DNA of 64,000 bases from Candidatus Microgenomates bacterium (lineage in GTDB: Bacteria > Patescibacteriota > JACPGU01), in contig JACPGU010000004.1 in the NCBI GenBank assembly GCA_016188915.1, forward strand, positions 40,198 to 104,197, written 5' to 3'. The stretch's first letter is position 1. The number at the start of each line of letters is the position of its first letter. The notes under the pieces are model-generated. The model was given only the letters and a program-made list of their open reading frames with translations. It was not told the DNA's origin and searched no databases. Position numbers and translations under genes: made by a program. Shown in pieces: positions 1 to 64,000 of this stretch.

Positions 1-122
1 AGAAGGATTAAACAAGGTGCTTGACCAAGAATTTTCCCGAGAAGGAGGACATGAAATTTTTTTCCAAAAACTGTTGGAAAAGCTCCAGTCCTCCTGATCT
101 CCGCCTTTTTTTAAAAAAGGCA

Positions 123-160
123 TTCGTCCGGTTAATTGTGCCGGACGGATTTTTTTTGTT
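123..160 (+). terminator. Rho-independent terminator hairpin (CGTCCGG..CCGGACG followed by a T-run)
   Basis: Inverted repeat cgtccgg ttaattgtg ccggacg followed by tttttttt, upstream of murC. Confidence 0.5.
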
Positions 161-187
161 ATTTAGAATATTTATGATAAAATATCT

Positions 188-1696
188 TTGGTTTTTGGTA
201 TTATCAACACTATTTTTATGGCAAGTTTCATCAAAAAAATAAAAGGGGGTTTGAGGAAAAGAATACGACTTTTTTTTCACCCCTACGATCAGCTTTTTTC
301 TGACAATACGACTCGTTGTCATTTCATTGGCATCGGGGGGATTGGTATGAGCGGTCTGGCCCATATCATGAAAGAGAGAGGATTTAGCATTACGGGATCT
401 GACATCTTGGAAAGTTCTATCACCAAAAAATTAGTCAAAGATGGAGTAAAAATTGCCATCGGGCATAAAAGAGTCAATCTGGCTGACTACACAGATGCTG
501 TTGTTGTCTCTTCGGCTATTCCAAAAAACAATCCCGAGATTGAAAAAGCTTTGGAGCTAGGCATCCCTATTGTCAAAAGATCATATGTTTTAGGGCAGCT
601 AATGAAAAAGCAAAGAGGGATCGCTATTTCTGGCACACATGGCAAAACGACCACCACGACAATGATCACTCTACTTTTACAGGCGGCCAAAATGGATCCG
701 GCAGCTCTAATCGGCGGGGAAGTAAAAAATATCGGTGGCAATTTCCTGGCAGGGAAGGGGCAATATTTCATCGCCGAAGCCTGCGAATACGATAGATCAT
801 TTCTCGATTTCTATCCCGAGGTGGCGGTGATTACTAATATAGAAGAGGATCATTTGGATTATTATCGTGATTTGGCAGAAATCAAAAAAGCTTTCAAGAA
901 ATTTGTCGCTAAAATTCCAAAAAAAGGATTACTGATTTTTTCCATGGACGATCGGAATGCTTACGAAGTGGCGCAAGCAGCCAGATGCCATGTTATTGGC
1001 TATGGTTTTAGCAGCAAAAATAGGATGGAGGGTTTGAAAATTGATTCTTATTGGGAGGTAGAAGAAGTAGCGCAAGAAAAAGGCAAAACTAGATTTTCCG
1101 TCAGCAATGGTAAAAAAATGGGAGAATTTATCCTCCATATCCCAGGCAAGCATAATGTTTCCAACGCTTGCGCGTCTATTATTGTCGCTGATTATTTGGG
1201 AATAGACCCTGAAATCATGAAAAAAACTTTGGCCGATTTTTCCGGCACCAAAAGAAGATTTGAAATATTAGGGGAGAAAGGCGGCGTTGTGATTATTGAC
1301 GATTACGCTCATCACCCGACGGAAATCAAAGCGACACTAGAAGGAGTGAAAAAATTTTATAAAGAGAAAAAAATAGTGGCTGTTTTTGAACCGCATCAAT
1401 ACAGCAGAACCAGGCTTTTGCTCAAAGAATTCGGCGCTTGTTTTGATAACGCTGACCTGGTGATTATTCCTGGTATCTACGCGGTACGCGACAGTAAGAT
1501 AGATATCAAAAGTGTGACACCAAAAGATCTGGTTTCTGAAATAGAAAAAAACGGTACTAATGCTATATATATAGAAGGCTACGAGAAAACCATCCAATAT
1601 TTGCAGAAAAACTTAGGAAAAGATACCATTCTTCTCACCCTTGGCGCGGGGAATGTTTATAAAATAGGAGAAGGATATATGGGTCTTCACTTTTAA
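188..1696 (+). CDS. murC: UDP-N-acetylmuramate--L-alanine ligase MurC
   Basis: N-terminal GIGGIGMSGLA nucleotide-binding motif. GTHGKTTTT P-loop. DDYAHHP C-terminal Mur ligase motif. The exact start is uncertain (internal Met codons). Confidence 0.85.
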   Translation: MVFGIINTIFMASFIKKIKGGLRKRIRLFFHPYDQLFSDNTTRCHFIGIGGIGMSGLAHIMKERGFSITGSDILESSITKKLVKDGVKIAIGHKRVNLADYTDAVVVSSAIPKNNPEIEKALELGIPIVKRSYVLGQLMKKQRGIAISGTHGKTTTTTMITLLLQAAKMDPAALIGGEVKNIGGNFLAGKGQYFIAEACEYDRSFLDFYPEVAVITNIEEDHLDYYRDLAEIKKAFKKFVAKIPKKGLLIFSMDDRNAYEVAQAARCHVIGYGFSSKNRMEGLKIDSYWEVEEVAQEKGKTRFSVSNGKKMGEFILHIPGKHNVSNACASIIVADYLGIDPEIMKKTLADFSGTKRRFEILGEKGGVVIIDDYAHHPTEIKATLEGVKKFYKEKKIVAVFEPHQYSRTRLLLKEFGACFDNADLVIIPGIYAVRDSKIDIKSVTPKDLVSEIEKNGTNAIYIEGYEKTIQYLQKNLGKDTILLTLGAGNVYKIGEGYMGLHF

Positions 1697-1719
1697 TTTT
1701 TTACTCCTAACTGTATAAA

Positions 1720-2604
1720 ATGGTGTTTAGGATTTTTAGAAGAAAAAATAGGACATACTTGCCGCGGCAAAAAAGAGTAGAGCAGTATTATCAAACAGAA
1801 AAAAAGAAAAAATTTTCTTTTTCTTTTCGCTCGCCCATAGCCGAGGCGAAAAATTTACCCGGCCAATATGCCAATGCTATTTTTGGTCGGCCATATCGCC
1901 TAATACGAGTATCTTATCTCTATATTGGGATTAGTCTGATTCTGACCCTAATTATTATTTACTTTGTTTTATTTTCTAGTATTTTTCAGATAAAAAAAAT
2001 CACTGTTTCCGGTAATCAGGTTTTACTAGAAGACGATGTCGTTAGTTTTTTGAAAGATCGCAATATTGAAAAGAAAAATATTTTTCTGCTGAATTCTTCT
2101 CAGCTGAAAGGTATTTTAAAAGATTATTATCGTAGGATAGAGGATGTCAGGGTTTATCGTGTTTTACCTTCTAAGATAAAAATAAAAATCAGTGAAAAAC
2201 CCAGTGCTATTATTTGGCGGACGGGGGAGAGCAGGTATCTTTTGGATATGAACGGATTTGTTTTGGGCCAGCCAGAAGAAGGCACTCCGATGCCGGAAGT
2301 GACGGATTTGGCCGCTTTGCCTGTTGGTGATGGCGCGCGAGTAGTGACTAGAACTTTTATTGATTTTGTTAATACGGTAGATGAAAGTTTGAAAAAAAGA
2401 TTTGGCCTAGGCGTTGTGGGCTATAGCATCAATCAAACTACTTTTGAATTAAAGACTCATATCAATAGTGGATTCTACCTGCTTTTTGATACATTGGCCG
2501 ATCCATCGGAACAATTAGAAAAATTGACCAAAGTTTATGAAAAAGGTGAAATCATTAACGAATATGTGATTTTATCAATAGAAGGGAAGGTCATCGTGAA
2601 ATAA
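1720..2604 (+). CDS. ftsQ: Cell division protein FtsQ/DivIB-like (TM plus POTRA)
   Basis: Basic cytoplasmic N-terminus, one TM helix (ISLILTLIIIYFVLF), then a POTRA-like segment (IKKITVSGNQVL...). It sits directly after murC as in dcw clusters. Confidence 0.55.
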   Translation: MVFRIFRRKNRTYLPRQKRVEQYYQTEKKKKFSFSFRSPIAEAKNLPGQYANAIFGRPYRLIRVSYLYIGISLILTLIIIYFVLFSSIFQIKKITVSGNQVLLEDDVVSFLKDRNIEKKNIFLLNSSQLKGILKDYYRRIEDVRVYRVLPSKIKIKISEKPSAIIWRTGESRYLLDMNGFVLGQPEEGTPMPEVTDLAALPVGDGARVVTRTFIDFVNTVDESLKKRFGLGVVGYSINQTTFELKTHINSGFYLLFDTLADPSEQLEKLTKVYEKGEIINEYVILSIEGKVIVK

Positions 2605-2610
2605 GGGCCC

Positions 2611-4305
2611 ATGAATAATACCATTTGGAAAATCACAGACAAAATATCTGCCAAAGCCCAAAAGGCTTTGGCAGATTATGATGAGGTAACCCGCCAATTA
2701 CTTTTCAGTCGTGGCATTATTACAAAAAAAGAAGCAGAAGATTTTTTTCATCCCAACTACGAAGATTTGCCAGATCCCTATTCGATGAAAGATATGGAGA
2801 AAGCGGTAAAAAGAATCATTCGAGCGATAGAAAAAAAAGAAAGAATAGTAATCTATGGAGATTATGATGTGGACGGGATCACCTCTACCGCTTTGCTCTA
2901 TCAAGGATTATTACGCTTGGGAGCTGACGTCAAATTTTATATTCCACATCGTGTCAAAGAAGGCTATGGAATGAATGTGGCTTCTATCGATTTTTTAGCC
3001 GAAGAAGGTACACGACTCATCATCACTGTCGATAATGGCATCAGCGCCCATGAAGAGATAGAGCAGGCCAAAAAATTGGGCATGGATATTGTGATAACCG
3101 ATCATCATGAGATAACCAAAGATGTTCCGGAAGCGTATGCGATATTGAACCCCAAACAAAAAAACGATGCCTACCCCTTTAAGGATCTTTGTGGAGTAGG
3201 GGTAGCCTTTAAGTTAATTTCGGCCTTGGTTATCAAAACGAAAAAAAAAGATTTTTCCCCTGATCAGCTGAAGTGGTATTTGGATTTGGTGGCGCTGGGA
3301 ACTATTTCCGATGTTATGCCATTGGTTGGAGAAAATAGGGCTTTGGTTCATTTTGGTTTGATAGTTTTGACTCAGACAAAAAATATCGGGCTAAAAGCTT
3401 TGGCAAAAATTGGAGGGATTGATTTGAAAAAAAGTAGTCCCTACACGATAGGATTTCAGATCGGACCGAGGTTGAACGCCGCCGGGCGAATGGCGCATGC
3501 CGAGACGGCACTTTCTTTGATTTTGGCGGATGATATTCCGACTGCCGAAATGCTAGCTTTAAGACTGGAAAGATTGAATAGCGAGAGGCAAAAAACCGTT
3601 AAAGAAAGTTTGGAAAATTTGAAAGCTAGCTTTGTTGAAAAAAAAATGACCAAAGCATTGGTTGTTGGGCATAAAGATTGGTCGGCTGGCATTATTGGTT
3701 TGATTGCTGGCAGAATGTCGGAAGAATTTTCCCGGCCGGTTTTTTGTCTGTCTTTGGACGGAGATGTTTTCAAGGGTTCGGTTAGATCGTCTATTAATTT
3801 TTCCGTGATAGAAGCTCTATCGGCTACCAAAGAATGCTATATTGGTTATGGAGGGCATTTCGCGGCGGGAGGATTTTCTATTCTGCCGGAAAATTTTGAT
3901 ATATTTCAAAGTAAAATAATATCTTACGCGGAGAATATTTTGCAAGATGAGGATATGGCAAAAATTTTAATGATTGATATGGAGATTGATGGGGGAGAGA
4001 TTGGAGAAGAATTATTTACCAAAATTCAAAAATTTGCTCCTTTTGGGCAGGGGAATAGAGAGCCGGTTTTTGCGAGCCAATTCAAAATAAAAGAAGCCAA
4101 GGCGGTAGGCGAAGACGGCAAACATTTGAAGCTGGCGCTGTCTTCTGATTCTAAAAATATTTATGGCATTGCTTTTGGTTTGGGGGATTTGGCTTCTCGC
4201 CTCCCCTTTGGGACAGATGTCAAAATAGCTTATAATATTTCGGAAAATATCTGGGGGGAAAGGAGGAGGATAGAGATGAAGGTGAAGGATATAAAGATAG
4301 GATAG
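2611..4305 (+). CDS. recJ: Single-stranded-DNA-specific exonuclease RecJ
   Basis: DHH family motifs (GDYDVDGITS, ITDHHE) and a DHHA1-like region (GGHFAAGG). Confidence 0.8.
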   Translation: MNNTIWKITDKISAKAQKALADYDEVTRQLLFSRGIITKKEAEDFFHPNYEDLPDPYSMKDMEKAVKRIIRAIEKKERIVIYGDYDVDGITSTALLYQGLLRLGADVKFYIPHRVKEGYGMNVASIDFLAEEGTRLIITVDNGISAHEEIEQAKKLGMDIVITDHHEITKDVPEAYAILNPKQKNDAYPFKDLCGVGVAFKLISALVIKTKKKDFSPDQLKWYLDLVALGTISDVMPLVGENRALVHFGLIVLTQTKNIGLKALAKIGGIDLKKSSPYTIGFQIGPRLNAAGRMAHAETALSLILADDIPTAEMLALRLERLNSERQKTVKESLENLKASFVEKKMTKALVVGHKDWSAGIIGLIAGRMSEEFSRPVFCLSLDGDVFKGSVRSSINFSVIEALSATKECYIGYGGHFAAGGFSILPENFDIFQSKIISYAENILQDEDMAKILMIDMEIDGGEIGEELFTKIQKFAPFGQGNREPVFASQFKIKEAKAVGEDGKHLKLALSSDSKNIYGIAFGLGDLASRLPFGTDVKIAYNISENIWGERRRIEMKVKDIKIG

Positions 4306-4367
4306 AAAACAAAAAAATAAAAAACTAAAAAAATATTAATTTCTTATTTTCTTAATTTCTTATTTTT

Positions 4368-5999
4368 TCATCTCATCGTATTGAGTAACGATATTCCCGT
4401 CATCTCGGCGGGCTTTTTGATGTTTAGCAGATCTAAAATAGTGGGGGCGACATCAGACAGAGTGCCGGTTGGCTCCATAATCAGTTCACGAAAGGTAGGA
4501 GAGGCTTTGGTTTTTTTCAAATCTCTGTGCGCCAAAATCAAAGGCACCGGGTAGATATTGTGTTCAGTGTCTACTTCACCTGTTTCAAAATTGATCATCT
4601 CTTCACTATTGCCATGATCAGAAGTGATGATGACAGACCCTCCCAGATCAATAATTTTTTTTGCTATTTTGCCTAAAAGATCGTCTACTTTTTCTATCCC
4701 CCGACAAGTGGCAGAAAAATCTCCAGTATGGCCCACCATGTCAGGATTGGCAAAATTGATGACATAAAAATCTTGTTCGTTTTTTTCTAAACTTCCCAAA
4801 ACTTTTTTAGCGATAGATTCGGCGCTCATGTGGGGCGCTTCATCAAAATTGCCAACTTTTAGAGAAGGGATGATGATGCGCGACTCGTTGGGGTATGGTT
4901 TTTCTTGTCCGCCATTGAAGAAATAAGTGACATGGGGATATTTTTGCGTTTCAGCGATATGCAATTGTTTGAGACCATGTTTGGCCAAGACTTCGGCTAA
5001 GGGATTTTTTATATTATTTTCAGGAAAGATGACGGGGAGACCAAGAGTGGGATCGTATTCAGTCATGGAGGCAATGAAAAGTTTTTTTATTTTTTTCACT
5101 TTAAAACCGCGAAAACGACGATCGGCAAAGGTGGCAACGATTTGCCTCATACGATCGGGACGGAAATTAAAGCAAAGCAAAGCGTCTCCATCGGTAATCC
5201 CAGTGATAGGTTTTTTGTTTTTATCAATTACGGTAGTAGGTTCAATGAATTCATCAGTTTTGCCCTTGGCATAGGCGGAAGCGATAACTTCGCGAATATT
5301 TTGTGTTTTATTGTTTGATGTGCCGATGATAGATTTGTAAGCCAGCTCTGTTCTTTCCCAGATTTTATCTCTATCCATACCAAAATAGCGACCACCGATA
5401 CTGGCGATTTGAGCATCTATTTTCAATTCTTTTATTTTTTTCTCTATATCGAAAATAAAATTTTCAGCGACATTGGGCTGGCTATCGCGACCATCGGTAA
5501 AAAGATGAAGAAAGATTTTTTTTATTTTTGCTTTCTCTGCCCACTCCAAAAGATAGAGGAGATGTTCTATGTGAGAATGGACACCTCCAGCTGAAATCAG
5601 CCCCAAAAGATGCAAATTGCCCTTGGTTTTTTTCAAATGATGGAGTATATCATTCGTCACTGAGTTTTCTTCCAGCGCGCCGTGTTCAATGGCGCGCGAG
5701 ACGCGAAGCAAGGGTTGATAAACAACACGACCGGCACCGATATTCAAATGGCCGACCTCAGAATTGCCGAATTCACCATAGGGTAGCCCTACTTCATTGC
5801 CAGAAGAATGAAGGAGGGTTTTGACAAAATATTTAGCAAGGTAATCTAGATTGGGGGTTTTGGCATGCCAAACAGCATTGCCTTCCGAGATCGGCGAGAT
5901 GCCGAATCCATCCAAGATAACGAGAGCAACAGGATGAGGGATTTTTTCTATTTTGTCGCGATTGGTAATTGTTTTGCCAAAAAAAGAGAACATACCCAT
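4368..5999 (-). CDS. gpmI: 2,3-bisphosphoglycerate-independent phosphoglycerate mutase
   Basis: GLISAGGVHSHIEHL and metalloenzyme-domain motifs typical of iPGM. About 540 aa. Confidence 0.8.
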   Translation of the reverse strand: MGMFSFFGKTITNRDKIEKIPHPVALVILDGFGISPISEGNAVWHAKTPNLDYLAKYFVKTLLHSSGNEVGLPYGEFGNSEVGHLNIGAGRVVYQPLLRVSRAIEHGALEENSVTNDILHHLKKTKGNLHLLGLISAGGVHSHIEHLLYLLEWAEKAKIKKIFLHLFTDGRDSQPNVAENFIFDIEKKIKELKIDAQIASIGGRYFGMDRDKIWERTELAYKSIIGTSNNKTQNIREVIASAYAKGKTDEFIEPTTVIDKNKKPITGITDGDALLCFNFRPDRMRQIVATFADRRFRGFKVKKIKKLFIASMTEYDPTLGLPVIFPENNIKNPLAEVLAKHGLKQLHIAETQKYPHVTYFFNGGQEKPYPNESRIIIPSLKVGNFDEAPHMSAESIAKKVLGSLEKNEQDFYVINFANPDMVGHTGDFSATCRGIEKVDDLLGKIAKKIIDLGGSVIITSDHGNSEEMINFETGEVDTEHNIYPVPLILAHRDLKKTKASPTFRELIMEPTGTLSDVAPTILDLLNIKKPAEMTGISLLNTMR

Positions 6000-6097
6000 A
6001 TTCTTTTGTTTTTATTTTTACCTATTATCTATCATATAAGAAAGATTGTGGCATTGCAATTAGAACATCTTTCGTTGTGATGCTTGGCGTTAAAAAA

Positions 6098-6181
6098 TGC
6101 CGCGGGAGAGACTCGAACTCTCATGATATTGCTATCGCAGGATTTTGAGTCCTGTGCGTCTACCAGTTCCGCCACCGCGGC
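6098..6181 (-). tRNA. tRNA-Leu(CAA)
   Basis: The reverse complement folds as GCCGCGG acceptor stem, anticodon loop CTCAAAA, a long variable arm, T-loop TTCGAGT and discriminator A. The overlapping 72-aa ORF is spurious. Confidence 0.75.
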
Positions 6182-6347
6182 TCTTTGTTGCAAAAACAAA
6201 ATAAATAACAGTGAATAGAAAGAACAAAAGTCTATTGAGATAACTACCAATATATCATAGCAAAAAAATCCTTCAGTTTCAATTTTTATTTTTTTTACTA
6301 TGAAAACAAGTCTTTGCCAAAAGCCGGTATTTTGTTAGAATAGGGCA

Positions 6348-7067
6348 ATGGCTGACGGCTACTACCAAAAAAAAGGACTTATTCCCCATTGGCTCAAAAG
6401 AGAATTGGCGGTTTTTGGCGGAATGTTCGTAGAAAGCTCCAAATTCATCTTGGTGTCTTTTTTGGTATTCGGCACTATTTTTGGCTCTATCAATGGTCCC
6501 GCCATTTGGAATAATGTTCGTTGGTGGTGGTATGTCAATTATGTGGACGATCATTCTGGCAGTTGGTGGGGATTGAAATTGCCCAGCATCGGCGATGACG
6601 CGACGCCGGACAATACTCTTTTTATTCCCAAAATAGGCGTTCAGACACCTATCCAATACTCCAAAACTCGTTTGAACTCCGAAGTGAACAAACTCTTGCT
6701 TGATGGCGTAGTGCATTATGCCGACACTGCCTTGCCAGGAAAGAGGGGCAATGTTTTTATTACCGGACACTCTTCTTTTTACTGGTGGAGCAAGGGAAAT
6801 TATAATAGTATTTTTAGCATTTTGGACAAATTGGTGGTGGGCGATATTGTCTATATCAACTACAATGGCGTTCGCTATACCTACCGAGTAGAAAAAACCA
6901 AAGTAACATTGCCGACTGATCTGTCGGTGCTTTCGCAGGGAGACGAGAACATTTTGACTCTTATGACCTGCACGCCCGTAGGCACTAATTATCGCCGGCT
7001 GATAGTGACAGCCAAACAGATTTCTCCTGCCCCTCCATCGGCTAAAAAAACTTTTTTAAAACTCTAA
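6348..7067 (+). CDS. Sortase family transpeptidase
   Basis: N-terminal TM helix. FITGHSS His region. TLMTCTP (TLxTC catalytic Cys) with a downstream conserved Arg (YRRL). Confidence 0.6.
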   Translation: MADGYYQKKGLIPHWLKRELAVFGGMFVESSKFILVSFLVFGTIFGSINGPAIWNNVRWWWYVNYVDDHSGSWWGLKLPSIGDDATPDNTLFIPKIGVQTPIQYSKTRLNSEVNKLLLDGVVHYADTALPGKRGNVFITGHSSFYWWSKGNYNSIFSILDKLVVGDIVYINYNGVRYTYRVEKTKVTLPTDLSVLSQGDENILTLMTCTPVGTNYRRLIVTAKQISPAPPSAKKTFLKL

Positions 7068-8434
7068 AAAGAGATCAGGGCAAGTGATTTGCCACTATCT
7101 TTTTGCTCTACTACTAGAATAGCCGAAGAACCGACTACGCGAAAATCATAGACGGCAGAATCCGTAATGAGCGTGTTGTTACTACCATCCAGCCGAATGA
7201 GATTGAGGCGATTGTCGGCGGTGTAAAAAAGATAATAATTATTGGCGAATTCTCTCAAATCGCTTAAAGGCTGGCTGATTCTGGTAATCAGTTTGTTTTG
7301 TTTTTCTTTCTTTATTTCATTGGGGTCAAAACGCCATATCTCATAATTGCGGGTATAGTAAATATCGTATCCTTTATCGCCATAAAGTAGGCGAGTCACT
7401 TGATCATTGAGGCTGATAGTCGGCTCACCAGAAGAGAATACGCCGAGTTGGCCGTTATTCAAAATATAAAATTGTCGCCCATTTGCTCCCGGCAAAATAG
7501 TGAAATCATCGCTTGGAGTGAAATCATCAAGGACAAAATCAATCTGCTCTATACTGGTATCGTAGCGAGCCAATTTTTTCTCCGCATTTTGGACAAAGTA
7601 TAAATATTGATTATCTCCGGAGACGGATGAAACATTTTTGACGGCGATATTGATATTTTTTTGCGCTATATTGATCTGGTAAAGATCGCGGCCGTTAGTG
7701 CCAAAAAGTTCATTATTATTTTTGTCCAAGAAAAATATCTCTTCAAAAAAAGGAGAGAAAGAAAAAGCTTGATGGAAATAAAAACCTTCCCTGGTGTCAG
7801 TGTCCAGCCAATAAATAATATTACCAATATCACGGATGAAAATAACGGTTGATCTTTTGCTGTCGCTTGACCAAAAAAAGCGGATATTTTTCGTTTGATC
7901 GGGGATTTTTATGCCTAGATCGTAATCAGTTTTTTTACTTAAATCATAAATATTGACGGAACGATCAACCGTATAAATCATCTTGCGACTGTTGGGAGCA
8001 AAGGAAAAATCTTGAATATTTTTTTCTAAAAGAGATGTTTTTTGGATATTTTCTGGGACAAAGATGATTTTTTCTATTTCAGTAATCAATTCCGGGACGA
8101 TAATAATATGTTCGCGATAGGGGAGATAGCTTTCTTTTTTTATCTCCAGATCGTATTCTCCTGGAAAAAGACTGATGCTTTTGGAATTGTGCCAAATGCT
8201 AGGTAGCAAGCTCTCTTTGAAGGGGGCTGGCTGGCCGTTTATGAAAATATTAGCGCCACCATCCGGGCTTTTGAAGACCAAGAGGCCGGTTTTTTGTACT
8301 TTCCAAGTATGGGTGTTTACTCTATAGCCGGCAGCGTAAAGAGCCAAATACAAACAAAAAACCGACAAAGCAACTATGATAATTGTGGCTATGGTGTAGT
8401 ATAGAGTTTTTTTGAATATTTTTTTCGCGGTCAT
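7064..8434 (-). CDS. Membrane-anchored PEGA-domain / beta-propeller-like protein
   Basis: N-terminal TM helix, a PEGA-like segment (FINGQPAP...PGEYDLEIKKESYLPY), and a repeat-rich C-terminus. Confidence 0.3.
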   Translation of the reverse strand: MTAKKIFKKTLYYTIATIIIVALSVFCLYLALYAAGYRVNTHTWKVQKTGLLVFKSPDGGANIFINGQPAPFKESLLPSIWHNSKSISLFPGEYDLEIKKESYLPYREHIIIVPELITEIEKIIFVPENIQKTSLLEKNIQDFSFAPNSRKMIYTVDRSVNIYDLSKKTDYDLGIKIPDQTKNIRFFWSSDSKRSTVIFIRDIGNIIYWLDTDTREGFYFHQAFSFSPFFEEIFFLDKNNNELFGTNGRDLYQINIAQKNINIAVKNVSSVSGDNQYLYFVQNAEKKLARYDTSIEQIDFVLDDFTPSDDFTILPGANGRQFYILNNGQLGVFSSGEPTISLNDQVTRLLYGDKGYDIYYTRNYEIWRFDPNEIKKEKQNKLITRISQPLSDLREFANNYYLFYTADNRLNLIRLDGSNNTLITDSAVYDFRVVGSSAILVVEQKDSGKSLALISF

Positions 8435-8511
8435 GGCGCCTTTATTATAGCATCTTTTTTACCCCAGACAAACTATCTAGGCAAAACAAACAATGATATA
8501 ATAAGGCTCTT

Positions 8512-9771
8512 ATGGAAAAATTGATAATCTGTGGTGGGAAAAAATTAACAGGCAAGATTTCGGCATCTGGTTCTAAAAACGCGGCCCTACCTCTGATGGG
8601 GGCATCTATTTTGACCGATGAAAAAATAATATTACGAAAAGTGCCGGATTTGGCTGACATTCGCGTAATGATTAAGATATTGCAACATATCGGTAAAAAA
8701 ATATCTTTTCATGGTGGCGTAATGGAGATTGAGCGGGGGAAGGAGACCAAAACAGAGGCTCCTTACGAATTGGTCCGGCAAATGCGCGCCTCAATTATCG
8801 TTTTGGGACCGCTTTTGGCAAGATTTGGCCAATGCCGAGTTTCTTTGCCTGGCGGTTGCGCTTTTGGTCCGCGGCCGGTGGATTTGCATATCAAGGGTAT
8901 GGAAAATCTGGGGGCAAAAATAACTCTTAATCATGGCTATATCTCGGCTAGTGCTAAAAAATTAAAAGGCAAAGAGATGGTTTTGGCGGGAGAATTCGGC
9001 TCATCTGTTTTGGGAACCGACAATGTAATGATGGCGGCAACTTTGGCCGAGGGCAAAACCGTCATCAAAAGCGCGGCTCGTGAGCCAGAATGTGTTGATT
9101 TGGCGGGACTGCTCGTCTCTATGGGAGCCAAAATATCAGGGGCGGGGACAGATACCATCACTATTGAGGGAGTGGACGAATTGACCGGCGCTGACTATAC
9201 TATTATTCCGGACAGGATAGAGGTAGCAACTTATTTGGCGGCGGGAGTGGTGACAGGTGGAGAGGTAACGGTAGAAAATTGCCGTCCGGATCATTTGGAG
9301 AATCCTTTGGATTTTTTAAAAAAAGTAGGATTTGATATTATAAAAGATGAAAACAGCATAAAAATCAGCGGACAGGGCAGGTATCCTTTGAATATCGCTA
9401 CTGGGCCGTATCCTGGTTTTCCTACTGATTTGCAGGCTATTTTTACCGTTATTGCTTGCTTACTCCCAGGTGAAAGTCATATTTCGGAGGGCATTTATTT
9501 AGACAGATTTTCTCATATTTTGGAATTGGCGAGACTCGGAGCCAAAATAGAGTCCAAAGGTTCCAGCATCACCATCAAAGGCAAAAGCAAATTGACTGGC
9601 GCGCCTATCCAAGCCTCTGATTTGCGTTGTGGCGCGGCGCTGGCGCTGGCGGCCTTGATGGCTTGCAACACTACGGAGCTTGCCGGAGTCTATCATATAG
9701 ATAGGGGTTATGAAAATTTTGAAGAAAAACTGAGGAGTTTGGGGGCGGAGATAGAGAGGGAAGGGGATTAG
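8512..9771 (+). CDS. murA: UDP-N-acetylglucosamine 1-carboxyvinyltransferase MurA
   Basis: KNAALPLMGASILTDE, a catalytic Cys-containing PGGCAFGPRPVDLH region, and EPSP-synthase-fold repeats. Confidence 0.85.
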   Translation: MEKLIICGGKKLTGKISASGSKNAALPLMGASILTDEKIILRKVPDLADIRVMIKILQHIGKKISFHGGVMEIERGKETKTEAPYELVRQMRASIIVLGPLLARFGQCRVSLPGGCAFGPRPVDLHIKGMENLGAKITLNHGYISASAKKLKGKEMVLAGEFGSSVLGTDNVMMAATLAEGKTVIKSAAREPECVDLAGLLVSMGAKISGAGTDTITIEGVDELTGADYTIIPDRIEVATYLAAGVVTGGEVTVENCRPDHLENPLDFLKKVGFDIIKDENSIKISGQGRYPLNIATGPYPGFPTDLQAIFTVIACLLPGESHISEGIYLDRFSHILELARLGAKIESKGSSITIKGKSKLTGAPIQASDLRCGAALALAALMACNTTELAGVYHIDRGYENFEEKLRSLGAEIEREGD

Positions 9772-9780
9772 TTAATTTTT

Positions 9781-9870
9781 GAATTTTGTAATTTTTAATT
9801 TTTAAATAAATCTTAATTTTTAATGTTTAAAAATTTGAATTTAGAAATTATTTAAAAATTACAAAATTCA
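9781..9870. repeat. AT-only 18-bp perfect inverted repeat (GAATTTTGTAATTTTTAA / TTAAAAATTACAAAATTC) with about 54-bp spacer
   Basis: Read directly in the murA-glycosyltransferase intergenic region. Possibly a terminator or operator. Confidence 0.6.
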
Positions 9871-9881
9871 AAATTCTAAAT

Positions 9882-11015
9882 ATGCTCATAGGTATCGATG
9901 CGTCAAAAATAGGAGTGAAGGGAAAAACGGGCGTTGAAGAATACGCGACGCAGATTTTGCGTTATTTAATAAAAAATGACCGAACCAATCGCTATATTCT
10001 TTACGCTCCGCATGATATTAGTCCAGCCTTGGACAAACTGCCTGACAATTTTTCTCTAAAAATTATCTCCGCCCCTTTTTTTTGGACGCAGATAAGATTG
10101 GCGTGGCAGATTTGGAAAGACCATTTGGATTTATTTTTTACTCCCAGTTACGCGCCGCCAGTTTTTTGTTTTGTTCCTCATATTGCCGTTATCCATGATG
10201 TAGCCTTCCGTCTTTTTCCTGAAAATTATACCCTATTACAGAGAATGATTTTGGAGATTACTACCAGATTGGCAATAGGGCGCGCTAAAAAAATAATCAC
10301 TATCTCGCAGACGACAAAAAATGATCTAGTCCATCTATTTCGCGCTCAATCTTTGAAAATAGAAGTGACCTATTTGGGCTTTGACGACACAATGATTAAA
10401 TGGCGGCATTTTGACAAAAATGTTTGGGAAAATATCAGTGAAAAGTTTAACATCAAAAAACCCTATCTTTTATTCGTAGGGAGGATAGAGGGCAAAAAAA
10501 ATCTCGGCAATCTTCTGCAAGCTTTTTACAATCTATTGGCCGAAGGGCAAGATTTGCAAATGATTTTGGCGGGCAAAGACGGAGTGGGGGCGGATGAAGT
10601 GCGAGCGGTGGCCGCTAAATACAATCTAGACGACAAAGTGATTTTTACCGGATACATTAGCGAGGAAGAAAAAAAATATTTGCTTTCTCGTTGTCTTTGC
10701 TTTACTTTTGTTCCGAAATACGAAGGCTTTGGTATCCCCGTGCTGGAAGCGATGGCGATGAATATCCCAGTGGTAGCTTCGGACATTCCGGTTTTTCACG
10801 AATTGTACCGTGACGCGGTTATTTTGACCAAACCGGAAGATCCTGATGCTATCGCCTATGGAATAAAAAGTTTACTGGACGATCCAGAAAGAATAAAAAT
10901 TTTAAAAGAAAGAGGGAAAAAAATGGTCAAAGATTTTTCTTGGGACTATTGCGGAGAGAAGATTTTGAGTATAATAAATGAGGCTACTAAAGATAAAAAT
11001 GATAGGAGGATATAG
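9882..11015 (+). CDS. Glycosyltransferase family 1 (GT4-like)
   Basis: C-terminal EGFGIPVLEAMA motif and a Rossmann-like GT-B fold pattern. Confidence 0.7.
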   Translation: MLIGIDASKIGVKGKTGVEEYATQILRYLIKNDRTNRYILYAPHDISPALDKLPDNFSLKIISAPFFWTQIRLAWQIWKDHLDLFFTPSYAPPVFCFVPHIAVIHDVAFRLFPENYTLLQRMILEITTRLAIGRAKKIITISQTTKNDLVHLFRAQSLKIEVTYLGFDDTMIKWRHFDKNVWENISEKFNIKKPYLLFVGRIEGKKNLGNLLQAFYNLLAEGQDLQMILAGKDGVGADEVRAVAAKYNLDDKVIFTGYISEEEKKYLLSRCLCFTFVPKYEGFGIPVLEAMAMNIPVVASDIPVFHELYRDAVILTKPEDPDAIAYGIKSLLDDPERIKILKERGKKMVKDFSWDYCGEKILSIINEATKDKNDRRI

Positions 11016-11623
11016 TGTTTGACCTGGTAACCTTGATTAAGGCGGTAGGGTATTTAGGCATATTTGGCATTGTTTTTGCCGAATCAGGCCTTTTGATTGG
11101 ATTTTTTCTGCCTGGCGATTCCCTGCTTTTTACGGCCGGTTTTTTGGCATCGGGCGGATATCTGGACATCAATATTTTGATTGCTCTGATTTTTGTTGGA
11201 GCAGTTTTGGGAGATAATACAGGCTACGCTTTTGGCCACAAGATGGGACCAAGGGTTTTTAAATCAGAAGAATCGGTTTTTTTTCATAAAAAACATTTGA
11301 CGCAGGCGGAAAATTTTTTCAAAAAACACGGAGGCAAAACTTTGATTTTGGCGCGTTTTATTCCGGCTATCAGAACTTTTGCTCCGATTTTGGCCGGCGT
11401 GGGTCAGATGTCTTACCGAATTTTTTTTCTATATAATGTAGTTGGCGCCGCCCTTTGGTCTATTGGAGTGACTTTGGCTGGATTTTATTTGGGGCGGCTG
11501 ATCCCTGATGTCGATCATTATCTTTTGCCTATAGTGGGGGGAATAGTTTTTGTTTCTATTTTGCCTGGGCTTTGGCAGGTGATAAAAATTAGAAGGTCAA
11601 AAAGGCGAAGCTCTGAAGGGTAG
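11015..11623 (+). CDS. DedA/SNARE-associated family membrane protein
   Basis: LPGDSLLFTAGFLA and GxxxG(Y/H) motifs typical of DedA. Multi-TM. Confidence 0.65.
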   Translation: MFDLVTLIKAVGYLGIFGIVFAESGLLIGFFLPGDSLLFTAGFLASGGYLDINILIALIFVGAVLGDNTGYAFGHKMGPRVFKSEESVFFHKKHLTQAENFFKKHGGKTLILARFIPAIRTFAPILAGVGQMSYRIFFLYNVVGAALWSIGVTLAGFYLGRLIPDVDHYLLPIVGGIVFVSILPGLWQVIKIRRSKRRSSEG

Positions 11624-11766
11624 ATTGACTTTTTTATACTAATATTGAGTAATAAAGATTTTCTCAATAACGTCTTGATTTTTTGGCTAAATAGTGCTAC
11701 TTTTGTCAATAACGTCCCTCGTGGGGCAATAGTGTGGCTTAAAAAAAAACGAATAAAGGAGGCGGC

Positions 11767-14269
11767 CATGAACCGCGCGAAAATAGCAGTTCTAGCAATT
11801 TTGCTGGTTGTAGCGTCCGCGACTGTTTCGGTCGCCGAAATGATCAATCTTTCTTTTGAGAAAGGTTGGCAGACGGTTTCTTTTGGATTTTATTGGCAGG
11901 GGAGCGATCTTTTTGATTTGCTTTCACAAAACCAGATCCAAGTTTTTTCTTTTGACAAAAGCTTGGGTTATTCGGAAAAAGTAGTATCGGCTTCCAGCCT
12001 GAAAGCAGGAAGGCCATATTGGCTTTTTGCTAAATCAGCGGCTACTTTTTCAATTGACGGCAACAAGATTCTTCCTTCCGATACTTTCATAACCGCTTTG
12101 GCTGGTTGGAATCTGCTACCCAATCCTTTTTGGAGCGAAGCGGATCTGACTTGTCGAAGCAAACTTTCCGGCGTGCCCTTTGATTCTTCCGCCTATGTTT
12201 TCACGGGCGAAGAATATGTGGCGACCACGACTATTCCTATCGGCGCTTCTTTCTTCTTCAAGGTGGCGCAGAACACGAATTTGGAGATTTTTACCACTTC
12301 TATTTACGAATGTGGCGATGGTATTTTTACTGCCGCTTGCGAAGCCTGCGATGATGGCGCCAATAACGGCCAGATAGGATTTTGCAATCTTTCTTGCGCA
12401 GGAATGGTTTTGGCCACCTGCAATGGCATCGCGGTGGATGAAGGCGAAATCTGTGACGGCAACCAGCAGATCTGTTCTGATGGTTGTTATAGTGGCCTAG
12501 AAGATTGTCTTGTGGATTGTTCCGGCTGGGAGGAATGCGTGGTGACTGGGCAATCCTGTGGCGATGGCGTTAAGACTGGCTGCGAATTTTGCGACGACGG
12601 CGCCAATAACGGTCAGATGGGGTTTTGCAGCCTGGACTGTGGATCTATTTTGCCTTCTCTTTGCGGGAACGGCGATTTGGACAACGGCGAATATTGCGAT
12701 TCGGATACGATTGTTTGCAATGACGGTTGCTATATCGGATCGCAAACCTGTCTTTTGGACTGTTCGGCGTATGAGACCTGCGATGTCGGGTCTCAATCTT
12801 GCGGCGATGGTATAAAAAACGGTTGCGAGACTTGCGACGACGGTGCCAATAACGGCCAGCCCGAATTTTGCAATCTCTCTTGCAACGGTCAGACATCGGC
12901 TCTTTGCGGGAATGGGACTCTGGATATTGGCGAGATATGCGAAGTAGGAGCATTCAAATCATGCAGGGATGAAGCTACCAATTGTTACGACGGATCGCGT
13001 TATTGCAAAACCGATTGCACCGGCTATGAGAGCGTTTGCGATATCGGTGGCCAACGTTGCGACAATGGAATCCAGGAAGGCTGTGAGACTTGCGACGACG
13101 GCGCGGCCAATGGGACGCCCAATCATTGCAACGCGATCTGCCATGGCACAACTTCTTCTGTTTGCGACAATGGCGTGGTGGAATTTGGCGAGGATTGCGA
13201 TCCGCCGGATACTAACACGGATTGCCCCTATGGCGAGATGAGCTGTTTCGTTTGCGGGGTAAATTGCCAAGATGTTTTCGGCATACCCCATTATTGCAGC
13301 GATGGGACGCTGGATTTGTCATCTGGCGAGCAGTGCGATGACGACAATACGCTGAATGGCGATGGCTGTTCGGCTGATTGTCAGGTGGAGGTCCCACCCT
13401 ATGCCACCCAGACTTTTGTTTTGAAATGGGGGATTACCGGATCGGGGAATGGACAATTTTCCACTCCGCGCGACCTGGACACCGACACCAATGGCAATGT
13501 CTATGTGGTGGACCAGGACAATGACCGAGTGCAGAAATTTGACGCCGACGGCAACTGGCTGGCCAGTTTTGGTCCGGCAATTGTCGGCACGATAGATCTT
13601 TGGACTCCGGAAGGCGTTTGCGTCAGTCCCAATAGCGGGACGATCGCTATCACCGATAGAGATAATTCGCGAGTAGTACTGCTGGATTATTTTGGCAACT
13701 ACTTGCGGGAGTTCGGCGGATCTGGCGATAGTGATGGGGAGTTTTATGAGCCACGAGGCTGTGTCTGGGACAAAGATGACAATATCTATGTTGCAGATAG
13801 TAGTCCTCAGGTGGGAGATAGCCTTCATCACCGAGTGCAGAAATTTGATATCCAGGGACAATTCCTGAATGTCAAATGGGGGCAGAAAGGCTCTGTTGAC
13901 GGACAATTCAGTGGTCCCATTGGAATCATCATTGATCAGTGGGGCTATGTCTATGTGGCGGATAGCGGAAACCATCGCGTCCAGAAATTTGACGCCGATG
14001 GAACATTCGTTGCCAAATGGGGGAGCCCCCTGACGATGTCCTGGCCGACCTACCTGGATATAGACGCCAACAATCGTCTCTATGTGGTGGATTTCGGTTA
14101 CGCGGAAGTGGATGTTTTTGAAACCGATGGCCAGCAGGTGGGAAAAGTCGGAGTAAACGGTAGCGCTGATGGGGAATTCAATAATCCTATCGGAGTCGCT
14201 GTCTCCGGTACCACGGTCTATGTATCGGATATGACCAGCACGAGAAATAACGTGCAAAAATTTCAATAA
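11767..14269 (+). CDS. Secreted protein with 4-5 tandem cysteine-rich repeats followed by a C-terminal NHL-type repeat region
   Basis: Strong SD (AAGGAGG) 7 nt before the ATG at 11767. Signal peptide MNRAKIAVLAILLVVASATVSVA. Repeats CGDG..GCExCDDGANNGQ.GFC.L.C, with the last repeat ...CDDDNTLNGDGCSADC. NHL-like repeats (YVVDQDNDRVQKFD, YVADSGNHRVQKFD). The track start at 11645 is probably too far upstream. Confidence 0.65.
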
Positions 14270-14283
14270 AGGCAATTTTGCCA

Positions 14284-14314
14284 AGCGCTCCGGGAGATCG
14301 GAGCGCTTTTATTT
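14284..14314 (+). terminator. Rho-independent terminator (AGCGCTCCG ggagat CGGAGCGCT + TTTTATTT)
   Basis: Perfect 9-bp stem plus a T-run right after the 11767-14269 CDS. Confidence 0.7.
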
Positions 14315-14339
14315 CATAGAAAATTGCGTTGCAAGGACT

Positions 14340-15287
14340 CTACTTTACCAATTCTGATTCGGCGTAGATAGCGTAATCTAGCATACCCACGATCTGGCCG
14401 GTGGAACGGTCCATTTCCACGATAATTTTTCTCACCACATTGCCGAAATAACCGGTGGATTCAATGATCGTCTTGGGTGTGGTCATCAGATCACTACTGC
14501 TTCCTCGCGTGATATTGAGATTGACGAAGGGGATGGAGCTATCCTTGGGCGCGCTGCCTTCGGTATAGATATTGGTGCCCGGTTCGGGCAGAGATTTGGT
14601 GTACCAAGGTTTGATGCGGATAATTTTTTTACCTACGCCGGTTCGAGATGATTGTATTCTGACTGATTTATTAAATGTACTAGTAAAAAACTTCCCTCCT
14701 TTTTCAATCGGGATGATACTGCCCTCTTCGTCATAGACGGTTATTTCCATCCGGTAGCCGCTGCGTTCAGAGCCGGCTAATATTTCTGTGGCCGGGTTGG
14801 GAGTCCACTCAATCTTCAAATCTCCCGTCAAACTGGGAATACCGATTTCCACCACATCGTCGCGGTTGACCTGGAGATTTTGAATTTGCGGAGTTTTGTA
14901 CCACATCTTCAATCCATAGTAGCGAGACTTCGGGTCTTTGGCGCCGGCAGCAGTACAAATGTTAGCAGAAAGCCGTCCCATCTGGAGATTGTCTTTGTCT
15001 AGATTGACGCACCGCGGACTATTATTGGTTTTGTCCGTGACATCCACATTGGCGTTGGTATCGTTTTCAAAAGAAATTTCGCTGTCTTTGTTATACCGCC
15101 AGGAAAGTAGCGCCTCTTCCAGTCCCGCTTCGGCGGCGTAGTAGGCGATCAAAGAATTATCAATCCTGGTAGAATTTTTTACCTCATCTAGCATCTCTCT
15201 GGTGAAAAGTCCGATAGAAGTCAGCATGATTCCAGAAATAATCAAGGTAGTGATGAGGGCGATACCCCGCTCTTTTTTCCTTGTCAT
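14340..15287 (-). CDS. Type IV pilus minor pilin, PilX-like
   Basis: N-terminus MTRKKERGIALITTLIISGIMLTSIGLF (PilX_N-like hydrophobic segment) followed by an extracytoplasmic domain. Confidence 0.4.
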   Translation of the reverse strand: MTRKKERGIALITTLIISGIMLTSIGLFTREMLDEVKNSTRIDNSLIAYYAAEAGLEEALLSWRYNKDSEISFENDTNANVDVTDKTNNSPRCVNLDKDNLQMGRLSANICTAAGAKDPKSRYYGLKMWYKTPQIQNLQVNRDDVVEIGIPSLTGDLKIEWTPNPATEILAGSERSGYRMEITVYDEEGSIIPIEKGGKFFTSTFNKSVRIQSSRTGVGKKIIRIKPWYTKSLPEPGTNIYTEGSAPKDSSIPFVNLNITRGSSSDLMTTPKTIIESTGYFGNVVRKIIVEMDRSTGQIVGMLDYAIYAESELVK

Positions 15288-17866
15288 TATTCTATATTTA
15301 TTTTTATACTGTCGTTGGCGGTCAGCCCCAGTTTATCGGTCAAGATCACTTTCAAAGTTGCCTCTCCGCTGACGCTGTCCGGCAGAGTAAAATCGGTCAG
15401 CCCAAAAGGCGCCTCAGTATTTTCAGCTATTTTTACTTCGTCTAGGAAATACTCAATTTTAGCGACTTCTTTGGGCGCTTTGTAATTCAAAATAACAGAC
15501 AGAGTATCGGCAATAATCTGGTTTTTGATAGGGGAGGTGATTTTTAGTTCTGGTTGATTTTCCTTAACTAAAACAGAACAATTTTCTACTTCGCTGGGGA
15601 TATTGTTGTGCCCGGCGGCTTTGGCCCAATTGATCACCGCGTCTTCCCAGCTTTTTACATTAGGCAAAATAGAGTGAAATTCCAGAAAAATTTTGTTTTC
15701 CGTAATACCGTCCGGACAATTGTCGGCCGCTTTTTTGCCTGTTTCTTTGATCACCCTTACTATTTTGTGCACATCGTCAACGGCGGTGGGAGCTTGACCT
15801 TTCAAAAATACTTCTCGGCGGAGAGGTAGGCTCTCTTTCAGTTCTTCCGGAATATTGGCCAGGGGCTGTTTGCCTGTTAGCGCGTCTATTTCGGCGTATT
15901 CAATACCAGAAGGCACAGAAAATTGCTCTACTGGCGTACCGGCCAAGGCCTTTCTCATATAATAATTCCAGATCGGCGCGGCCACCATGCCACCCGATGC
16001 TCCCGCCATTGGTGTATTGTCGTTATTGCCGGCCCAGACACCAGTGACCAAAGACGGAGTGTAGCCCATCGTCCAGGCGTCGCGATATTCATCAGTTGTT
16101 CCAGTTTTGGCGGCAACTGGTCGGCCGGGTAGGGTCAGGATGCCACCAGTGCCGAAGATTTCAGCGCGAGCCGAATCATCGGACAAAACATTAGTCACCA
16201 GATAGGCGACATTTTCATCCAAAACTTTTATGCCCTTATGCTCGGACTCTTTATATTCATAGACATCCTTGCCATTTTTGTCAGTAATTTTCAAGATAGT
16301 AATTGGCTCATAATAGATGCCTTGGCTGGCCAAAGTAGCGTAAGCGGCCGCTTCTTCCAGGAGTCTCACCTCGCCACCGCCCAAAACTAGAGACAGTCCA
16401 TAGCGGTCCGGATCGGTTAAAGATTTCAAGCCCATTTTTTGCGCCAAATCAGTTGCTTCTTTTACTCCGACCAAGGCTAGCGCTTCAACGGCTGGGATGT
16501 TCAAAGAATTGCCCAAAGCTCTCCTAATAGAGACAGGGCCGCGGAAAGATTTGTCATAATTCAAAGGTTTGTAGCCATTGCCGAAATCAGTTGGCACATC
16601 CATTAGCATGGTAGAAGGGGAGTAGCCCTGGGTGAAAGCGGCCGCGTAAATAATAGGCTTGATGGAAGATCCAGGCTGGCGCAGTCTGACGGCCACATTG
16701 ACATTGCCGTCATTTTCTTTGTCAAAATAGTCAACCGAACCGACCATAGCCAAGACTTGGCCGTTTTTGGGATCCAGCGATACCAATGACGCATTTTTAG
16801 CACCGCGGGCGGTAAGGCTGGTCCGATTGGCATCCATCGCTTCTTCGGCTATTTTTTGTTTGGTAAGATCAAGTGTGGTAGTGACGACAAAGCCATCATT
16901 GGCCAATTGATCTTCTCCGAATTGTTCAGCCAAAAGTTCTCTGACATACATTACGAAATGGGGAGCTGTAATACCCTGATTTGGTTCGGAAAATTTGATT
17001 ACTTCGGCTTTGGCAACAGCAGCTTGCTCCTTGGTGATTAGATGCAGCTCTGCCATTTGGTCCAGGGCAAAATCTTTGCGTCCCATCAGAATATCGGTAT
17101 TGGAACCGTAGGGATTGTAATAGGTGGGCGCTTGGGGCAGAGAAGCTAGGAGCGCCGATTCGGCTAGAGTTAAATCTTTGGCGTCTTTGTCAAAATATGT
17201 TTTGGCGGCCGCTTGTACTCCATAGGCGTTATTGCCATAGGGGATTTCGTTCAAATACATAGTCAGGATCTCGTTTTTGGAATAAATCTGCTCAATCTCA
17301 ATAGACAAAATGAATTCTTTGATTTTGCGAGAGATTTTTTTATTGCCGGATAAAACAGCATTTTTGACGAATTGCTGGGTGATGGTGGAACCTCCTTGTT
17401 TGGCCTCGCGATGGAAGATGTCATAGACTATGGCGCGGGCGATGCCTTTCAGATTGAATCCGGAATGTTTATAAAAATCGCGATCTTCCAGGGCTACTGT
17501 TGCTTGTTTGACGGCATCGGGAATATCTTCAAATTTAATCAATGTCCTATTTTCTTCGCCGTGGATTTGATAGAGAAGCTCGCCATTTCTATCTACTATT
17601 TTAGTAGATTGGGCGACGATTCTTTTGTTTAATTTGTAAGGATTGGGTAGGTCTTTGGAGTACCACAAAAAAAGCGTGGCAATGATTAAAACAAAGCCAA
17701 AGGCGGTATAGGCAATAGTTTTCGGCCAAGGGAGATTGGATGATCTGATCTTTTCCAAAATTTGTCCGACAAAGGGGATTTTAATCCTTATTGGCCGCGT
17801 GGTCTGTGAAGTATAGGTGTAGTGAGCGCCAGCTACTCTCTGGCGCCGGCGAGAAAAGCGTCTCAT
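15287..17866 (-). CDS. Bifunctional class A penicillin-binding protein (transglycosylase/transpeptidase)
   Basis: N-terminal TM helix. GT51 motifs (EDRDFYKHSGF, GGSTITQQ). Transpeptidase motifs (SSIKP, SLN, KTGT). Extra C-terminal domain. Confidence 0.8.
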   Translation of the reverse strand: MRRFSRRRQRVAGAHYTYTSQTTRPIRIKIPFVGQILEKIRSSNLPWPKTIAYTAFGFVLIIATLFLWYSKDLPNPYKLNKRIVAQSTKIVDRNGELLYQIHGEENRTLIKFEDIPDAVKQATVALEDRDFYKHSGFNLKGIARAIVYDIFHREAKQGGSTITQQFVKNAVLSGNKKISRKIKEFILSIEIEQIYSKNEILTMYLNEIPYGNNAYGVQAAAKTYFDKDAKDLTLAESALLASLPQAPTYYNPYGSNTDILMGRKDFALDQMAELHLITKEQAAVAKAEVIKFSEPNQGITAPHFVMYVRELLAEQFGEDQLANDGFVVTTTLDLTKQKIAEEAMDANRTSLTARGAKNASLVSLDPKNGQVLAMVGSVDYFDKENDGNVNVAVRLRQPGSSIKPIIYAAAFTQGYSPSTMLMDVPTDFGNGYKPLNYDKSFRGPVSIRRALGNSLNIPAVEALALVGVKEATDLAQKMGLKSLTDPDRYGLSLVLGGGEVRLLEEAAAYATLASQGIYYEPITILKITDKNGKDVYEYKESEHKGIKVLDENVAYLVTNVLSDDSARAEIFGTGGILTLPGRPVAAKTGTTDEYRDAWTMGYTPSLVTGVWAGNNDNTPMAGASGGMVAAPIWNYYMRKALAGTPVEQFSVPSGIEYAEIDALTGKQPLANIPEELKESLPLRREVFLKGQAPTAVDDVHKIVRVIKETGKKAADNCPDGITENKIFLEFHSILPNVKSWEDAVINWAKAAGHNNIPSEVENCSVLVKENQPELKITSPIKNQIIADTLSVILNYKAPKEVAKIEYFLDEVKIAENTEAPFGLTDFTLPDSVSGEATLKVILTDKLGLTANDSIKINIE

Positions 17867-17933
17867 ATATTAGAGATTATTGTTTTGATATTATTATAGC
17901 AAAAAGCTTTGCTGTCTGCTAGAATAAAACTAT

Positions 17934-19139
17934 ATGAAAAAAGCAGATGATCAAAAAATAAAAGAGATTTTGACGCGGGGGGTAGAGCAAGTTTTTCCCT
18001 CTTTGGGTGCTGTGGAAAAGATTTTAGCAGGTGGCCGTAAATTAAAAATATATTACGGCATTGATCCGACGGGGAAATCTTTGCATTTGGGACATTTGAT
18101 TCAGCTCCGCAAATTAAGAGATTTTCAAAAATTGGGACACGAAATAATTATTTTGCTGGGTGATTTTACGGCGCAAATAGGCGATCCGACAGACAAGATG
18201 GCGGCCAGAAAACCGCTTACTCACAAACAGGTTCTGGCCAATGCCAAAGATTACAAAAAACAAATAGCCCGAATTTTGGACATCAAAAGTTCTCGGGTGA
18301 GATTTTTGCGTAATGAGAAATGGACCAATAAGCTCAAGCCGGTGGATTTGCTGGAGATCGCTTCTCATTTTACGACCAGTCAGCTTTTGAGTAGAGAAAT
18401 GTTCCAAAAAAGAATCAAAGACGGCAAAGATATTCATGTGCACGAATTCCTTTATCCGATTTTTCAAGCTTATGATTCCGTCACTATGAATGTGGATATG
18501 GAGATAGGTGGCAATGACCAAATGTTTAATATGTTGGCCGGGCGCGATTTGGTGAAAAAAATGCTAGGCAAGGAAAAAATTGTTTTGACGACGAGACTAT
18601 TGGTGGATCATGAGGGCAAAAAAATGGGTAAAACAGAGGGCAATATGGTAAACCTTTCTGATAGCCCAAATGATATGTTTGGCAAAATAATGAGCTGGCC
18701 AGATGGACTGATTGTCCCAGGGTTGGAACTTTTGACGGATATACCAATGGCGGGGGTAGACAGTCTCAAGAAAGATTTGGGGAAAAATGCCAATCCGCGC
18801 GATATCAAATTCAAATTGGCTATGGAGATAGTGCGCGCTTATTATGGCGACGGGGCATCGCTTAAAGCAGGGGAGGCGTTCAACAGAATTTTTCGTGACA
18901 AAAAAACGCCCAAGGAAATGAAAGAAGTAAAAATAAAATCAGCCAATCTGCCGGTAGTAGAACTCTTGCGTCAGGCGGGAATCGTTCAAAGCAATAATGA
19001 GGCCAGACGTTTGATAGAGCAAGGGGGACTAAAAATAGACAACGCTAGAATCGGCGATTTCAATGCCTCAGTAGGCATCTACGATGGTTTGGTTATTCAG
19101 GCCGGAAGACACCGATTTGTCAGAGTAAAAAGAGGATAG
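17934..19139 (+). CDS. tyrS: Tyrosine--tRNA ligase
   Basis: HIGH motif (HLGHL), KMGKT (KMSKS-like), and a C-terminal S4 RNA-binding domain. Confidence 0.75.
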   Translation: MKKADDQKIKEILTRGVEQVFPSLGAVEKILAGGRKLKIYYGIDPTGKSLHLGHLIQLRKLRDFQKLGHEIIILLGDFTAQIGDPTDKMAARKPLTHKQVLANAKDYKKQIARILDIKSSRVRFLRNEKWTNKLKPVDLLEIASHFTTSQLLSREMFQKRIKDGKDIHVHEFLYPIFQAYDSVTMNVDMEIGGNDQMFNMLAGRDLVKKMLGKEKIVLTTRLLVDHEGKKMGKTEGNMVNLSDSPNDMFGKIMSWPDGLIVPGLELLTDIPMAGVDSLKKDLGKNANPRDIKFKLAMEIVRAYYGDGASLKAGEAFNRIFRDKKTPKEMKEVKIKSANLPVVELLRQAGIVQSNNEARRLIEQGGLKIDNARIGDFNASVGIYDGLVIQAGRHRFVRVKRG

Positions 19140-19150
19140 GGTTTTCTCAG

Positions 19151-20800
19151 ATGAAAGATTTGATTAGACAGCGAATAAATAATGCCGTCAAAAAGAAATT
19201 TCAAATCAAAGATTTTGAATGCTCTTTAGATGTGCCAGATAATAACAAATTCGGCGATTATTCAACAAATTTGGCCTTTGCTTTGGCTAAAAAAACAAAG
19301 AAAAGTCCGAAGGAAATTGCCGAGGCCATAGCTCTGGAAATGGCCAAAATAAAAGATTTCCAAAAAGTAGAGGTAGCCGGCGGGGGATTCATCAATTTTT
19401 TTATAAATCCTGCTATTTTAGAAAAAGCCGTTGGAGAGATTTTGAAAGCGAAGAGGAAATATGGCAGTAGGGCAATAAATCAAAAAAACAACAAATCAAA
19501 AAAACAAAAAACTATGGTGGAATTCCTCTCCGCCAATCCGACCGGGCCGATGACTTTGGGTAACGGCAGGGGAGGATTTTCTGGTGATACATTGAGCAAT
19601 GTTTTGGCGCTATCCGGCCATAATATTTTCCGTGAATACTATATCAATGATGCTGGCAACCAAGTCAAAGAAGTACTCTCCAAGTCAGTAAAAAAAGCCC
19701 TAGGGATAGATCTCAAAATAGAAGAAGGAGAAGAGTTGTACGGAGGAGCGTATATTGAAGAAATAGCGCGCAAAATCAAAAAAGAAAAGGGGATAGAATG
19801 GGTCGCCAAAACACATAGCAGGGTAGGAGTCTTGGCGGCTAAAATTATTTTGCAAAATTTGATAAAAAAAGATGTCAAAAGTTTTGGCATCCGCTACGAC
19901 AATTGGCTTTCGGAAGAAAGCTTACACAAAAAGGGCCTACTGGACAAAACATGGAAGATTTTGATTAAAAAAAATATGGTTTATGAAGAAGAAGAGGCCT
20001 ATTGGCTGAAGACTACTAAATACGGCGATGACAAAAATAGGGTGATCAAAACCAATGAAGGCAATTATACCTATCTGATGGGTGATATTGCCCTACTCTA
20101 TGATCGTTTTGTTTTGCGCAAATTTGACAAAGTAATTGTTTTCGTTGGGGCGGACCATCATGGCTATCTGGGCCGTTGGTATGCCGCCTGTGAGATGTTG
20201 GGGATAAAAAAAGATAGATTGGTAATCATTGTTATGCAAATAGTTCGCGCGATCCAAAGCGGCGAGGAAGTGAGGATGAGCAAAAGAAAGGGGACATTCA
20301 TTACTTTGCGCGAAGTAGTAGAAGACATAGGACTGGACGCGGCTAGATATTTTTTCATTTCTCGCGATTTTAACACCCATATTGATATAGATTTGGATTT
20401 GGCCAAAGAAGAAAACAATAGAAACCCGGTTTACTATATCCAGTATGCTTCGGCGAGAATGAATAGTGTGCTCGCTAAAGTGAGAAATCACAAAAGACGA
20501 ATCACAAAACATAAAAAAATCTCAAATCTTAATGACCAAAATTCTAAATATGAATTGGATTTGATAAAAAAAATGCTAGAATGGCCGGGGCTGATTTCTG
20601 AAATAGCGGGTAATTTCCAAGTGTATAAAGTAGCCAATTACGCCTATGAATTAGCGGGAGTATTCCACAGGTTTTACGATAATTGTCGGATCATTGGAGA
20701 CGAAAGAGAAAAAGAAAGACTACTTTTGATCAGGGCTAGCAAAATTATTCTGGAAAGCGTGTTAAGGGTTATGGGCATAGAGGCCAAAAAAAAGATGTAA
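19151..20800 (+). CDS. argS: Arginine--tRNA ligase
   Basis: SANPTGPMTLGNGRGG (ArgRS HIGH-region equivalent) and a DALR anticodon-binding C-terminus. Confidence 0.8.
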   Translation: MKDLIRQRINNAVKKKFQIKDFECSLDVPDNNKFGDYSTNLAFALAKKTKKSPKEIAEAIALEMAKIKDFQKVEVAGGGFINFFINPAILEKAVGEILKAKRKYGSRAINQKNNKSKKQKTMVEFLSANPTGPMTLGNGRGGFSGDTLSNVLALSGHNIFREYYINDAGNQVKEVLSKSVKKALGIDLKIEEGEELYGGAYIEEIARKIKKEKGIEWVAKTHSRVGVLAAKIILQNLIKKDVKSFGIRYDNWLSEESLHKKGLLDKTWKILIKKNMVYEEEEAYWLKTTKYGDDKNRVIKTNEGNYTYLMGDIALLYDRFVLRKFDKVIVFVGADHHGYLGRWYAACEMLGIKKDRLVIIVMQIVRAIQSGEEVRMSKRKGTFITLREVVEDIGLDAARYFFISRDFNTHIDIDLDLAKEENNRNPVYYIQYASARMNSVLAKVRNHKRRITKHKKISNLNDQNSKYELDLIKKMLEWPGLISEIAGNFQVYKVANYAYELAGVFHRFYDNCRIIGDEREKERLLLIRASKIILESVLRVMGIEAKKKM

Positions 20801-20830
20801 AAAAATCTGCCAAATGGCAGATTTTTTTAC
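20801..20830. terminator. Bidirectional rho-independent terminator (AAAAATCTGCCA AA TGGCAGATTTTTTT)
   Basis: Perfect palindrome with A/T runs on both sides, between the convergent argS and the 741-aa gene. Confidence 0.75.
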
Positions 20831-20847
20831 ATTCAATTGACTATTTT

Positions 20848-23073
20848 TTACATCGGCAAAGAATAAACAGCCGTACCCGAGAGAACATAGACTTTGTTTT
20901 CTTCAGGAGAAACCCACATATCTTTAAGGTCAGTAAATTTATCGCTTAGATACTGCAGGCGATAATTGCCTTCTTTGTCAAAAATAACCACGCGGCGACC
21001 GCCAGCGTCCAAAACATAGATATTGTCCAAATCTTTATTAGTGTAAATTTTCAAAGGATCAAGCAGACGGTTGGCCGCTGTTTTATCTGGATTGCTGGTA
21101 TCTACCAATTCTGGCATACCTATTATTCTGAAGGCTGTTTTTTCTCCGGAGAGGAATTGGATGATCTCGCCATTTTTTTTCAAAACATAGACAGCGCCAT
21201 CTATGGTGAGATCAATAGCGTCAGATAGATCAGCGCCGGTAGAGACAATGTAATTACTTTTGGCGCCGTAAGAATTAGCCAGAGCAACATATTTGTATAT
21301 CTGGTTATCCTTTGGCGATAATAAATAGAGATTGTTAAAAAAAGTTCCAATGCCGGATGTTTCCGGCCAAGTTTCTCCGGTAATTTGAGTATCGGGCGTC
21401 AAAGAACGGCTAGGGGAGTCAAAGGTATAAATATTAGAAGGGTCTTTGGTCGCAAAAATCATCATATTTTTGTCATCAGGGGTAGTTATGTCGCTTAAGG
21501 CGCCGTCAAAATAGGCAGAAGAAATATTTTCAGCCGTACTGGAATCGGTATTGAACGCGACAATATTTTTCCTTTCTTTGTCGGAAGAAAAGATGAAATT
21601 TTTTGCTTTGAATAGACCCTGGAGCTGGATATTGGGGTCCAAACTATTGAATTCGGCTATCGGCTGGATGTCGGAGATTCTGACTATTTGGAACATTTTT
21701 TCTATCTCACCATCTATCTGGCGCGCCAGAGCTGTTATCTCATTTGCCATATATCTGGAAGAAAGGAGTTCTTTTATCTCTTTTTGAGCATCAGTCAAAA
21801 GAGAACGCGATTTTTTCTCATCGCCTAATTCTTGCGCCTTGATAGCCCCTTCGGTTTTGGTCCTGACTATATCATATTGAGTTTCTATATTTTTATGCAG
21901 AGTCGCTACCTTTCTTTGCTGGTAAGAATAAGTGCCAGAGATGGCCACCGCGATAATTAAAAGAATCCCTCCTACGGCAAAAAGCTGGCTTCTTTCTTTG
22001 GTTTTGCTAACAAATTCTTTAGTCTCTACAAAAATATTCTCCAAATTTTTCTTAGAAGAAGTGAAAAAATTCTTTCTTGGCGCGGAAAAAAGCTCTTGTT
22101 GGGGGGTGAGATCTTCTTTATCTGAAATTTTGTTTTCCTTGTCCCAGAATTGTTCACCCTGGATTTTTTGTTTTTGTGATAATTCGTTGATTTTTTCACC
22201 GACTCTTCGGGAAGCTTCTTTGGAAAAGGAGCTAATGCCAACAGAGATTTTTTCTTCATAAATAGTTTTGGATTTCTCTAGACTTTTTTTAGAAACATCC
22301 AAAAAAGCGCCAACTACCGGTTTTATTTTGCTGGCGTATTTTTCCAGGTTAGTCTCGCCCAGCCATTCTGTTACTTGCGGTTTTTCATCTTCCGTCACGG
22401 ATTCCTCATCGTTTACTTCAATTATCAAAGCATTGATAGACTCCACCTCTTCTTTGCGGAGAGATTTGACGATATAGGTGGCAGCATTGGCAGGAGAAAA
22501 TTTGGCGATAACGCGACGCAAATCCTCTAAAGAAAAATGGTAGAAAAGTTCAGAAGTAGAAACCATTATTTTGTCGCCCAGCATCAAATCTCCCGAAGCG
22601 ATATTGACGAAGGTTTTGAGGGGATTGGGGCGGTCGTTGGCGCCGGATAGGCCTTCGGTGACATGAATGATCTGATTATCGCGAACCATATAGGTTTCGG
22701 CGGTACCAGCTTGGGTGATGTGCAAGAGATCTTTTTCCAAAACGGCGATGACGCCATTGATTTTACCGATCCAGGCAACTTCGCCCTCTTCAGCCAATTC
22801 GGCCAAGGCTTCATTGACTTTTTTCAAAGAAATTTCCAAAGCATCTAATCCGCTACCCAGACTTTGATAATATTCTTCAATAATGATGCTTTCAATCATT
22901 TTGGCGACTTTGTTCATGGAGGGGTCGGCCGACATTATCTCCAGAACAAAATACAAAATACCATGGTCTCGTTCCTCTTGATCGTTAGGGCGGAAGATAG
23001 AAACCAGGGTATAGCGGTCAGGACTTTTCTGACGGGAGAGGATTTTACCTACTTTTGTAATATATGAGGACAT
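20848..23073 (-). CDS. Membrane protein with a cytoplasmic PP2C(PPM)-like domain, one TM helix, and an extracytoplasmic repeat/propeller-like domain
   Basis: The N-terminal region has PPM-like motifs (...AGTAETYMVRDNQIIHVTEG..., ...GDLMLGDKIMVSTSELF...). TM helix LFAVGGILLIIAVAISG. C-terminal NHL-like strands (YVLDAGGRRVVIFD). Confidence 0.35.
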   Translation of the reverse strand: MSSYITKVGKILSRQKSPDRYTLVSIFRPNDQEERDHGILYFVLEIMSADPSMNKVAKMIESIIIEEYYQSLGSGLDALEISLKKVNEALAELAEEGEVAWIGKINGVIAVLEKDLLHITQAGTAETYMVRDNQIIHVTEGLSGANDRPNPLKTFVNIASGDLMLGDKIMVSTSELFYHFSLEDLRRVIAKFSPANAATYIVKSLRKEEVESINALIIEVNDEESVTEDEKPQVTEWLGETNLEKYASKIKPVVGAFLDVSKKSLEKSKTIYEEKISVGISSFSKEASRRVGEKINELSQKQKIQGEQFWDKENKISDKEDLTPQQELFSAPRKNFFTSSKKNLENIFVETKEFVSKTKERSQLFAVGGILLIIAVAISGTYSYQQRKVATLHKNIETQYDIVRTKTEGAIKAQELGDEKKSRSLLTDAQKEIKELLSSRYMANEITALARQIDGEIEKMFQIVRISDIQPIAEFNSLDPNIQLQGLFKAKNFIFSSDKERKNIVAFNTDSSTAENISSAYFDGALSDITTPDDKNMMIFATKDPSNIYTFDSPSRSLTPDTQITGETWPETSGIGTFFNNLYLLSPKDNQIYKYVALANSYGAKSNYIVSTGADLSDAIDLTIDGAVYVLKKNGEIIQFLSGEKTAFRIIGMPELVDTSNPDKTAANRLLDPLKIYTNKDLDNIYVLDAGGRRVVIFDKEGNYRLQYLSDKFTDLKDMWVSPEENKVYVLSGTAVYSLPM

Positions 23074-23303
23074 TTTGGAGTCAATTTATAGTTTTTTGGT
23101 GTTACCACCAGGTATAGTAATTAAAAGCTTAACTTCAGGCAGATTGCGATAAAGCACACAAACAACAAAACCGAAAACCTTTGTTTTTGTTTCTTACATC
23201 ATATTTTAGGCTGGTAGAATATTTTTACAAGAGGGAGTTTTTGGGGAAAAGATAGGGCTAGGAAATTAAAAAATTAAAAAAATAATGAATTAGAGCCTTT
23301 CTT

Positions 23304-23801
23304 CTATGGGGGCGTAGGGGCGTGCTTGAGATGATTATTCTTGGCGTATAGTCCCAAAATGAAAAGCAAGGCGGAATCAATGGCAGAAATCACGCACCAG
23401 GCGCAGATAGCTCCGATGACGAAGATTTGGAGATAGACGAAATAGAAAGAAGCGACAAAGCCGATGGGGGTAATGTAGCGTAGGGCGTCTAGCTTGTCTG
23501 CTCGCCTCACTGAAGCTTGGTCGAAGCGGGCCGGCGAGGCAGGTGTAAAGCGTCTAGTTTTTGGTAGTAGCCCCAAGATACTCAAAAGAAATATGATAAA
23601 ATAGTAAATTATTCCATAGACAGCGATATAGACACCGAAAATTTCCGAATATTTAGAGGTCGTGACAATATCACAGCCACTACCCAAAATACACACCAAA
23701 GAAGTTGAAACGTAATGCTCATAAGTTAAATATATTGAATCTGCCAGTCCAATTAGGGAAAGAATCAAAAAACCGGCTAAAATCCATGATTTTTTTTGCA
23801 T
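23304..23801 (-). CDS. VKOR (vitamin K epoxide reductase)-family membrane protein
   Basis: Multi-TM. N-terminal SIYLTYEHY, CxxC pairs (CILGSGC, CAWC). Confidence 0.45.
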   Translation of the reverse strand: MQKKSWILAGFLILSLIGLADSIYLTYEHYVSTSLVCILGSGCDIVTTSKYSEIFGVYIAVYGIIYYFIIFLLSILGLLPKTRRFTPASPARFDQASVRRADKLDALRYITPIGFVASFYFVYLQIFVIGAICAWCVISAIDSALLFILGLYAKNNHLKHAPTPP

Positions 23802-23843
23802 AAAATACTTTTTGACTTAATACTTAATACTATAACAATCCCC

Positions 23844-24308
23844 ATGAAGAATCTAGCCGTTATCGCGCACAATATTCGTTCGCTCCATAATGTAGGGTCT
23901 ATTTTTCGTACCGCGGAGGGGGCGGGAGTGGATAAAATTTTTTTGACTGGCTATACCGGTCGGCCACCAAGAAAAGAAATAGCCAAGGTCGCCTTGGGTT
24001 CAGAGGATAGGGTACCGTGGGAATACACAAAAGATGTTGGGAGATTGATCGGGCGGCTGAAAGGCAAAGGATTTCAGGTCGTGACCCTGGAACAGGGGAG
24101 GACAGCGGTGGATTATAAAAAATATAAACCAAGGGGCAAGATCGCCCTAATCATTGGCAATGAGGTGAGGGGAGTGTCTAAAAAATTGCAAGAGCTATCT
24201 GATATTGTTATTGAAATCCCGATGTTGGGAGACCGCCGTTCTCTCAATGTTTCGGTAGCCTTTGGTATTGTTGCCTTTCACCTCGCCAATTTTTTGAAAA
24301 AAGTTTAA
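23844..24308 (+). CDS. SpoU/TrmH-family RNA 2'-O-methyltransferase
   Basis: IGNEVRGVS and the SPOUT C-terminal motif. I chose the internal Met start at 23844. The track ORF start at 23796 would read through the TTGACTTAATACTTAATACT motif. Confidence 0.65.
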   Translation: MKNLAVIAHNIRSLHNVGSIFRTAEGAGVDKIFLTGYTGRPPRKEIAKVALGSEDRVPWEYTKDVGRLIGRLKGKGFQVVTLEQGRTAVDYKKYKPRGKIALIIGNEVRGVSKKLQELSDIVIEIPMLGDRRSLNVSVAFGIVAFHLANFLKKV

Positions 24309-24310
24309 TC

Positions 24311-24384
24311 TGGTCGGGATGCCGAGAATCGAACTCGGTCTACACCCACCCCATGGGCGCGTACTACCGGCATACTCCATCCCG
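24311..24384 (-). tRNA. tRNA-Pro(GGG) with encoded CCA
   Basis: Reverse complement: CGGGATG acceptor stem, D-arm GTAT/GTAC, anticodon loop ATGGGGT, T-loop TTCGATT, ...CATCCCG A CCA. Confidence 0.7.
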
Positions 24385-24635
24385 AAAACATAAAATCCTA
24401 TAGCATTATACCTAATTTTTCTCAATAAAAAAATCTGCTCTCTGAATGGGACGAAAGGAAGATCGTGACCTAGATATACTAGGTGGGTGTTCTCGGATTG
24501 CCTCCACGGAAGCAATCTATGATGAACTCCCTAGATTTGAGCGTAGGTCGATCTTAGACCATCCCATTCAGGTAGCAGATTTAAAAATACCTGTGGATAT
24601 CTTAAAGTCTTATACTTATATTGTAAACCGATTTT

Positions 24636-25319
24636 CTATAATAGGGAAGACAGATATTTTAGCGCTATGTCTAGCGGATAAAGTAGAGTGGAGATGACAA
24701 AAGACAAAATTCTTTCTATCCAAGTAATTAGTGGCACAAGGATAGGTATTCTCAAAAAATATTCCACGAAAATAATCGTCAGTAAAAGAATAGGCCCCGA
24801 TTTTTCCAGCCTATCAACCGCATCTCGCATACTTTCTGGCGCTATAGCGCTTAATATTTTTGATCCATCCAAAGGGTAAATAGGCAGAATATTAAAGGCC
24901 GCCAAGAGCAGATTGACTTGGACTATTATCCCAATGATAGTTAGAGGATAGGTATTATAAGCATCAAATCCATATTGGTCGGCTATCAAAAGGGGGATAG
25001 ACAGAATTAAGGCAAGTAAAAAATTAGCGGTTGGTCCGGCTATTGATACTTTGAGCTCATCGTAGCGATTTTTCAAGGCATTGGGGTTGACCGGCACTGG
25101 TTTGCCCCAGCCGAAACCAACGAAAAGTAAAAAAAGAGTGCCTGTCGGATCAAAATGGCGAGCAGGATTGAGCGACAATCTGCCGGCGTATTTGGCGGTA
25201 AAATCGCCCAAACGAGTCGCCATCCAGGCATGGGCGAACTCATGAACGGTTAGTCCAATAATAATAGCCAATAAGAAAGCCAATAAGGCTAGAGGGCTAG
25301 AGAAAAGATCAAGTAGCAT
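24636..25319 (-). CDS. Peptidase M50 (site-2 protease)-family membrane metalloprotease
   Basis: HEFAHAWMA (HExxH) inside a TM helix. Multi-TM. Confidence 0.65.
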   Translation of the reverse strand: MLLDLFSSPLALLAFLLAIIIGLTVHEFAHAWMATRLGDFTAKYAGRLSLNPARHFDPTGTLFLLFVGFGWGKPVPVNPNALKNRYDELKVSIAGPTANFLLALILSIPLLIADQYGFDAYNTYPLTIIGIIVQVNLLLAAFNILPIYPLDGSKILSAIAPESMRDAVDRLEKSGPILLLTIIFVEYFLRIPILVPLITWIERILSFVISTLLYPLDIALKYLSSLL

Positions 25320-25459
25320 AAAGATTTTGCTTTAAGTGATTGATGTTTGGAAGGACAGAAAAAGGTAAATGAGATTTTTTGCTAGACAAAATAAATATCT
25401 TTTGATAAAATAACAAAGCTAACTAACCATAAATTTAATCTTACTTGAGGAATTCTATT

Positions 25460-25657
25460 ATGTCAAAAGTGTGTGAAATGTGCGGAAAAACCAGGACTTC
25501 CGGTAGTAATGTCTCTCATTCTAATAGGCATACCCGGAGAGTTTTTAATCCCAATTTGCAAAAAGCCACCCTGGTTGTCGATGGCGTTAAAATACAAACC
25601 AAAATTTGCACCACTTGCATCAAAACTCGCGGTAAATCAAAAAAAAATAAAAAGTAA
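25460..25657 (+). CDS. rpmB: 50S ribosomal protein L28
   Basis: MSKVCEMCGKTRTSGSNVSHSNRHTRRVFNPNLQK... is a classic L28 sequence. The start is the ATG after the track's upstream alternative start. Confidence 0.8.
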   Translation: MSKVCEMCGKTRTSGSNVSHSNRHTRRVFNPNLQKATLVVDGVKIQTKICTTCIKTRGKSKKNKK

Positions 25658-25687
25658 AAATCCCCTAGGCAGCGGGGGATTTTTTGA
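25657..25687. terminator. Bidirectional terminator (AAAAATCCCC tagggcagc GGGGGATTTTTT)
   Basis: Stem ATCCCC/GGGGAT with flanking A/T runs, between the convergent rpmB and the zinc-ribbon gene. Confidence 0.6.
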
Positions 25688-25949
25688 TATAGCAGTCAAA
25701 ACAAATGGTTTCTTCGTCAGGAGCTAGGTCTTGGGTGATGATAGATTTTTTGCCGCAAATTTTGCAAGTAATTTCTTTTTCTTTGGCTTCTTCAGCTTTT
25801 TGCTCCTGTTTTTTTTTGGCGCGACAGGCACGACAACGGCGGGGGGCTTCCTTGAACCCTTTTTTGGCAAAATAAGCCTGTTCGGATTTATCCCAAACGA
25901 ATTCATTACCGCACTCTTGGCATTCTAATGTTTGGTCTTGGAATTGCAT
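25665..25949 (-). CDS. Small zinc-ribbon protein (2x CxxC...CxxC)
   Basis: CQECGNE...CRACRAKK and CKICGKK...CFDC. Confidence 0.4.
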   Translation of the reverse strand: MQFQDQTLECQECGNEFVWDKSEQAYFAKKGFKEAPRRCRACRAKKKQEQKAEEAKEKEITCKICGKKSIITQDLAPDEETICFDCYIKKSPAA

Positions 25950-26080
25950 ATAAAATAGTTAACAGCTAATAATTAAAAGTGAAAATTAGGTAAGGGATAA
26001 TACCTTTCGCTTGCATTATACGCCGGATTGATTTTTTAATAAAGCGACAAAGTGCTATAATCTCTTCGGGGAGAAAAAAG

Positions 26081-26917
26081 ATGTATCCAAAACAATGGAG
26101 TTTTTTTGGGAAGGCTTTAGCTGGCGATCGGTTGCACCACGCTTATATTTTTTATGGTCCGGGACACCAAGAAAAAAAAGATTTTATTTTACAGCTAGCC
26201 GCTTTGGCGCAATGCGCGAAGCCTTCTGAGCAAAAACCATGCGGCGAATGTGTTAATTGCCAAGCATTAGTTAGCAAAAGAAGAGTAGATACTTTCATTA
26301 TTGACCAACAAGAAAATATATCCATTGATACTATCAGAGAAGCGCAGAGATTTTTGGGGCTTACCAAAACTACAGGATTAAAAAAGATTTTGATAATCAA
26401 CGGTTTTGAAAAAATGCGGCCGGAAGCGCACGATACTCTGCTCAAAATTTTTGAGGAACCGCCAGTCGATACTTTGATTTTGCTAGCCGTAGAAAATATA
26501 ACAAATATTCCAAAAACTATCCTGTCGCGTTGTCATAGCGTCTATTTGCCAGGGCTGGGATTGTCAATCGGTGATTTGTCTCCCGAAGAAATAAAGACTA
26601 TCTGGCAAGAATGTGAAATTATTTTAGGAGTAAAAAATTTTGCCAAATTAGAGCTAGCTTTTCAGACTAGCGAGCTGGAAAATCCTGCCGATAGGATAAA
26701 ATGGTGGCTGATTTTCCTTAATTCTTTTTTGGTGGTTTATCATGGGGGAGAGCAGGATAACCAGATAGAAAATATTTTTTTACCCCTCTTGGAAAAAAAC
26801 ATCAATCATGCTAAAATATACAGGGCTGTTGAGGAAATAGCCTTGCTTTTGTCTAAAGTAGAAAACACCAATACTCTGACGCGTTTGGCTATAGAAGATG
26901 CCTTGTTGCGTGTCTAG
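26081..26917 (+). CDS. holB: DNA polymerase III delta-prime subunit
   Basis: HAYIFYGPGHQ-KKDF (P-loop-like), a CGECVNC zinc module, and an AAA+ clamp-loader fold pattern. Confidence 0.65.
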   Translation: MYPKQWSFFGKALAGDRLHHAYIFYGPGHQEKKDFILQLAALAQCAKPSEQKPCGECVNCQALVSKRRVDTFIIDQQENISIDTIREAQRFLGLTKTTGLKKILIINGFEKMRPEAHDTLLKIFEEPPVDTLILLAVENITNIPKTILSRCHSVYLPGLGLSIGDLSPEEIKTIWQECEIILGVKNFAKLELAFQTSELENPADRIKWWLIFLNSFLVVYHGGEQDNQIENIFLPLLEKNINHAKIYRAVEEIALLLSKVENTNTLTRLAIEDALLRV

Positions 26918-26972
26918 GCAATCGCTATTATAATGAAGACTGCTCATATTTTCTAACAATAAAACAATATCT

Positions 26973-27674
26973 ATGGCAGGTATTATATTGATTTTGGCCT
27001 TGGCTGGTATTTTTATTATGATAGCGCGTAAAATGCCGGAGGCTTTGGAAACTTTGGGTCGTCGACAAAATGGCGGAGAAGACTCTGGCGCGGCCAAAAT
27101 GAATAAATTCAGCAGTACCGAAGAAGAGGAAGCAAAAAAGAAAAAAAATGGCAAAAAAACCAATCGTTCAGTGCCACGCTTCGTTAAGGCTTCTGACGAG
27201 GCGATCAATGAAATTTTAGATAAAACTGATGGCTTGATAGAGCAAAAAGAATATGAGCAAGCCGAAAAATTTTTGATTGACGAGATAGAGCAAGCGCCTA
27301 CCAATGCCAAGCTTTACAACAAATTGGGCATTATTTATTTGGAGCAGGAAAATTTTTCTGATGCCAAAGAATCTTTCAAAACTGCTTTGAAATATGATAA
27401 AAATAATGATTTGATTTATAACAATTTGGGTTTGGCTCTTTTCAACCAGGGTCGCTATATAGAATCCATTGAAGCTTATAAAAAATCTATTCAATTAAAC
27501 GGCCTGGTGCCGCATCGCTATATCAATTTGGGTTTGGCTTTCGCGGCGTTAAGAGAATTTGGCAAGGCTCTGGATGCTTATAAAAAAGCGCAAGTTTTGG
27601 ACAAAGACAATAATGACTATCAGAAATTAATTAAGGAAGCGACAGAAAAATTAGCGGAAACCTCCATCGCATAA
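26973..27674 (+). CDS. TPR-repeat protein with N-terminal TM helix
   Basis: Tandem TPR-like 34-aa repeats (AKLYNKLGIIYLEQENFSDAKESFKTAL...). Confidence 0.6.
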   Translation: MAGIILILALAGIFIMIARKMPEALETLGRRQNGGEDSGAAKMNKFSSTEEEEAKKKKNGKKTNRSVPRFVKASDEAINEILDKTDGLIEQKEYEQAEKFLIDEIEQAPTNAKLYNKLGIIYLEQENFSDAKESFKTALKYDKNNDLIYNNLGLALFNQGRYIESIEAYKKSIQLNGLVPHRYINLGLAFAALREFGKALDAYKKAQVLDKDNNDYQKLIKEATEKLAETSIA

Positions 27675-27805
27675 GACAATCTAGCGAAATCCTGCCGGCA
27701 AGATTTCAGATTAAATTCAGATTAAATAGAGAACGGCAAAAATGGGAGCACTTGCGTTGTAGTTTAAAAATTAAAAATTATAAAATTAAAAATTAATTAG
27801 ATAGT

Positions 27806-27888
27806 GGTGGGATACCGAAGCGGTCAAACGGGGCAGACTGTAAATCTGTTGGCTTACGCCTTCGTAGGTTCGAATCCTACTCCCACCA
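27806..27888 (+). tRNA. tRNA-Tyr(GTA)
   Basis: GGTGGGA acceptor stem, anticodon loop ACTGTAAATC region with GTA, a long variable arm, T-loop TTCGAAT, ...TCCCACC A. Confidence 0.75.
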
Positions 27889-27956
27889 TTTATTAAGTGA
27901 AAAGTGAGTCAGTAGATAAGAGCTTCTGACTTTTTATTAACTTTTCACTATGATTT

Positions 27957-27994
27957 GCCATCGTAGCTCAGTTGGTAGAGCATTTCCATGGTAA
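27957..27994 (+). pseudogene. 5' half of a split tRNA-Thr(GGT): acceptor, D-arm, and anticodon stem/loop up to ATGGTAA (attL)
   Basis: GCCATCG TA GCTC AGTTGGTA GAGC A TTTCC ATGGTAA, then unrelated island sequence. It pairs perfectly with the 3' half at 43858-43899. Confidence 0.75.
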
Positions 27995-28126
27995 TTATTT
28001 AGACGTAACAAATTCCTACCAAAATAAGGATTTTGTAAGTTACCAAAGCCACTTAATCTCTCTGATGGTTTTTTTGACGGGAATGTCTTACCAAGAAGCG
28101 ACCATCGGAAGGGAAATAAAGAAAGA

Positions 28127-28198
28127 GCCGATGTAGTTTAGCGGTAAAACGTCGCCATGGTAAGGCGAAGACCTCGGGTTCGATTCCCGACATCGGCT
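28127..28198 (+). tRNA. tRNA-Thr(GGT), island-borne replacement copy
   Basis: GCCGATG TA GTTT AGCGGTA AAAC G TCGCC ATGGTAA GGCGA AGACC TCGGG TTCGATT CCCGA CATCGGC T. Its anticodon loop is identical to the att core. Confidence 0.75.
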
Positions 28199-28233
28199 TT
28201 AGATAATAAAAGATACTGCCACCAAGGAAGGAG

Positions 28234-29139
28234 GTGGTATTTTTTATGGAGATAAAAACTCTTCTCCAAGAATTTTGTGATTATGCTCTCTATGCTCGAG
28301 GTCGGTCGAATAATACCATTAAGGGATATAGGTTTATTGCGAATCTTTTTTGTAAGGATACTGGAGTCGCCGAGATTGAAGATATTACCACCGATCTTGT
28401 TCGCAATTGGTTCTATCTAGGGAGGAAGGACAGAAAGTGGGCTCCTGCATGTTCTATTTCCTATCATAAGAACCTGACGGTTTTCTTCCGTTGGTGCCTA
28501 GACAACGGCTATCTAAAAAGCAACCCTTGCGATGATGTCGAATTACCTAAATTAGACAAGAGACTTCCTCCAAAATTAACCAAACAAGATTCTGCCAAAT
28601 TGCTAGAGTTTGTCTATAACTACCCGTATAATTATAGATTTCTGAGATTTAGGAATCATGCAATTTTTGCCACATTCATATTCGCAGGATTAAGGAAAGC
28701 CGAGCTATTAAATCTAAAATATACCGATGTTGATATCGAAAATATGTCTATTTTTATCAGACAGGGTAAGGGAAATAAAGATCGGATAGTCCCAATGTGT
28801 TATTCTCTGTCGACGATACTCAGAAAATACTTAGACGAAAGAAAACGACTACATAAAACTTGCCCCGAATTTTTCGCCTCTCTAAACCGTAATATGGGAT
28901 TTTGTGATAGTGGGCTAAGAAATCTAACCGTAAAAATGAGAGAAGAATCGGGGATTAAGTTTGGGATTCATAAATTACGCCATACCTTTGCCACCCTAAT
29001 GCTTGAAGGCGGTTGTGATATTTTCTCGCTATCAAAAATGATGGGGCATAGCGACATTAAAACAACGACCATCTATTTAGCCGCCAGCGTTGAACATCTG
29101 AGAAAGCAGATTTTGAATCACCCACTCAACAATTTATAA
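28234..29139 (+). CDS. Tyrosine-type site-specific recombinase/integrase
   Basis: C-terminal catalytic region HKLRHTFATLMLEGGCDIFSLSKMMGHSDIKTTTIYL (R..HxxR..Y signature). Lies 40 bp from attL and the island tRNA. Confidence 0.8.
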   Translation: MVFFMEIKTLLQEFCDYALYARGRSNNTIKGYRFIANLFCKDTGVAEIEDITTDLVRNWFYLGRKDRKWAPACSISYHKNLTVFFRWCLDNGYLKSNPCDDVELPKLDKRLPPKLTKQDSAKLLEFVYNYPYNYRFLRFRNHAIFATFIFAGLRKAELLNLKYTDVDIENMSIFIRQGKGNKDRIVPMCYSLSTILRKYLDERKRLHKTCPEFFASLNRNMGFCDSGLRNLTVKMREESGIKFGIHKLRHTFATLMLEGGCDIFSLSKMMGHSDIKTTTIYLAASVEHLRKQILNHPLNNL

Positions 29140-29162
29140 AATTAATCAAGAAAGGAGTTACT

Positions 29163-29732
29163 ATGAGAAAAATAGCCATATATGTGCGTGTTAGCACAGG
29201 AGAGCAGGATACGGATAATCAGATAACGCCCTTAAGCCAATATACAACCGATAGGGGCTGGGAGGTGTATAAGATATACGAAGATAAGGTCAGTGGGTCA
29301 AAAGAAGACAGAGAGGCCTTAAAAGAGCTTATGGACGATGCCCATAAGAGGAAATTTGACTGTATTATTGTTTTTAGATTTGATCGGTTCAGCCGGAGCT
29401 CCCGTCAACTTATTAATTCTCTCGATGTGTTTAAGTCACTTGGAATAGACTTCATTAGCTATCAAGAGAATATAGATACAACCACTCCAGCGGGCAAGGC
29501 GATGTTTACTATGATTTCTGCTTTTGCCGAGTTCGAGAGATCAATTATCCGTGAAAGAGTAAATGCCGGTATCGCCAAGGCTAGAGCAAGGGGCACTAAG
29601 CTAGGCAGGCCAAAAATAAAAATCGATATAGATCTACTAAAGAAATTGAAAAACAAGGGGTTGTCAATTCGCAAAATAGCCAAGGAGCTAGAAGTTCCGA
29701 AATCTACGGTGCATAGTCATCTGTGTGCGTAA
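29163..29732 (+). CDS. Small serine recombinase (resolvase/invertase family)
   Basis: MRKIAIYVRVSTGEQ (catalytic Ser motif), a resolvase core, and a C-terminal HTH (GLSIRKIAKELEVPKSTVHSHL). Confidence 0.8.
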   Translation: MRKIAIYVRVSTGEQDTDNQITPLSQYTTDRGWEVYKIYEDKVSGSKEDREALKELMDDAHKRKFDCIIVFRFDRFSRSSRQLINSLDVFKSLGIDFISYQENIDTTTPAGKAMFTMISAFAEFERSIIRERVNAGIAKARARGTKLGRPKIKIDIDLLKKLKNKGLSIRKIAKELEVPKSTVHSHLCA

Positions 29733-29920
29733 TCTGAGCTGTCCGTAAAACCATATCAAAAAGATGACAATATTGAACCTATAAAAGTTTCTCAAAAAGT
29801 TTGTACGATAAACAACTGTTTTTGGGACAACAAAAGAGGTTAGACGAATAATTATCTGTCTGGCCTTTCGGTTCTTGGTTCCATCATATTATTATCCATA
29901 GCCCACTTTCTTAGTTTTTG

Positions 29921-30076
29921 GTTTAATGGTAAATTTTAGAGGCTAAGATCGATGTTCTGTGCGATAATGTAGCCAAGATTATTATATCATTTAAATATAA
30001 GAATAAGATTGTTCGTTTTCTTAGCTTAAACAAGGAACAAAGCTTTGATTTTAGCCTCTATTTTTTACCATTAAGC
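29921..30076. repeat. 26-bp imperfect inverted repeat (22/26) flanking a 104-bp segment, just downstream of the serine recombinase
   Basis: gtttaatggtaaattttagaggctaa (29921-29946) against the reverse complement of ttagcctctattttttaccattaagc (30051-30076). The right arm overlaps the stop of the 30051-31091 CDS. Confidence 0.45.
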
Positions 30077-31091
30077 CTAGTTTTTCTATCCTCCTTAGTG
30101 CCCTTTGTTTATCCTTGTTGCTGTATTTTTCTATGGCATCCTTTTGTTGCTTCTCCCATTCGAAAAATCCCTCTCCATGCTCTATCATACTTTTGTCAAG
30201 ATTTAGTATCTGTAGCTCCACCTCTTTCTTTGTTATATCGGGGAGACCTTTAATGTAGTTGTAGAAGTGTTGGGTGTTCTCGTCTTCGTCTGCAATCTTT
30301 TCGATTGCCATCATATATTCTTTTGATAGAAGCTTACCAATCTGCTCAATTTGACTTTTTTCTAAAACAGGAAAAGGATTGTCTATCCCTGTTTTTTTAC
30401 TCCAATCGAACTTTATCGCTCCGATAGGGTATTTTAATAGGTGCAGAGTCACGACCAAAGTTGTTATTTCTCGATAAACATATAACCACTCCAATAAGGT
30501 TTTTTCTTGGAATGTCTGAAAGTTTGATTTCAGGATTCCTAGGTGGTTAGAATATCGATACCCTTTTGTGTGAACATAATTATGTAGAAGGCCTAGTTTA
30601 TTAAACCGTTCGCGAAGATTGAGCTTTTGATCAAATGTTTTAATGTTAGCGTTTGAGTATAGTATGTTCTGGATCCTATCTGCTTTCGGTGTATTTGAGT
30701 CCCAAGAGTCCTTCGACATTAGCCAATCTTTAACTGTTTTGTGCCCATCGTCGTTAATGTTGTAATAAACAGACAGCAATCCTAGTTCAAGGCTACTACG
30801 TAGTGATACGAAAGCTTGCTTATAAAAACCAAAGACCATGAGATTAAATGATATTTGTAGCTCTTCCCATGATTCTATATATGGGAAATAATGACCAGAC
30901 GAAAAATTCTCAATTGTTTGAGGTATTATGTCTCCTATGCCTTGATAAATCCACCCTACATCCTTGATCTCTTCTTTTATCTTTGGGTTTTTTAAGAAAA
31001 AAGCTTCTGTTTCCCTTAAAACAACATTACTTTTTTCCGGATCGTATGTGAACGGCATGTAATTAGCTGGGAATGGAATTGGGTTGCCCAT
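30051..31091 (-). CDS. Hypothetical protein (346 aa), stand-alone island cargo
   Basis: Intact ORF between AT-rich noncoding stretches. No motif I can assign. Confidence 0.4.
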   Translation of the reverse strand: MGNPIPFPANYMPFTYDPEKSNVVLRETEAFFLKNPKIKEEIKDVGWIYQGIGDIIPQTIENFSSGHYFPYIESWEELQISFNLMVFGFYKQAFVSLRSSLELGLLSVYYNINDDGHKTVKDWLMSKDSWDSNTPKADRIQNILYSNANIKTFDQKLNLRERFNKLGLLHNYVHTKGYRYSNHLGILKSNFQTFQEKTLLEWLYVYREITTLVVTLHLLKYPIGAIKFDWSKKTGIDNPFPVLEKSQIEQIGKLLSKEYMMAIEKIADEDENTQHFYNYIKGLPDITKKEVELQILNLDKSMIEHGEGFFEWEKQQKDAIEKYSNKDKQRALRRIEKLGLMVKNRG

Positions 31092-31390
31092 TTATAATTT
31101 GATAATCATCGTTTATTTTATACAGATACCGAATAACAACCGAATATTACTCTTTGAGAGTTCTCGCACGGCAACGGCCGAAAGGGGGCTCAAATGCGAG
31201 TGGGGTGGTTGTTTCGGAGCTTTTGTCTAGGTAGGGTTGTTCTGTAGTAAAACCCTCACGCGTTTTTAGGATGCTGAAAAAAATTCTATAATTTTTTTAA
31301 AGCATTTGTTCACTTAACAAGTGTTTTTAGAACTCTGCTTTCTTTTTACTCCTTCCTCCTCAAAACCCCGAGCGTAAGCTCGCGGGAAGC

Positions 31391-31672
31391 TTATGGTTCT
31401 GAAACCGTATCTACGGTGTCCATGCTGTCTAGAGCATATCCCATATCATCATAACTCTCCCAGGTATACCATTTTGCATCCTCTATGATGCTGTTGGCTT
31501 GTTCTATGTTGTCGTTAGCTTCACTTAACGCACTACGATACTCATCTATAGTGTCTTCCAGAGATGAATTTTGGCTTTGCAGGTCGGATATGGTGTTGTG
31601 GCTACTCCAAAGCCAAATGCCTGCTATCAATACTATAACAATGATTATCGTAGTTTCTTTTTTTTGTTCCAT
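31391..31672 (-). CDS. Small membrane-anchored coiled-coil protein with acidic C-terminus
   Basis: TM helix IIIVIVLIAGIWLW followed by a heptad-like region. Confidence 0.3.
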   Translation of the reverse strand: MEQKKETTIIIVIVLIAGIWLWSSHNTISDLQSQNSSLEDTIDEYRSALSEANDNIEQANSIIEDAKWYTWESYDDMGYALDSMDTVDTVSEP

Positions 31673-31912
31673 AGAGCTATCTATTTATTCCGTAACTTCT
31701 CGAACACACTTTATAGCTTAATTCAAGAACTGAAAGTGTACCAGCTTTTTTATTAGCTATATTAGCTAGCATTTTTTGTTACATGCAATCGTTGTAACCA
31801 TTGGTCTTATCTCAAACCAGCCAAAAAGCAAGACAAATAAAACTACCCACAAAATAGTTGTTAAGTGTTTTTTAATGGGTGTCAAAATATGCTTTATCTT
31901 CATTGTTACCTA

Positions 31913-32218
31913 TTATTTCTTTGGTAGTCGTCCACCGCTACTCAAGCAATCCGCGATAGAGTTATAGGGGGTAAAATTGGTCGTTTTCGAATAATAAGTG
32001 GTGCCTTCTCCATGGCAAATCCCCGTAGTGCTTTTTTTGACAGGAGGGTTTTCGGAGTCGCTACCACTACTAGGAATACTTTGGGTATTCTCTTGCTTGG
32101 CACTGCTATTTTTTGTACTACTTGCCCCTTTTGAATAGGCGAACACCAAACCAGCCATTACTAGGATGGCAACAACTACACCGATTATGACCCTGTATGT
32201 TGTGTTGAGCTTTACCAT
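31913..32218 (-). CDS. Small secreted/anchored protein ending in a conserved two-Cys C-terminal module (ICHGEGTTYY..FTPYN..CLSSGGRLP)
   Basis: N-terminal hydrophobic segment. The C-terminal 40 aa are nearly identical at protein level to the thermonuclease C-terminus, although the DNA has diverged. Confidence 0.45.
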   Translation of the reverse strand: MVKLNTTYRVIIGVVVAILVMAGLVFAYSKGASSTKNSSAKQENTQSIPSSGSDSENPPVKKSTTGICHGEGTTYYSKTTNFTPYNSIADCLSSGGRLPKK

Positions 32219-32445
32219 TTCTTATATCCTTTCTTGCTAGTGAAGGGGTTAAAATTACCTTTTGATGAAAAGTTATTAAACTTTTTCTTATCTGACTTTG
32301 TTTTATAATAAGGCATTACATAGGTGCCTCTCTTGGTGCTATAGCCCTTGACTCTCACATAAGCACTGGCAGAATTTGGCACAGCAAAAATCCCTATAGT
32401 CAGGATAAATAGACCCAAGACGATCGTGCCAATATATCTTTTCAT
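32212..32445 (-). CDS. Small basic secreted protein (Lys/Tyr-rich)
   Basis: Signal peptide MKRYIGTIVLGLFILTIGIFAVPNSASA, then KGYSTKRGTYVMPYYKTKSDKKK... Confidence 0.35.
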   Translation of the reverse strand: MKRYIGTIVLGLFILTIGIFAVPNSASAYVRVKGYSTKRGTYVMPYYKTKSDKKKFNNFSSKGNFNPFTSKKGYKKW

Positions 32446-32506
32446 TTTTCTCCCTTCTGATTATTTGTGGCTGTATTATACACATTAATTAGTAGAAAAG
32501 ATAGCC

Positions 32507-33469
32507 CTATCTTAACGGAAGTCTGCCTCCACTATCTAAGCATTCGTCAATAGTATTGTATGGCGTAAAGTAAATTGTTTGATTGTAATAGGTGGTTCCG
32601 GGAGCATGACAAATGCTGGTCTTACTTTTCTTTACTGGGAGTGTTGTAGTTGTAGTAGAAGGTGGGAGAGTCGGAGTTGTTGGTTGAGTAGCTGTCGGCG
32701 AACTCCCGCCAGATGTATTTTGGGTCGGAGTAGTTGCTTCTTGGGTCGTATCGCCCCCACACGCAGAGGCACTCCAAAGGCCTCTATTTGCCTCTATAGC
32801 TTGTTTCTCCGCCTCTTTGAACTCTTGTTGGTATTTGTAGGGATTGCTCTGATAGGTGTATTCATGAGCGTAGCCGTCTAGGATCATTTTTTTATTAAAG
32901 TTTGTGCCGTCTTCAAGAAAAACAAACCGCAACAATCTCCCGTATTTGTCTCTTTCGTTTTGTGTAAGGTCTTTTTCAAGACGCACTTTTTGTTCTGTAA
33001 GGATCATTTTGGCTCTGTCTGAGGCCTCTTTGCCGAAGCATTGTACTGGCTTGCGAGGATCTACCGTTTCCGGTGTGTCTATACCAACAAGCCGAATGGC
33101 TTCTAGCTTGCCACTTATCTCAACCTTGATAGTGTCGCCATCAGTAACGCTGGCTACTAGATAGAGGGTATCGTCGAGCGAAGTGGTGCTATCTTCTGCT
33201 GACTTCTCTTGCTGATTTTTACTTGCTTCTATATTTGCTTCATCCTTAGTTTGTTTTGGCTGATTAGTGTTTGTGGCACCATTGGTTGTTTTTGGAGCTG
33301 TAAGCCCAACGCCAACGAAAAACACAAAACTGGCAATACCAAAAATTAGGCCTATCGATTTTCTCGCAACACTGCCTTTCAAAATACGAGAGAAAATAGA
33401 TGGCTTAATGAGACCAGCAACCAAGGAGATTAGAGATAGGATAAACAGCAGAAAAAATACAAGAGTCAT
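32507..33469 (-). CDS. Membrane-anchored thermonuclease (staphylococcal-nuclease-like) with a Thr/Pro-rich linker and a C-terminal two-Cys module
   Basis: SNase core motifs (VTDGDTIKVE...IRLVGIDTPET...RDKYGRLLRFVF). N-terminal TM helix. Low-complexity TTPTQ..PTTPTLPPSTTTT linker. C-terminus ...SICHAPGTTYYNQTIYFTPYNTIDECLDSGGRLPLR. Confidence 0.7.
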   Translation of the reverse strand: MTLVFFLLFILSLISLVAGLIKPSIFSRILKGSVARKSIGLIFGIASFVFFVGVGLTAPKTTNGATNTNQPKQTKDEANIEASKNQQEKSAEDSTTSLDDTLYLVASVTDGDTIKVEISGKLEAIRLVGIDTPETVDPRKPVQCFGKEASDRAKMILTEQKVRLEKDLTQNERDKYGRLLRFVFLEDGTNFNKKMILDGYAHEYTYQSNPYKYQQEFKEAEKQAIEANRGLWSASACGGDTTQEATTPTQNTSGGSSPTATQPTTPTLPPSTTTTTLPVKKSKTSICHAPGTTYYNQTIYFTPYNTIDECLDSGGRLPLR

Positions 33470-33480
33470 AAGATTCGTTT

Positions 33481-33921
33481 TTATAGATAGTATTCATAAA
33501 GAAAATATCCGATGACGGCTATCAAAAATCCTATGCCAAGTATCTTCCAAATTGCTCCAACGCCATCACGCTCATTATCGGTCGTTTGATTACTTTGCGA
33601 TACTGATGTTACGGCTTGATTATTTACCTTCGCCTCTTCTTTTTTTGGCTCCGGTATCACAGGCGGAGGAGTAGGATTGACTTGTAGCTGGGGTGTAGTT
33701 GGCAATAATCTTTTTGGCTCTGTACAGCTCGGATAATATGGAGCACAAGTAGCAGAAAATGGCGTGCCATCATTACAGCCACAGGTGCCTACTCCACCAT
33801 GGTGCGAGCAACATCCAGATCGAGCATATGATGTAACCGGAATCGTGATTACAGCAACAAACATGAAAAAACTAGCGATACCTATGTTTAGACGCAATTT
33901 GTTATCGTTCTGGTTATGCAT
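33481..33921 (-). CDS. Cys-rich, Pro-rich small membrane protein
   Basis: N-terminal TM helix, CCSHHGGVGTCGCNDG...CAPYYPSC, and a C-terminal TM helix. Confidence 0.3.
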   Translation of the reverse strand: MHNQNDNKLRLNIGIASFFMFVAVITIPVTSYARSGCCSHHGGVGTCGCNDGTPFSATCAPYYPSCTEPKRLLPTTPQLQVNPTPPPVIPEPKKEEAKVNNQAVTSVSQSNQTTDNERDGVGAIWKILGIGFLIAVIGYFLYEYYL

Positions 33922-35359
33922 TTTTTAAAATAGGAATTTTGAATTCGTTTACCGCCCTGCTGATGCCTTGTTTCATTGATGTGTACATTTTCTTTAGTTT
34001 CAATATTTTCTTGTCCCACATACTTTCAATCTTAATCATAGTCTCTTTTTGGCGACCAACACTCTCATTTATAGATTTTACTTCTGCGTTTATTCTACTG
34101 ATGTTGTCCTCTGTATTTTTCTTTAATACTTCAATCTCTGGATAAAAAGTAGCATTTTGTAATATGGTTTTTTTGCTTTCCTCTAATTGAACGATCTCAT
34201 TTTTTAATCTGCTAATCTTTTTTATACACACTCTACGATGCTTAATATTGCGTAGCTTAAAAGTGATATTTAGAATAATGAGAGTTATCGTTGTAAATAG
34301 TAATTCAATAGGTGCAGTAACGTGTTGCTGTTTGAGGCCAATATGTTTCCACCAATATGTTACAAGTAGGGAAGCTGGTATTGTAAAAATCCTGAAGACT
34401 TGGTTAAAATTATGTGTAATATCAGAACTAGATGCCGACCATAAGATAGCTAAAGTGATTGCCAATATTCCTAAAGCAAAGTTGACGATCAGATAAATAG
34501 CGTAAAAAGCCTTTGCGTAGGTATTGCTATTTTTCGATACAGATGGGTATGTGAGCTCCGCAAGTAAAAGGAGGGAGATTGGGATTACTACACCAAAAAT
34601 TACACACCACATATTCAGGCTTATTTCTGAAAGCCCATAATTGATGAATACCTCTCGTGCGAGTCCAAACATTATGAATACTTCCGCAAGGAATAATATT
34701 ATGGCAGGCAAAGCTATTATAATTTTTATGATACTTTCCGACAATATACTGGACAATTCATTTTGCCTTGCAGATAACCCATGTATCTTTTGTAATAAAT
34801 CCTCCGATTCCTTACTCTTTTCCCTAAACTCTCGTTCTAGGCTCTGTATGGCGATTCGGTAATCGTCTATCTGCTTATTAATTTCGTTGATCTGTTTTTC
34901 TGCTCCGTTAATATGATCTTTATACTCTTTAGACCCCCGCAGTGTCTTTTCTCCGTTCACCATATCATCTAGTGTAGTATCAGTATCTCGCAGGAGTTGC
35001 TTTTTTCGTTCCTCAAGAGCAGAAATATTATTTCTTATCTCCTCGGATTTTCTTTTTAATATACTTTCTGCTTCTTCTATTCTTTTATCAAAATCGTAGC
35101 CTTCTAGTACAGAATTTTGTATCTCGGACGAGAATATCGGCGATAACTTTGTCGCTGATAGATTAGTATTATTTTCTGACAGGCTTCGCCAAATAGCTAT
35201 ACCGGCTCTTTTTATTTTACCCTTCGCCAATCTATATCCCCTGAATTCGTAATCAAATCTATACTTGAGAGCAAAGTATGTCTTGATTAATACAGCTATA
35301 ACTAAAACGGTTGCTAGTCCATATAGAGCCATGATGATGTTGTCTTTCTGTATGATCAT
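33914..35359 (-). CDS. Multi-TM membrane protein with long coiled-coil segments
   Basis: N-terminal TM helix, heptad-rich stretches, 4-5 central TM helices, and a C-terminal coiled coil. Separated by 2 nt from the upstream zinc-ribbon gene. Confidence 0.35.
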   Translation of the reverse strand: MIIQKDNIIMALYGLATVLVIAVLIKTYFALKYRFDYEFRGYRLAKGKIKRAGIAIWRSLSENNTNLSATKLSPIFSSEIQNSVLEGYDFDKRIEEAESILKRKSEEIRNNISALEERKKQLLRDTDTTLDDMVNGEKTLRGSKEYKDHINGAEKQINEINKQIDDYRIAIQSLEREFREKSKESEDLLQKIHGLSARQNELSSILSESIIKIIIALPAIILFLAEVFIMFGLAREVFINYGLSEISLNMWCVIFGVVIPISLLLLAELTYPSVSKNSNTYAKAFYAIYLIVNFALGILAITLAILWSASSSDITHNFNQVFRIFTIPASLLVTYWWKHIGLKQQHVTAPIELLFTTITLIILNITFKLRNIKHRRVCIKKISRLKNEIVQLEESKKTILQNATFYPEIEVLKKNTEDNISRINAEVKSINESVGRQKETMIKIESMWDKKILKLKKMYTSMKQGISRAVNEFKIPILKNA

Positions 35360-35361
35360 GA

Positions 35362-36681
35362 TTAAGAAGTTAATAGTTTATCGTAGATGGTTTTTATCTC
35401 GTCGCGACAAGCTCCGATTGATCCGCTGTCTGTTAGCCCTACGGGTATTATCTGTATACTGTATGGTTTTTGCGTAAAGTTAGCTTTTAGGTTCTGTACC
35501 TGCCATGATCCCAAATAGTAACTAGAAAAATTATCATTTTTTTGTGGGCGACTACCGCATTGCTTGCTGGAGTCTGAACTTTGATCTTGTAGGCACTGCT
35601 CATAGGTCTGTATTCTGTAAATAAATTGTGCTGATATGTAGTTTTTATATCTCGTGCAGTCAGAATAAGTGAGTCCATAAGCATAATAAGCAAAGGGAAA
35701 TTTTATGTTACCTGCAACTATCAATACGCCAGTTATGTTTTTATAGCCCCTATTCACATAACCGTTCATATATTCGTTTATTTTGGCGTAGTAATCAGTA
35801 AAATTAATATCCTCCGGCTTGTTTCCAACATCGCTAAAATAGGCTTTTATTTTTGATACGATATCTTTGTAACCATAGACCGTCATTGTCTTTTCTCTGC
35901 CATCGTCATCGTTCTGTTTGTCATTATCGATTGCATCAAATTCTATTACTTTCGTACCGTTGTGATCGTAATTAGTAATCTTCATAGATATGTTGATTTT
36001 CCTTGTCAGCTTAAGCGATTTATTAGATCCATAAACATCTAAGACCAAGCTATCATTGAACTTAAGTGGTCCCTGCTTATTAAAAATATCCGCGATAACG
36101 CTGTCTGTATCGTCATCACTTAATTTGCTAGATAGGTTTATATATGTAAGCTTGCGTTCCGCGGTTTGGCTATCAACCATCATAAACTCATCTTTGAATT
36201 CTCTATTTAAGCATTGATTGTTTTTACATGAGGCGAGAATTTTATCAACCGAAATATGAATAGGCGTTTTATTGATACTGTCGCTTTCTATTGGTACAAG
36301 ATCAAGGGACGACCCTATTTCATTTCCATTCATTTTATAGTCAAAATATTTTTCCATCCTTTTGGTAAATATGATTTTCATGGTTGTCTTGCTGTTTCCT
36401 CCGGCAAGAATAGTCCTAGCATTGTCATTTTTGTAAATGAATATCCCTCCAAGCAAAACTATCAGGATGAATATCCCGATTATAGTTGCGATAATTAATG
36501 TTTCCTTGATAGTTCCTGTCATTTTCTTACCACAATTAGAACAAAAGGAAGCTTTTTTTACCTCTTTATTACAATTACTGCATTTTATTTTCGTTTTACC
36601 CGTAACCACAGAATAACCACAGTCAACGCAAAAATTGACTCCTTCGTCTAGCTCATGACCACATTGAATACAGTTGGGCAT
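35362..36681 (-). CDS. Double-zinc-ribbon membrane protein with a large extracytoplasmic domain
   Basis: N-terminus CIQCGHE..CVDCG...CSNCNKE..CSNCGKK, one TM helix, and an extracellular region of about 330 aa. Confidence 0.4.
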   Translation of the reverse strand: MPNCIQCGHELDEGVNFCVDCGYSVVTGKTKIKCSNCNKEVKKASFCSNCGKKMTGTIKETLIIATIIGIFILIVLLGGIFIYKNDNARTILAGGNSKTTMKIIFTKRMEKYFDYKMNGNEIGSSLDLVPIESDSINKTPIHISVDKILASCKNNQCLNREFKDEFMMVDSQTAERKLTYINLSSKLSDDDTDSVIADIFNKQGPLKFNDSLVLDVYGSNKSLKLTRKINISMKITNYDHNGTKVIEFDAIDNDKQNDDDGREKTMTVYGYKDIVSKIKAYFSDVGNKPEDINFTDYYAKINEYMNGYVNRGYKNITGVLIVAGNIKFPFAYYAYGLTYSDCTRYKNYISAQFIYRIQTYEQCLQDQSSDSSKQCGSRPQKNDNFSSYYLGSWQVQNLKANFTQKPYSIQIIPVGLTDSGSIGACRDEIKTIYDKLLTS

Positions 36682-36879
36682 GCGTGTAATCTTAGATAAA
36701 ATAAGAGATTAGAGTATTGCTAAGGACTACCGTGGTTGCCATAACTCTAAGTTATACCTATGATAAGCTATTATTTAGATAATTGCAAGGCCCGGAGAGC
36801 GTAAAGGCAGATGATGCCCACAGCAATCCTATAGTTTAAGAAAAAAGCCTTTTATCCGAGTCATGATTGACGGTTTAGC

Positions 36880-37416
36880 CTAATTGTTTTGGCTATCAAG
36901 ATTTTCCAGTGCCCTTAGTGCCTCCTCTCTCTCGTATGGGTTGAACGACTGGATCGTTATAGGCTCTTTTCCTGTGATGTCAGATAACTGATGATGGCTG
37001 GTTTTAGTCACCACTAACTGATATTTTCTATCTTTACATATAATCTCGTAATCACCATTAAGGAAATCTAAAAATTCACTCAAGTCGCCTTTGTCTATCA
37101 ATGTGTGATAACTGCAATAACTTCCCTTTTCATCAATTCTTGGGCGACTTTGGATTATGATATGATTTGTCTCCATATCGCGAACAGCGAAGAATGCTCC
37201 TGTAGTTAGCCATTGCCCACAGCGATTTTCTGAAATACCGCCATAATCCTTTGGGGCGTATCGATAATACATCATCATTTTTTCTAGATCGTACCCGTTC
37301 TTAACAGACATAAGAGCGTCCCATTCTTTGCGACTAAAAACCTTAATATCATCTTGGGTATCGCCAGCCTTTTCTTCCTTATTTGGTTTCATGAGGCCTT
37401 CTTTTAGTAATAGCAA
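36880..37416 (-). CDS. Hypothetical protein (last gene of a 5-gene island operon)
   Basis: ORF overlaps the upstream gene, suggesting translational coupling. Confidence 0.3.
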   Translation of the reverse strand: MLLLKEGLMKPNKEEKAGDTQDDIKVFSRKEWDALMSVKNGYDLEKMMMYYRYAPKDYGGISENRCGQWLTTGAFFAVRDMETNHIIIQSRPRIDEKGSYCSYHTLIDKGDLSEFLDFLNGDYEIICKDRKYQLVVTKTSHHQLSDITGKEPITIQSFNPYEREEALRALENLDSQNN

Positions 37417-37705
37417 GATTGACTATGAAGATAACGCTAGCCACCACATTAAAAGTCGCCCATATTTCTCTTTGGAAGTAAAAAGAGGCGATGGGGTTAA
37501 AAATGATAGCGATAACAGCGAATATCCAAAGCCAGAGTTGATCTTTCTCCTCGTATTCACTATACGCAGAATACGCGGAGACACCACAAACTAACCATCG
37601 CAGGAACTGATAGTAGAAATACGGCCAGTGCAAAACGGCTATCAATAAAGCGATAGCCGAAATAGCCTTTAAGGTGGCTAAGTAATTGGTATCGTGTTTA
37701 TTCAT
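37379..37705 (-). CDS. Small 3-TM membrane protein
   Basis: Hydrophobic helices. ATGA start/stop overlap with the upstream gene. Confidence 0.3.
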   Translation of the reverse strand: MNKHDTNYLATLKAISAIALLIAVLHWPYFYYQFLRWLVCGVSAYSAYSEYEEKDQLWLWIFAVIAIIFNPIASFYFQREIWATFNVVASVIFIVNLAITKRRPHETK

Positions 37706-38259
37706 GAGGGCACATAGATGTTTGCTATATTAAAAAGTTCTTGCATCATGGGGATTTCTTTGTATTCAGCCAAGAGAGAGACCTGACGCGATATACCTCC
37801 CTCCCTAAACATCTCTCTGGCTTTCTTTGTTTTGCCTAAATGATGGAGAGAGCCGGCGTATAGAAAGACGATATCTGCCATCGGAAGGCCATCGAAACCA
37901 TAAGGTTGGGCACCTATTTTCATATCATGAATATCGCAAGTAAGCTTTTCGCATTTCTCATATTCGCCGAGGCAATATAGGGCAACGGCACTGAAGAAGT
38001 AGGGGAGATAAAAGTTCGGATGCTCTTTCGTCATTCCCTCCATTGCTCCCAACGCTTTTTGGAAGTTTTCTTTACTGTGATCGCGTGAAAAGGAATCCAT
38101 CACCTTAGACATCCTAATATATCCCCTGATAAGATCAGATTTATCATTTGACATAAGGGAGTTGAATATGGAGTATTGGTCTTTCTTGGCGGGCATAAGA
38201 TTATTTTTATTCTTTTTGGTTGTAATGGTTATGAGGGGAAACCAGCTCTTTATTTTCAA
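37702..38259 (-). CDS. Helical (TPR-like) hypothetical protein
   Basis: The true start is probably the internal Met near 38196. Shows an alpha-helical repeat character. Confidence 0.3.
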   Translation of the reverse strand: MKIKSWFPLITITTKKNKNNLMPAKKDQYSIFNSLMSNDKSDLIRGYIRMSKVMDSFSRDHSKENFQKALGAMEGMTKEHPNFYLPYFFSAVALYCLGEYEKCEKLTCDIHDMKIGAQPYGFDGLPMADIVFLYAGSLHHLGKTKKAREMFREGGISRQVSLLAEYKEIPMMQELFNIANIYVPS

Positions 38260-38956
38260 TAGGCCAGTTAAGCTTGTCTTCTCGCCATAGAAGAGAGCTT
38301 ATTTGGATGCCTAGATTGTTTTTCTCTTGCCCATAATCTAGGTCATCTATAACCAAAGCTCTTCCTTTTTTGTCTAATTCTTTCGTAACCTTCAGCTTGT
38401 TATCGAGCGGACTGTCCCTTTTTATTTTTTTCCTGTCTAGCCCAATCCGTGAAAAAGTAGCACCTACATTATTCGGAGCAACAGAAAAAACATTCTCATA
38501 ATCAAAGGCCAGAATTTTTCCGTCACACAAAAGATTTAAAGAATCAGAAATCATTTTCAGATATTCTTGGTTAACGTCTGACAATATCCCCATCTTCAAT
38601 CTAGGAAACTGTAGTCTGATAAAACATAATAAAGGGACTATACTTTCTCTAAAAATAATTTTCTTGTCCTTCGGCACTCCCAAAGTACCCCAAACATCCC
38701 ATAATAGATACTGATCTTTTATCTTTAAGTTTTTAAACCTCCTCTCAACATTTTCTGTAACTGATTTGCAAAAAGCTTTTTCTTCTTCAAAAATAACATC
38801 AATTAGCCCGTTTGTATATGTATCGTCCAAAGAAGGGGCATTCTTTTTTATTCTTTGTGATATTTTTTGAAATATTTGCTTGTTTACTTTTTCATCCAAA
38901 AAATCATTCCAAAAACCTTTTGGTTTTTCTTGTTTTGGTTCAAAAGACTTTCTCAT
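38207..38956 (-). CDS. Hypothetical protein with degenerate HAD-hydrolase-like motifs
   Basis: LWDVWGTLG (motif-I-like, second Asp replaced), GILSDVN (motif II-like), and ALVIDDLDYG (motif IV-like). Tentative. Confidence 0.25.
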   Translation of the reverse strand: MRKSFEPKQEKPKGFWNDFLDEKVNKQIFQKISQRIKKNAPSLDDTYTNGLIDVIFEEEKAFCKSVTENVERRFKNLKIKDQYLLWDVWGTLGVPKDKKIIFRESIVPLLCFIRLQFPRLKMGILSDVNQEYLKMISDSLNLLCDGKILAFDYENVFSVAPNNVGATFSRIGLDRKKIKRDSPLDNKLKVTKELDKKGRALVIDDLDYGQEKNNLGIQISSLLWREDKLNWPIENKELVSPHNHYNQKE

Positions 38957-38982
38957 TTATTACGCCCCACTTACCTTGCTAG

Positions 38983-39318
38983 TCATACACTTTTATTTTC
39001 TGAATAAATCATAACTCCGCCTATCAGCCCGAAAATTATCATTGAAATGAGTTCTGTCGTATTGTCGTCCATTCCCATGAATGATAGTACGGTGCCTATT
39101 ATTGGCGGAATGATAAAAAGGATTACCAATTTTATTATAGTCTGAATATGTTTTTTATGCACCCTTGTCCTTTGCTCTATTTCCTGTTTTATGCCTTCAG
39201 AACTGCGTCCCAAAGTGCACAAAGCATTGTCATTATCCCCATATTTTTTTCTCAATTCCAATAACTCTTTTAATTTTCTTTTATTCTCCGCTCCTTGTGT
39301 TTCTTCCCAGCCAAACAT
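38983..39318 (-). CDS. Small 2-TM membrane protein (first gene of the operon)
   Basis: Charged N-terminus followed by two TM helices. Confidence 0.3.
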   Translation of the reverse strand: MFGWEETQGAENKRKLKELLELRKKYGDNDNALCTLGRSSEGIKQEIEQRTRVHKKHIQTIIKLVILFIIPPIIGTVLSFMGMDDNTTELISMIIFGLIGGVMIYSENKSV

Positions 39319-39485
39319 ATTTTTGTGTAAAATAATATTTTGGATCGAACAAAGACTCCTTCGTTACGCAGATAATTAATGCCAGAAAAATCTGAAGATT
39401 CTTAAATAAAAGTTTTTGATAGGACTGCCTATACGGCATATAAGAATCAGAATCGTTGGAATAAGAACAAAGAACGGATATATTT

Positions 39486-41027
39486 TTAGCTTACTGTTAT
39501 GTTAGTCCCTGATTGTGGCTTAGTTACAGAAGGCGTATTGGTTATATTCTTAGAAGACGGACTGTTGTTGACCGGATTACTAGAGGCTTCATTTTTCACT
39601 TCAATTTGCCAGTATATTCCTAAATCTTGCATCCATGTTATCTCTTCCGTAACAGGAGTGAAATACGCCTTATAAATACCGGGATCCTTTGGTGCTCTAA
39701 TCATAAATTCAAATCTGGTATGCCAACCTGGTCTGATTTCATCATGAAGCATTGTTATAGCCCTATTACCTGACAGCCACGAATCATAGTCGTAAAACTC
39801 TGAGATATAATCTCTATGTTGACTAGAAGTTCCGAATTTTGATCCACTACCAAGTTTTATAGCATTTATGCAATCTTTATACCATGTGGCCTTGCCAGTA
39901 TTTTTTACTTCTATCCAAACATTTGCTCTTTCTCCTGGATACAAAGTTTCGGGATAAGGAGATTGTTTTATTATTTTGAAGCTATATGAAGATGGCGGAT
40001 ATTGGGGGCAGGTTTTTGTGGATTTTGGTTTACTCGTGGTAGTCACAGAATCTGTGTTACTAGTGTTGTTGCCAGTATTGGGCGTGCTATTATTTGTGTT
40101 GTCTGTAGTGTCAATTTTATTTACACAGTTATCTGTAGCCTTGTCATATGTCCCACCACCTGACCCGAGCATACATATAACGCTTTTCTGCACATCCTCT
40201 TGTGCATTATCTCCTCCCTTGGTTATTTCAATTCCATGCCAGTCATATGTTTCTTCTCCAAAAGCATATTTATACCAAAAATTTATCGTTGCCACTGGTA
40301 TAACATATCCCTCTAGTGTATATCCTATGTTTTGATCTCTGATGCCAGCACTGGTTAGGCCAATAAATTTGCCTTTTTTGTCAAAAGCCGCTCCTCCTGA
40401 GCTACCAAAACTAATTTGAGCATTGGTAACAATTGTCGGCAGTCCTTTATAGGAATAATCAAGTCTTGTTATAAATCCTTTAGCGTAGTTCATATTTCCA
40501 TTTGCATAGTCAGGAAATCCTAGCGTTTTAACTTCATCGTTAATATTCGAGCTATCTCCCAAATCATAGCCATATGTAGAAAACTTAATCGAGTCAAACT
40601 GCAACATGGTGTCACTGATAGGTATATTTGCAATGCTCTGCCATTTACCATCTGCCAACTTGTAATTTATATGAAGTATTGCTATATCAAGCTGTTCATT
40701 ATACTTGGCTGGCACTGTAACCGCCAAGCCTAGATTATGATAGGCATCTGCCAGAAAATCGCACTTGAGTGATTCGTAAGTGCTGGCTTTGTGACAGATT
40801 ACGGCCTTATAGTCGTTCGGATATTTTATTATTTTCTCTGCAACATGATAATTAGTAAGAATTGACAAGTCTGTATATACGCCAGACCCCCATTCTTGTA
40901 AGTTCCAGTTTTTATCAAAAATCTGTATTTGTACCACGGAGCGAACATTGGAATCGGTAACTTGTGCACGGACAAGATTAGGGAATGCTAGCCCGACAGC
41001 AATCATCAAAATGATTATTTTCTTCAT
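39486..41027 (-). CDS. Secreted trypsin-like (S1) serine protease with a Thr/Asn-rich linker and a C-terminal domain
   Basis: Signal peptide MKKIIILMIAVGLAFPNLVRAQ. Catalytic His (TNYHVAEK), Asp (DIAILHI) and Ser (GSSGGAAF). Confidence 0.65.
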   Translation of the reverse strand: MKKIIILMIAVGLAFPNLVRAQVTDSNVRSVVQIQIFDKNWNLQEWGSGVYTDLSILTNYHVAEKIIKYPNDYKAVICHKASTYESLKCDFLADAYHNLGLAVTVPAKYNEQLDIAILHINYKLADGKWQSIANIPISDTMLQFDSIKFSTYGYDLGDSSNINDEVKTLGFPDYANGNMNYAKGFITRLDYSYKGLPTIVTNAQISFGSSGGAAFDKKGKFIGLTSAGIRDQNIGYTLEGYVIPVATINFWYKYAFGEETYDWHGIEITKGGDNAQEDVQKSVICMLGSGGGTYDKATDNCVNKIDTTDNTNNSTPNTGNNTSNTDSVTTTSKPKSTKTCPQYPPSSYSFKIIKQSPYPETLYPGERANVWIEVKNTGKATWYKDCINAIKLGSGSKFGTSSQHRDYISEFYDYDSWLSGNRAITMLHDEIRPGWHTRFEFMIRAPKDPGIYKAYFTPVTEEITWMQDLGIYWQIEVKNEASSNPVNNSPSSKNITNTPSVTKPQSGTNITVS

Positions 41028-41069
41028 ATTTTCTTGTTACTTGTATAAAATATAAAATAAAATTTGCAA

Positions 41070-41180
41070 CAAAAAGGGTCGCCCGATACAGCGGAGTCCC
41101 TTGCGAGCCTCCATGCACACTTTCGAGTGCATACCATATGCATGATACCGATCAGACGACCGTTTATATGCATGTGGTTT
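41070..41180. other. GC-richer structured noncoding segment (candidate small RNA or regulatory hairpins)
   Basis: ATGCAC..GTGCAT hairpin, repeated CATATGCATG / TATATGCATGTGG, ending in GGTTTTTTTGACC. Sits in the 300-bp gap between divergent genes. Confidence 0.2.
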
Positions 41181-41325
41181 TTTTGACCATGCTATCAACA
41201 AATAAGCTGATAGTTTAGGTCTTTTTTACGAATTGTAGCTATATTGTAGCATGGCTAAAAAGCAATGTAAAGTATCAAGGATTTAGTGATATACTTAGAA
41301 TAGAAATATTATTTTTTGTTTTAAT

Positions 41326-41547
41326 ATGAAATATCTACTCGTGTCAGATGATAATCATAAGTACCCAGTACAGGTAATGGATGTATCACAAAGACCACCG
41401 AAATTGGTAAGAAAATTTCCTCCCGGACAGGAGGAGCAAGCAATGGAGTGGGTAACTGAACTGTATGAGAAAGAAGAGAAACAGAAAGAGCAGAAGCAAA
41501 TTACGACTAACCCCGACATCCATGGAGGCAAAGCCATTGAGAATTAG
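41326..41547 (+). CDS. Small hypothetical protein (73 aa)
   Basis: ORF only, acidic C-terminus. Overlaps the next ORF. Confidence 0.2.
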   Translation: MKYLLVSDDNHKYPVQVMDVSQRPPKLVRKFPPGQEEQAMEWVTELYEKEEKQKEQKQITTNPDIHGGKAIEN

Positions 41548-42190
41548 AAAGAATATAGCTGAAGAGACATTTCAGATCCGAGTATCTGACTTTGGCGGTA
41601 AAATCCTAAGGGGCGATCAACGCTCTGAACGGTTTGGCTACTTTACCGCAAAAGGAAATAACGGCATTTTGCAGTTTATTACTTATAGAATAGAGGTAAA
41701 TGACGATTTGCCTTCTATACACCTACATCATTCCACAGAACGAGGAAAAGTCGATTCTTTGCATTTTTCACAGGTGGATCTAGCGAAGATACCATCGTAT
41801 TTTGGTCTTCGCCCCTACCTTAGGTGCCAGCATTGTGGCGATAATGCCTTAGTCCTCTATAAGCCCTCAGGAGCTGACCAATTTCTCTGTCGCAAGAAAG
41901 AGTGTGGCAATATTACTTACGCTTCATCTAATCAAAGTAAGGCTCTCTCGGGACATATAGTGCAATTAGAGAGACTCCATAAGTTATTTGGTATGCGAGA
42001 TGAGATCTCCAAGATATTCTATCGAGGAATGATGACAAAGAAAGCCAAACGCTATATCAACTGGCAGAATAAATGGGGCATGCATGGTATTGATAAGGAG
42101 ATAGCACATTATGCTGAACAACAATATATCCACGCTCGCTCTAAAGTGCTCCAAAATATACAAAGAGAATTGTCTTCCCAGTCGATTTAG
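41465..42190 (+). CDS. Hypothetical zinc-finger protein (CQHCG...CRKKECGN)
   Basis: A CxxC...CxxxxC module. Sits just upstream of the second integrase. Start uncertain. Confidence 0.3.
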   Translation: MRKKRNRKSRSKLRLTPTSMEAKPLRIRKNIAEETFQIRVSDFGGKILRGDQRSERFGYFTAKGNNGILQFITYRIEVNDDLPSIHLHHSTERGKVDSLHFSQVDLAKIPSYFGLRPYLRCQHCGDNALVLYKPSGADQFLCRKKECGNITYASSNQSKALSGHIVQLERLHKLFGMRDEISKIFYRGMMTKKAKRYINWQNKWGMHGIDKEIAHYAEQQYIHARSKVLQNIQRELSSQSI

Positions 42191-42582
42191 CCGTTCTCTG
42201 TAGATTAAGATTCTGGCAAATATTTTATTGGCAATCTCGGTTGTGTAAAGGTGAAAAGAAACAGAATATAGTTGAGCCCAACGGACGACCTGGGGTTCTG
42301 TTGTTTTATTTTGATTAGAATTTGTGGTATTATTCTCAATAGATTTAGACAACTAAGAGCTTTTTTAGCGACATAAATGTTGTCCAAAAATGGCTCTTGC
42401 GTAATGGCTGGGACATTGCTAACATACTGGCAGAAACCGGTGCTCGAATTATGAATATGAAAACTTGAGGTGTAGTAATCTGCTTTCTTTAAGAAAGCCT
42501 CTTGCACTTCACGATTCAATTCGTAATCCGAGCTTTTTTATTATTAAGCAAGAGAGGAGGACATAGCAAACTGGTCGATAAA

Positions 42583-42658
42583 ATATGAATATAAAATTAT
42601 GAATATCTAAATATGAATATGGGAGATTTATACTATTAAAGTTAGGAGATATTCATAT
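42583..42658. repeat. Four copies of the 10-bp motif ATATGAATAT (three direct at 14-bp spacing, one inverted) directly upstream of the second integrase start
   Basis: Read at 42583, 42597 and 42611, and inverted at 42649. Candidate arm-type or operator sites. Confidence 0.5.
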
Positions 42659-42659
42659 C

Positions 42660-43607
42660 ATGACTGATAAATCAAATAAAACATTGTTGCAATGGCACGA
42701 AGAGTTTTGTAGCATGCAACAACATGTTCGTGGATTGCGACCAGCCACTATTGATAGCTTCAGGAATACTTTCAGGGTATTCTCCAAGCTAACCTCAGAA
42801 GATCTTATGCCAGGTATGCTCACTAATGCTTTGATAATTCAATTTTTTACAAAATTGAACACAAGAGAGCGGAAGGTAGGCGTTACCGTTAAATCGGGGA
42901 TAAAGACAAGCACGACGAGCACTTATTACAGTAAGCTAAAGCCATTTTTTGACTATTTGGTCAGGCAGAAAATTATTGAGATAAGTCCATTTGACGGAAT
43001 AGATAAGCCAAAAGTATCGTATGAGGACGTAAAATATCTCAAAAAAGAACAAGTAGAAAAGATATTAACAGCAATCGCTCTTAATGTTGATTGGAAAAAT
43101 GATTTCATTAAAAGCAGAAATCTTGCAATGATCCACATATTATTGTTTACAGGCATCAGAAAAGGTGAGCTGTTAAATCTTAAAGTAACTGATTTTGATT
43201 TTAATACTGGGTTAGTAAAAGTAAATGGGCAAACATCAAAATCAAAAATAGATAGAGAAGTGCCGATAAACACTCGGATCATAAAGATAATCAAAAGCTA
43301 TCTTGCTGACAGAAAGGCATCTAACTGTCCTTTTTTCTTTGTTGGAGAAAGAGGAGAGCGTTTCACCGAATCGGGGCTAAAACACCTGATTGAGAAAATT
43401 AAAGACGCAAGCAATATTAGGTTTCATATTCATCAGTTCCGACATACTTTCGCAATGAATATGGTGAACAAGGGTTGCGATATAGCCAGACTCCAATGTC
43501 TAATGGGGCACAAGGATATTAGACAAACATCCGTATATCTTCGAAAAATGCCCTCAGTTATAGTTAGAAATACGATTGAGTTACTTGATATTGATACCTT
43601 GGTGTAG
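42660..43607 (+). CDS. Tyrosine-type site-specific recombinase/integrase (second copy)
   Basis: C-terminal HQFRHTFAMNMVNKGCDIARLQCLMGHKDIRQTSVYL. N-terminal SAM-like core-binding domain. Lies 250 bp from attR. Confidence 0.8.
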   Translation: MTDKSNKTLLQWHEEFCSMQQHVRGLRPATIDSFRNTFRVFSKLTSEDLMPGMLTNALIIQFFTKLNTRERKVGVTVKSGIKTSTTSTYYSKLKPFFDYLVRQKIIEISPFDGIDKPKVSYEDVKYLKKEQVEKILTAIALNVDWKNDFIKSRNLAMIHILLFTGIRKGELLNLKVTDFDFNTGLVKVNGQTSKSKIDREVPINTRIIKIIKSYLADRKASNCPFFFVGERGERFTESGLKHLIEKIKDASNIRFHIHQFRHTFAMNMVNKGCDIARLQCLMGHKDIRQTSVYLRKMPSVIVRNTIELLDIDTLV

Positions 43608-43621
43608 AGCAATAAAGGTCA

Positions 43622-43740
43622 TTTAAAGGATTGATGTCGGGAAGTGCTTATGATAAGATATAAAGAACAATATCAGTAAAATATTAATAAGCGATAGCGG
43701 TATCAATCCTTTATGGCCTTTGAGCTATTAAAGGATTTTA
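43622..43740. repeat. Three copies of TAAAGGATT (one inverted) between int2 and attR. A similar AAGGATTTT occurs next to attL at 28021.
   Basis: tttaaaggattgat, atcaatcctttat and ttaaaggatttta. Candidate integrase or excisionase arm sites. Confidence 0.4.
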
Positions 43741-43857
43741 TTATCAAAGATAGAGGAATAAGAACAGGTCACCGGCTACTATCGGCCAAGTGGTCAAAAA
43801 TATGAAGTCCGTGCCTATACAGAGCCAAGAACGCGAGAAGATGGGTAGACCTCATAA

Positions 43858-43899
43858 ATGGTAAGGAAAAGGTCACCGGTTCAAATCCGGTCGATGGCT
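43858..43899 (+). pseudogene. 3' half of split tRNA-Thr(GGT): ATGGTAA core (attR), anticodon stem 3' strand, variable loop, T-arm, acceptor
   Basis: ATGGTAA GGAAA AGGTC ACCGG TTCAAAT CCGGT CGATGGC T. It complements the 5' half at 27957-27994 exactly. Confidence 0.75.
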
Positions 43900-43902
43900 T
43901 TG

Positions 43903-43954
43903 GCCACCTTAGCTCAGTCGGTTAGCCTCCGGCCCGGAGGGAGCAACCGCCTTG
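43903..43954 (+). pseudogene. 5' half of a second, decayed split tRNA (Thr-like body) with a 15-nt hairpin inserted in the D-loop
   Basis: GCCACCT TA GCTC AGTCGGTTAG [CCTCCGGCCCGGAGG] GAGC A ACCGC CTTG... The acceptor pairs with AGGTGGC at 44094-44100. Confidence 0.5.
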
Positions 43955-43972
43955 CCCGCCCGCCAAAAACTT

Positions 43973-44045
43973 GCCATCCTAGCTCAGTTGGTAGAGCAGC
44001 CGCCTTGTAAGCGGCAGGTCATCGGTTCGAGCCCGATGGATGGCT
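43973..44045 (+). tRNA. tRNA-Thr(TGT), intact, nested between the two halves of the decayed tRNA
   Basis: GCCATCC TA GCTC AGTTGGTA GAGC A GCCGC CTTGTAA GCGGC AGGTC ATCGG TTCGAGC CCGAT GGATGGC T. Confidence 0.75.
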
Positions 44046-44057
44046 TTGGCAAGTCGG

Positions 44058-44101
44058 GCGCGGTAAGCGGTAGGTCGTCGGTTCGAGCCCGACAGGTGGC
44101 T
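44058..44101 (+). pseudogene. 3' half of the second split tRNA (anticodon stem 3' strand, variable loop, T-arm, acceptor)
   Basis: ...CGGTAA GCGGT AGGTC GTCGG TTCGAGC CCGAC AGGTGGC T. Confidence 0.5.
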
Positions 44102-44146
44102 TTAGGACAAATTAATACTTAATACTTAATACTTAATACAAACTAT

Positions 44147-44317
44147 ATGGCCAGCAAGAAAAAAGGACCGAGAAATATGGTGACGATGGAATGCGCGGAA
44201 TGTAAGGAAAAAAATTATTTTACTTCTAAAAACAAACGCAATACGGCGGAAAAATTGGAATTGAAAAAAAGATGTAAAAGGTGCGGCAAGGTGACAAAAC
44301 ATAAGGAAGGAAAATAG
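44147..44317 (+). CDS. rpmG: 50S ribosomal protein L33
   Basis: MASKKKGPRNMVTMECAECKEKNYFTSKNKRNTAEKLELKKRCKRCGKVTKHKEGK is an L33 zinc ribbon. Below the ORF-track length cutoff. The 70-aa minus-strand ORF at 44126-44338 is spurious. Confidence 0.8.
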   Translation: MASKKKGPRNMVTMECAECKEKNYFTSKNKRNTAEKLELKKRCKRCGKVTKHKEGK

Positions 44318-44423
44318 TAAAAAATTTCTAATTTCCAATTATTAATTTCTAGAAAAATCCCAAATTCTACTTACGCAATGGGTCTTTTTGAGATTTTGTA
44401 TTTGTGTTTGAGATTTTAAAGTG

Positions 44424-44494
44424 TAGGGGTGTCGTTCAACGGTAGGACGCTGGTCTCCAAAACCAGTAACGTGGGTTCGATTCCTACCACCCCT
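44424..44494 (+). tRNA. tRNA-Trp(CCA)
   Basis: AGGGGTG acceptor stem, anticodon loop CTCCAAA, T-loop TTCGATT, ...CACCCCT G. Conserved rpmG-tRNA-Trp synteny. Confidence 0.75.
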
Positions 44495-44938
44495 GCTAGG
44501 AATGTAAAAATTATCTAAAAGAACGGCTAGATGGCCGTTCTTTTAGGTGGGGATTTTCTCCACAATTTTTTCTCCAAAAGTATCTTGCTATAAATTGTCA
44601 ATCGCCTATAATGAAAATGTAGAGATACACATAGTTTGCAACACGTTGATAGATTATGTTGTATTCAGAATTGAATACAGTAATTGTTTTGTTTATGGTA
44701 AAAAAATTACCACCCAAAAATTCAAAAGACAAGATGCCAGGTTTGATTTGCCGGTTGATATATTGCTAGAAAGGAATATCATAAAGAAGATGCCAAAAGA
44801 ATAGCCGAAATCAGCCTGGCTGCTTCTTTTTAAGTATTTATAGGAGGGAACAATTCTATTATCAAAAAACACCCAGAGGATAAAGCCTATTCTTTGGGTT
44901 TTTTAAAAAAAACATAAAGTTATCAATAATTTTTACAG

Positions 44939-45433
44939 ATGATACCTTTTGACGCCAATCAGTTCGTGAATAAAAAAAGAACAAATTTTTCTTTGTGGCA
45001 ACGTTTCAAAAGTTGGCCTACTCATATTCAGGCGACAGTAGCGGCAGTTTTTTTACTAGTCGCCATTTCCTTCGTGGCGTCAGGATTCAAAATCGGTACC
45101 TTTGCCGATACTATTATTGAGACGCCGGTTAATTACAACTTTGACTACAAAGGAGTATCCATTCATACCAAAGCTGAAAGTTTGAGCCCTGGTAGGGCTG
45201 GTACCGCCACCACCAAAAGTGGCGACGAGGTGCTGTTTACTCTTACTATCAATAACGCCGAAACTAGTGCCAAAAAAACCGATGTGCGTTTTACCTTACC
45301 CCCCGGTTTTTTGTATAAAGCAGGCACGGCCAGCAATAGCAATTTTATTCAAAGTGGTCAAATTTTTACCTGGGCTGACTATAGCGCTCAATCTGGCGAT
45401 AGCACGATAACCCTGAAAGCAATTGTCCCATAA
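44939..45433 (+). CDS. Membrane-anchored DUF11-like (conserved repeat domain) protein
   Basis: TM helix ATVAAVFLLVAISFVASGF. GDEVLFTLTINNAETSAKKTDVRFTLPPGF resembles the DUF11/CARDB signature. Confidence 0.35.
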   Translation: MIPFDANQFVNKKRTNFSLWQRFKSWPTHIQATVAAVFLLVAISFVASGFKIGTFADTIIETPVNYNFDYKGVSIHTKAESLSPGRAGTATTKSGDEVLFTLTINNAETSAKKTDVRFTLPPGFLYKAGTASNSNFIQSGQIFTWADYSAQSGDSTITLKAIVP

Positions 45434-45481
45434 ATAATAAAAATGGCTCCAGGGTTATTGATAATGGAAAATTAATATTTT

Positions 45482-46048
45482 TTGATGATTAATCTGTTCA
45501 ATAAAAAGTATGTTCTTTTGGCCACGGTGGCTATTTTAATTATTTTTGGCGCTGGATTTTATTTGTTCAAAAAAGAAAGTCCGGACCCAGTCGCTTTGTA
45601 CGCGGAGCTTTTGGAAGGCAAGGGGGCGGGAGAAAATATTTCTGCAGAAAAGCGTAAAAAACTTTTTGATAAAGTGATTGAAGGATTGGAGCAGCAATCA
45701 AATAAAAGCTCGGAAGATATGAGTTTGAAATTGCAATTGGCAACGGCCTATTATAGCAATCGCTATCTAGAAAAATCGGAAAAGACTTTAAAGGATATCT
45801 TGGCGCAAAATCCGGAGAATGCTTCTCTGTATGTTTCGGTTGGCAATGTCTTGCAGGAACAAGGAAAATATCAAGAAGCGGTATCTTTTTATGATTTGGC
45901 CAAACAAAAGGACAGCCACTTAATCTCTGCCTACATTAACCTATATTTAGTTATCAAAAATAATTTAAACGACCAAGCGAGAGCGCAAAAAATATTGCTA
46001 GAAGCAAAAGTTGCCAACCCAGGCAATGAAGAGTTGAATAGTTTGTAA
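45482..46048 (+). CDS. TPR-repeat protein with N-terminal TM helix
   Basis: TM helix VLLATVAILIIFGAGFYLF and TPR-like repeats. Confidence 0.5.
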   Translation: MMINLFNKKYVLLATVAILIIFGAGFYLFKKESPDPVALYAELLEGKGAGENISAEKRKKLFDKVIEGLEQQSNKSSEDMSLKLQLATAYYSNRYLEKSEKTLKDILAQNPENASLYVSVGNVLQEQGKYQEAVSFYDLAKQKDSHLISAYINLYLVIKNNLNDQARAQKILLEAKVANPGNEELNSL

Positions 46049-46058
46049 AAATATCTCT

Positions 46059-49000
46059 ATGTTCTTGAAAAGAAAAGTCAAAAATCTAATCGCCGTTGTC
46101 GCTTCTATCTATGTGGCTAGTATTTTTCTAAATCCAGCTAGTTTTTTGGAGATAACAAAAGATAACAATTCCGTTGCTGCTGCTAGTTTTGGCAATTATG
46201 GCAGAGAATTTTATGTGGTTTTTCCTTCCAGCGCCTATGGCTGTTCTGCTTTAGGTGGTTTAGGCACCATATTTACATTGGGAATGGCTAATGTTCCTTC
46301 GGGGTGCAAAGATCCTGCCCAAAGGATAATAGTACAATCTACAAGCTCTTTTGATGCAGGGGAAACAGGGAGATATGAACTTTATTATCCAGGCGATAAT
46401 GATGGTGGCGGATGGCTTAATCCTTTCGGGAAAAACGAATTTGTATGGTCCAAAAAAAATACTGGCTTGACGCAAGAGTCGATAGAAAAATATTCTGCCA
46501 ATATTCATAATTTTCTTCCGGACAACAAATCGGGACAGGTTATGGGGAGCAATGCTGTTCATATTATTTCTGAAGTTCCGATGTCTGTTTCTATGGCTAA
46601 TAACAACGCTTTTACTCCGGCTATGTTTACGGCCATACCAGTGGAAAAATTGGGGAAAAATTATATTCTCTCATCCAGCGCCAACATGGTAGATGGTGGC
46701 AGGTCGGAATTTATAATTGTGGGTACCGTTGCTAGTACGAGGGTCAAAATTACCTACGGAAAACATAGTTCAAAATCGGGTCAGACCAAAACTATTACTC
46801 TTGGAGCATCTGATACTTACGGAGAGATATTGAATAATACCATGGGCACCACAATCGATGTGGAATCCGGTGGTAATATAGCCGTGATAACGGCTGACCA
46901 AAATAATTACCAAGCTTGGTGGAGCCAAGTCCCGCCGATAAGTTCTCTGGGCAATAAATATGTAGCCACAGTCAATAGCGGAGGTAACTCAACCGGAGTT
47001 GTTATTGTGGCTACTCAGGACGGTACGAAAACATCCAAGGGAAATCTATCAAAAAAAGGCGACTATATACGTTATTCCTTTTCAGAAATCCAAAGTACTA
47101 TCACATCAGATTATCCGATATTGGTTTATCAATTTGAAAAAAGCGTAAATAATGCCAATATATCTTCCACGTTTTTGGCCCCTATTGATGCGAATTCAAA
47201 TGACAATAGGGCAGATGTTTTTATGTTTGATCCAGACAGATCAGCGATGGCGGTTGGCTACGATTACAAATATACAGTAGCTATAGTAGTGAAAGAAAAT
47301 AGCGACAATAATCTAGAACTAGGGATGAGGGAATTGTACAGAGACGGGAAGCTGGCATCAATAGCGAGTGAAAAAAAAATAAATGCTTCTAACACGACCA
47401 GAACTTGTGATTCTTTTATTGATGGGTCAAACGTTTGCGTACTCTATCTATGGAATTTTGATTTTCAGTCAGGCAAAAGATATCGCATATATCCTTTGTC
47501 TACTAGCGACTACATTCATCAAGTATCTGTATCGTCTGATAATTCTCTTTTGAACTATTTTATTTATTCTGCTTCGGCTGTTTATTCTATTACTCCGCCG
47601 GAGAATCTATCCTGTTTTGTTTCACCGCAGAACTCCCTGGATCCCAATTTGAGTATTTCTTCTGTGGACAAAGAGGATGATATTATTGCTTATAAATACG
47701 GCATCAATACTCCAGGTGTGTATAATTATTCTATTGCTAGCAATTTTGCTTCTGGAGAGACCGCTAGAACCGCCGTAAACTTGTCGCCATATGGCTATGG
47801 CGTGCTTTCTACTATCTGGGTGCAAGCGACGGACAGTTCTGGTTTGTCCGCCACCACTACTTGCGCAGTTACTCCAATCCCTGATTTTGACTTCAGTCTA
47901 GCCGCCGATCCCAATAGCTCTACTATTTATCAAAATACGGTAGTGCCCGTAGCCGTAAAAGCGGCTCTCGTCAATCTCTCTTCTCCTTCAGAAAAAATAA
48001 ATTTTGCCACCGGCGATATTAAAGTTTTTAAATCAACGGATGATATCAGCAAAGCTACGCCTCTTAGCAACTCTGTTCATGGTATGACTTTTGGTTATGA
48101 TGCCGGCGCCACTGATTCTTGCACGCCTTACGCAAATTCTGGATGTTCGGTAAAACTAAAAGTGACAACCACCAACAAAACAGGTAATTTCAAAGTAGTT
48201 ATCCCGGGAAAATCCGTCAGCAATAAAGAGAAAAAAGCGGATTCATCCTTCAATATTACGATTACTCCACAATCCGCTATCAAGGCTTATTCCAATATAG
48301 AAATTCCCGCCAGTGTTGCTTTGCGTATTGAAAAAAGCACTACTCCGCCAGCGACACCTTCCTACAATGTGACCATTGCCAAGGGTGGAGGTACCTGGAC
48401 AGAAAATAATCCGGTAACAGGAATATCGTATCGCATTAGGTACACAGATTCTTCAGGTAGTACCAGGAGTGATTGCCCGACTTTTGACGATTATTTGGCT
48501 AGCCCGCCCACGAATGCTTCAGGAAACACAGCCTATGTTCAATCCTTAAGCCTTGGCGCCACTATTACTTTTAATTGTTCTTACACTCCTAAAACAGACA
48601 GTGTTACTGTTTATTCCAATAAGGGAATGGCTAGTAATTTCTACCTTTCTGGACCAGCTAATTATACTAGTTATAAAGTTAGTGGGGACAATGGATCTGT
48701 CGCAATTAATAATGCTCCAGTCAGCAAGACAAAAAAATATACTCTAATTTGCTCAGAATTATCAGGGTATAGTGTCAGCACCGAGTATCGATCTAGTTTT
48801 GATACGCCATCTTTGCCCACTGGTACTTTTACCAATGGCAATAGCGGAACACTTTATTATGATACAGACTCCAACAGCAGTCACTTAGAATTTAAATGTC
48901 TTTATTCTCTTAAAAAGGGGACCATTAAGGTTTCCGCCAATAAGGCGACTGGCTTTATTCTCTATAACGAAACCGGAAAAACGAATATAGCTAGCGGCAC

Positions 49001-49634
49001 TATTGATGCCGACAATGGAATCAAGGAATATGTTTATACGCCAAGTCAAAATGGCGATAAGATAAAACTAACTTGCGATACCAAGGCTGGCTATGATATT
49101 CCTCAATATATCTACAACCCATCCGATCAAATATTAAAACCAGGCGCGTCTTTGGATATTGGTTGTAGCTATACGGCCAATGCTAAACCCCAAGACCTAG
49201 CGGTGTTTGCTTCTCCCACGAGAAATAATCTTGCCGTGGGGGTCAAAAGTAGCTATGTTGATAACTCTGGCCAATCTACGACTGTCAAGCGTCGTTTACT
49301 TCTAGAAAATGTGATTGATGTCGTAAAAAATGCTGACAATTCTGTCACTAGCCGCGTCAATCCAGAGAAATCAATTAGGATAGGGGATACCATCAATTTG
49401 TCTGCTCTCGCCTCTGATCAGAATAGCCAAGAGATTGCCATTGGTATCTATAATTATAATTGGGAAGTAAAAAAAGTAGAGGATAACACTGTGACTTATT
49501 CAGCAACAAACAAAACTACGATTTGGAATCCAGCCGAAATAGGCAAATATATTATTACGGTTACTTTTGATGGGCTGAAAAGCACGATAGAACTGGAAGT
49601 CTTGCCCCCTGAGCTAAAACCAGTGGTTCCATAA
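46059..49634 (+). CDS. Giant secreted/surface protein (1191 aa), function unknown
   Basis: N-terminal signal-anchor, Ser/Thr/Asn-rich beta-rich sequence. No recognisable catalytic motif. Confidence 0.5.
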   Translation: MFLKRKVKNLIAVVASIYVASIFLNPASFLEITKDNNSVAAASFGNYGREFYVVFPSSAYGCSALGGLGTIFTLGMANVPSGCKDPAQRIIVQSTSSFDAGETGRYELYYPGDNDGGGWLNPFGKNEFVWSKKNTGLTQESIEKYSANIHNFLPDNKSGQVMGSNAVHIISEVPMSVSMANNNAFTPAMFTAIPVEKLGKNYILSSSANMVDGGRSEFIIVGTVASTRVKITYGKHSSKSGQTKTITLGASDTYGEILNNTMGTTIDVESGGNIAVITADQNNYQAWWSQVPPISSLGNKYVATVNSGGNSTGVVIVATQDGTKTSKGNLSKKGDYIRYSFSEIQSTITSDYPILVYQFEKSVNNANISSTFLAPIDANSNDNRADVFMFDPDRSAMAVGYDYKYTVAIVVKENSDNNLELGMRELYRDGKLASIASEKKINASNTTRTCDSFIDGSNVCVLYLWNFDFQSGKRYRIYPLSTSDYIHQVSVSSDNSLLNYFIYSASAVYSITPPENLSCFVSPQNSLDPNLSISSVDKEDDIIAYKYGINTPGVYNYSIASNFASGETARTAVNLSPYGYGVLSTIWVQATDSSGLSATTTCAVTPIPDFDFSLAADPNSSTIYQNTVVPVAVKAALVNLSSPSEKINFATGDIKVFKSTDDISKATPLSNSVHGMTFGYDAGATDSCTPYANSGCSVKLKVTTTNKTGNFKVVIPGKSVSNKEKKADSSFNITITPQSAIKAYSNIEIPASVALRIEKSTTPPATPSYNVTIAKGGGTWTENNPVTGISYRIRYTDSSGSTRSDCPTFDDYLASPPTNASGNTAYVQSLSLGATITFNCSYTPKTDSVTVYSNKGMASNFYLSGPANYTSYKVSGDNGSVAINNAPVSKTKKYTLICSELSGYSVSTEYRSSFDTPSLPTGTFTNGNSGTLYYDTDSNSSHLEFKCLYSLKKGTIKVSANKATGFILYNETGKTNIASGTIDADNGIKEYVYTPSQNGDKIKLTCDTKAGYDIPQYIYNPSDQILKPGASLDIGCSYTANAKPQDLAVFASPTRNNLAVGVKSSYVDNSGQSTTVKRRLLLENVIDVVKNADNSVTSRVNPEKSIRIGDTINLSALASDQNSQEIAIGIYNYNWEVKKVEDNTVTYSATNKTTIWNPAEIGKYIITVTFDGLKSTIELEVLPPELKPVVP

Positions 49635-49649
49635 AATTAAAACACACTG

Positions 49650-50267
49650 ATGATATTTTTGTATATGGTAAAAAAAATACATATTTTTGTTTTGGTAGCG
49701 CTCATTTTGCTGGCTACCACTACCTATATCAGCCCAGCGCAGGCGGCAGAAGTAAAATGTATCACTTCCGGTTGTTCTGCTAATCCTGGCGATACAGTAA
49801 AATTCAAGGTTCAGGCCGTGGATACTTTGGGCAATCCGATTTACTCGCCAGTGCGGTTCAAATGGTCGGTGATAGCGGATAATGGCAAATATATTGGCGA
49901 TTTTACTTTGGTGGCGGGAAAAGCTCCAATTGGCGACACCCATTTTCCGGCAGAAATTAATTCTCCTGGCCCTAATTCTCTCGATGAACCCTCTTATTCT
50001 TCTGCTTCTATAAAAATTCCCGCTATTGGTGATTTACCGATCGGGAAAATAAAAGTAGAAGCTTTCTATGGCGGAACGACGACAACGGCTGTTTATGAAA
50101 TAATTACCGCTTGCACCCGCGATCCAAAACTTTATTTTGCCATTGGGGAAGTAAAGGAGGCGGGGGCAAGTAATACCAATTGGCATAAAGCAACCGCGGA
50201 AATTTTGGAAACTTGTCGGGAAGAATACCGGCTTTTTGGTAGCACGACTTCGGGGCAAGGCAAATAA
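49650..50267 (+). CDS. Secreted protein (205 aa), possibly an Ig-like fold
   Basis: Signal peptide with an AQA cleavage site, Cys pairs. Confidence 0.4.
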   Translation: MIFLYMVKKIHIFVLVALILLATTTYISPAQAAEVKCITSGCSANPGDTVKFKVQAVDTLGNPIYSPVRFKWSVIADNGKYIGDFTLVAGKAPIGDTHFPAEINSPGPNSLDEPSYSSASIKIPAIGDLPIGKIKVEAFYGGTTTTAVYEIITACTRDPKLYFAIGEVKEAGASNTNWHKATAEILETCREEYRLFGSTTSGQGK

Positions 50268-50284
50268 AATAAAAGACAATAGAT

Positions 50285-51109
50285 ATGATTTATTTTTTGC
50301 GCAAAACAATAATTGCCACATTGGCCATAGTGGTTTTTACCATTGGGTTTTGGATTGTGGCAAAAAATGGAAATTTTGCGGTTTTTGCTTCTCCTTTTAG
50401 CGTGACTGGTGCTTATCCGGCTCCAAACGCTAGCGGAGAAATGACTATAGATACGGCAAAAAAATATTTCTTTTACATGCAAATAGCTAGAACTACAACC
50501 GAAAACGCACAAGACTTTTCTGTCTCCTGGTATGATGTACCGGATAGCGCTATCCCTGTCGGCGGTGGATTAGCAGGGGTAGATTACACCCTTTTGACAC
50601 CTCTATATACTGTTTCCGCGAAGCCCATAGATGTTGGCGGGAAATACGGCTATCAGACAGCGCCTTACACTTTTACTCCAGGTAAACACAATATCGCAGT
50701 AAGGATCACGAATTTATCTATTGGGGAATTCCAAATATATAGCTTTAACGGTAAAATCCTAACAGTTACCGGTGTAGGGGGGACTCCGCCTGAGCCGATT
50801 ACCTATACTTATGTGGACAATTATAATTATCCCGATGGGATTTTGGTTTATACTTCAGTTTTGGGCCCAGACAAATCCACCGCTACGCTAACCCAGGGGC
50901 AAGAAGCTGTTTATTATTTAACCGTAGTCAACCAGAGTTCGGTTAATAAAAAGGTGGATCTGAGATATTATTTACCGCTTGGCTTCACCTATGTTGGCAT
51001 GGTAGACAATAATGATCCGGCGCCCAAGCAGGAGAATAATTCTTTGGTTTGGTACGCCCTAGATGTCGGCGCGCCAGAAAGAGTATTGCAAGTAAAAGTG
51101 AGAACGTAG
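50285..51109 (+). CDS. Membrane-anchored DUF11-like repeat protein
   Basis: N-terminal TM helix. C-terminal LTQGQEAVYYLTVVNQSSVNKKVDLRYYLPLGFTYVG. Confidence 0.4.
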   Translation: MIYFLRKTIIATLAIVVFTIGFWIVAKNGNFAVFASPFSVTGAYPAPNASGEMTIDTAKKYFFYMQIARTTTENAQDFSVSWYDVPDSAIPVGGGLAGVDYTLLTPLYTVSAKPIDVGGKYGYQTAPYTFTPGKHNIAVRITNLSIGEFQIYSFNGKILTVTGVGGTPPEPITYTYVDNYNYPDGILVYTSVLGPDKSTATLTQGQEAVYYLTVVNQSSVNKKVDLRYYLPLGFTYVGMVDNNDPAPKQENNSLVWYALDVGAPERVLQVKVRT

Positions 51110-51139
51110 GTATAAGAAAATAAGAAAATATACAAATCG

Positions 51140-52966
51140 ATGGTAGAAAGTAAGGTAAAAAAACAAACTTTTTGGCATATGCTTTTGCTCCTCGGAGCGA
51201 TAGTCTCATTTTTTGTTTTGCCTGGCGATGTTAGCAAGGGAGCGGGGCAGGGAAAGATTACTATCCAAATCAATCCGTCCGTTAATACCACGGCCTACAT
51301 TGATGGCGCCCCAATACCTTATTTTGTCACTAATGGAAAAAGTAGCGAAATAACTTTGGCTGAAGGAGCGCACTATGTCAATCTTGACCCAGTGACGGAT
51401 CTCATCACGCCGATGCCGCCGACTCCTGATAGCCCCAAGGCTACGGGAAGAAAATTCTATCTTGCCTCCGGCGAGAACAAAATTATTAGCATAGATTACT
51501 ACCAGCCCTCCGGGCTGAAAGCCATTGGCGCTTACGAAGATGAAGTTTTGCGCTTTACTCCTTCGGCGACAATAGCGTCAGCGCAATGGGCGCTAGTAGA
51601 AGCAGTTGCCGAAATAACGCAAGACAAAAAGCATTGGCAAAGGAGTTCGGCGGAGATTTTGAATATTGGCGCTGTGCCACCGGTTATTGATATAGCCAAA
51701 ACCAATGGTATGTCTATCATTCCGATTGGTCAAAGTGGCGGGCAAGTATCTTACGATATTTCCTTCTTCGCGGCGGGCAATTTGCCAATAGGATCGCCAG
51801 CTATTATTGATGATACTTTGACGATTTTTTCTTCCGATGGGGCAGACCTGGCCAAAGTTAATATTACTGGCGCGCAGGCTATCAGCCACCCCTTGCAGAC
51901 GGTATCTAGTTTTACCGCCAAAAGCGCTCGATTTACTGTAGCCAATCCAGTAGTTGGCACGACCTATACTTTTAGAGTGACGGTAAAAATCGGCAGTTCT
52001 TTGGCGATTAATACCAGAGTATCCAATAAAGCGACCGGTTCTGTCGGTGGCTATCAAGACAGTGATACTGACGAAGACGTGGTAGCTAGCGCCTTTATCA
52101 AAGAATCAGCCGGTGGCAGTGTTTTTGGCAGGAGAGGGGTCAATCTGCGCAATCCTTCATCTACTTTGTATATTGTGGGATCGGGTGGCAATATCAAGGC
52201 GGCCTCAGAACAAGATTGGCTGGTTGGTAGCTATGGGGTTAATACCAAAAGCGTTTCTAATTTTGGCATTGATGAGGGTTGCCGACCGGAGGACCCGACT
52301 GGTTGTGGCGTGATGCAGAGTAATATTAACAAGATAAAAAAGGTTTCCAAGCAACAAACTGTTTCAGTAATCAATGGCGAGCTTGATCTAAATCCTAGCA
52401 AGACGCCAGAAGGCGGAGTAAAGGTGTTCAACAGCGGTCTGACTATTGGTTCCGCTCTGGGTGCACCAATTACCATGAAGGGTAAGGGAACTATTATCGT
52501 AGAAGGCGATTTGATAATCAAAGATGATCTGATCTATCTTGATGGCAAAAAAGACTTGGCCGGTTTTATCGTTCATAATGGCAATATTAAAATAGCGCCA
52601 AATGTCAAAAATATTAGCGGTATATTCTATGTTTATTCCGATAAAGGTGTTAGCAAAAAAGGTAGTTTTATCAGCGAAAGCTTTGGGACATCTTACGATA
52701 TTCCTTTGACTATTCGGGGCGCGGTAATTGCTAGCGGTTATTCTAATGGGACAGCGCGTAGTGATGCTATCCAGTTGGCGCGCAATTATATTGGCCCGGA
52801 ATCAGATTTTTATACTTGTGATAAAAAAACCGGAAAATGTACCGGCACAATCAAACCAGATGATCCATCTACTTGGAAACCGTCAGAAATTTTTGATTAT
52901 GACGCGCGTGTTGTATTCAGCCCGCCACCAGGATTCGCCAAAGAAGTTTTCAAGGCAAGAGAATAG
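51140..52966 (+). CDS. Secreted protein (608 aa), function unknown
   Basis: Signal peptide MVESKVKKQTFWHMLLLLGAIVSFFVLPGDVSKG. Confidence 0.45.
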   Translation: MVESKVKKQTFWHMLLLLGAIVSFFVLPGDVSKGAGQGKITIQINPSVNTTAYIDGAPIPYFVTNGKSSEITLAEGAHYVNLDPVTDLITPMPPTPDSPKATGRKFYLASGENKIISIDYYQPSGLKAIGAYEDEVLRFTPSATIASAQWALVEAVAEITQDKKHWQRSSAEILNIGAVPPVIDIAKTNGMSIIPIGQSGGQVSYDISFFAAGNLPIGSPAIIDDTLTIFSSDGADLAKVNITGAQAISHPLQTVSSFTAKSARFTVANPVVGTTYTFRVTVKIGSSLAINTRVSNKATGSVGGYQDSDTDEDVVASAFIKESAGGSVFGRRGVNLRNPSSTLYIVGSGGNIKAASEQDWLVGSYGVNTKSVSNFGIDEGCRPEDPTGCGVMQSNINKIKKVSKQQTVSVINGELDLNPSKTPEGGVKVFNSGLTIGSALGAPITMKGKGTIIVEGDLIIKDDLIYLDGKKDLAGFIVHNGNIKIAPNVKNISGIFYVYSDKGVSKKGSFISESFGTSYDIPLTIRGAVIASGYSNGTARSDAIQLARNYIGPESDFYTCDKKTGKCTGTIKPDDPSTWKPSEIFDYDARVVFSPPPGFAKEVFKARE

Positions 52967-53047
52967 CAATCAACGGTTGCGTAAAAGAGGTTTTTTGTTT
53001 ATAGTAAATATAAAGTATAAAACAAAGACAGATATAGCCAAACAAAA

Positions 53048-53764
53048 ATGTTAGACATAGATATTTCCAAAATCAGCAACGCGGTAGGGGAGCCGACGGC
53101 GCATTTCGTAGAAAGTGAAAAAGACCGCGAGGATAGACTCAAAATAGCTGTCTTTTCGGCTGTTTTTACAGGAATTTTTTTGATCGGAACATTACTTGTT
53201 TTTATCTTGGGTAGTCTCGCTAGCGCTCGCGCTAAAACTTTAGCCGATAGTGTGGCCGATCTCAAAACTGCCAATCAAGAGCTTTTGGATGTGGAAAAAG
53301 AAGCTTCCATTATTGAACGTCGCAACAAAAATGCTCTGACGAGTGTCAATTCTGTCCCGATGTGGTCGGTAGTTTTTGAAGAGATCTCTAAAATCAATCC
53401 CAAAAATGTCACCTTCAATCGTTTTGAAGCTGACTCGGTGAGCTCGGTTAGGATTAGTGGCACGAGTGAAAATTATGAAAATTTAGCCAAATTGATTGTC
53501 TCCTTGGAACAGTCAGACTTTTTTACCAATGTTGTTCTATCTTCTTCAGCAATGATTTTGGGAGAGGGGAGGGCCAAGGTGGAATTCTCTTTATCGTCTG
53601 GTATTACCAAAGATTTTAGCAAGGGGACATTGGCAAAGGAGGGGCAAAAGATAATTGTTCCGCCACAGGCTACTGAAAATAATATTCAATCACCAGGAGA
53701 AAATACTCCGGCAGATATCAATCCTCCTGCTTCGGAAAACCCAGGGGAGTTACCTTCATTATAA
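53048..53764 (+). CDS. pilN: Type IV pilus assembly protein PilN-like
   Basis: Short cytoplasmic N-terminus, TM helix AVFSAVFTGIFLIGTLLVFILG, coiled coil, and a periplasmic domain. Gene context supports it. Confidence 0.5.
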   Translation: MLDIDISKISNAVGEPTAHFVESEKDREDRLKIAVFSAVFTGIFLIGTLLVFILGSLASARAKTLADSVADLKTANQELLDVEKEASIIERRNKNALTSVNSVPMWSVVFEEISKINPKNVTFNRFEADSVSSVRISGTSENYENLAKLIVSLEQSDFFTNVVLSSSAMILGEGRAKVEFSLSSGITKDFSKGTLAKEGQKIIVPPQATENNIQSPGENTPADINPPASENPGELPSL

Positions 53765-53768
53765 AAAT

Positions 53769-54440
53769 ATGCTAGAACAAAACCCAAAAATAAAAAAAGT
53801 TTTAGATAAACAGAAAAAATCTGTGAGCAAATTTTTCAGTGTGGGAGAAAATCAAATCGGTTCTATTTTCCTTGTTGTTATTTTGGTGGTGATGGTAGTG
53901 GGCAATTTTGTTTTACGCCCTGTTAATATTAATTACAAAAACCAAAAAATCGCGATAAAAAATTATACTACCGAAAAGGCTTTACTAGAATCAAAAAAGA
54001 AAAAATTGGAAAATCTATCACAAGATTTACTGGCTAACAAAATTTTTATTGATCAAGTCAAAGATATTTTGCCAGAGACAGAACAGGTGCCTGAACTTTT
54101 GGTGGCGCTGGAAGAAATAGCCAAAAAACATTCTTTGTATATCACCAATTTTTCTCCCAAACCAAAAGTAGAAGAGAGGACAGTAGTTCGCGGTGAGGGA
54201 GGGACAGCTGGTGATAATATTGTGGCAACGGCCGATAGAGAAGCATTGGAATTACAATTTGATTTGACTGGCTCCTATGCTTCACTCCTAGATTTTTTGA
54301 AAGATTTGGAAAATAATATCAGACCCCTTAGCGTCAAGGTGATTAACGCCAGTGGCGGAGGAGTGGATACTATTACCAATACCCAATTGCCTTTACGTTT
54401 CAGCATTACAGCTGATGTTTATTATCAGCCGAGAAAATAA
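53769..54440 (+). CDS. pilO: Type IV pilus assembly protein PilO-like
   Basis: Start set at the ATG just after the pilN stop. TM helix IGSIFLVVILVVMVVGNF, coiled coil, and a C-terminal domain. The track ORF at 53655 is an upstream extension. Confidence 0.5.
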   Translation: MLEQNPKIKKVLDKQKKSVSKFFSVGENQIGSIFLVVILVVMVVGNFVLRPVNINYKNQKIAIKNYTTEKALLESKKKKLENLSQDLLANKIFIDQVKDILPETEQVPELLVALEEIAKKHSLYITNFSPKPKVEERTVVRGEGGTAGDNIVATADREALELQFDLTGSYASLLDFLKDLENNIRPLSVKVINASGGGVDTITNTQLPLRFSITADVYYQPRK

Positions 54441-54455
54441 AACAAACTAATCCAT

Positions 54456-54704
54456 ATGAAAAAAGAATTAGATTTGATTACAATTTTAGGAATAGGGGCC
54501 AGTGTTTTGATGGTTTTGTTTTTTGTTTGGGTTTTTTATGCTTCTAGCCCCAGGCTTTCTGATTTGAAAGATTTTTTGCCAGCCAGAGTGCCTAGCATCA
54601 CTAGTGATGGCCTAGCGCAACAGATACCTTTTTTGAAAAAAGTCAACGCTTTACCCATCAATATTGATCCTGCCGAATTGGGTAAGGAAAACCCATACCA
54701 GTAA
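54456..54704 (+). CDS. Small single-TM protein (82 aa) between pilO and pilB
   Basis: TM helix ITILGIGASVLMVLFFVWVFYA. Confidence 0.35.
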   Translation: MKKELDLITILGIGASVLMVLFFVWVFYASSPRLSDLKDFLPARVPSITSDGLAQQIPFLKKVNALPINIDPAELGKENPYQ

Positions 54705-54742
54705 ATAGCAAGCGAACACAGCAATCTCACAATTTACTTTTT

Positions 54743-56617
54743 TTGCTTTCTTATTTTCTTAATAATCCTATGTCCGATACAATAACGCCAGTAAAAAATG
54801 TTGGAGATTTGGCGGTAGCTCGCGGGATCATCACTCCCGAACAGCTAGACCAAGCCAAAACTACTGCCGCCAAAGAAAACGCCTTTTTAGAAGACGTTTT
54901 TGCGGCTATGGAAGGATTGTCAGGAGAAGATTTGGCAAAAATGGCAGGAGAGGTCTATGGTATGCCCTATGTGGATTTGACCGGTAAAAAGGTTCCCTTT
55001 ACTGTTTTGTCTAAATTTCCTGAAGAAATAGCCAGAAAATACAATATGGTTATTTTTGAAATGCCTTCGGAACAAGTAATCAAGGTAGCGGTAGGCAAGC
55101 CTTGGGATCCGGTGACTAAAAAAGCCTTTGATTTCATCAGAGAAAAAAATCACATTAATGTTGATCCCTACATAGCCTCTATCGCGGGTCTGGAAAAAGC
55201 TTTTGAGCAATACAAAAACCCAGTTTTGGTAGCCAAGGAAACAGGGCAGGAGCAACAACAGCCAGCTTTTGCCGCTGGTCCTAATATCCCCAAGCCTGCC
55301 GGAACGGCAACTGGCACCAAACCAGAGACCGCTCCAACAGAAGAAAGTAAGGCTGATTCTACTTTGGCCGATCTGGTCAAGGAAGATATCACCACCAGTG
55401 CTATTTTGCAGGATTTGATTAGCAATTCAGCCATTCCAAGAATAGTAGCGGCAACTATCAAGTACGCTGTTTCCTCTGGCGCTTCTGATATTCACGTGGA
55501 ACCTAATGACAAAGCAGACACCAGGATTCGTTTTCGTATTGATGGCGTTTTGCATCAGATTGCTACTCTGTCGTTCAAAGATCATCCAGCTTTCGTCTCG
55601 CGCGTGAAAATTTTGGCAAAACTAAAAATTGACGAACAGAGAGTGCCACAGGACGGCAGAATTGATGTTATCTTTGGTCAGCGGGAAATAGACCTGCGTA
55701 TTTCTACCTTTCCTACCATCAATGGAGAAAAAGTAGTAATGAGAATTTTGGACAAAGGTGGGGGAGTGATAAAACTGGAACAATTGGGTATGATGGGCAA
55801 ATCTTTTGATTATTTCGTTAATGCCATCAAAATTCCCCATGGTATTTTGCTAGTGACTGGTCCGACCGGCTCGGGTAAATCCACTACTCTATACGCGGCA
55901 ATCGCGCAATTGAATAAAGAAGGTGTCAATATTGTAACGCTAGAAGATCCGGTAGAATATCAAATCAATGGCATCAGCCAATCGCAGGTAAAGCCATACA
56001 TTGGTTACAGTTTTGCTCAAGGTCTGCGCTCTATTTTGCGTCAGGATCCCAACATTATCATGGTAGGGGAGATCCGCGATAAAGAAACAGCCGAGATGGC
56101 GGTGCAGTCAGCCCTTACCGGTCATTTGGTGCTGTCAACATTACACACTAATGACGCCGCCGGCGCTATCCCGCGTCTAGTGGATATGGGGGTGGAGCCA
56201 TTTTTGATTTCTTCTTCTTTGCATACCGTCATCGCTCAGCGTTTGGTGCGTAAAATTTGTGATTTTTGCAAAGCACCGGCCAATGTTCCAGCGGCAGTTT
56301 TGGAAGATATCAAAACTGAATATGCCAAAATACCGGATCAATACAAGCAAAATATTGCCTTAGACCCTGGGAAAATATTGCAGGGCAAGGGCTGTGGCAA
56401 ATGTAATAATTCGGGGTACAAAGGCCGTTTGGGTATTTATGAATTGCTACCGGTGACAGAAGAAGTGCAGAAATTGACTATTCAAAGGTCTTCCTCCACG
56501 GCTATTTTGAATCAAGCCATCAAGGAAGGAATGATCATAATGAAACAGGATGGAGTTTTGAAGGTTTTGCAGGGCATTACGACGATGGAAGAAGTCTATC
56601 GCGTGACGAGTATCTAG
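54743..56617 (+). CDS. pilB: Type IV pilus assembly ATPase PilB (GspE family)
   Basis: Walker A GPTGSGKSTTLYA, Asp box, His box, CxxC...CxxC tetracysteine, N-terminal GspII-like domain, and a Pro/Ala/Thr-rich linker. Confidence 0.85.
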   Translation: MLSYFLNNPMSDTITPVKNVGDLAVARGIITPEQLDQAKTTAAKENAFLEDVFAAMEGLSGEDLAKMAGEVYGMPYVDLTGKKVPFTVLSKFPEEIARKYNMVIFEMPSEQVIKVAVGKPWDPVTKKAFDFIREKNHINVDPYIASIAGLEKAFEQYKNPVLVAKETGQEQQQPAFAAGPNIPKPAGTATGTKPETAPTEESKADSTLADLVKEDITTSAILQDLISNSAIPRIVAATIKYAVSSGASDIHVEPNDKADTRIRFRIDGVLHQIATLSFKDHPAFVSRVKILAKLKIDEQRVPQDGRIDVIFGQREIDLRISTFPTINGEKVVMRILDKGGGVIKLEQLGMMGKSFDYFVNAIKIPHGILLVTGPTGSGKSTTLYAAIAQLNKEGVNIVTLEDPVEYQINGISQSQVKPYIGYSFAQGLRSILRQDPNIIMVGEIRDKETAEMAVQSALTGHLVLSTLHTNDAAGAIPRLVDMGVEPFLISSSLHTVIAQRLVRKICDFCKAPANVPAAVLEDIKTEYAKIPDQYKQNIALDPGKILQGKGCGKCNNSGYKGRLGIYELLPVTEEVQKLTIQRSSSTAILNQAIKEGMIIMKQDGVLKVLQGITTMEEVYRVTSI

Positions 56618-56684
56618 AGACACGAATTATACAAATTGGAATACGAATCGTACAAATCCAACGCAATATTAATTGTTTTTATAG

Positions 56685-57764
56685 ATGGCAGAAAAAGACA
56701 TCCATGCTGATATTATGGACATTCCTCATTTAACCGACGACAAACCGGAAATTTTTGAATTACTCTTGCTTGGCCTGGAAAGAAAAGCATCGGATTTGCA
56801 TCTTTCGGCGGGGCATCCGCCTATTTTGAGGATAGACGGCAAATTGTTGCCTGTTTTGGAAAGGCCAAGATTAACGCCTGGCTATATTGAAAAATTAGTG
56901 GGGTTACTTTTGACCGATGATCAGAAAAAAATCTTGAAAGAAAAAAAAGAATTGGATTTTTCTTACATTTTTCGCGACCAGGCTTTTTTGAGAGCTAATG
57001 CTTTTTATCAAAAAAATAGTATCGCCTGTATCATTCGTCTTATTCCGTCACAGATCCGTGATTTTGAATCTCTGTCTTTGCCTCCTTCGGTAAAAAAGTT
57101 CGCTACCTACAATCAGGGTTTGGTTTTGGTGACTGGACCGGCCGGTAGTGGCAAATCTACTACTATTGCCTCTATCATAGATGAAATAAATCGTACCAAA
57201 TCAGAACATATTTTGACCATTGAGGATCCAATAGAATATGTTTTTTCTCCTAAAAAAAGCGTAATCAATCAGCGCGAAGTGGGGCGCGACACCAATAGTT
57301 TTTCCGATGCCTTAAAAGCGGCCCTGAGGGAAGATTTCAACGTAATCTTAATCGGCGAATTGCGAGATGCCGAATCTATCGAGACAGCTCTAACTATCGC
57401 AGAGACTGGGCATTTGGTTTTTGCCACCATTCATGCCGGTTCGGCTGTGGCGACGCCGGATCGAGTGGTTAATGCTTTTCCACCGCACTATCAGACACAG
57501 ATTCGCAGTCAATTGTCCAATGTTTTACTGGGAGTAATCGGTCAAAGGCTAGTGCCAAAAATAGATAACGGGCGCATTCCGGCGGTAGAAATAATGATGG
57601 TCAACCAAGCTATCGCGAATTCTATCAAAGAAGGCAAGACTGCTCAAATCAAATCTATCGTAGAGACCAGTCGCAGTGAAGGAATGGTCACTTTTGAACA
57701 ATCTCTATCAGCTCTTTTGGCTGATAAAAAAATTAATGAAGACGCCCTGCGAGGCTTAATCTAA
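56685..57764 (+). CDS. pilT: Twitching motility / retraction ATPase PilT
   Basis: Walker A GPAGSGKSTT, LTIEDPIEY, and an AIRNLIRE-like C-terminal motif. About 360 aa. Confidence 0.8.
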   Translation: MAEKDIHADIMDIPHLTDDKPEIFELLLLGLERKASDLHLSAGHPPILRIDGKLLPVLERPRLTPGYIEKLVGLLLTDDQKKILKEKKELDFSYIFRDQAFLRANAFYQKNSIACIIRLIPSQIRDFESLSLPPSVKKFATYNQGLVLVTGPAGSGKSTTIASIIDEINRTKSEHILTIEDPIEYVFSPKKSVINQREVGRDTNSFSDALKAALREDFNVILIGELRDAESIETALTIAETGHLVFATIHAGSAVATPDRVVNAFPPHYQTQIRSQLSNVLLGVIGQRLVPKIDNGRIPAVEIMMVNQAIANSIKEGKTAQIKSIVETSRSEGMVTFEQSLSALLADKKINEDALRGLI

Positions 57765-57768
57765 AAAT

Positions 57769-58983
57769 ATGGATCGTTATTCTTATGAAGCAAAAGACAA
57801 AATGGGGAAATTGGTCAAAGGCCTGGTGGAGGCTGATAGTTTTGATGCCGTAGATGATATTCTGCGCTACAACAAATTGACAGCTCTCTCTATCCGCCCC
57901 TATATGTCATCGGAAGATAGGATAAAAAATTATTTTCGCTCTGTTGTCGCGAAGATTCGCCCCAAAGACAAGGCTATTTTTGCCAGACAATTAGCCACAA
58001 TGATCAATGCCGGCCTACCTCTGATGGAGGCTTTAAGATCTTTGTTAAAACAAACTCCAAACAAAAATCTAGTAGCTGTTATTTTGAAAATAATCAGTAT
58101 GATTGAAAAGGGCAAAAGCTTTTCTTACGCTATAGCTCAATTCCCCTTTGTTTTTTCTCCTGTTTTTGTCAGTATGGTCAAAAGCGGCGAGGCTTCGGGT
58201 AAAATGGATAAAGTTTTGCTGGATTTGGCCGAACAACTGGAGAGTGATTACGCCTTACGCTCCAAAATCCGTGGCGCGATGATCTATCCTGCCTTTATTT
58301 TGTCGGCGATGTTGGTGGTGGGGGTTTTTGCCATTGTCTATATCATTCCTAGCCTGGAAGAAGTTTTCACCGGCGCCGGGGCGAAATTGCCAGCTACCAC
58401 TTATTTTTTGATCGCGCTGTCACATGCTTTAAGCAATTTTTGGTATCTTTTTGTACTGGGCATAATTATCATTATAGCTTTTTTGCGCTACCTTATGTCC
58501 ACTAATACGGGCAAGACTTTTTTGGGCTATATGGCGATGAAAATACCGGTTTTTGGCAAAATAAACCTGGGGATATATATCGCTCATTTTGCCCGCAATT
58601 TGGGGCTTTTGATGGCGGGTGGAGTGCCTATTGTCAAATCTTTGAGCATGGTTTCAGAATCAGTGGGTAATATTTTGATAGAAAGAGAAATCAAAGATTA
58701 TGTGATGCAAGTAGAGCAGGGCATCCCTTTGTCGGAGCCGGTCGCCAAAAGCAAATATTTCCCGACCCTAGTAGCTTCTATGGTCGCGGTGGGGGAGCAG
58801 ACGGGGCAGATGGACAAAATCTTAATTAATCTTGCCAATATTTATGAGGAAGAGACGAATAATACCTTGAAAGGCTTAACTTCTCTTTTGGAGCCGGTGA
58901 TTATGTTGATTATTGGTTTGGGAGTAGCCTTTTTGGTAGTTTCTATAATTATGCCGATATTCCAGCTGTCTAATGTTTTTTAA
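57769..58983 (+). CDS. pilC: Type IV pilus inner-membrane platform protein PilC (GspF family)
   Basis: Duplicated GspF domain. 404 aa, 3-4 TM helices. Confidence 0.8.
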   Translation: MDRYSYEAKDKMGKLVKGLVEADSFDAVDDILRYNKLTALSIRPYMSSEDRIKNYFRSVVAKIRPKDKAIFARQLATMINAGLPLMEALRSLLKQTPNKNLVAVILKIISMIEKGKSFSYAIAQFPFVFSPVFVSMVKSGEASGKMDKVLLDLAEQLESDYALRSKIRGAMIYPAFILSAMLVVGVFAIVYIIPSLEEVFTGAGAKLPATTYFLIALSHALSNFWYLFVLGIIIIIAFLRYLMSTNTGKTFLGYMAMKIPVFGKINLGIYIAHFARNLGLLMAGGVPIVKSLSMVSESVGNILIEREIKDYVMQVEQGIPLSEPVAKSKYFPTLVASMVAVGEQTGQMDKILINLANIYEEETNNTLKGLTSLLEPVIMLIIGLGVAFLVVSIIMPIFQLSNVF

Positions 58984-59014
58984 GATATGTGGATAACTTT
59001 TCTTTTATTTTAGG

Positions 59015-59059
59015 TTATAATATCAATAATATAGAAATATTTTTCAAAAAGGAGTATCA
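59015..59059 (+). promoter_or_regulatory. pilA promoter and RBS: a perfect -10 TATAAT in tagGTTATAATatc and an AAAGGAG SD 8 nt before the ATG
   Basis: Read directly. Confidence 0.4.
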
Positions 59060-59521
59060 ATGCAAAAAAATCAAAAAGGTTTCACCTTGATTGAACTTTT
59101 GGTAGTTATCGCTATCATCGGCGCCTTGGCGGCTATTGGTCTGACCAATTTTTCTTCCGCCAGAAAAAAATCTCGCGACACCAAAAGAGTAGCCGATATG
59201 GATTATGCCTCCAAGGCCCTGGAGCAGTATTTCATGGATAATAATACGTATGTTCCAGCGGCTACTTTTGAAGTCGCTATCAATACCACCCTGAAGGACG
59301 CGGGCTATACGGAAAGAGATATCAAGGCGGTGTCTTCTGCCGCTTACCCATATAAATATTGCGTAAGTTCTGATGGTTTGTATTACAAGGTGACTGCCAA
59401 ATTTGAAAATGCGAACAACCCGGCGTTAACAGAAGATGAAGGTTCAGACGATACGCTGTATGAAGTAGGCAACGCGACTGGTAGTAACAGTGGTAAAGTA
59501 ACAGCAGGCGATTGCTCTTAA
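59060..59521 (+). CDS. pilA: Type IV major pilin
   Basis: Class III signal MQKNQKG|FTLIELLVVIAIIGALAAIG, Cys pair near the C-terminus, followed by a strong terminator. Confidence 0.8.
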   Translation: MQKNQKGFTLIELLVVIAIIGALAAIGLTNFSSARKKSRDTKRVADMDYASKALEQYFMDNNTYVPAATFEVAINTTLKDAGYTERDIKAVSSAAYPYKYCVSSDGLYYKVTAKFENANNPALTEDEGSDDTLYEVGNATGSNSGKVTAGDCS

Positions 59522-59545
59522 TATCTTTAAGCGATTTGTATTTTT

Positions 59546-59585
59546 AAGCAAGGAAAATGCTGGTCATTTTCCTTGCTTGATTTAA
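59546..59585 (+). terminator. Strong rho-independent terminator (14-bp perfect stem AAGCAAGGAAAATG/CATTTTCCTTGCTT)
   Basis: Read directly after pilA. Confidence 0.8.
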
Positions 59586-59607
59586 TCATCACGATGTCAA
59601 TTCTCCT

Positions 59608-60411
59608 ATGAATATCTTACTTTTTTTTATCCTAGGCTCTGTGATGGGGAGTTTTCTTTCGGTGGCGATCAAGAGATTGCCTATTGATGAAACTATCGTC
59701 TGGGGTAGGAGTCATTGTTTTTCCTGCCGGACCAAAATATTAGCGCGTGATTTGATCCCACTTGCTTCTTTTTTCATTTTGCGCGGGCGTTGCCGAAATT
59801 GTCAGCAGAAAATCAGTTATTTTTACCCGTTACTTGAAATAATGACCGGGCTTATTTTTGTGGCCGTATATTATCGTTTTTATGATGTTTTGGCGGGATT
59901 AAATCTTTACCTTTTTTTTACTTTTTATCTTTTAGCGATAATGGCGCTTTTGATTATTTTGTTTACCGACTTTTTTTATTTTTTTGTGCCGGACAGAATA
60001 ACCGTACCGGCTATTATCATATCTTTGATCTTGAGCTCGCTTAATATTTTTTTGTCGCCAAAATATGGGACAGATTTTTTTATCTACGCGCCTTTTTGGG
60101 GCAATCTTTTGGGTGGCGCGCTGATTGGAGCGGGTTTTTTTTTCTTATTAGTTTTTTTATCAAAAGAGCGTTGGATGGGCTGGGGAGATGTAAAATTGGG
60201 ACTTTTTTTAGGTATTATTTTGGGATGGCCACTGATATTGATAAATCTTTTAGTTGCTTTTATTGCCGGTGGATTTTGGGGCGCTTTTTTAATTATTTTG
60301 AAAAAAAAGAAAAAAACAGATGTTTTGCCCTTCGCGCCCTTTTTGGTCATGGGGTTTTTTATCGCATTTTTTTGGGGTAAATATATTATTCAATGGTACA
60401 ATGGGGTATAG
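59608..60411 (+). CDS. pilD: Prepilin peptidase PilD (A24 family)
   Basis: N-terminal CFSC...CRNC tetracysteine, multi-TM, and a GWGDVKLG catalytic Asp region. Confidence 0.8.
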   Translation: MNILLFFILGSVMGSFLSVAIKRLPIDETIVWGRSHCFSCRTKILARDLIPLASFFILRGRCRNCQQKISYFYPLLEIMTGLIFVAVYYRFYDVLAGLNLYLFFTFYLLAIMALLIILFTDFFYFFVPDRITVPAIIISLILSSLNIFLSPKYGTDFFIYAPFWGNLLGGALIGAGFFFLLVFLSKERWMGWGDVKLGLFLGIILGWPLILINLLVAFIAGGFWGAFLIILKKKKKTDVLPFAPFLVMGFFIAFFWGKYIIQWYNGV

Positions 60412-60428
60412 GTAAGAGGTAAATTAGC

Positions 60429-60502
60429 ACAGGTAAAAGGTTATAGATAAAAAATAACAGACAGGGAATAGGCTATAGGTTAATGTCAAGTATCATTCGT
60501 AA
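60429..60502. repeat. About 75-bp upstream element, copy 1 (duplicated at 61602-61676, about 95% identical)
   Basis: cacaggtaaaaggttatagataaaaaataacagacagggaataggctataggttaatgtcaagtatcattcgtaa compared with acgcaggtaaaaggttatagataaaaaataacagatagggaataggttataggttaatgtcaagtatcattcgtaa. Confidence 0.7.
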
Positions 60503-60543
60503 TTCGTATATTCGGTCTTGATTCGTATATTCGTAGTAATATT

Positions 60544-61140
60544 ATGTTCAAAACAAACAAAAAAAATGGTTTTACCTTGATAGAAATTTTAGTAGTTATT
60601 TCTATTATTATTCTTTTGCTGGGCATTGCCACCCCATCTTTTCGCACCTATACTTACAATAGCCACATCAGAGATAGCGCCAAAGCTATTCGTTCTCTTT
60701 TGTGGGAGGCGCAAGGTTTTTCTCTCGCGCCACGCGATACCGAAACGACTAAATACATCGTAGATTTGACCGCGGGCTCAAACATTGCCCCGATTATTAT
60801 CAAAAAAGCTTACAATGTGGCCAACCCCGCTGTTCCTGGAACTTTTACGGAAAATATTGATCCCAGCCCCAATCTTTCCTCTGCTAAAATATTTTCCGAA
60901 GTGGTGGTGGAAAAAATTAGTTTTTACAAAGCATCTGGAGGTAGCGCGCTCTCTGCCACCGATACGAGATTTGCTTTTTTGGTTGGCAATAGAACGGGAG
61001 GGCAGATAAAAATCACGAGCTCTGTTTCGACAGAAGAGGCAAATAAAGCGGAGATTATCATAGGCTCGCCTAGAGCAAAATTGAAATACAAAATTACCGT
61101 AAGCGCCGCGGCTAATAATATTACTATTATTCGCCAATAA
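60544..61140 (+). CDS. Type IV pilin-like pseudopilin / minor pilin
   Basis: MFKTNKKNG|FTLIEILVVISII class III signal. Confidence 0.7.
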   Translation: MFKTNKKNGFTLIEILVVISIIILLLGIATPSFRTYTYNSHIRDSAKAIRSLLWEAQGFSLAPRDTETTKYIVDLTAGSNIAPIIIKKAYNVANPAVPGTFTENIDPSPNLSSAKIFSEVVVEKISFYKASGGSALSATDTRFAFLVGNRTGGQIKITSSVSTEEANKAEIIIGSPRAKLKYKITVSAAANNITIIRQ

Positions 61141-61143
61141 AAT

Positions 61144-61596
61144 ATGTTTGAAACAAAAAAGAAAAATGGATTTGGACTGATAGAGGTTTTGGTTAGCATT
61201 GCTATTTTGACGGCGGTGGTTTTGACGCTGAATTTTTTGGCGCAGATGGCCTATTATAGTTGGGAAAACGCGCAGTACAAAACGGCAGCTTATAATATTA
61301 TTCAAGACGCGACAGAATATATTCGCAATACTCGCGATCAGAATGTCGGCACCAGCAATGGGTGGTTTGCCGGTCTTGCTACCCAAGCAGAGATAGAAAA
61401 AAATAATGGGCTAATCACAATGCCCTCTGGCTTTACCCGCGAAATAAAGGTGAGTGATGTGGCCTCTGACATCGTTTATGAAGGTACTGCTTTATCTAAA
61501 AAAAAGGTAGAAATAAAAGTTTCGTGGAAAGAAAGGAGAGGGGAGAGATCCCTTGCCAGCGTTACTTATTTTACCGACTGGAAGAGCAAATACTAG
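61144..61596 (+). CDS. Type IV pilin-like pseudopilin / minor pilin
   Basis: MFETKKKNG|FGLIEVLVSIAIL. Confidence 0.7.
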   Translation: MFETKKKNGFGLIEVLVSIAILTAVVLTLNFLAQMAYYSWENAQYKTAAYNIIQDATEYIRNTRDQNVGTSNGWFAGLATQAEIEKNNGLITMPSGFTREIKVSDVASDIVYEGTALSKKKVEIKVSWKERRGERSLASVTYFTDWKSKY

Positions 61597-61601
61597 GGTT
61601 A

Positions 61602-61676
61602 ACGCAGGTAAAAGGTTATAGATAAAAAATAACAGATAGGGAATAGGTTATAGGTTAATGTCAAGTATCATTCGTA
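61602..61676. repeat. About 75-bp upstream element, copy 2
   Basis: See copy 1. Confidence 0.7.
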
Positions 61677-61715
61677 AATTTGTATATTTGTATTCAATTT
61701 GTAAATTCGCAGTAT

Positions 61716-62342
61716 ATGCCCAAAACAAACAAAAAAAATGGATTTACTTTGATAGAGCTTTTGGTGGCAACGGCTATTTTTGCTACTTTTGTTACGGTCT
61801 CATCTAGATTCTTGGTTAATGTGGTGCGGCTAGAACAAAAAGCCAATGTTTTGCGCCAAACCCAGCAAGACACGCGCTATGTTTTAGAATCCATCATGCG
61901 CGAGGCCAAGACGGCTAACGGAGAATTTGACAACAAGATATCGGCTAACGGAAGGCGCAAAATACACGCCTATCAATATGAGCCGTTGACCGGAACGCCG
62001 AATAAATTTGTTATTTATACTACTGATTTTACTAATAATCAGGTATGGAAAATGGTTTATTCTTGGAGCGGGGGAGTAGTCTCGATAGAAAAATACAAAA
62101 AATCTCTTGGGACGATTGGCGCTACCTATGCTTTGGTCTCGCAGACTCCCTTAAACGATGTTAATTATACCTATGTGGATAAATTTTCTTTTGCCGTAAG
62201 CGGGCTGTCTTCTGATTTGAGTTTGCCGCCCAGAGTGGCTATTACTATTGAAGCTTCCAGCGCGCCGAGCAAAACATCTGATAGCAAAATTTTGCAGGCC
62301 AAAACAGTTTTGGTATCTTCGGCAACTTCTCGCAGCTATTAA
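61716..62342 (+). CDS. Type IV pilin-like pseudopilin / minor pilin
   Basis: MPKTNKKNG|FTLIELLVATAIF. The track ORF start at 61680 is an upstream extension. Confidence 0.7.
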   Translation: MPKTNKKNGFTLIELLVATAIFATFVTVSSRFLVNVVRLEQKANVLRQTQQDTRYVLESIMREAKTANGEFDNKISANGRRKIHAYQYEPLTGTPNKFVIYTTDFTNNQVWKMVYSWSGGVVSIEKYKKSLGTIGATYALVSQTPLNDVNYTYVDKFSFAVSGLSSDLSLPPRVAITIEASSAPSKTSDSKILQAKTVLVSSATSRSY

Positions 62343-62344
62343 AT

Positions 62345-62379
62345 ATGAATTATGAATTATGAATCGTGAATTATGAATA
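62345..62379. repeat. Tandem heptamer repeat (ATGAATT)x5. Its inverted partner (AATTCAT)x4-5 lies at 62750-62780.
   Basis: atgaattatgaattatgaatcgtgaattatgaata, and on the other side aattcataactcataattcatgattcatcat. The 4HB gene's start and stop codons and the rnhA start codon all lie inside these repeats. Confidence 0.7.
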
Positions 62380-62765
62380 GTTCAAAAGACAAAATAAAAT
62401 CTTTTACCGATCTTAATGCATGGAAAGAAGCGCATAAATTGGTGTTAATGGTTTACAGAATAACAAAAAAAATTCCGTCAGAAGAATTGTTTTGTCTAAC
62501 GAGTCAAATCAGAAGGGCAACTATATCTATAACTTCCAATATCGCAGAGGGATTTAGCAGAAATTTCAATAAAGAAAAAGCGCAATTTTATACTGTAGCA
62601 TTGGGGTCCTTGACTGAATTGCAGAATCAAATTTTAGCTGCTCGAGATATAGGCTATATACCAAAAGAAGATTTCACTTTAATGGCTGATCAAACGATAG
62701 TGGTGAGTAAGCTCATAAACGGGCTAATCAAATCTACTCGCAATAACATAATTCATAACTCATAA
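62373..62765 (+). CDS. Four-helix-bundle protein (family typically found inside 23S rRNA intervening sequences)
   Basis: Central SQIRRATISITSNIAEGFSRNF motif and length of about 130 aa match the 'four helix bundle / 23S rRNA IVS protein' family. Confidence 0.6.
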   Translation: MNSSKDKIKSFTDLNAWKEAHKLVLMVYRITKKIPSEELFCLTSQIRRATISITSNIAEGFSRNFNKEKAQFYTVALGSLTELQNQILAARDIGYIPKEDFTLMADQTIVVSKLINGLIKSTRNNIIHNS

Positions 62766-62768
62766 TTC

Positions 62769-63164
62769 ATGATTCATCATTTATATTCCGATGGAGGATC
62801 TAGGGGCAATCCGGGCAAAGCGGCGGGCGCTTTTGTTATTAAAAAAGATGAAAAAATAGTGGCGGAGGGCAGTATTTTTTTAGGCACAGCGACCAATAAT
62901 AAGGCTGAATACGCTGGATTGATTTTGGGCCTGGAAAAACTTTCCAGTCTCACCAAGGGGGAGGTGAGATGTTTTTTGGACAGCGAATTGGTGGTGAAGC
63001 AATTAAAAGGCGAATATCGGATCAAAGACGAGGGGCTAAAACCGCTTTTTGCCAAAGTCGTTCAGCTAAAAAATAATTTTGAAAAAATAACCTTCACCCA
63101 TATCAGAAGAGAAAAAAATAAAGAAGCAGATTTTTTAGTGAATAAAGAATTGGATAATAATTAG
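62769..63164 (+). CDS. rnhA: Ribonuclease HI
   Basis: Catalytic DEDD pattern: YSDGGSRGNPG (D), NNKAEYAGL (E), CFLDSELVV (D), NKEADFLV (D). Confidence 0.6.
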   Translation: MIHHLYSDGGSRGNPGKAAGAFVIKKDEKIVAEGSIFLGTATNNKAEYAGLILGLEKLSSLTKGEVRCFLDSELVVKQLKGEYRIKDEGLKPLFAKVVQLKNNFEKITFTHIRREKNKEADFLVNKELDNN

Positions 63165-63168
63165 CTTT

Positions 63169-63564
63169 ATGAGTAGAAAAATTATTTTTGTTATCGTGAG
63201 CCTAATTTTAATCCTTTCCATCGGCTTGCCCTACGCTATGCCCTATCTGGAAGATTTGCAAACTGATGTGGAAGAAACAGCCGATACTTTGGAGGAGAGA
63301 AAGCAGAAGAGCGAAAAAACAGCGGAGCAAAAAGGGCTGGAAGGGACAGTGCGTAAACTGGAAGCCTCTATCTATCAGCAGGGAACGCATTATTTGGAGG
63401 CAGATGGAATAACACTAGCTCTTTTGGAGTCTAGCTCGGGCATAAATTTGGATAGATATATTGGCAGAAACATTGTTGTTTATGGCACGCCTCGCCAGAC
63501 AGTAGAGGGCGACGGGGTGATTATTGATGTAGAAAGGGTAATCTCTCCTAACGTCGAACGTTAG
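63169..63564 (+). CDS. Small secreted hypothetical protein
   Basis: Signal-anchor IIFVIVSLILILSIGLPYA. A 9-bp perfect hairpin (CTCCTAACG tcga CGTTAGGAG) overlaps its stop. Confidence 0.35.
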   Translation: MSRKIIFVIVSLILILSIGLPYAMPYLEDLQTDVEETADTLEERKQKSEKTAEQKGLEGTVRKLEASIYQQGTHYLEADGITLALLESSSGINLDRYIGRNIVVYGTPRQTVEGDGVIIDVERVISPNVER

Positions 63565-63603
63565 GAGATTTACGTTGGCCCCTAAACGCTGTATAATATA
63601 GCC

Positions 63604-64000
63604 ATGCAAGCCGATGAAATCTTGAAGGGGCTCAACCCCGAGCAGAGAGAGGCCGTAGTGTATAACGACGGACCACTTTTGATTGTGGCAGGAGCGGGGA
63701 CGGGGAAAACAGGCGTTATTACTGCCAAAATAGCTTATTTAGTAGCGGAGAAAAAAGCCAAAGCATCGGAAATTTTGGCTCTTACTTTTACCAAAAAAGC
63801 GGCTTACGAGATGGAAGAAAGGGTGGACATTCTCCTGCCCTATGGCTACAACGATGTCAAAATTGCCACCTTCCACTCCTTTGCCGAAGAATTTTTGCGG
63901 GAAAATGCTTATTCTTTAGGGTTTTCTACTAATTTTCAATTGCTCTCCGATACGGCGCAAGTGATGTTTATAAGAGAGCATATTTTTGATTTTGACCTGA
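63604..64000 (+). CDS. uvrD: UvrD/PcrA-family DNA helicase (N-terminal part, continues beyond the window)
   Basis: LNPEQREAVVYNDGPLLIVAGAGTGKTGVITAKIAYL (motif I). A TATAAT lies 6 nt before the ATG, which suggests a leaderless transcript. Confidence 0.7.
   Translation, partial: MQADEILKGLNPEQREAVVYNDGPLLIVAGAGTGKTGVITAKIAYLVAEKKAKASEILALTFTKKAAYEMEERVDILLPYGYNDVKIATFHSFAEEFLRENAYSLGFSTNFQLLSDTAQVMFIREHIFDFDL

Follow-up and report, generated by a model that had tools for sequence, protein, structure and literature searches.

What is a gene of the family best known from 23S rRNA intervening sequences (IVSs) doing between ordinary protein-coding genes, and why is it enclosed by tandem heptamer arrays that are inverted with respect to each other? 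Two puzzles, both decades old, meet in this question: the role of the conserved open reading frame (ORF) of 23S IVSs, and the over-representation of tandem heptanucleotide repeats (STRR, GGGAATC and the Beggiatoa repeat TAACTGA). Judged from the sequences compared here, the two puzzles go together, as arrays of period 7 enclose the gene in rRNA and in ordinary operons alike.

Layout of the locus and its predicted stem

The window, i.e., the whole 64-kb stretch of DNA that was analysed, contained one copy of the cassette. The features of the locus were as follows.

61716..62342, + strand: upstream pilin-like gene, a 208-aa gene call with an N-terminal methylation motif and a match to PF07963
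62337..62785, + strand: whole cassette, a predicted RNA stem-loop in which the arrays pair in a ~33-bp imperfect duplex round the ORF
62345..62379, + strand: 5' heptamer array, with the units ATGAATT, ATGAATT, ATGAATC, GTGAATT and ATGAATA
62373..62765, + strand: four-helix-bundle gene, 130 aa, PF05635/TIGR02436
62747..62785, + strand: 3' heptamer array, inverted relative to the 5' one, with the units CATAATT, CATAACT, CATAATT, CATGATT and CATCATT followed by TATAT
62769..63164, + strand: downstream RNase HI-family gene rnhA (PF13456 and PF00075; orthologues and synteny)
63544..63568, + strand: terminator-like hairpin from the consensus scan, after the gene 63169-63564

The pilin-like gene came last among the three of a type IV pilus-like operon, and its TAA (62340-62342) stopped 2 nt short of the first 5' heptamer. 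The bracketing of the 130-aa gene by inverted heptamer arrays, reported in the preliminary description, was confirmed by TRF and an inverted-repeat search, with five units at 62345-62379 and 5.6 inverse units at 62747-62785. The TRF coordinates were 62344-62378 for the 5' array (period 7, 5.0 copies, 85% matches, unit TATGAAT) and 62747-62785 for the 3' array (period 7, 5.6 copies, 81% matches, unit CATAATT). The codons said to lie within the repeats were indeed found there. The ATG of the four-helix-bundle gene (62373) fell within the fifth 5' heptamer, its TAA (62763-62765) within a CATAATT unit, and the ATG of rnhA (62769) within the CATGATT unit.

The 5' array carried ATG and TGA in all three frames, with the start codon of the cassette in its last unit. 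The 3' array carried TAA in all three frames, held both the cassette stop and the rnhA start, and coded for the first ~5 codons of rnhA. Both ends of the four-helix-bundle protein were array-encoded, namely the N-terminal MN.. and the C-terminal IIHNS. Since these AT-rich heptamers provide start and stop codons in all frames, the neighbouring genes keep proper stops and starts, as can be read directly in the sequence. In practical terms, start codons downstream of such cassettes fall in repeat DNA.

The rnhA gene was co-directional with the cassette and began 3 nt past its stop codon, within the 3' array; the next gene occupied 63169-63564. The neighbours at the locus were the pilin-like genes, the RNase HI gene, a 131-aa protein and a UvrD-like helicase. 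The consensus scan found no promoter-like or terminator-like sites between the pilin-like gene, the cassette and rnhA, and the cassette's transcription unit probably ends at the hairpin at 63544..63568. Rfam detected no rRNA in the window and the flanks of the cassette are protein-coding genes, so it does not lie inside 23S helix 9, 25 or 45.

The assignment of the gene to the IVS family, outside any rRNA, was upheld. The 130-aa protein matched PF05635 with E = 7e-35 and 119.9 bits (cutoff 33.8) and TIGR02436 with 114.7 bits (cutoff 24), which places it in the family. Its sequence also matched PDB 2GSC (XCC0516) over residues 12-121 (E = 5e-21). It was 100% identical to the NCBI entry 'four helix bundle protein [Candidatus Microgenomates bacterium]', and its best relatives, at 73-76% identity, came from other lineages of the Candidate Phyla Radiation (CPR). 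All matches were to four-helix-bundle families, with no recognisable nuclease, recombinase or transposase domain. A known anti-phage defence system was considered and rejected, as no PADLOC family matched at E ≤ 0.01.

The arms of the inverted repeat (62337-62375 and 62747-62785) were 39 nt long and 82% complementary. The preliminary description had proposed to look for a long stem in the RNA fold, and such a stem was predicted: the full-length fold of the cassette retained the terminal stem, and the arms alone folded to -31.4 kcal/mol (z = -7.5). The cassette thus has, by prediction, the terminal pairing inverted repeats expected of an IVS. With ≤ 2 mismatches allowed, ATGAATTATGAATT gave nine matches in the window against 2.2 expected, eight of the nine at the cassette locus. 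Only one other G[AT]AT array was present in the window, at 44112-44139, and period-7 rows were the most frequent in the window's TRF table. The likeness once noted to an integrase-proximal repeat proved superficial; that element is a direct repeat of 13-14 nt period which shares only ATGAAT.

Comparison of the arms across related loci gave no sign of RNA-specific selection on the stem, with 38 G:U against 51 A:C mismatches and hence no G:U excess. Nor was the order of heptamer variants mirrored between the arms (observed 343 against 346 with units permuted, z = -0.5). In view of these two negative results, we do not claim an RNA structure backed by compensatory covariation. An arm scored modestly better against its own partner than against arms of other loci of the same type (36.8 vs 31.2), and the unit numbers of 5' and 3' arms were uncorrelated. 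Moreover, Pseudanabaena and one copy in Nostoc PCC 7120 had arrays in direct orientation, unable to pair. Taken together, the missing G:U excess, the unmirrored order and the direct-orientation arrays suggest that the heptamer array itself may be the conserved feature, perhaps as a binding site for a pentameric protein.

Arrays around the gene family

The region upstream of rnhA was compared in relatives, as proposed in the preliminary description. The closest syntenic relative (L081) had no cassette and one array left, whereas in L087 the site was filled and had the same 3' arm. A more distant relative (L085) had, at the same junction, a 47%-identical family member with TAAGTAG heptamers. Gene trees favoured loss in L081. 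This polymorphism of presence, absence and replacement at a syntenic junction is consistent with the mobile cassette that had been suggested. Of the features of transposable elements, inverted termini were present; profile searches found no transposase domain, and because the junctions are repetitive, no target-site duplication could be read where the site is empty or where it is filled. A specific link to rnhA was rejected, since distant rnhA homologues occurred in other contexts without the cassette and the neighbours of 78 related CPR genes were diverse, unrelated housekeeping genes. Family members also occurred within cas operons, simply by being wedged there.

The arrangement is not an isolated curiosity but the rule for the gene family. 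Bracketing inverted repeats, counted when better than all shuffles, enclosed 65 of the 78 CPR relatives (83%), compared to 11% of 221 control genes in the same loci; control genes with comparable repeats amounted to 4-11%. The CPR arms were built of heptamers in tandem and in phase, G[A/T]AT[T/C]AN, most often four units, and the lag-7 autocorrelation was 0.48-0.50 in the flanks and 0.25 within the ORF. The heptamer types of the 5' and 3' arms agreed in 59 cases and disagreed in none. In co-directional contexts the cassette was in sense orientation 63 times and antisense twice (p = 1e-16), and its neighbours lay at median distances of 25 and 20 nt (baseline 65). Rfam found no rRNA in the 16 loci of CPR relatives with large flanking gaps, and no relative was found among viral contigs.

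Arrays without a gene were frequent as well, with 67 in 445 kb of related CPR loci, and in 57 of 60 their type was that of the local cassette. The preliminary description had held that repeats common across the genome would speak against a cassette. This was partly borne out, as gene-less arrays of the same heptamers were common in related genomes. The exact ATGAATT array had no second occurrence in the 64-kb window.

Period-7 packaging round the gene family extended over at least five bacterial phyla, with cases in CPR bacteria, Gamma- and Alphaproteobacteria, Cyanobacteria and Bacteroidota. In Xanthomonas and Dyella, the gene lay between accB and accC, flanked by (GGGAATC)x4 and its inverse, and these arrays persisted from Xanthomonas to Dyella at ~70% protein identity. 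Across families of Xanthomonadales the gene kept this one position, behaving like a resident gene rather than an actively mobile one. Period-7 arrays also flanked homologues in Nostoc, Picosynechococcus, Geminocystis and Riemerella. The Azospirillum lipoferum homologue was located inside 23S helix 45 (Rfam, 2172 bits) and is a genuine IVS, with arms formed by inverted (ACRGAGG)n that were paired in the predicted fold. The heptamers collected across phyla were GAATTAT, GTATTAT, TAAGTAG, GGGAATC, CAGGAGT, GGAGATA, GGTTYAA, ACRGAGG, GGGAAAA and AAAGCYA. A conserved GAAT core, hinted at by the CPR and Xanthomonas repeats, was rejected as a universal recognition motif, since the cyanobacterial, Riemerella and Azospirillum heptamers are unrelated to it.

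Comparison with known systems

RAYT genes, which encode HUH tyrosine transposases, typically lie between inverted REP sequences, copies of which are also scattered over the genome. The same pattern, a gene between inverted copies of a genome-dispersed repeat, was found in the related CPR loci. The likeness to REP/REPIN and RAYT systems covers one small gene bracketed by an inverted short repeat that is also scattered in the genome, often as hairpin pairs, and that is of a genome-specific type. The cassette differs in that neither a nuclease nor a recombinase domain is recognisable in its four-helix-bundle protein, a profile search finding no HUH (Y1) transposase in it, and in that its repeats are tandem heptamers, not single palindromes. 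The Correia elements of Neisseria, which belong to the miniature inverted-repeat elements, are transcribed together with operons and cleaved by RNase III. Like the cassette, they are placed between co-transcribed genes; unlike it, they lack an ORF, end in defined inverted repeats and duplicate a TA target, whereas no target-site duplication was found for the cassette.

Close counterparts are the 23S rRNA IVSs (S23p of Leptospira and Coxiella, and helix 45 of A. lipoferum), which share with the cassette the protein family, a size of ~430 nt and terminal inverted arms round the ORF. The architecture was thus rightly likened to that of 23S IVSs, and the Azospirillum IVS even has the same inverted arms of period 7. 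RNase III excises the Coxiella IVS at a terminal stem of 28 bp, i.e., 4 x 7 (PMC4990558). The differences are that the host transcript of the cassette is an mRNA operon and not rRNA, that its arrays also give start and stop codons to neighbouring genes, and that RNase III excision is demonstrated for rRNA IVSs only.

Heptanucleotide arrays published without explanation include GGGAATC in Xanthomonas, GGGGAYT and STRR in Nostoc and Calothrix, and TAACTGA in Beggiatoaceae, cyanobacteria and Bacteroidetes (PMC4692102, PMC4679880). They too are intergenic tandem 7-nt units, typically in ~4 copies, adjoin gene ends between co-directional genes, and are often arranged in convergent pairs (PMC4692102, PMC4679880). 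Those papers treat them as G-quadruplex motifs or translational signals and tie them to no gene, whereas the cassette arrays bracket a specific protein gene, and the GGGAATC arrays are exactly those that flank the XCC0516 homologues. We found no literature linking heptamer arrays to this gene family in open-access full text, where absence is not proof.

Readings of the arrays

The reading that we prefer, with confidence a little above even, is that of a promoter-less, evolutionarily mobile IVS-type cassette in an mRNA operon, bounded by heptamer arrays whose predicted RNA duplex is probably cut by RNase III. In kind it would be no different from an ORF-bearing 23S rRNA IVS, except that it lies within an mRNA operon. 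It would be transcribed by read-through from the host operon, as we infer from its preference for the sense orientation, from the very short gaps on either side and from the lack of promoter and terminator signals. In the transcript, the two arrays are predicted to zip into the ~33-bp imperfect duplex enclosing the ORF. By analogy with rRNA IVSs, RNase III would probably cleave this duplex, and the cassette RNA would then be freed and uncoupled from the flanking cistrons. No RNase III gene was located among the best 25 of the 62 Pfam families of the window. In the course of evolution, the cassette is gained, lost and replaced, the array in L081 being a putative scar. Gene-less arrays of its heptamer that are scattered through the same genomes would be candidate scars or landing pads. 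Both puzzles become testable in this form, through binding of arrays by the pentamer, cutting of the arms by RNase III, and solo arrays as scars or landing pads.

It is also possible, although we hold it doubtful, that the arrays are chiefly repeated protein-binding sites, similar to iterons or TRAP-bound repeats, and that the pairing of the arms is incidental. This partly overlaps with the RNase III-cut cassette, and the two are not mutually exclusive. The putative ligand would most plausibly be the encoded protein itself, as a putative ring-shaped pentamer contacting RNA or DNA with about one heptamer per subunit; the gene would be autoregulated via its own flanking arrays, and the same protein would act on gene-less arrays near gene ends. 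Such a role agrees with a period of 7 that is invariant over five phyla while the heptamer sequence varies, with the modal 4-5 units per arm (four also in Xanthomonas; PMC4692102), and with XCC0516, for which a homopentamer of four-helix bundles has been described (Lin 2006, cited in PMC4990558). The unmirrored order, the lack of a G:U excess, the direct-orientation cases and the solo arrays of the local heptamer type (57/60) point the same way. A core residue, at position 66 in the numbering of the window protein, tracked the heptamer type with MI/H of 0.65 against a null 95th percentile of 0.34, a value not corrected for phylogeny; however, the window protein itself is an exception to this association, and protein clade followed heptamer type only loosely, the nearest neighbour being of the same type in 57 of 71. 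Some arrays run far beyond five units, with more than 10 in Pseudanabaena for instance, and the strong rule of inverted orientation in CPR bacteria and IVSs would be left unexplained.

Two further explanations were considered. The arrays could be neutral, slippage-prone heptanucleotide microsatellites of AT-rich intergenic DNA next to an ordinary resident gene, with no cassette at all, a reading that is strongly disfavoured and that we consider very improbable. Among long simple sequence repeats, heptanucleotides are reported to be the most abundant ones in many bacteria (Mrazek 2007, cited in PMC4679880 and PMC4692102), and the prevalence of period-7 rows in the window and the uncorrelated unit numbers of the arms are in line with slippage. 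Such microsatellites do not account for arrays tied to both ends of one family in five phyla at any GC against 4-11% of controls, for arms always of the same type and nearly always inverted, for the retention of the accB-accC arrays from Xanthomonas to Dyella (~70% protein identity), or for an exact ATGAATT array seen at no other place in 64 kb. Hardly credible is the notion that the gene encodes Avd, the accessory protein of diversity-generating retroelements (DGRs), with the repeats as part of such an element. No Pfam family is found near DGR reverse transcriptases more often than PF05635 (PMC10053308), Avd has a homologous four-helix-bundle fold and a pentameric ring, and it is described as working in a ribonucleoprotein with structured flanking RNA (bioRxiv 10.1101/2023.10.23.563531). 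The matches to the bAvd-like PF22296 (22.1 bits, cutoff 40) and to NF033474 (20.5 bits, cutoff 80) were nevertheless weak and far under the thresholds, no reverse transcriptase was found among the locus neighbours, and no pair of template and variable repeats was seen. These below-threshold scores and the missing neighbouring reverse transcriptase led us to reject the Avd identity, against which the unrelated housekeeping neighbours of the 78 relatives also speak.

A wider proposal, which we consider unlikely, would join TIGR02436 pentamers and tandem heptamer arrays in a single protein-repeat system, widespread but so far unrecognised. Each subunit of the ring would contact about one heptamer, the gene would both travel and be regulated between two arrays, and solo arrays at gene boundaries would be targets or scars. 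If this were true, the solo arrays would include the GGGAATC arrays of Xanthomonas, the cyanobacterial STRR-type arrays and the GAAT/GTAT arrays of CPR bacteria, and the system would account for the function of the IVS/S23p protein as well as for the heptanucleotide excess in bacterial genomes.

Anatomy and operon setting of the cassette

The preliminary description had placed the gene between inverted heptamer arrays, with its ATG, its TAA and the ATG of the downstream RNase HI-family gene (rnhA) inside the repeats. This was confirmed in every detail by the sequence, by Tandem Repeats Finder (5.0 copies in the 5′ array, 5.6 in the 3′ array) and by a repeat finder, which gave arms of 39 nt with 82% complementarity. 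The sequence reads as follows:

62340-62342: TAA of the pilin-like gene, followed by AT and then the 5′ array
62345-62379: 5′ array, ATGAATT ATGAATT ATGAATC GTGAATT ATGAATA; the final unit contains the ATG of the ORF
62373-62765: cassette ORF, 130 codons, with its TAA (62763-62765) inside the 3′ array
62747-62785: 3′ array, CATAATT CATAACT CATAATT CATGATT CATCATT TATAT; both the ORF's TAA and the start codon of the following gene (ATG, 62769) lie within it

With at most two mismatches, the 14-mer ATGAATTATGAATT was counted nine times in the window vs 2.2 expected; eight matches lay at the cassette locus and one elsewhere. The heptamer-bracketed gene is a real, non-random feature. Profile matches assign the ORF clearly to PF05635/TIGR02436, and the 64-kb window contains no second family copy; among solved structures, XCC0516 of Xanthomonas campestris is the nearest (2GSC, E = 5e-21). 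The source organism, a Candidatus Microgenomates bacterium, belongs to the Candidate Phyla Radiation (CPR/Patescibacteria). No rRNA was found in the 64-kb window, and the locus thus lies outside any rRNA, as had been stated.

In this AT-rich version, ATG and TGA occur in all three frames of the 5′ array, and TAA in all three frames of the 3′ array. In consequence, flanking genes stay closed and can start within an array, as rnhA does. In the window scan, neither promoter-like nor terminator-like sites were found where the cassette adjoins the pilin-like gene on one side and rnhA on the other. The cassette is thus inserted at an operon junction without a promoter of its own; a hairpin resembling a terminator lies after the gene downstream of rnhA (63544-63568). 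Farther downstream, a promoter-like site (63569-63607) has a TATAAT ending 7 nt ahead of the ATG of a UvrD-like helicase gene (63605), suggesting a leaderless or near-leaderless mRNA.

The same packaging in CPR relatives and other phyla

We sampled 79 loci from GTDB genomes encoding CPR relatives of the protein (58-73% identity), leaving the window and its duplicate out of the family count (n = 78 genes). For each gene, the start-codon region was aligned to the reverse complement of the stop-codon region and scored against shuffles. Flanking repeats are present in related genomes as well: 65 of the 78 genes (83%) exceeded all of their own shuffles and 67% scored at least 30, whereas among 221 other genes from the same loci 11% exceeded shuffles and 4% scored at least 30. 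Nearly all arms consisted of heptamers in phase, of the type (GAATnAn)n or (GTATnAn)n on the 5′ side and inverted on the 3′ side, with a mode of four units per arm and a lag-7 autocorrelation of 0.48-0.50 in both flanks vs 0.25 within the ORF. The heptamer types of the two arms of a gene were concordant in 59 cases and discordant in none. Three loci (L010, L054 and L065) hold two family members a few kb apart in the same operon; in L010 each copy has its own arrays, indicating multiple cassettes per genome.

Between co-directional neighbours, the cassette was in sense in 63 cases and antisense in two (p = 1e-16), against a baseline of 77% co-oriented adjacent genes in the same loci. The gaps to the neighbours were small (medians 25 and 20 nt vs a baseline of 65 nt), so that the upstream neighbour terminates, and the downstream one starts, at an array or within it. 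These neighbours are unrelated housekeeping genes, e.g. ATP synthase gamma, folA, thyA, glyA, secF, pyrG and lexA.

In Xanthomonas arboricola, X. sacchari and Dyella, the XCC0516 homologues all occupy the accB-accC junction in sense orientation, with four-unit (GGGAATC)-type arrays upstream, the inverse downstream, and the accC ATG abutting the 3′ array. These arrays are the published GGGAATC repeats of Xanthomonas (186 arrays, mostly of four units, including 70 convergent pairs), reported as unexplained and possibly G-quadruplex-forming (PMC4692102). Gene and arrays hold the accB-accC position across two Xanthomonadales families (L088-L095, the Xanthomonas and Dyella loci); the gene is a long-term resident there, unlike the turnover in CPR bacteria. 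Plasmid-borne homologues are organized as follows:

Nostoc: inverted period-7 arrays, CAGGAGT
Picosynechococcus: inverted period-7 arrays, GGAGATA; in sense between cas10 and cmr3
Geminocystis: inverted period-7 arrays, GGGAAAA
Riemerella: inverted period-7 arrays, GGTTYAA
Pseudanabaena: long AAAGCYA arrays at either side of the gene, directly oriented; in sense between cas6 and cas4

The Nostoc PCC 7120 copy looks similar to that of Pseudanabaena, and the Calothrix copy has an array at its 3′ end only. The four-helix-bundle family is reportedly listed among CRISPR-associated genes, which its wedging in cas operons may explain.

The likeness to intervening sequences (IVSs) of 23S rRNA was borne out in Azospirillum lipoferum. 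A 23S rRNA gene of this species, recognized by the Rfam LSU model at 2172 bits, contains a copy bordered by the conserved sequences of helix 45, CCGAAGCUGCGGAU on one side and GUGGUAGCGGAGCGUUC on the other. Five (ACRGAGG) heptamers make up one arm and their inverse the other, and the predicted fold pairs the two. A genuine ORF-bearing IVS is thus built like the window cassette. Among CPR rRNA insertions, 23S_rRNA_IVP ORFs have been noted with their termini undescribed (PMC11270868). What stays constant from phylum to phylum is the gene, the repeat period of 7 and, in most cases, the inverted arrangement; the heptamer sequence varies.

Location in rRNA defines an rRNA IVS and sets it apart from the window cassette. 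The locus also gave no above-threshold match to Avd, the accessory protein of DGRs, and no transposase domain was found in it; we therefore class it with IVS-type cassettes, here in an mRNA setting. The core idea of the preliminary description holds. The feature is one case of a general way in which genes of the four-helix-bundle family are packaged. The protein family, rRNA IVSs with terminal inverted repeats and heptamer arrays have each been described separately. Full-text searches of open-access papers found no literature linking heptamer arrays to this family or describing an operon-wedged, array-bounded cassette; the general packaging is apparently undescribed.

Proposed RNA duplex or binding sites

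The arms alone are predicted to form an imperfect duplex of ~33 bp (−31.4 kcal/mol, z = −7.5), which is retained in the predicted fold of the whole unit, in agreement with the long stem proposed earlier. Terminal stems of rRNA IVSs are cut by RNase III, and the Coxiella IVS, with a 28-bp stem, was excised by this enzyme in vitro (PMC4990558). In the most economical model, an operon-borne cassette would be transcribed by read-through from the host operon and its transcript probably processed by RNase III like an rRNA IVS. By several tests, however, exact pairing is unlikely to be the property that is maintained. Mismatches between arms showed no G:U excess (38 G:U vs 51 A:C), the order of heptamer variants was not mirrored (343 observed vs 346 permuted, z = −0.5), and unit numbers of the two arms did not correlate. 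Moreover, the own partner arm was just slightly better than same-type arms from other loci, and some copies carry direct-orientation arrays. Complementarity follows from drawing both arms from one heptamer set in opposite orientation.

Since exact pairing is apparently not maintained, there is room to read the arrays as candidate repeated binding sites, with the encoded pentamer most plausibly as the ligand. The four to five units per arm compare with the structure of XCC0516, which has five subunits (as cited in PMC4990558), and a core residue at window position 66 tracks heptamer type in a statistic that ignores phylogeny, although the window's own protein is an exception. The inferred mechanism would be cleavage by RNase III, recognition of the heptamers by a protein, or the two combined.

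Turnover, gene-less arrays and a possible integrase island

The rnhA-upstream region showed both presence and absence of the cassette in related genomes. L081 (GCA_964355795.1), which holds the nearest rnhA orthologue (78%), is fully syntenic (T2SSE, T2SSF, pilin, prepilin peptidase, three pilin-like genes, rnhA, small protein, UvrD-like helicase, RmuC) and lacks the cassette: 23 nt separate the pilin-like TAA from the rnhA ATG. This junction and the first rnhA codons form a period-7 array of the 3′-arm type (AAGATTT AAGATTC ACGATTT ATGATTT ACGAATT). The second relative, L087 (74%), does carry the cassette, and the 3′ arm there is the same. In the more distant L085 (62%), the junction holds a 118-aa family member just 47% identical to the window protein, with different heptamers (TAAGTAG / CTTACTA) and the rnhA ATG again within the 3′ array. 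The window protein is 73-76% identical to proteins of other CPR lineages; cassette relationships thus depart from host relationships. Distances of rnhA group the window with L081 (nucleotide identity 73.8% vs 68.9% and 68.0%), and the downstream gene groups L081 with L087. As the two cassette-bearing genomes are sisters by neither gene, the comparison favours loss in L081, with the residual array as a scar. A functional tie to rnhA was rejected, more distant rnhA homologues being located elsewhere without the cassette.

Within 445 kb of CPR loci, 67 additional phased G[AT]AT arrays lay away from any cassette, 30 of them forming 15 close convergent pairs, i.e. small hairpins. Their heptamer type was that of the same-locus cassette in 57 of 60. 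The window holds the following arrays and other features:

9777-9880: gene-less palindrome, 52-nt arms, 79% complementary, of AT-rich period-7 units (GAATTTT / GTAATTT / TTAATTT)
41093-41221, minus strand: LOOT RNA (RF03000), Rfam 68.5 bits vs a gathering score of 46.4
42578-42620: three direct copies of approximately AAATATGAATAT, 13-14 nt spacing, upstream of ORF 42660-43604
43973-44045: tRNA gene, flanked by two extra tRNA 3′-end-like fragments, GGTTCAAATCCGGTCGATGGCTTTGG and GGTTCGAGCCCGACAGGTGGCTTT (region 43860-44105)
44112-44139: (TTAATAC)x4, or (GTATTAA)x4 on the minus strand, the single solo G[AT]AT array of the window, without an inverted partner
44323-44351: (AATTTCT)x4, a different heptamer, after the rpmG stop codon

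The palindrome, which separates two co-directional ORFs (8512-9768 and 9882-11012), may be either a terminator or the cassette arms in solo form. The solo array at 44112-44139 stops 8 nt short of the start codon of rpmG (L33); single arrays beside start codons are reminiscent of what is left at the empty site in L081.

The arms had been likened to an integrase-proximal repeat. This likeness did not hold, as the copies at 42578-42620 are neither period-7 nor inverted and have ATGAAT alone in common with them. By Pfam, the window encodes two Phage_integrase proteins and a Resolvase. The tRNA gene with its 3′-end-like fragments lies just downstream of ORF 42660-43604; such patterns are typically seen where integrase-bearing islands integrate.
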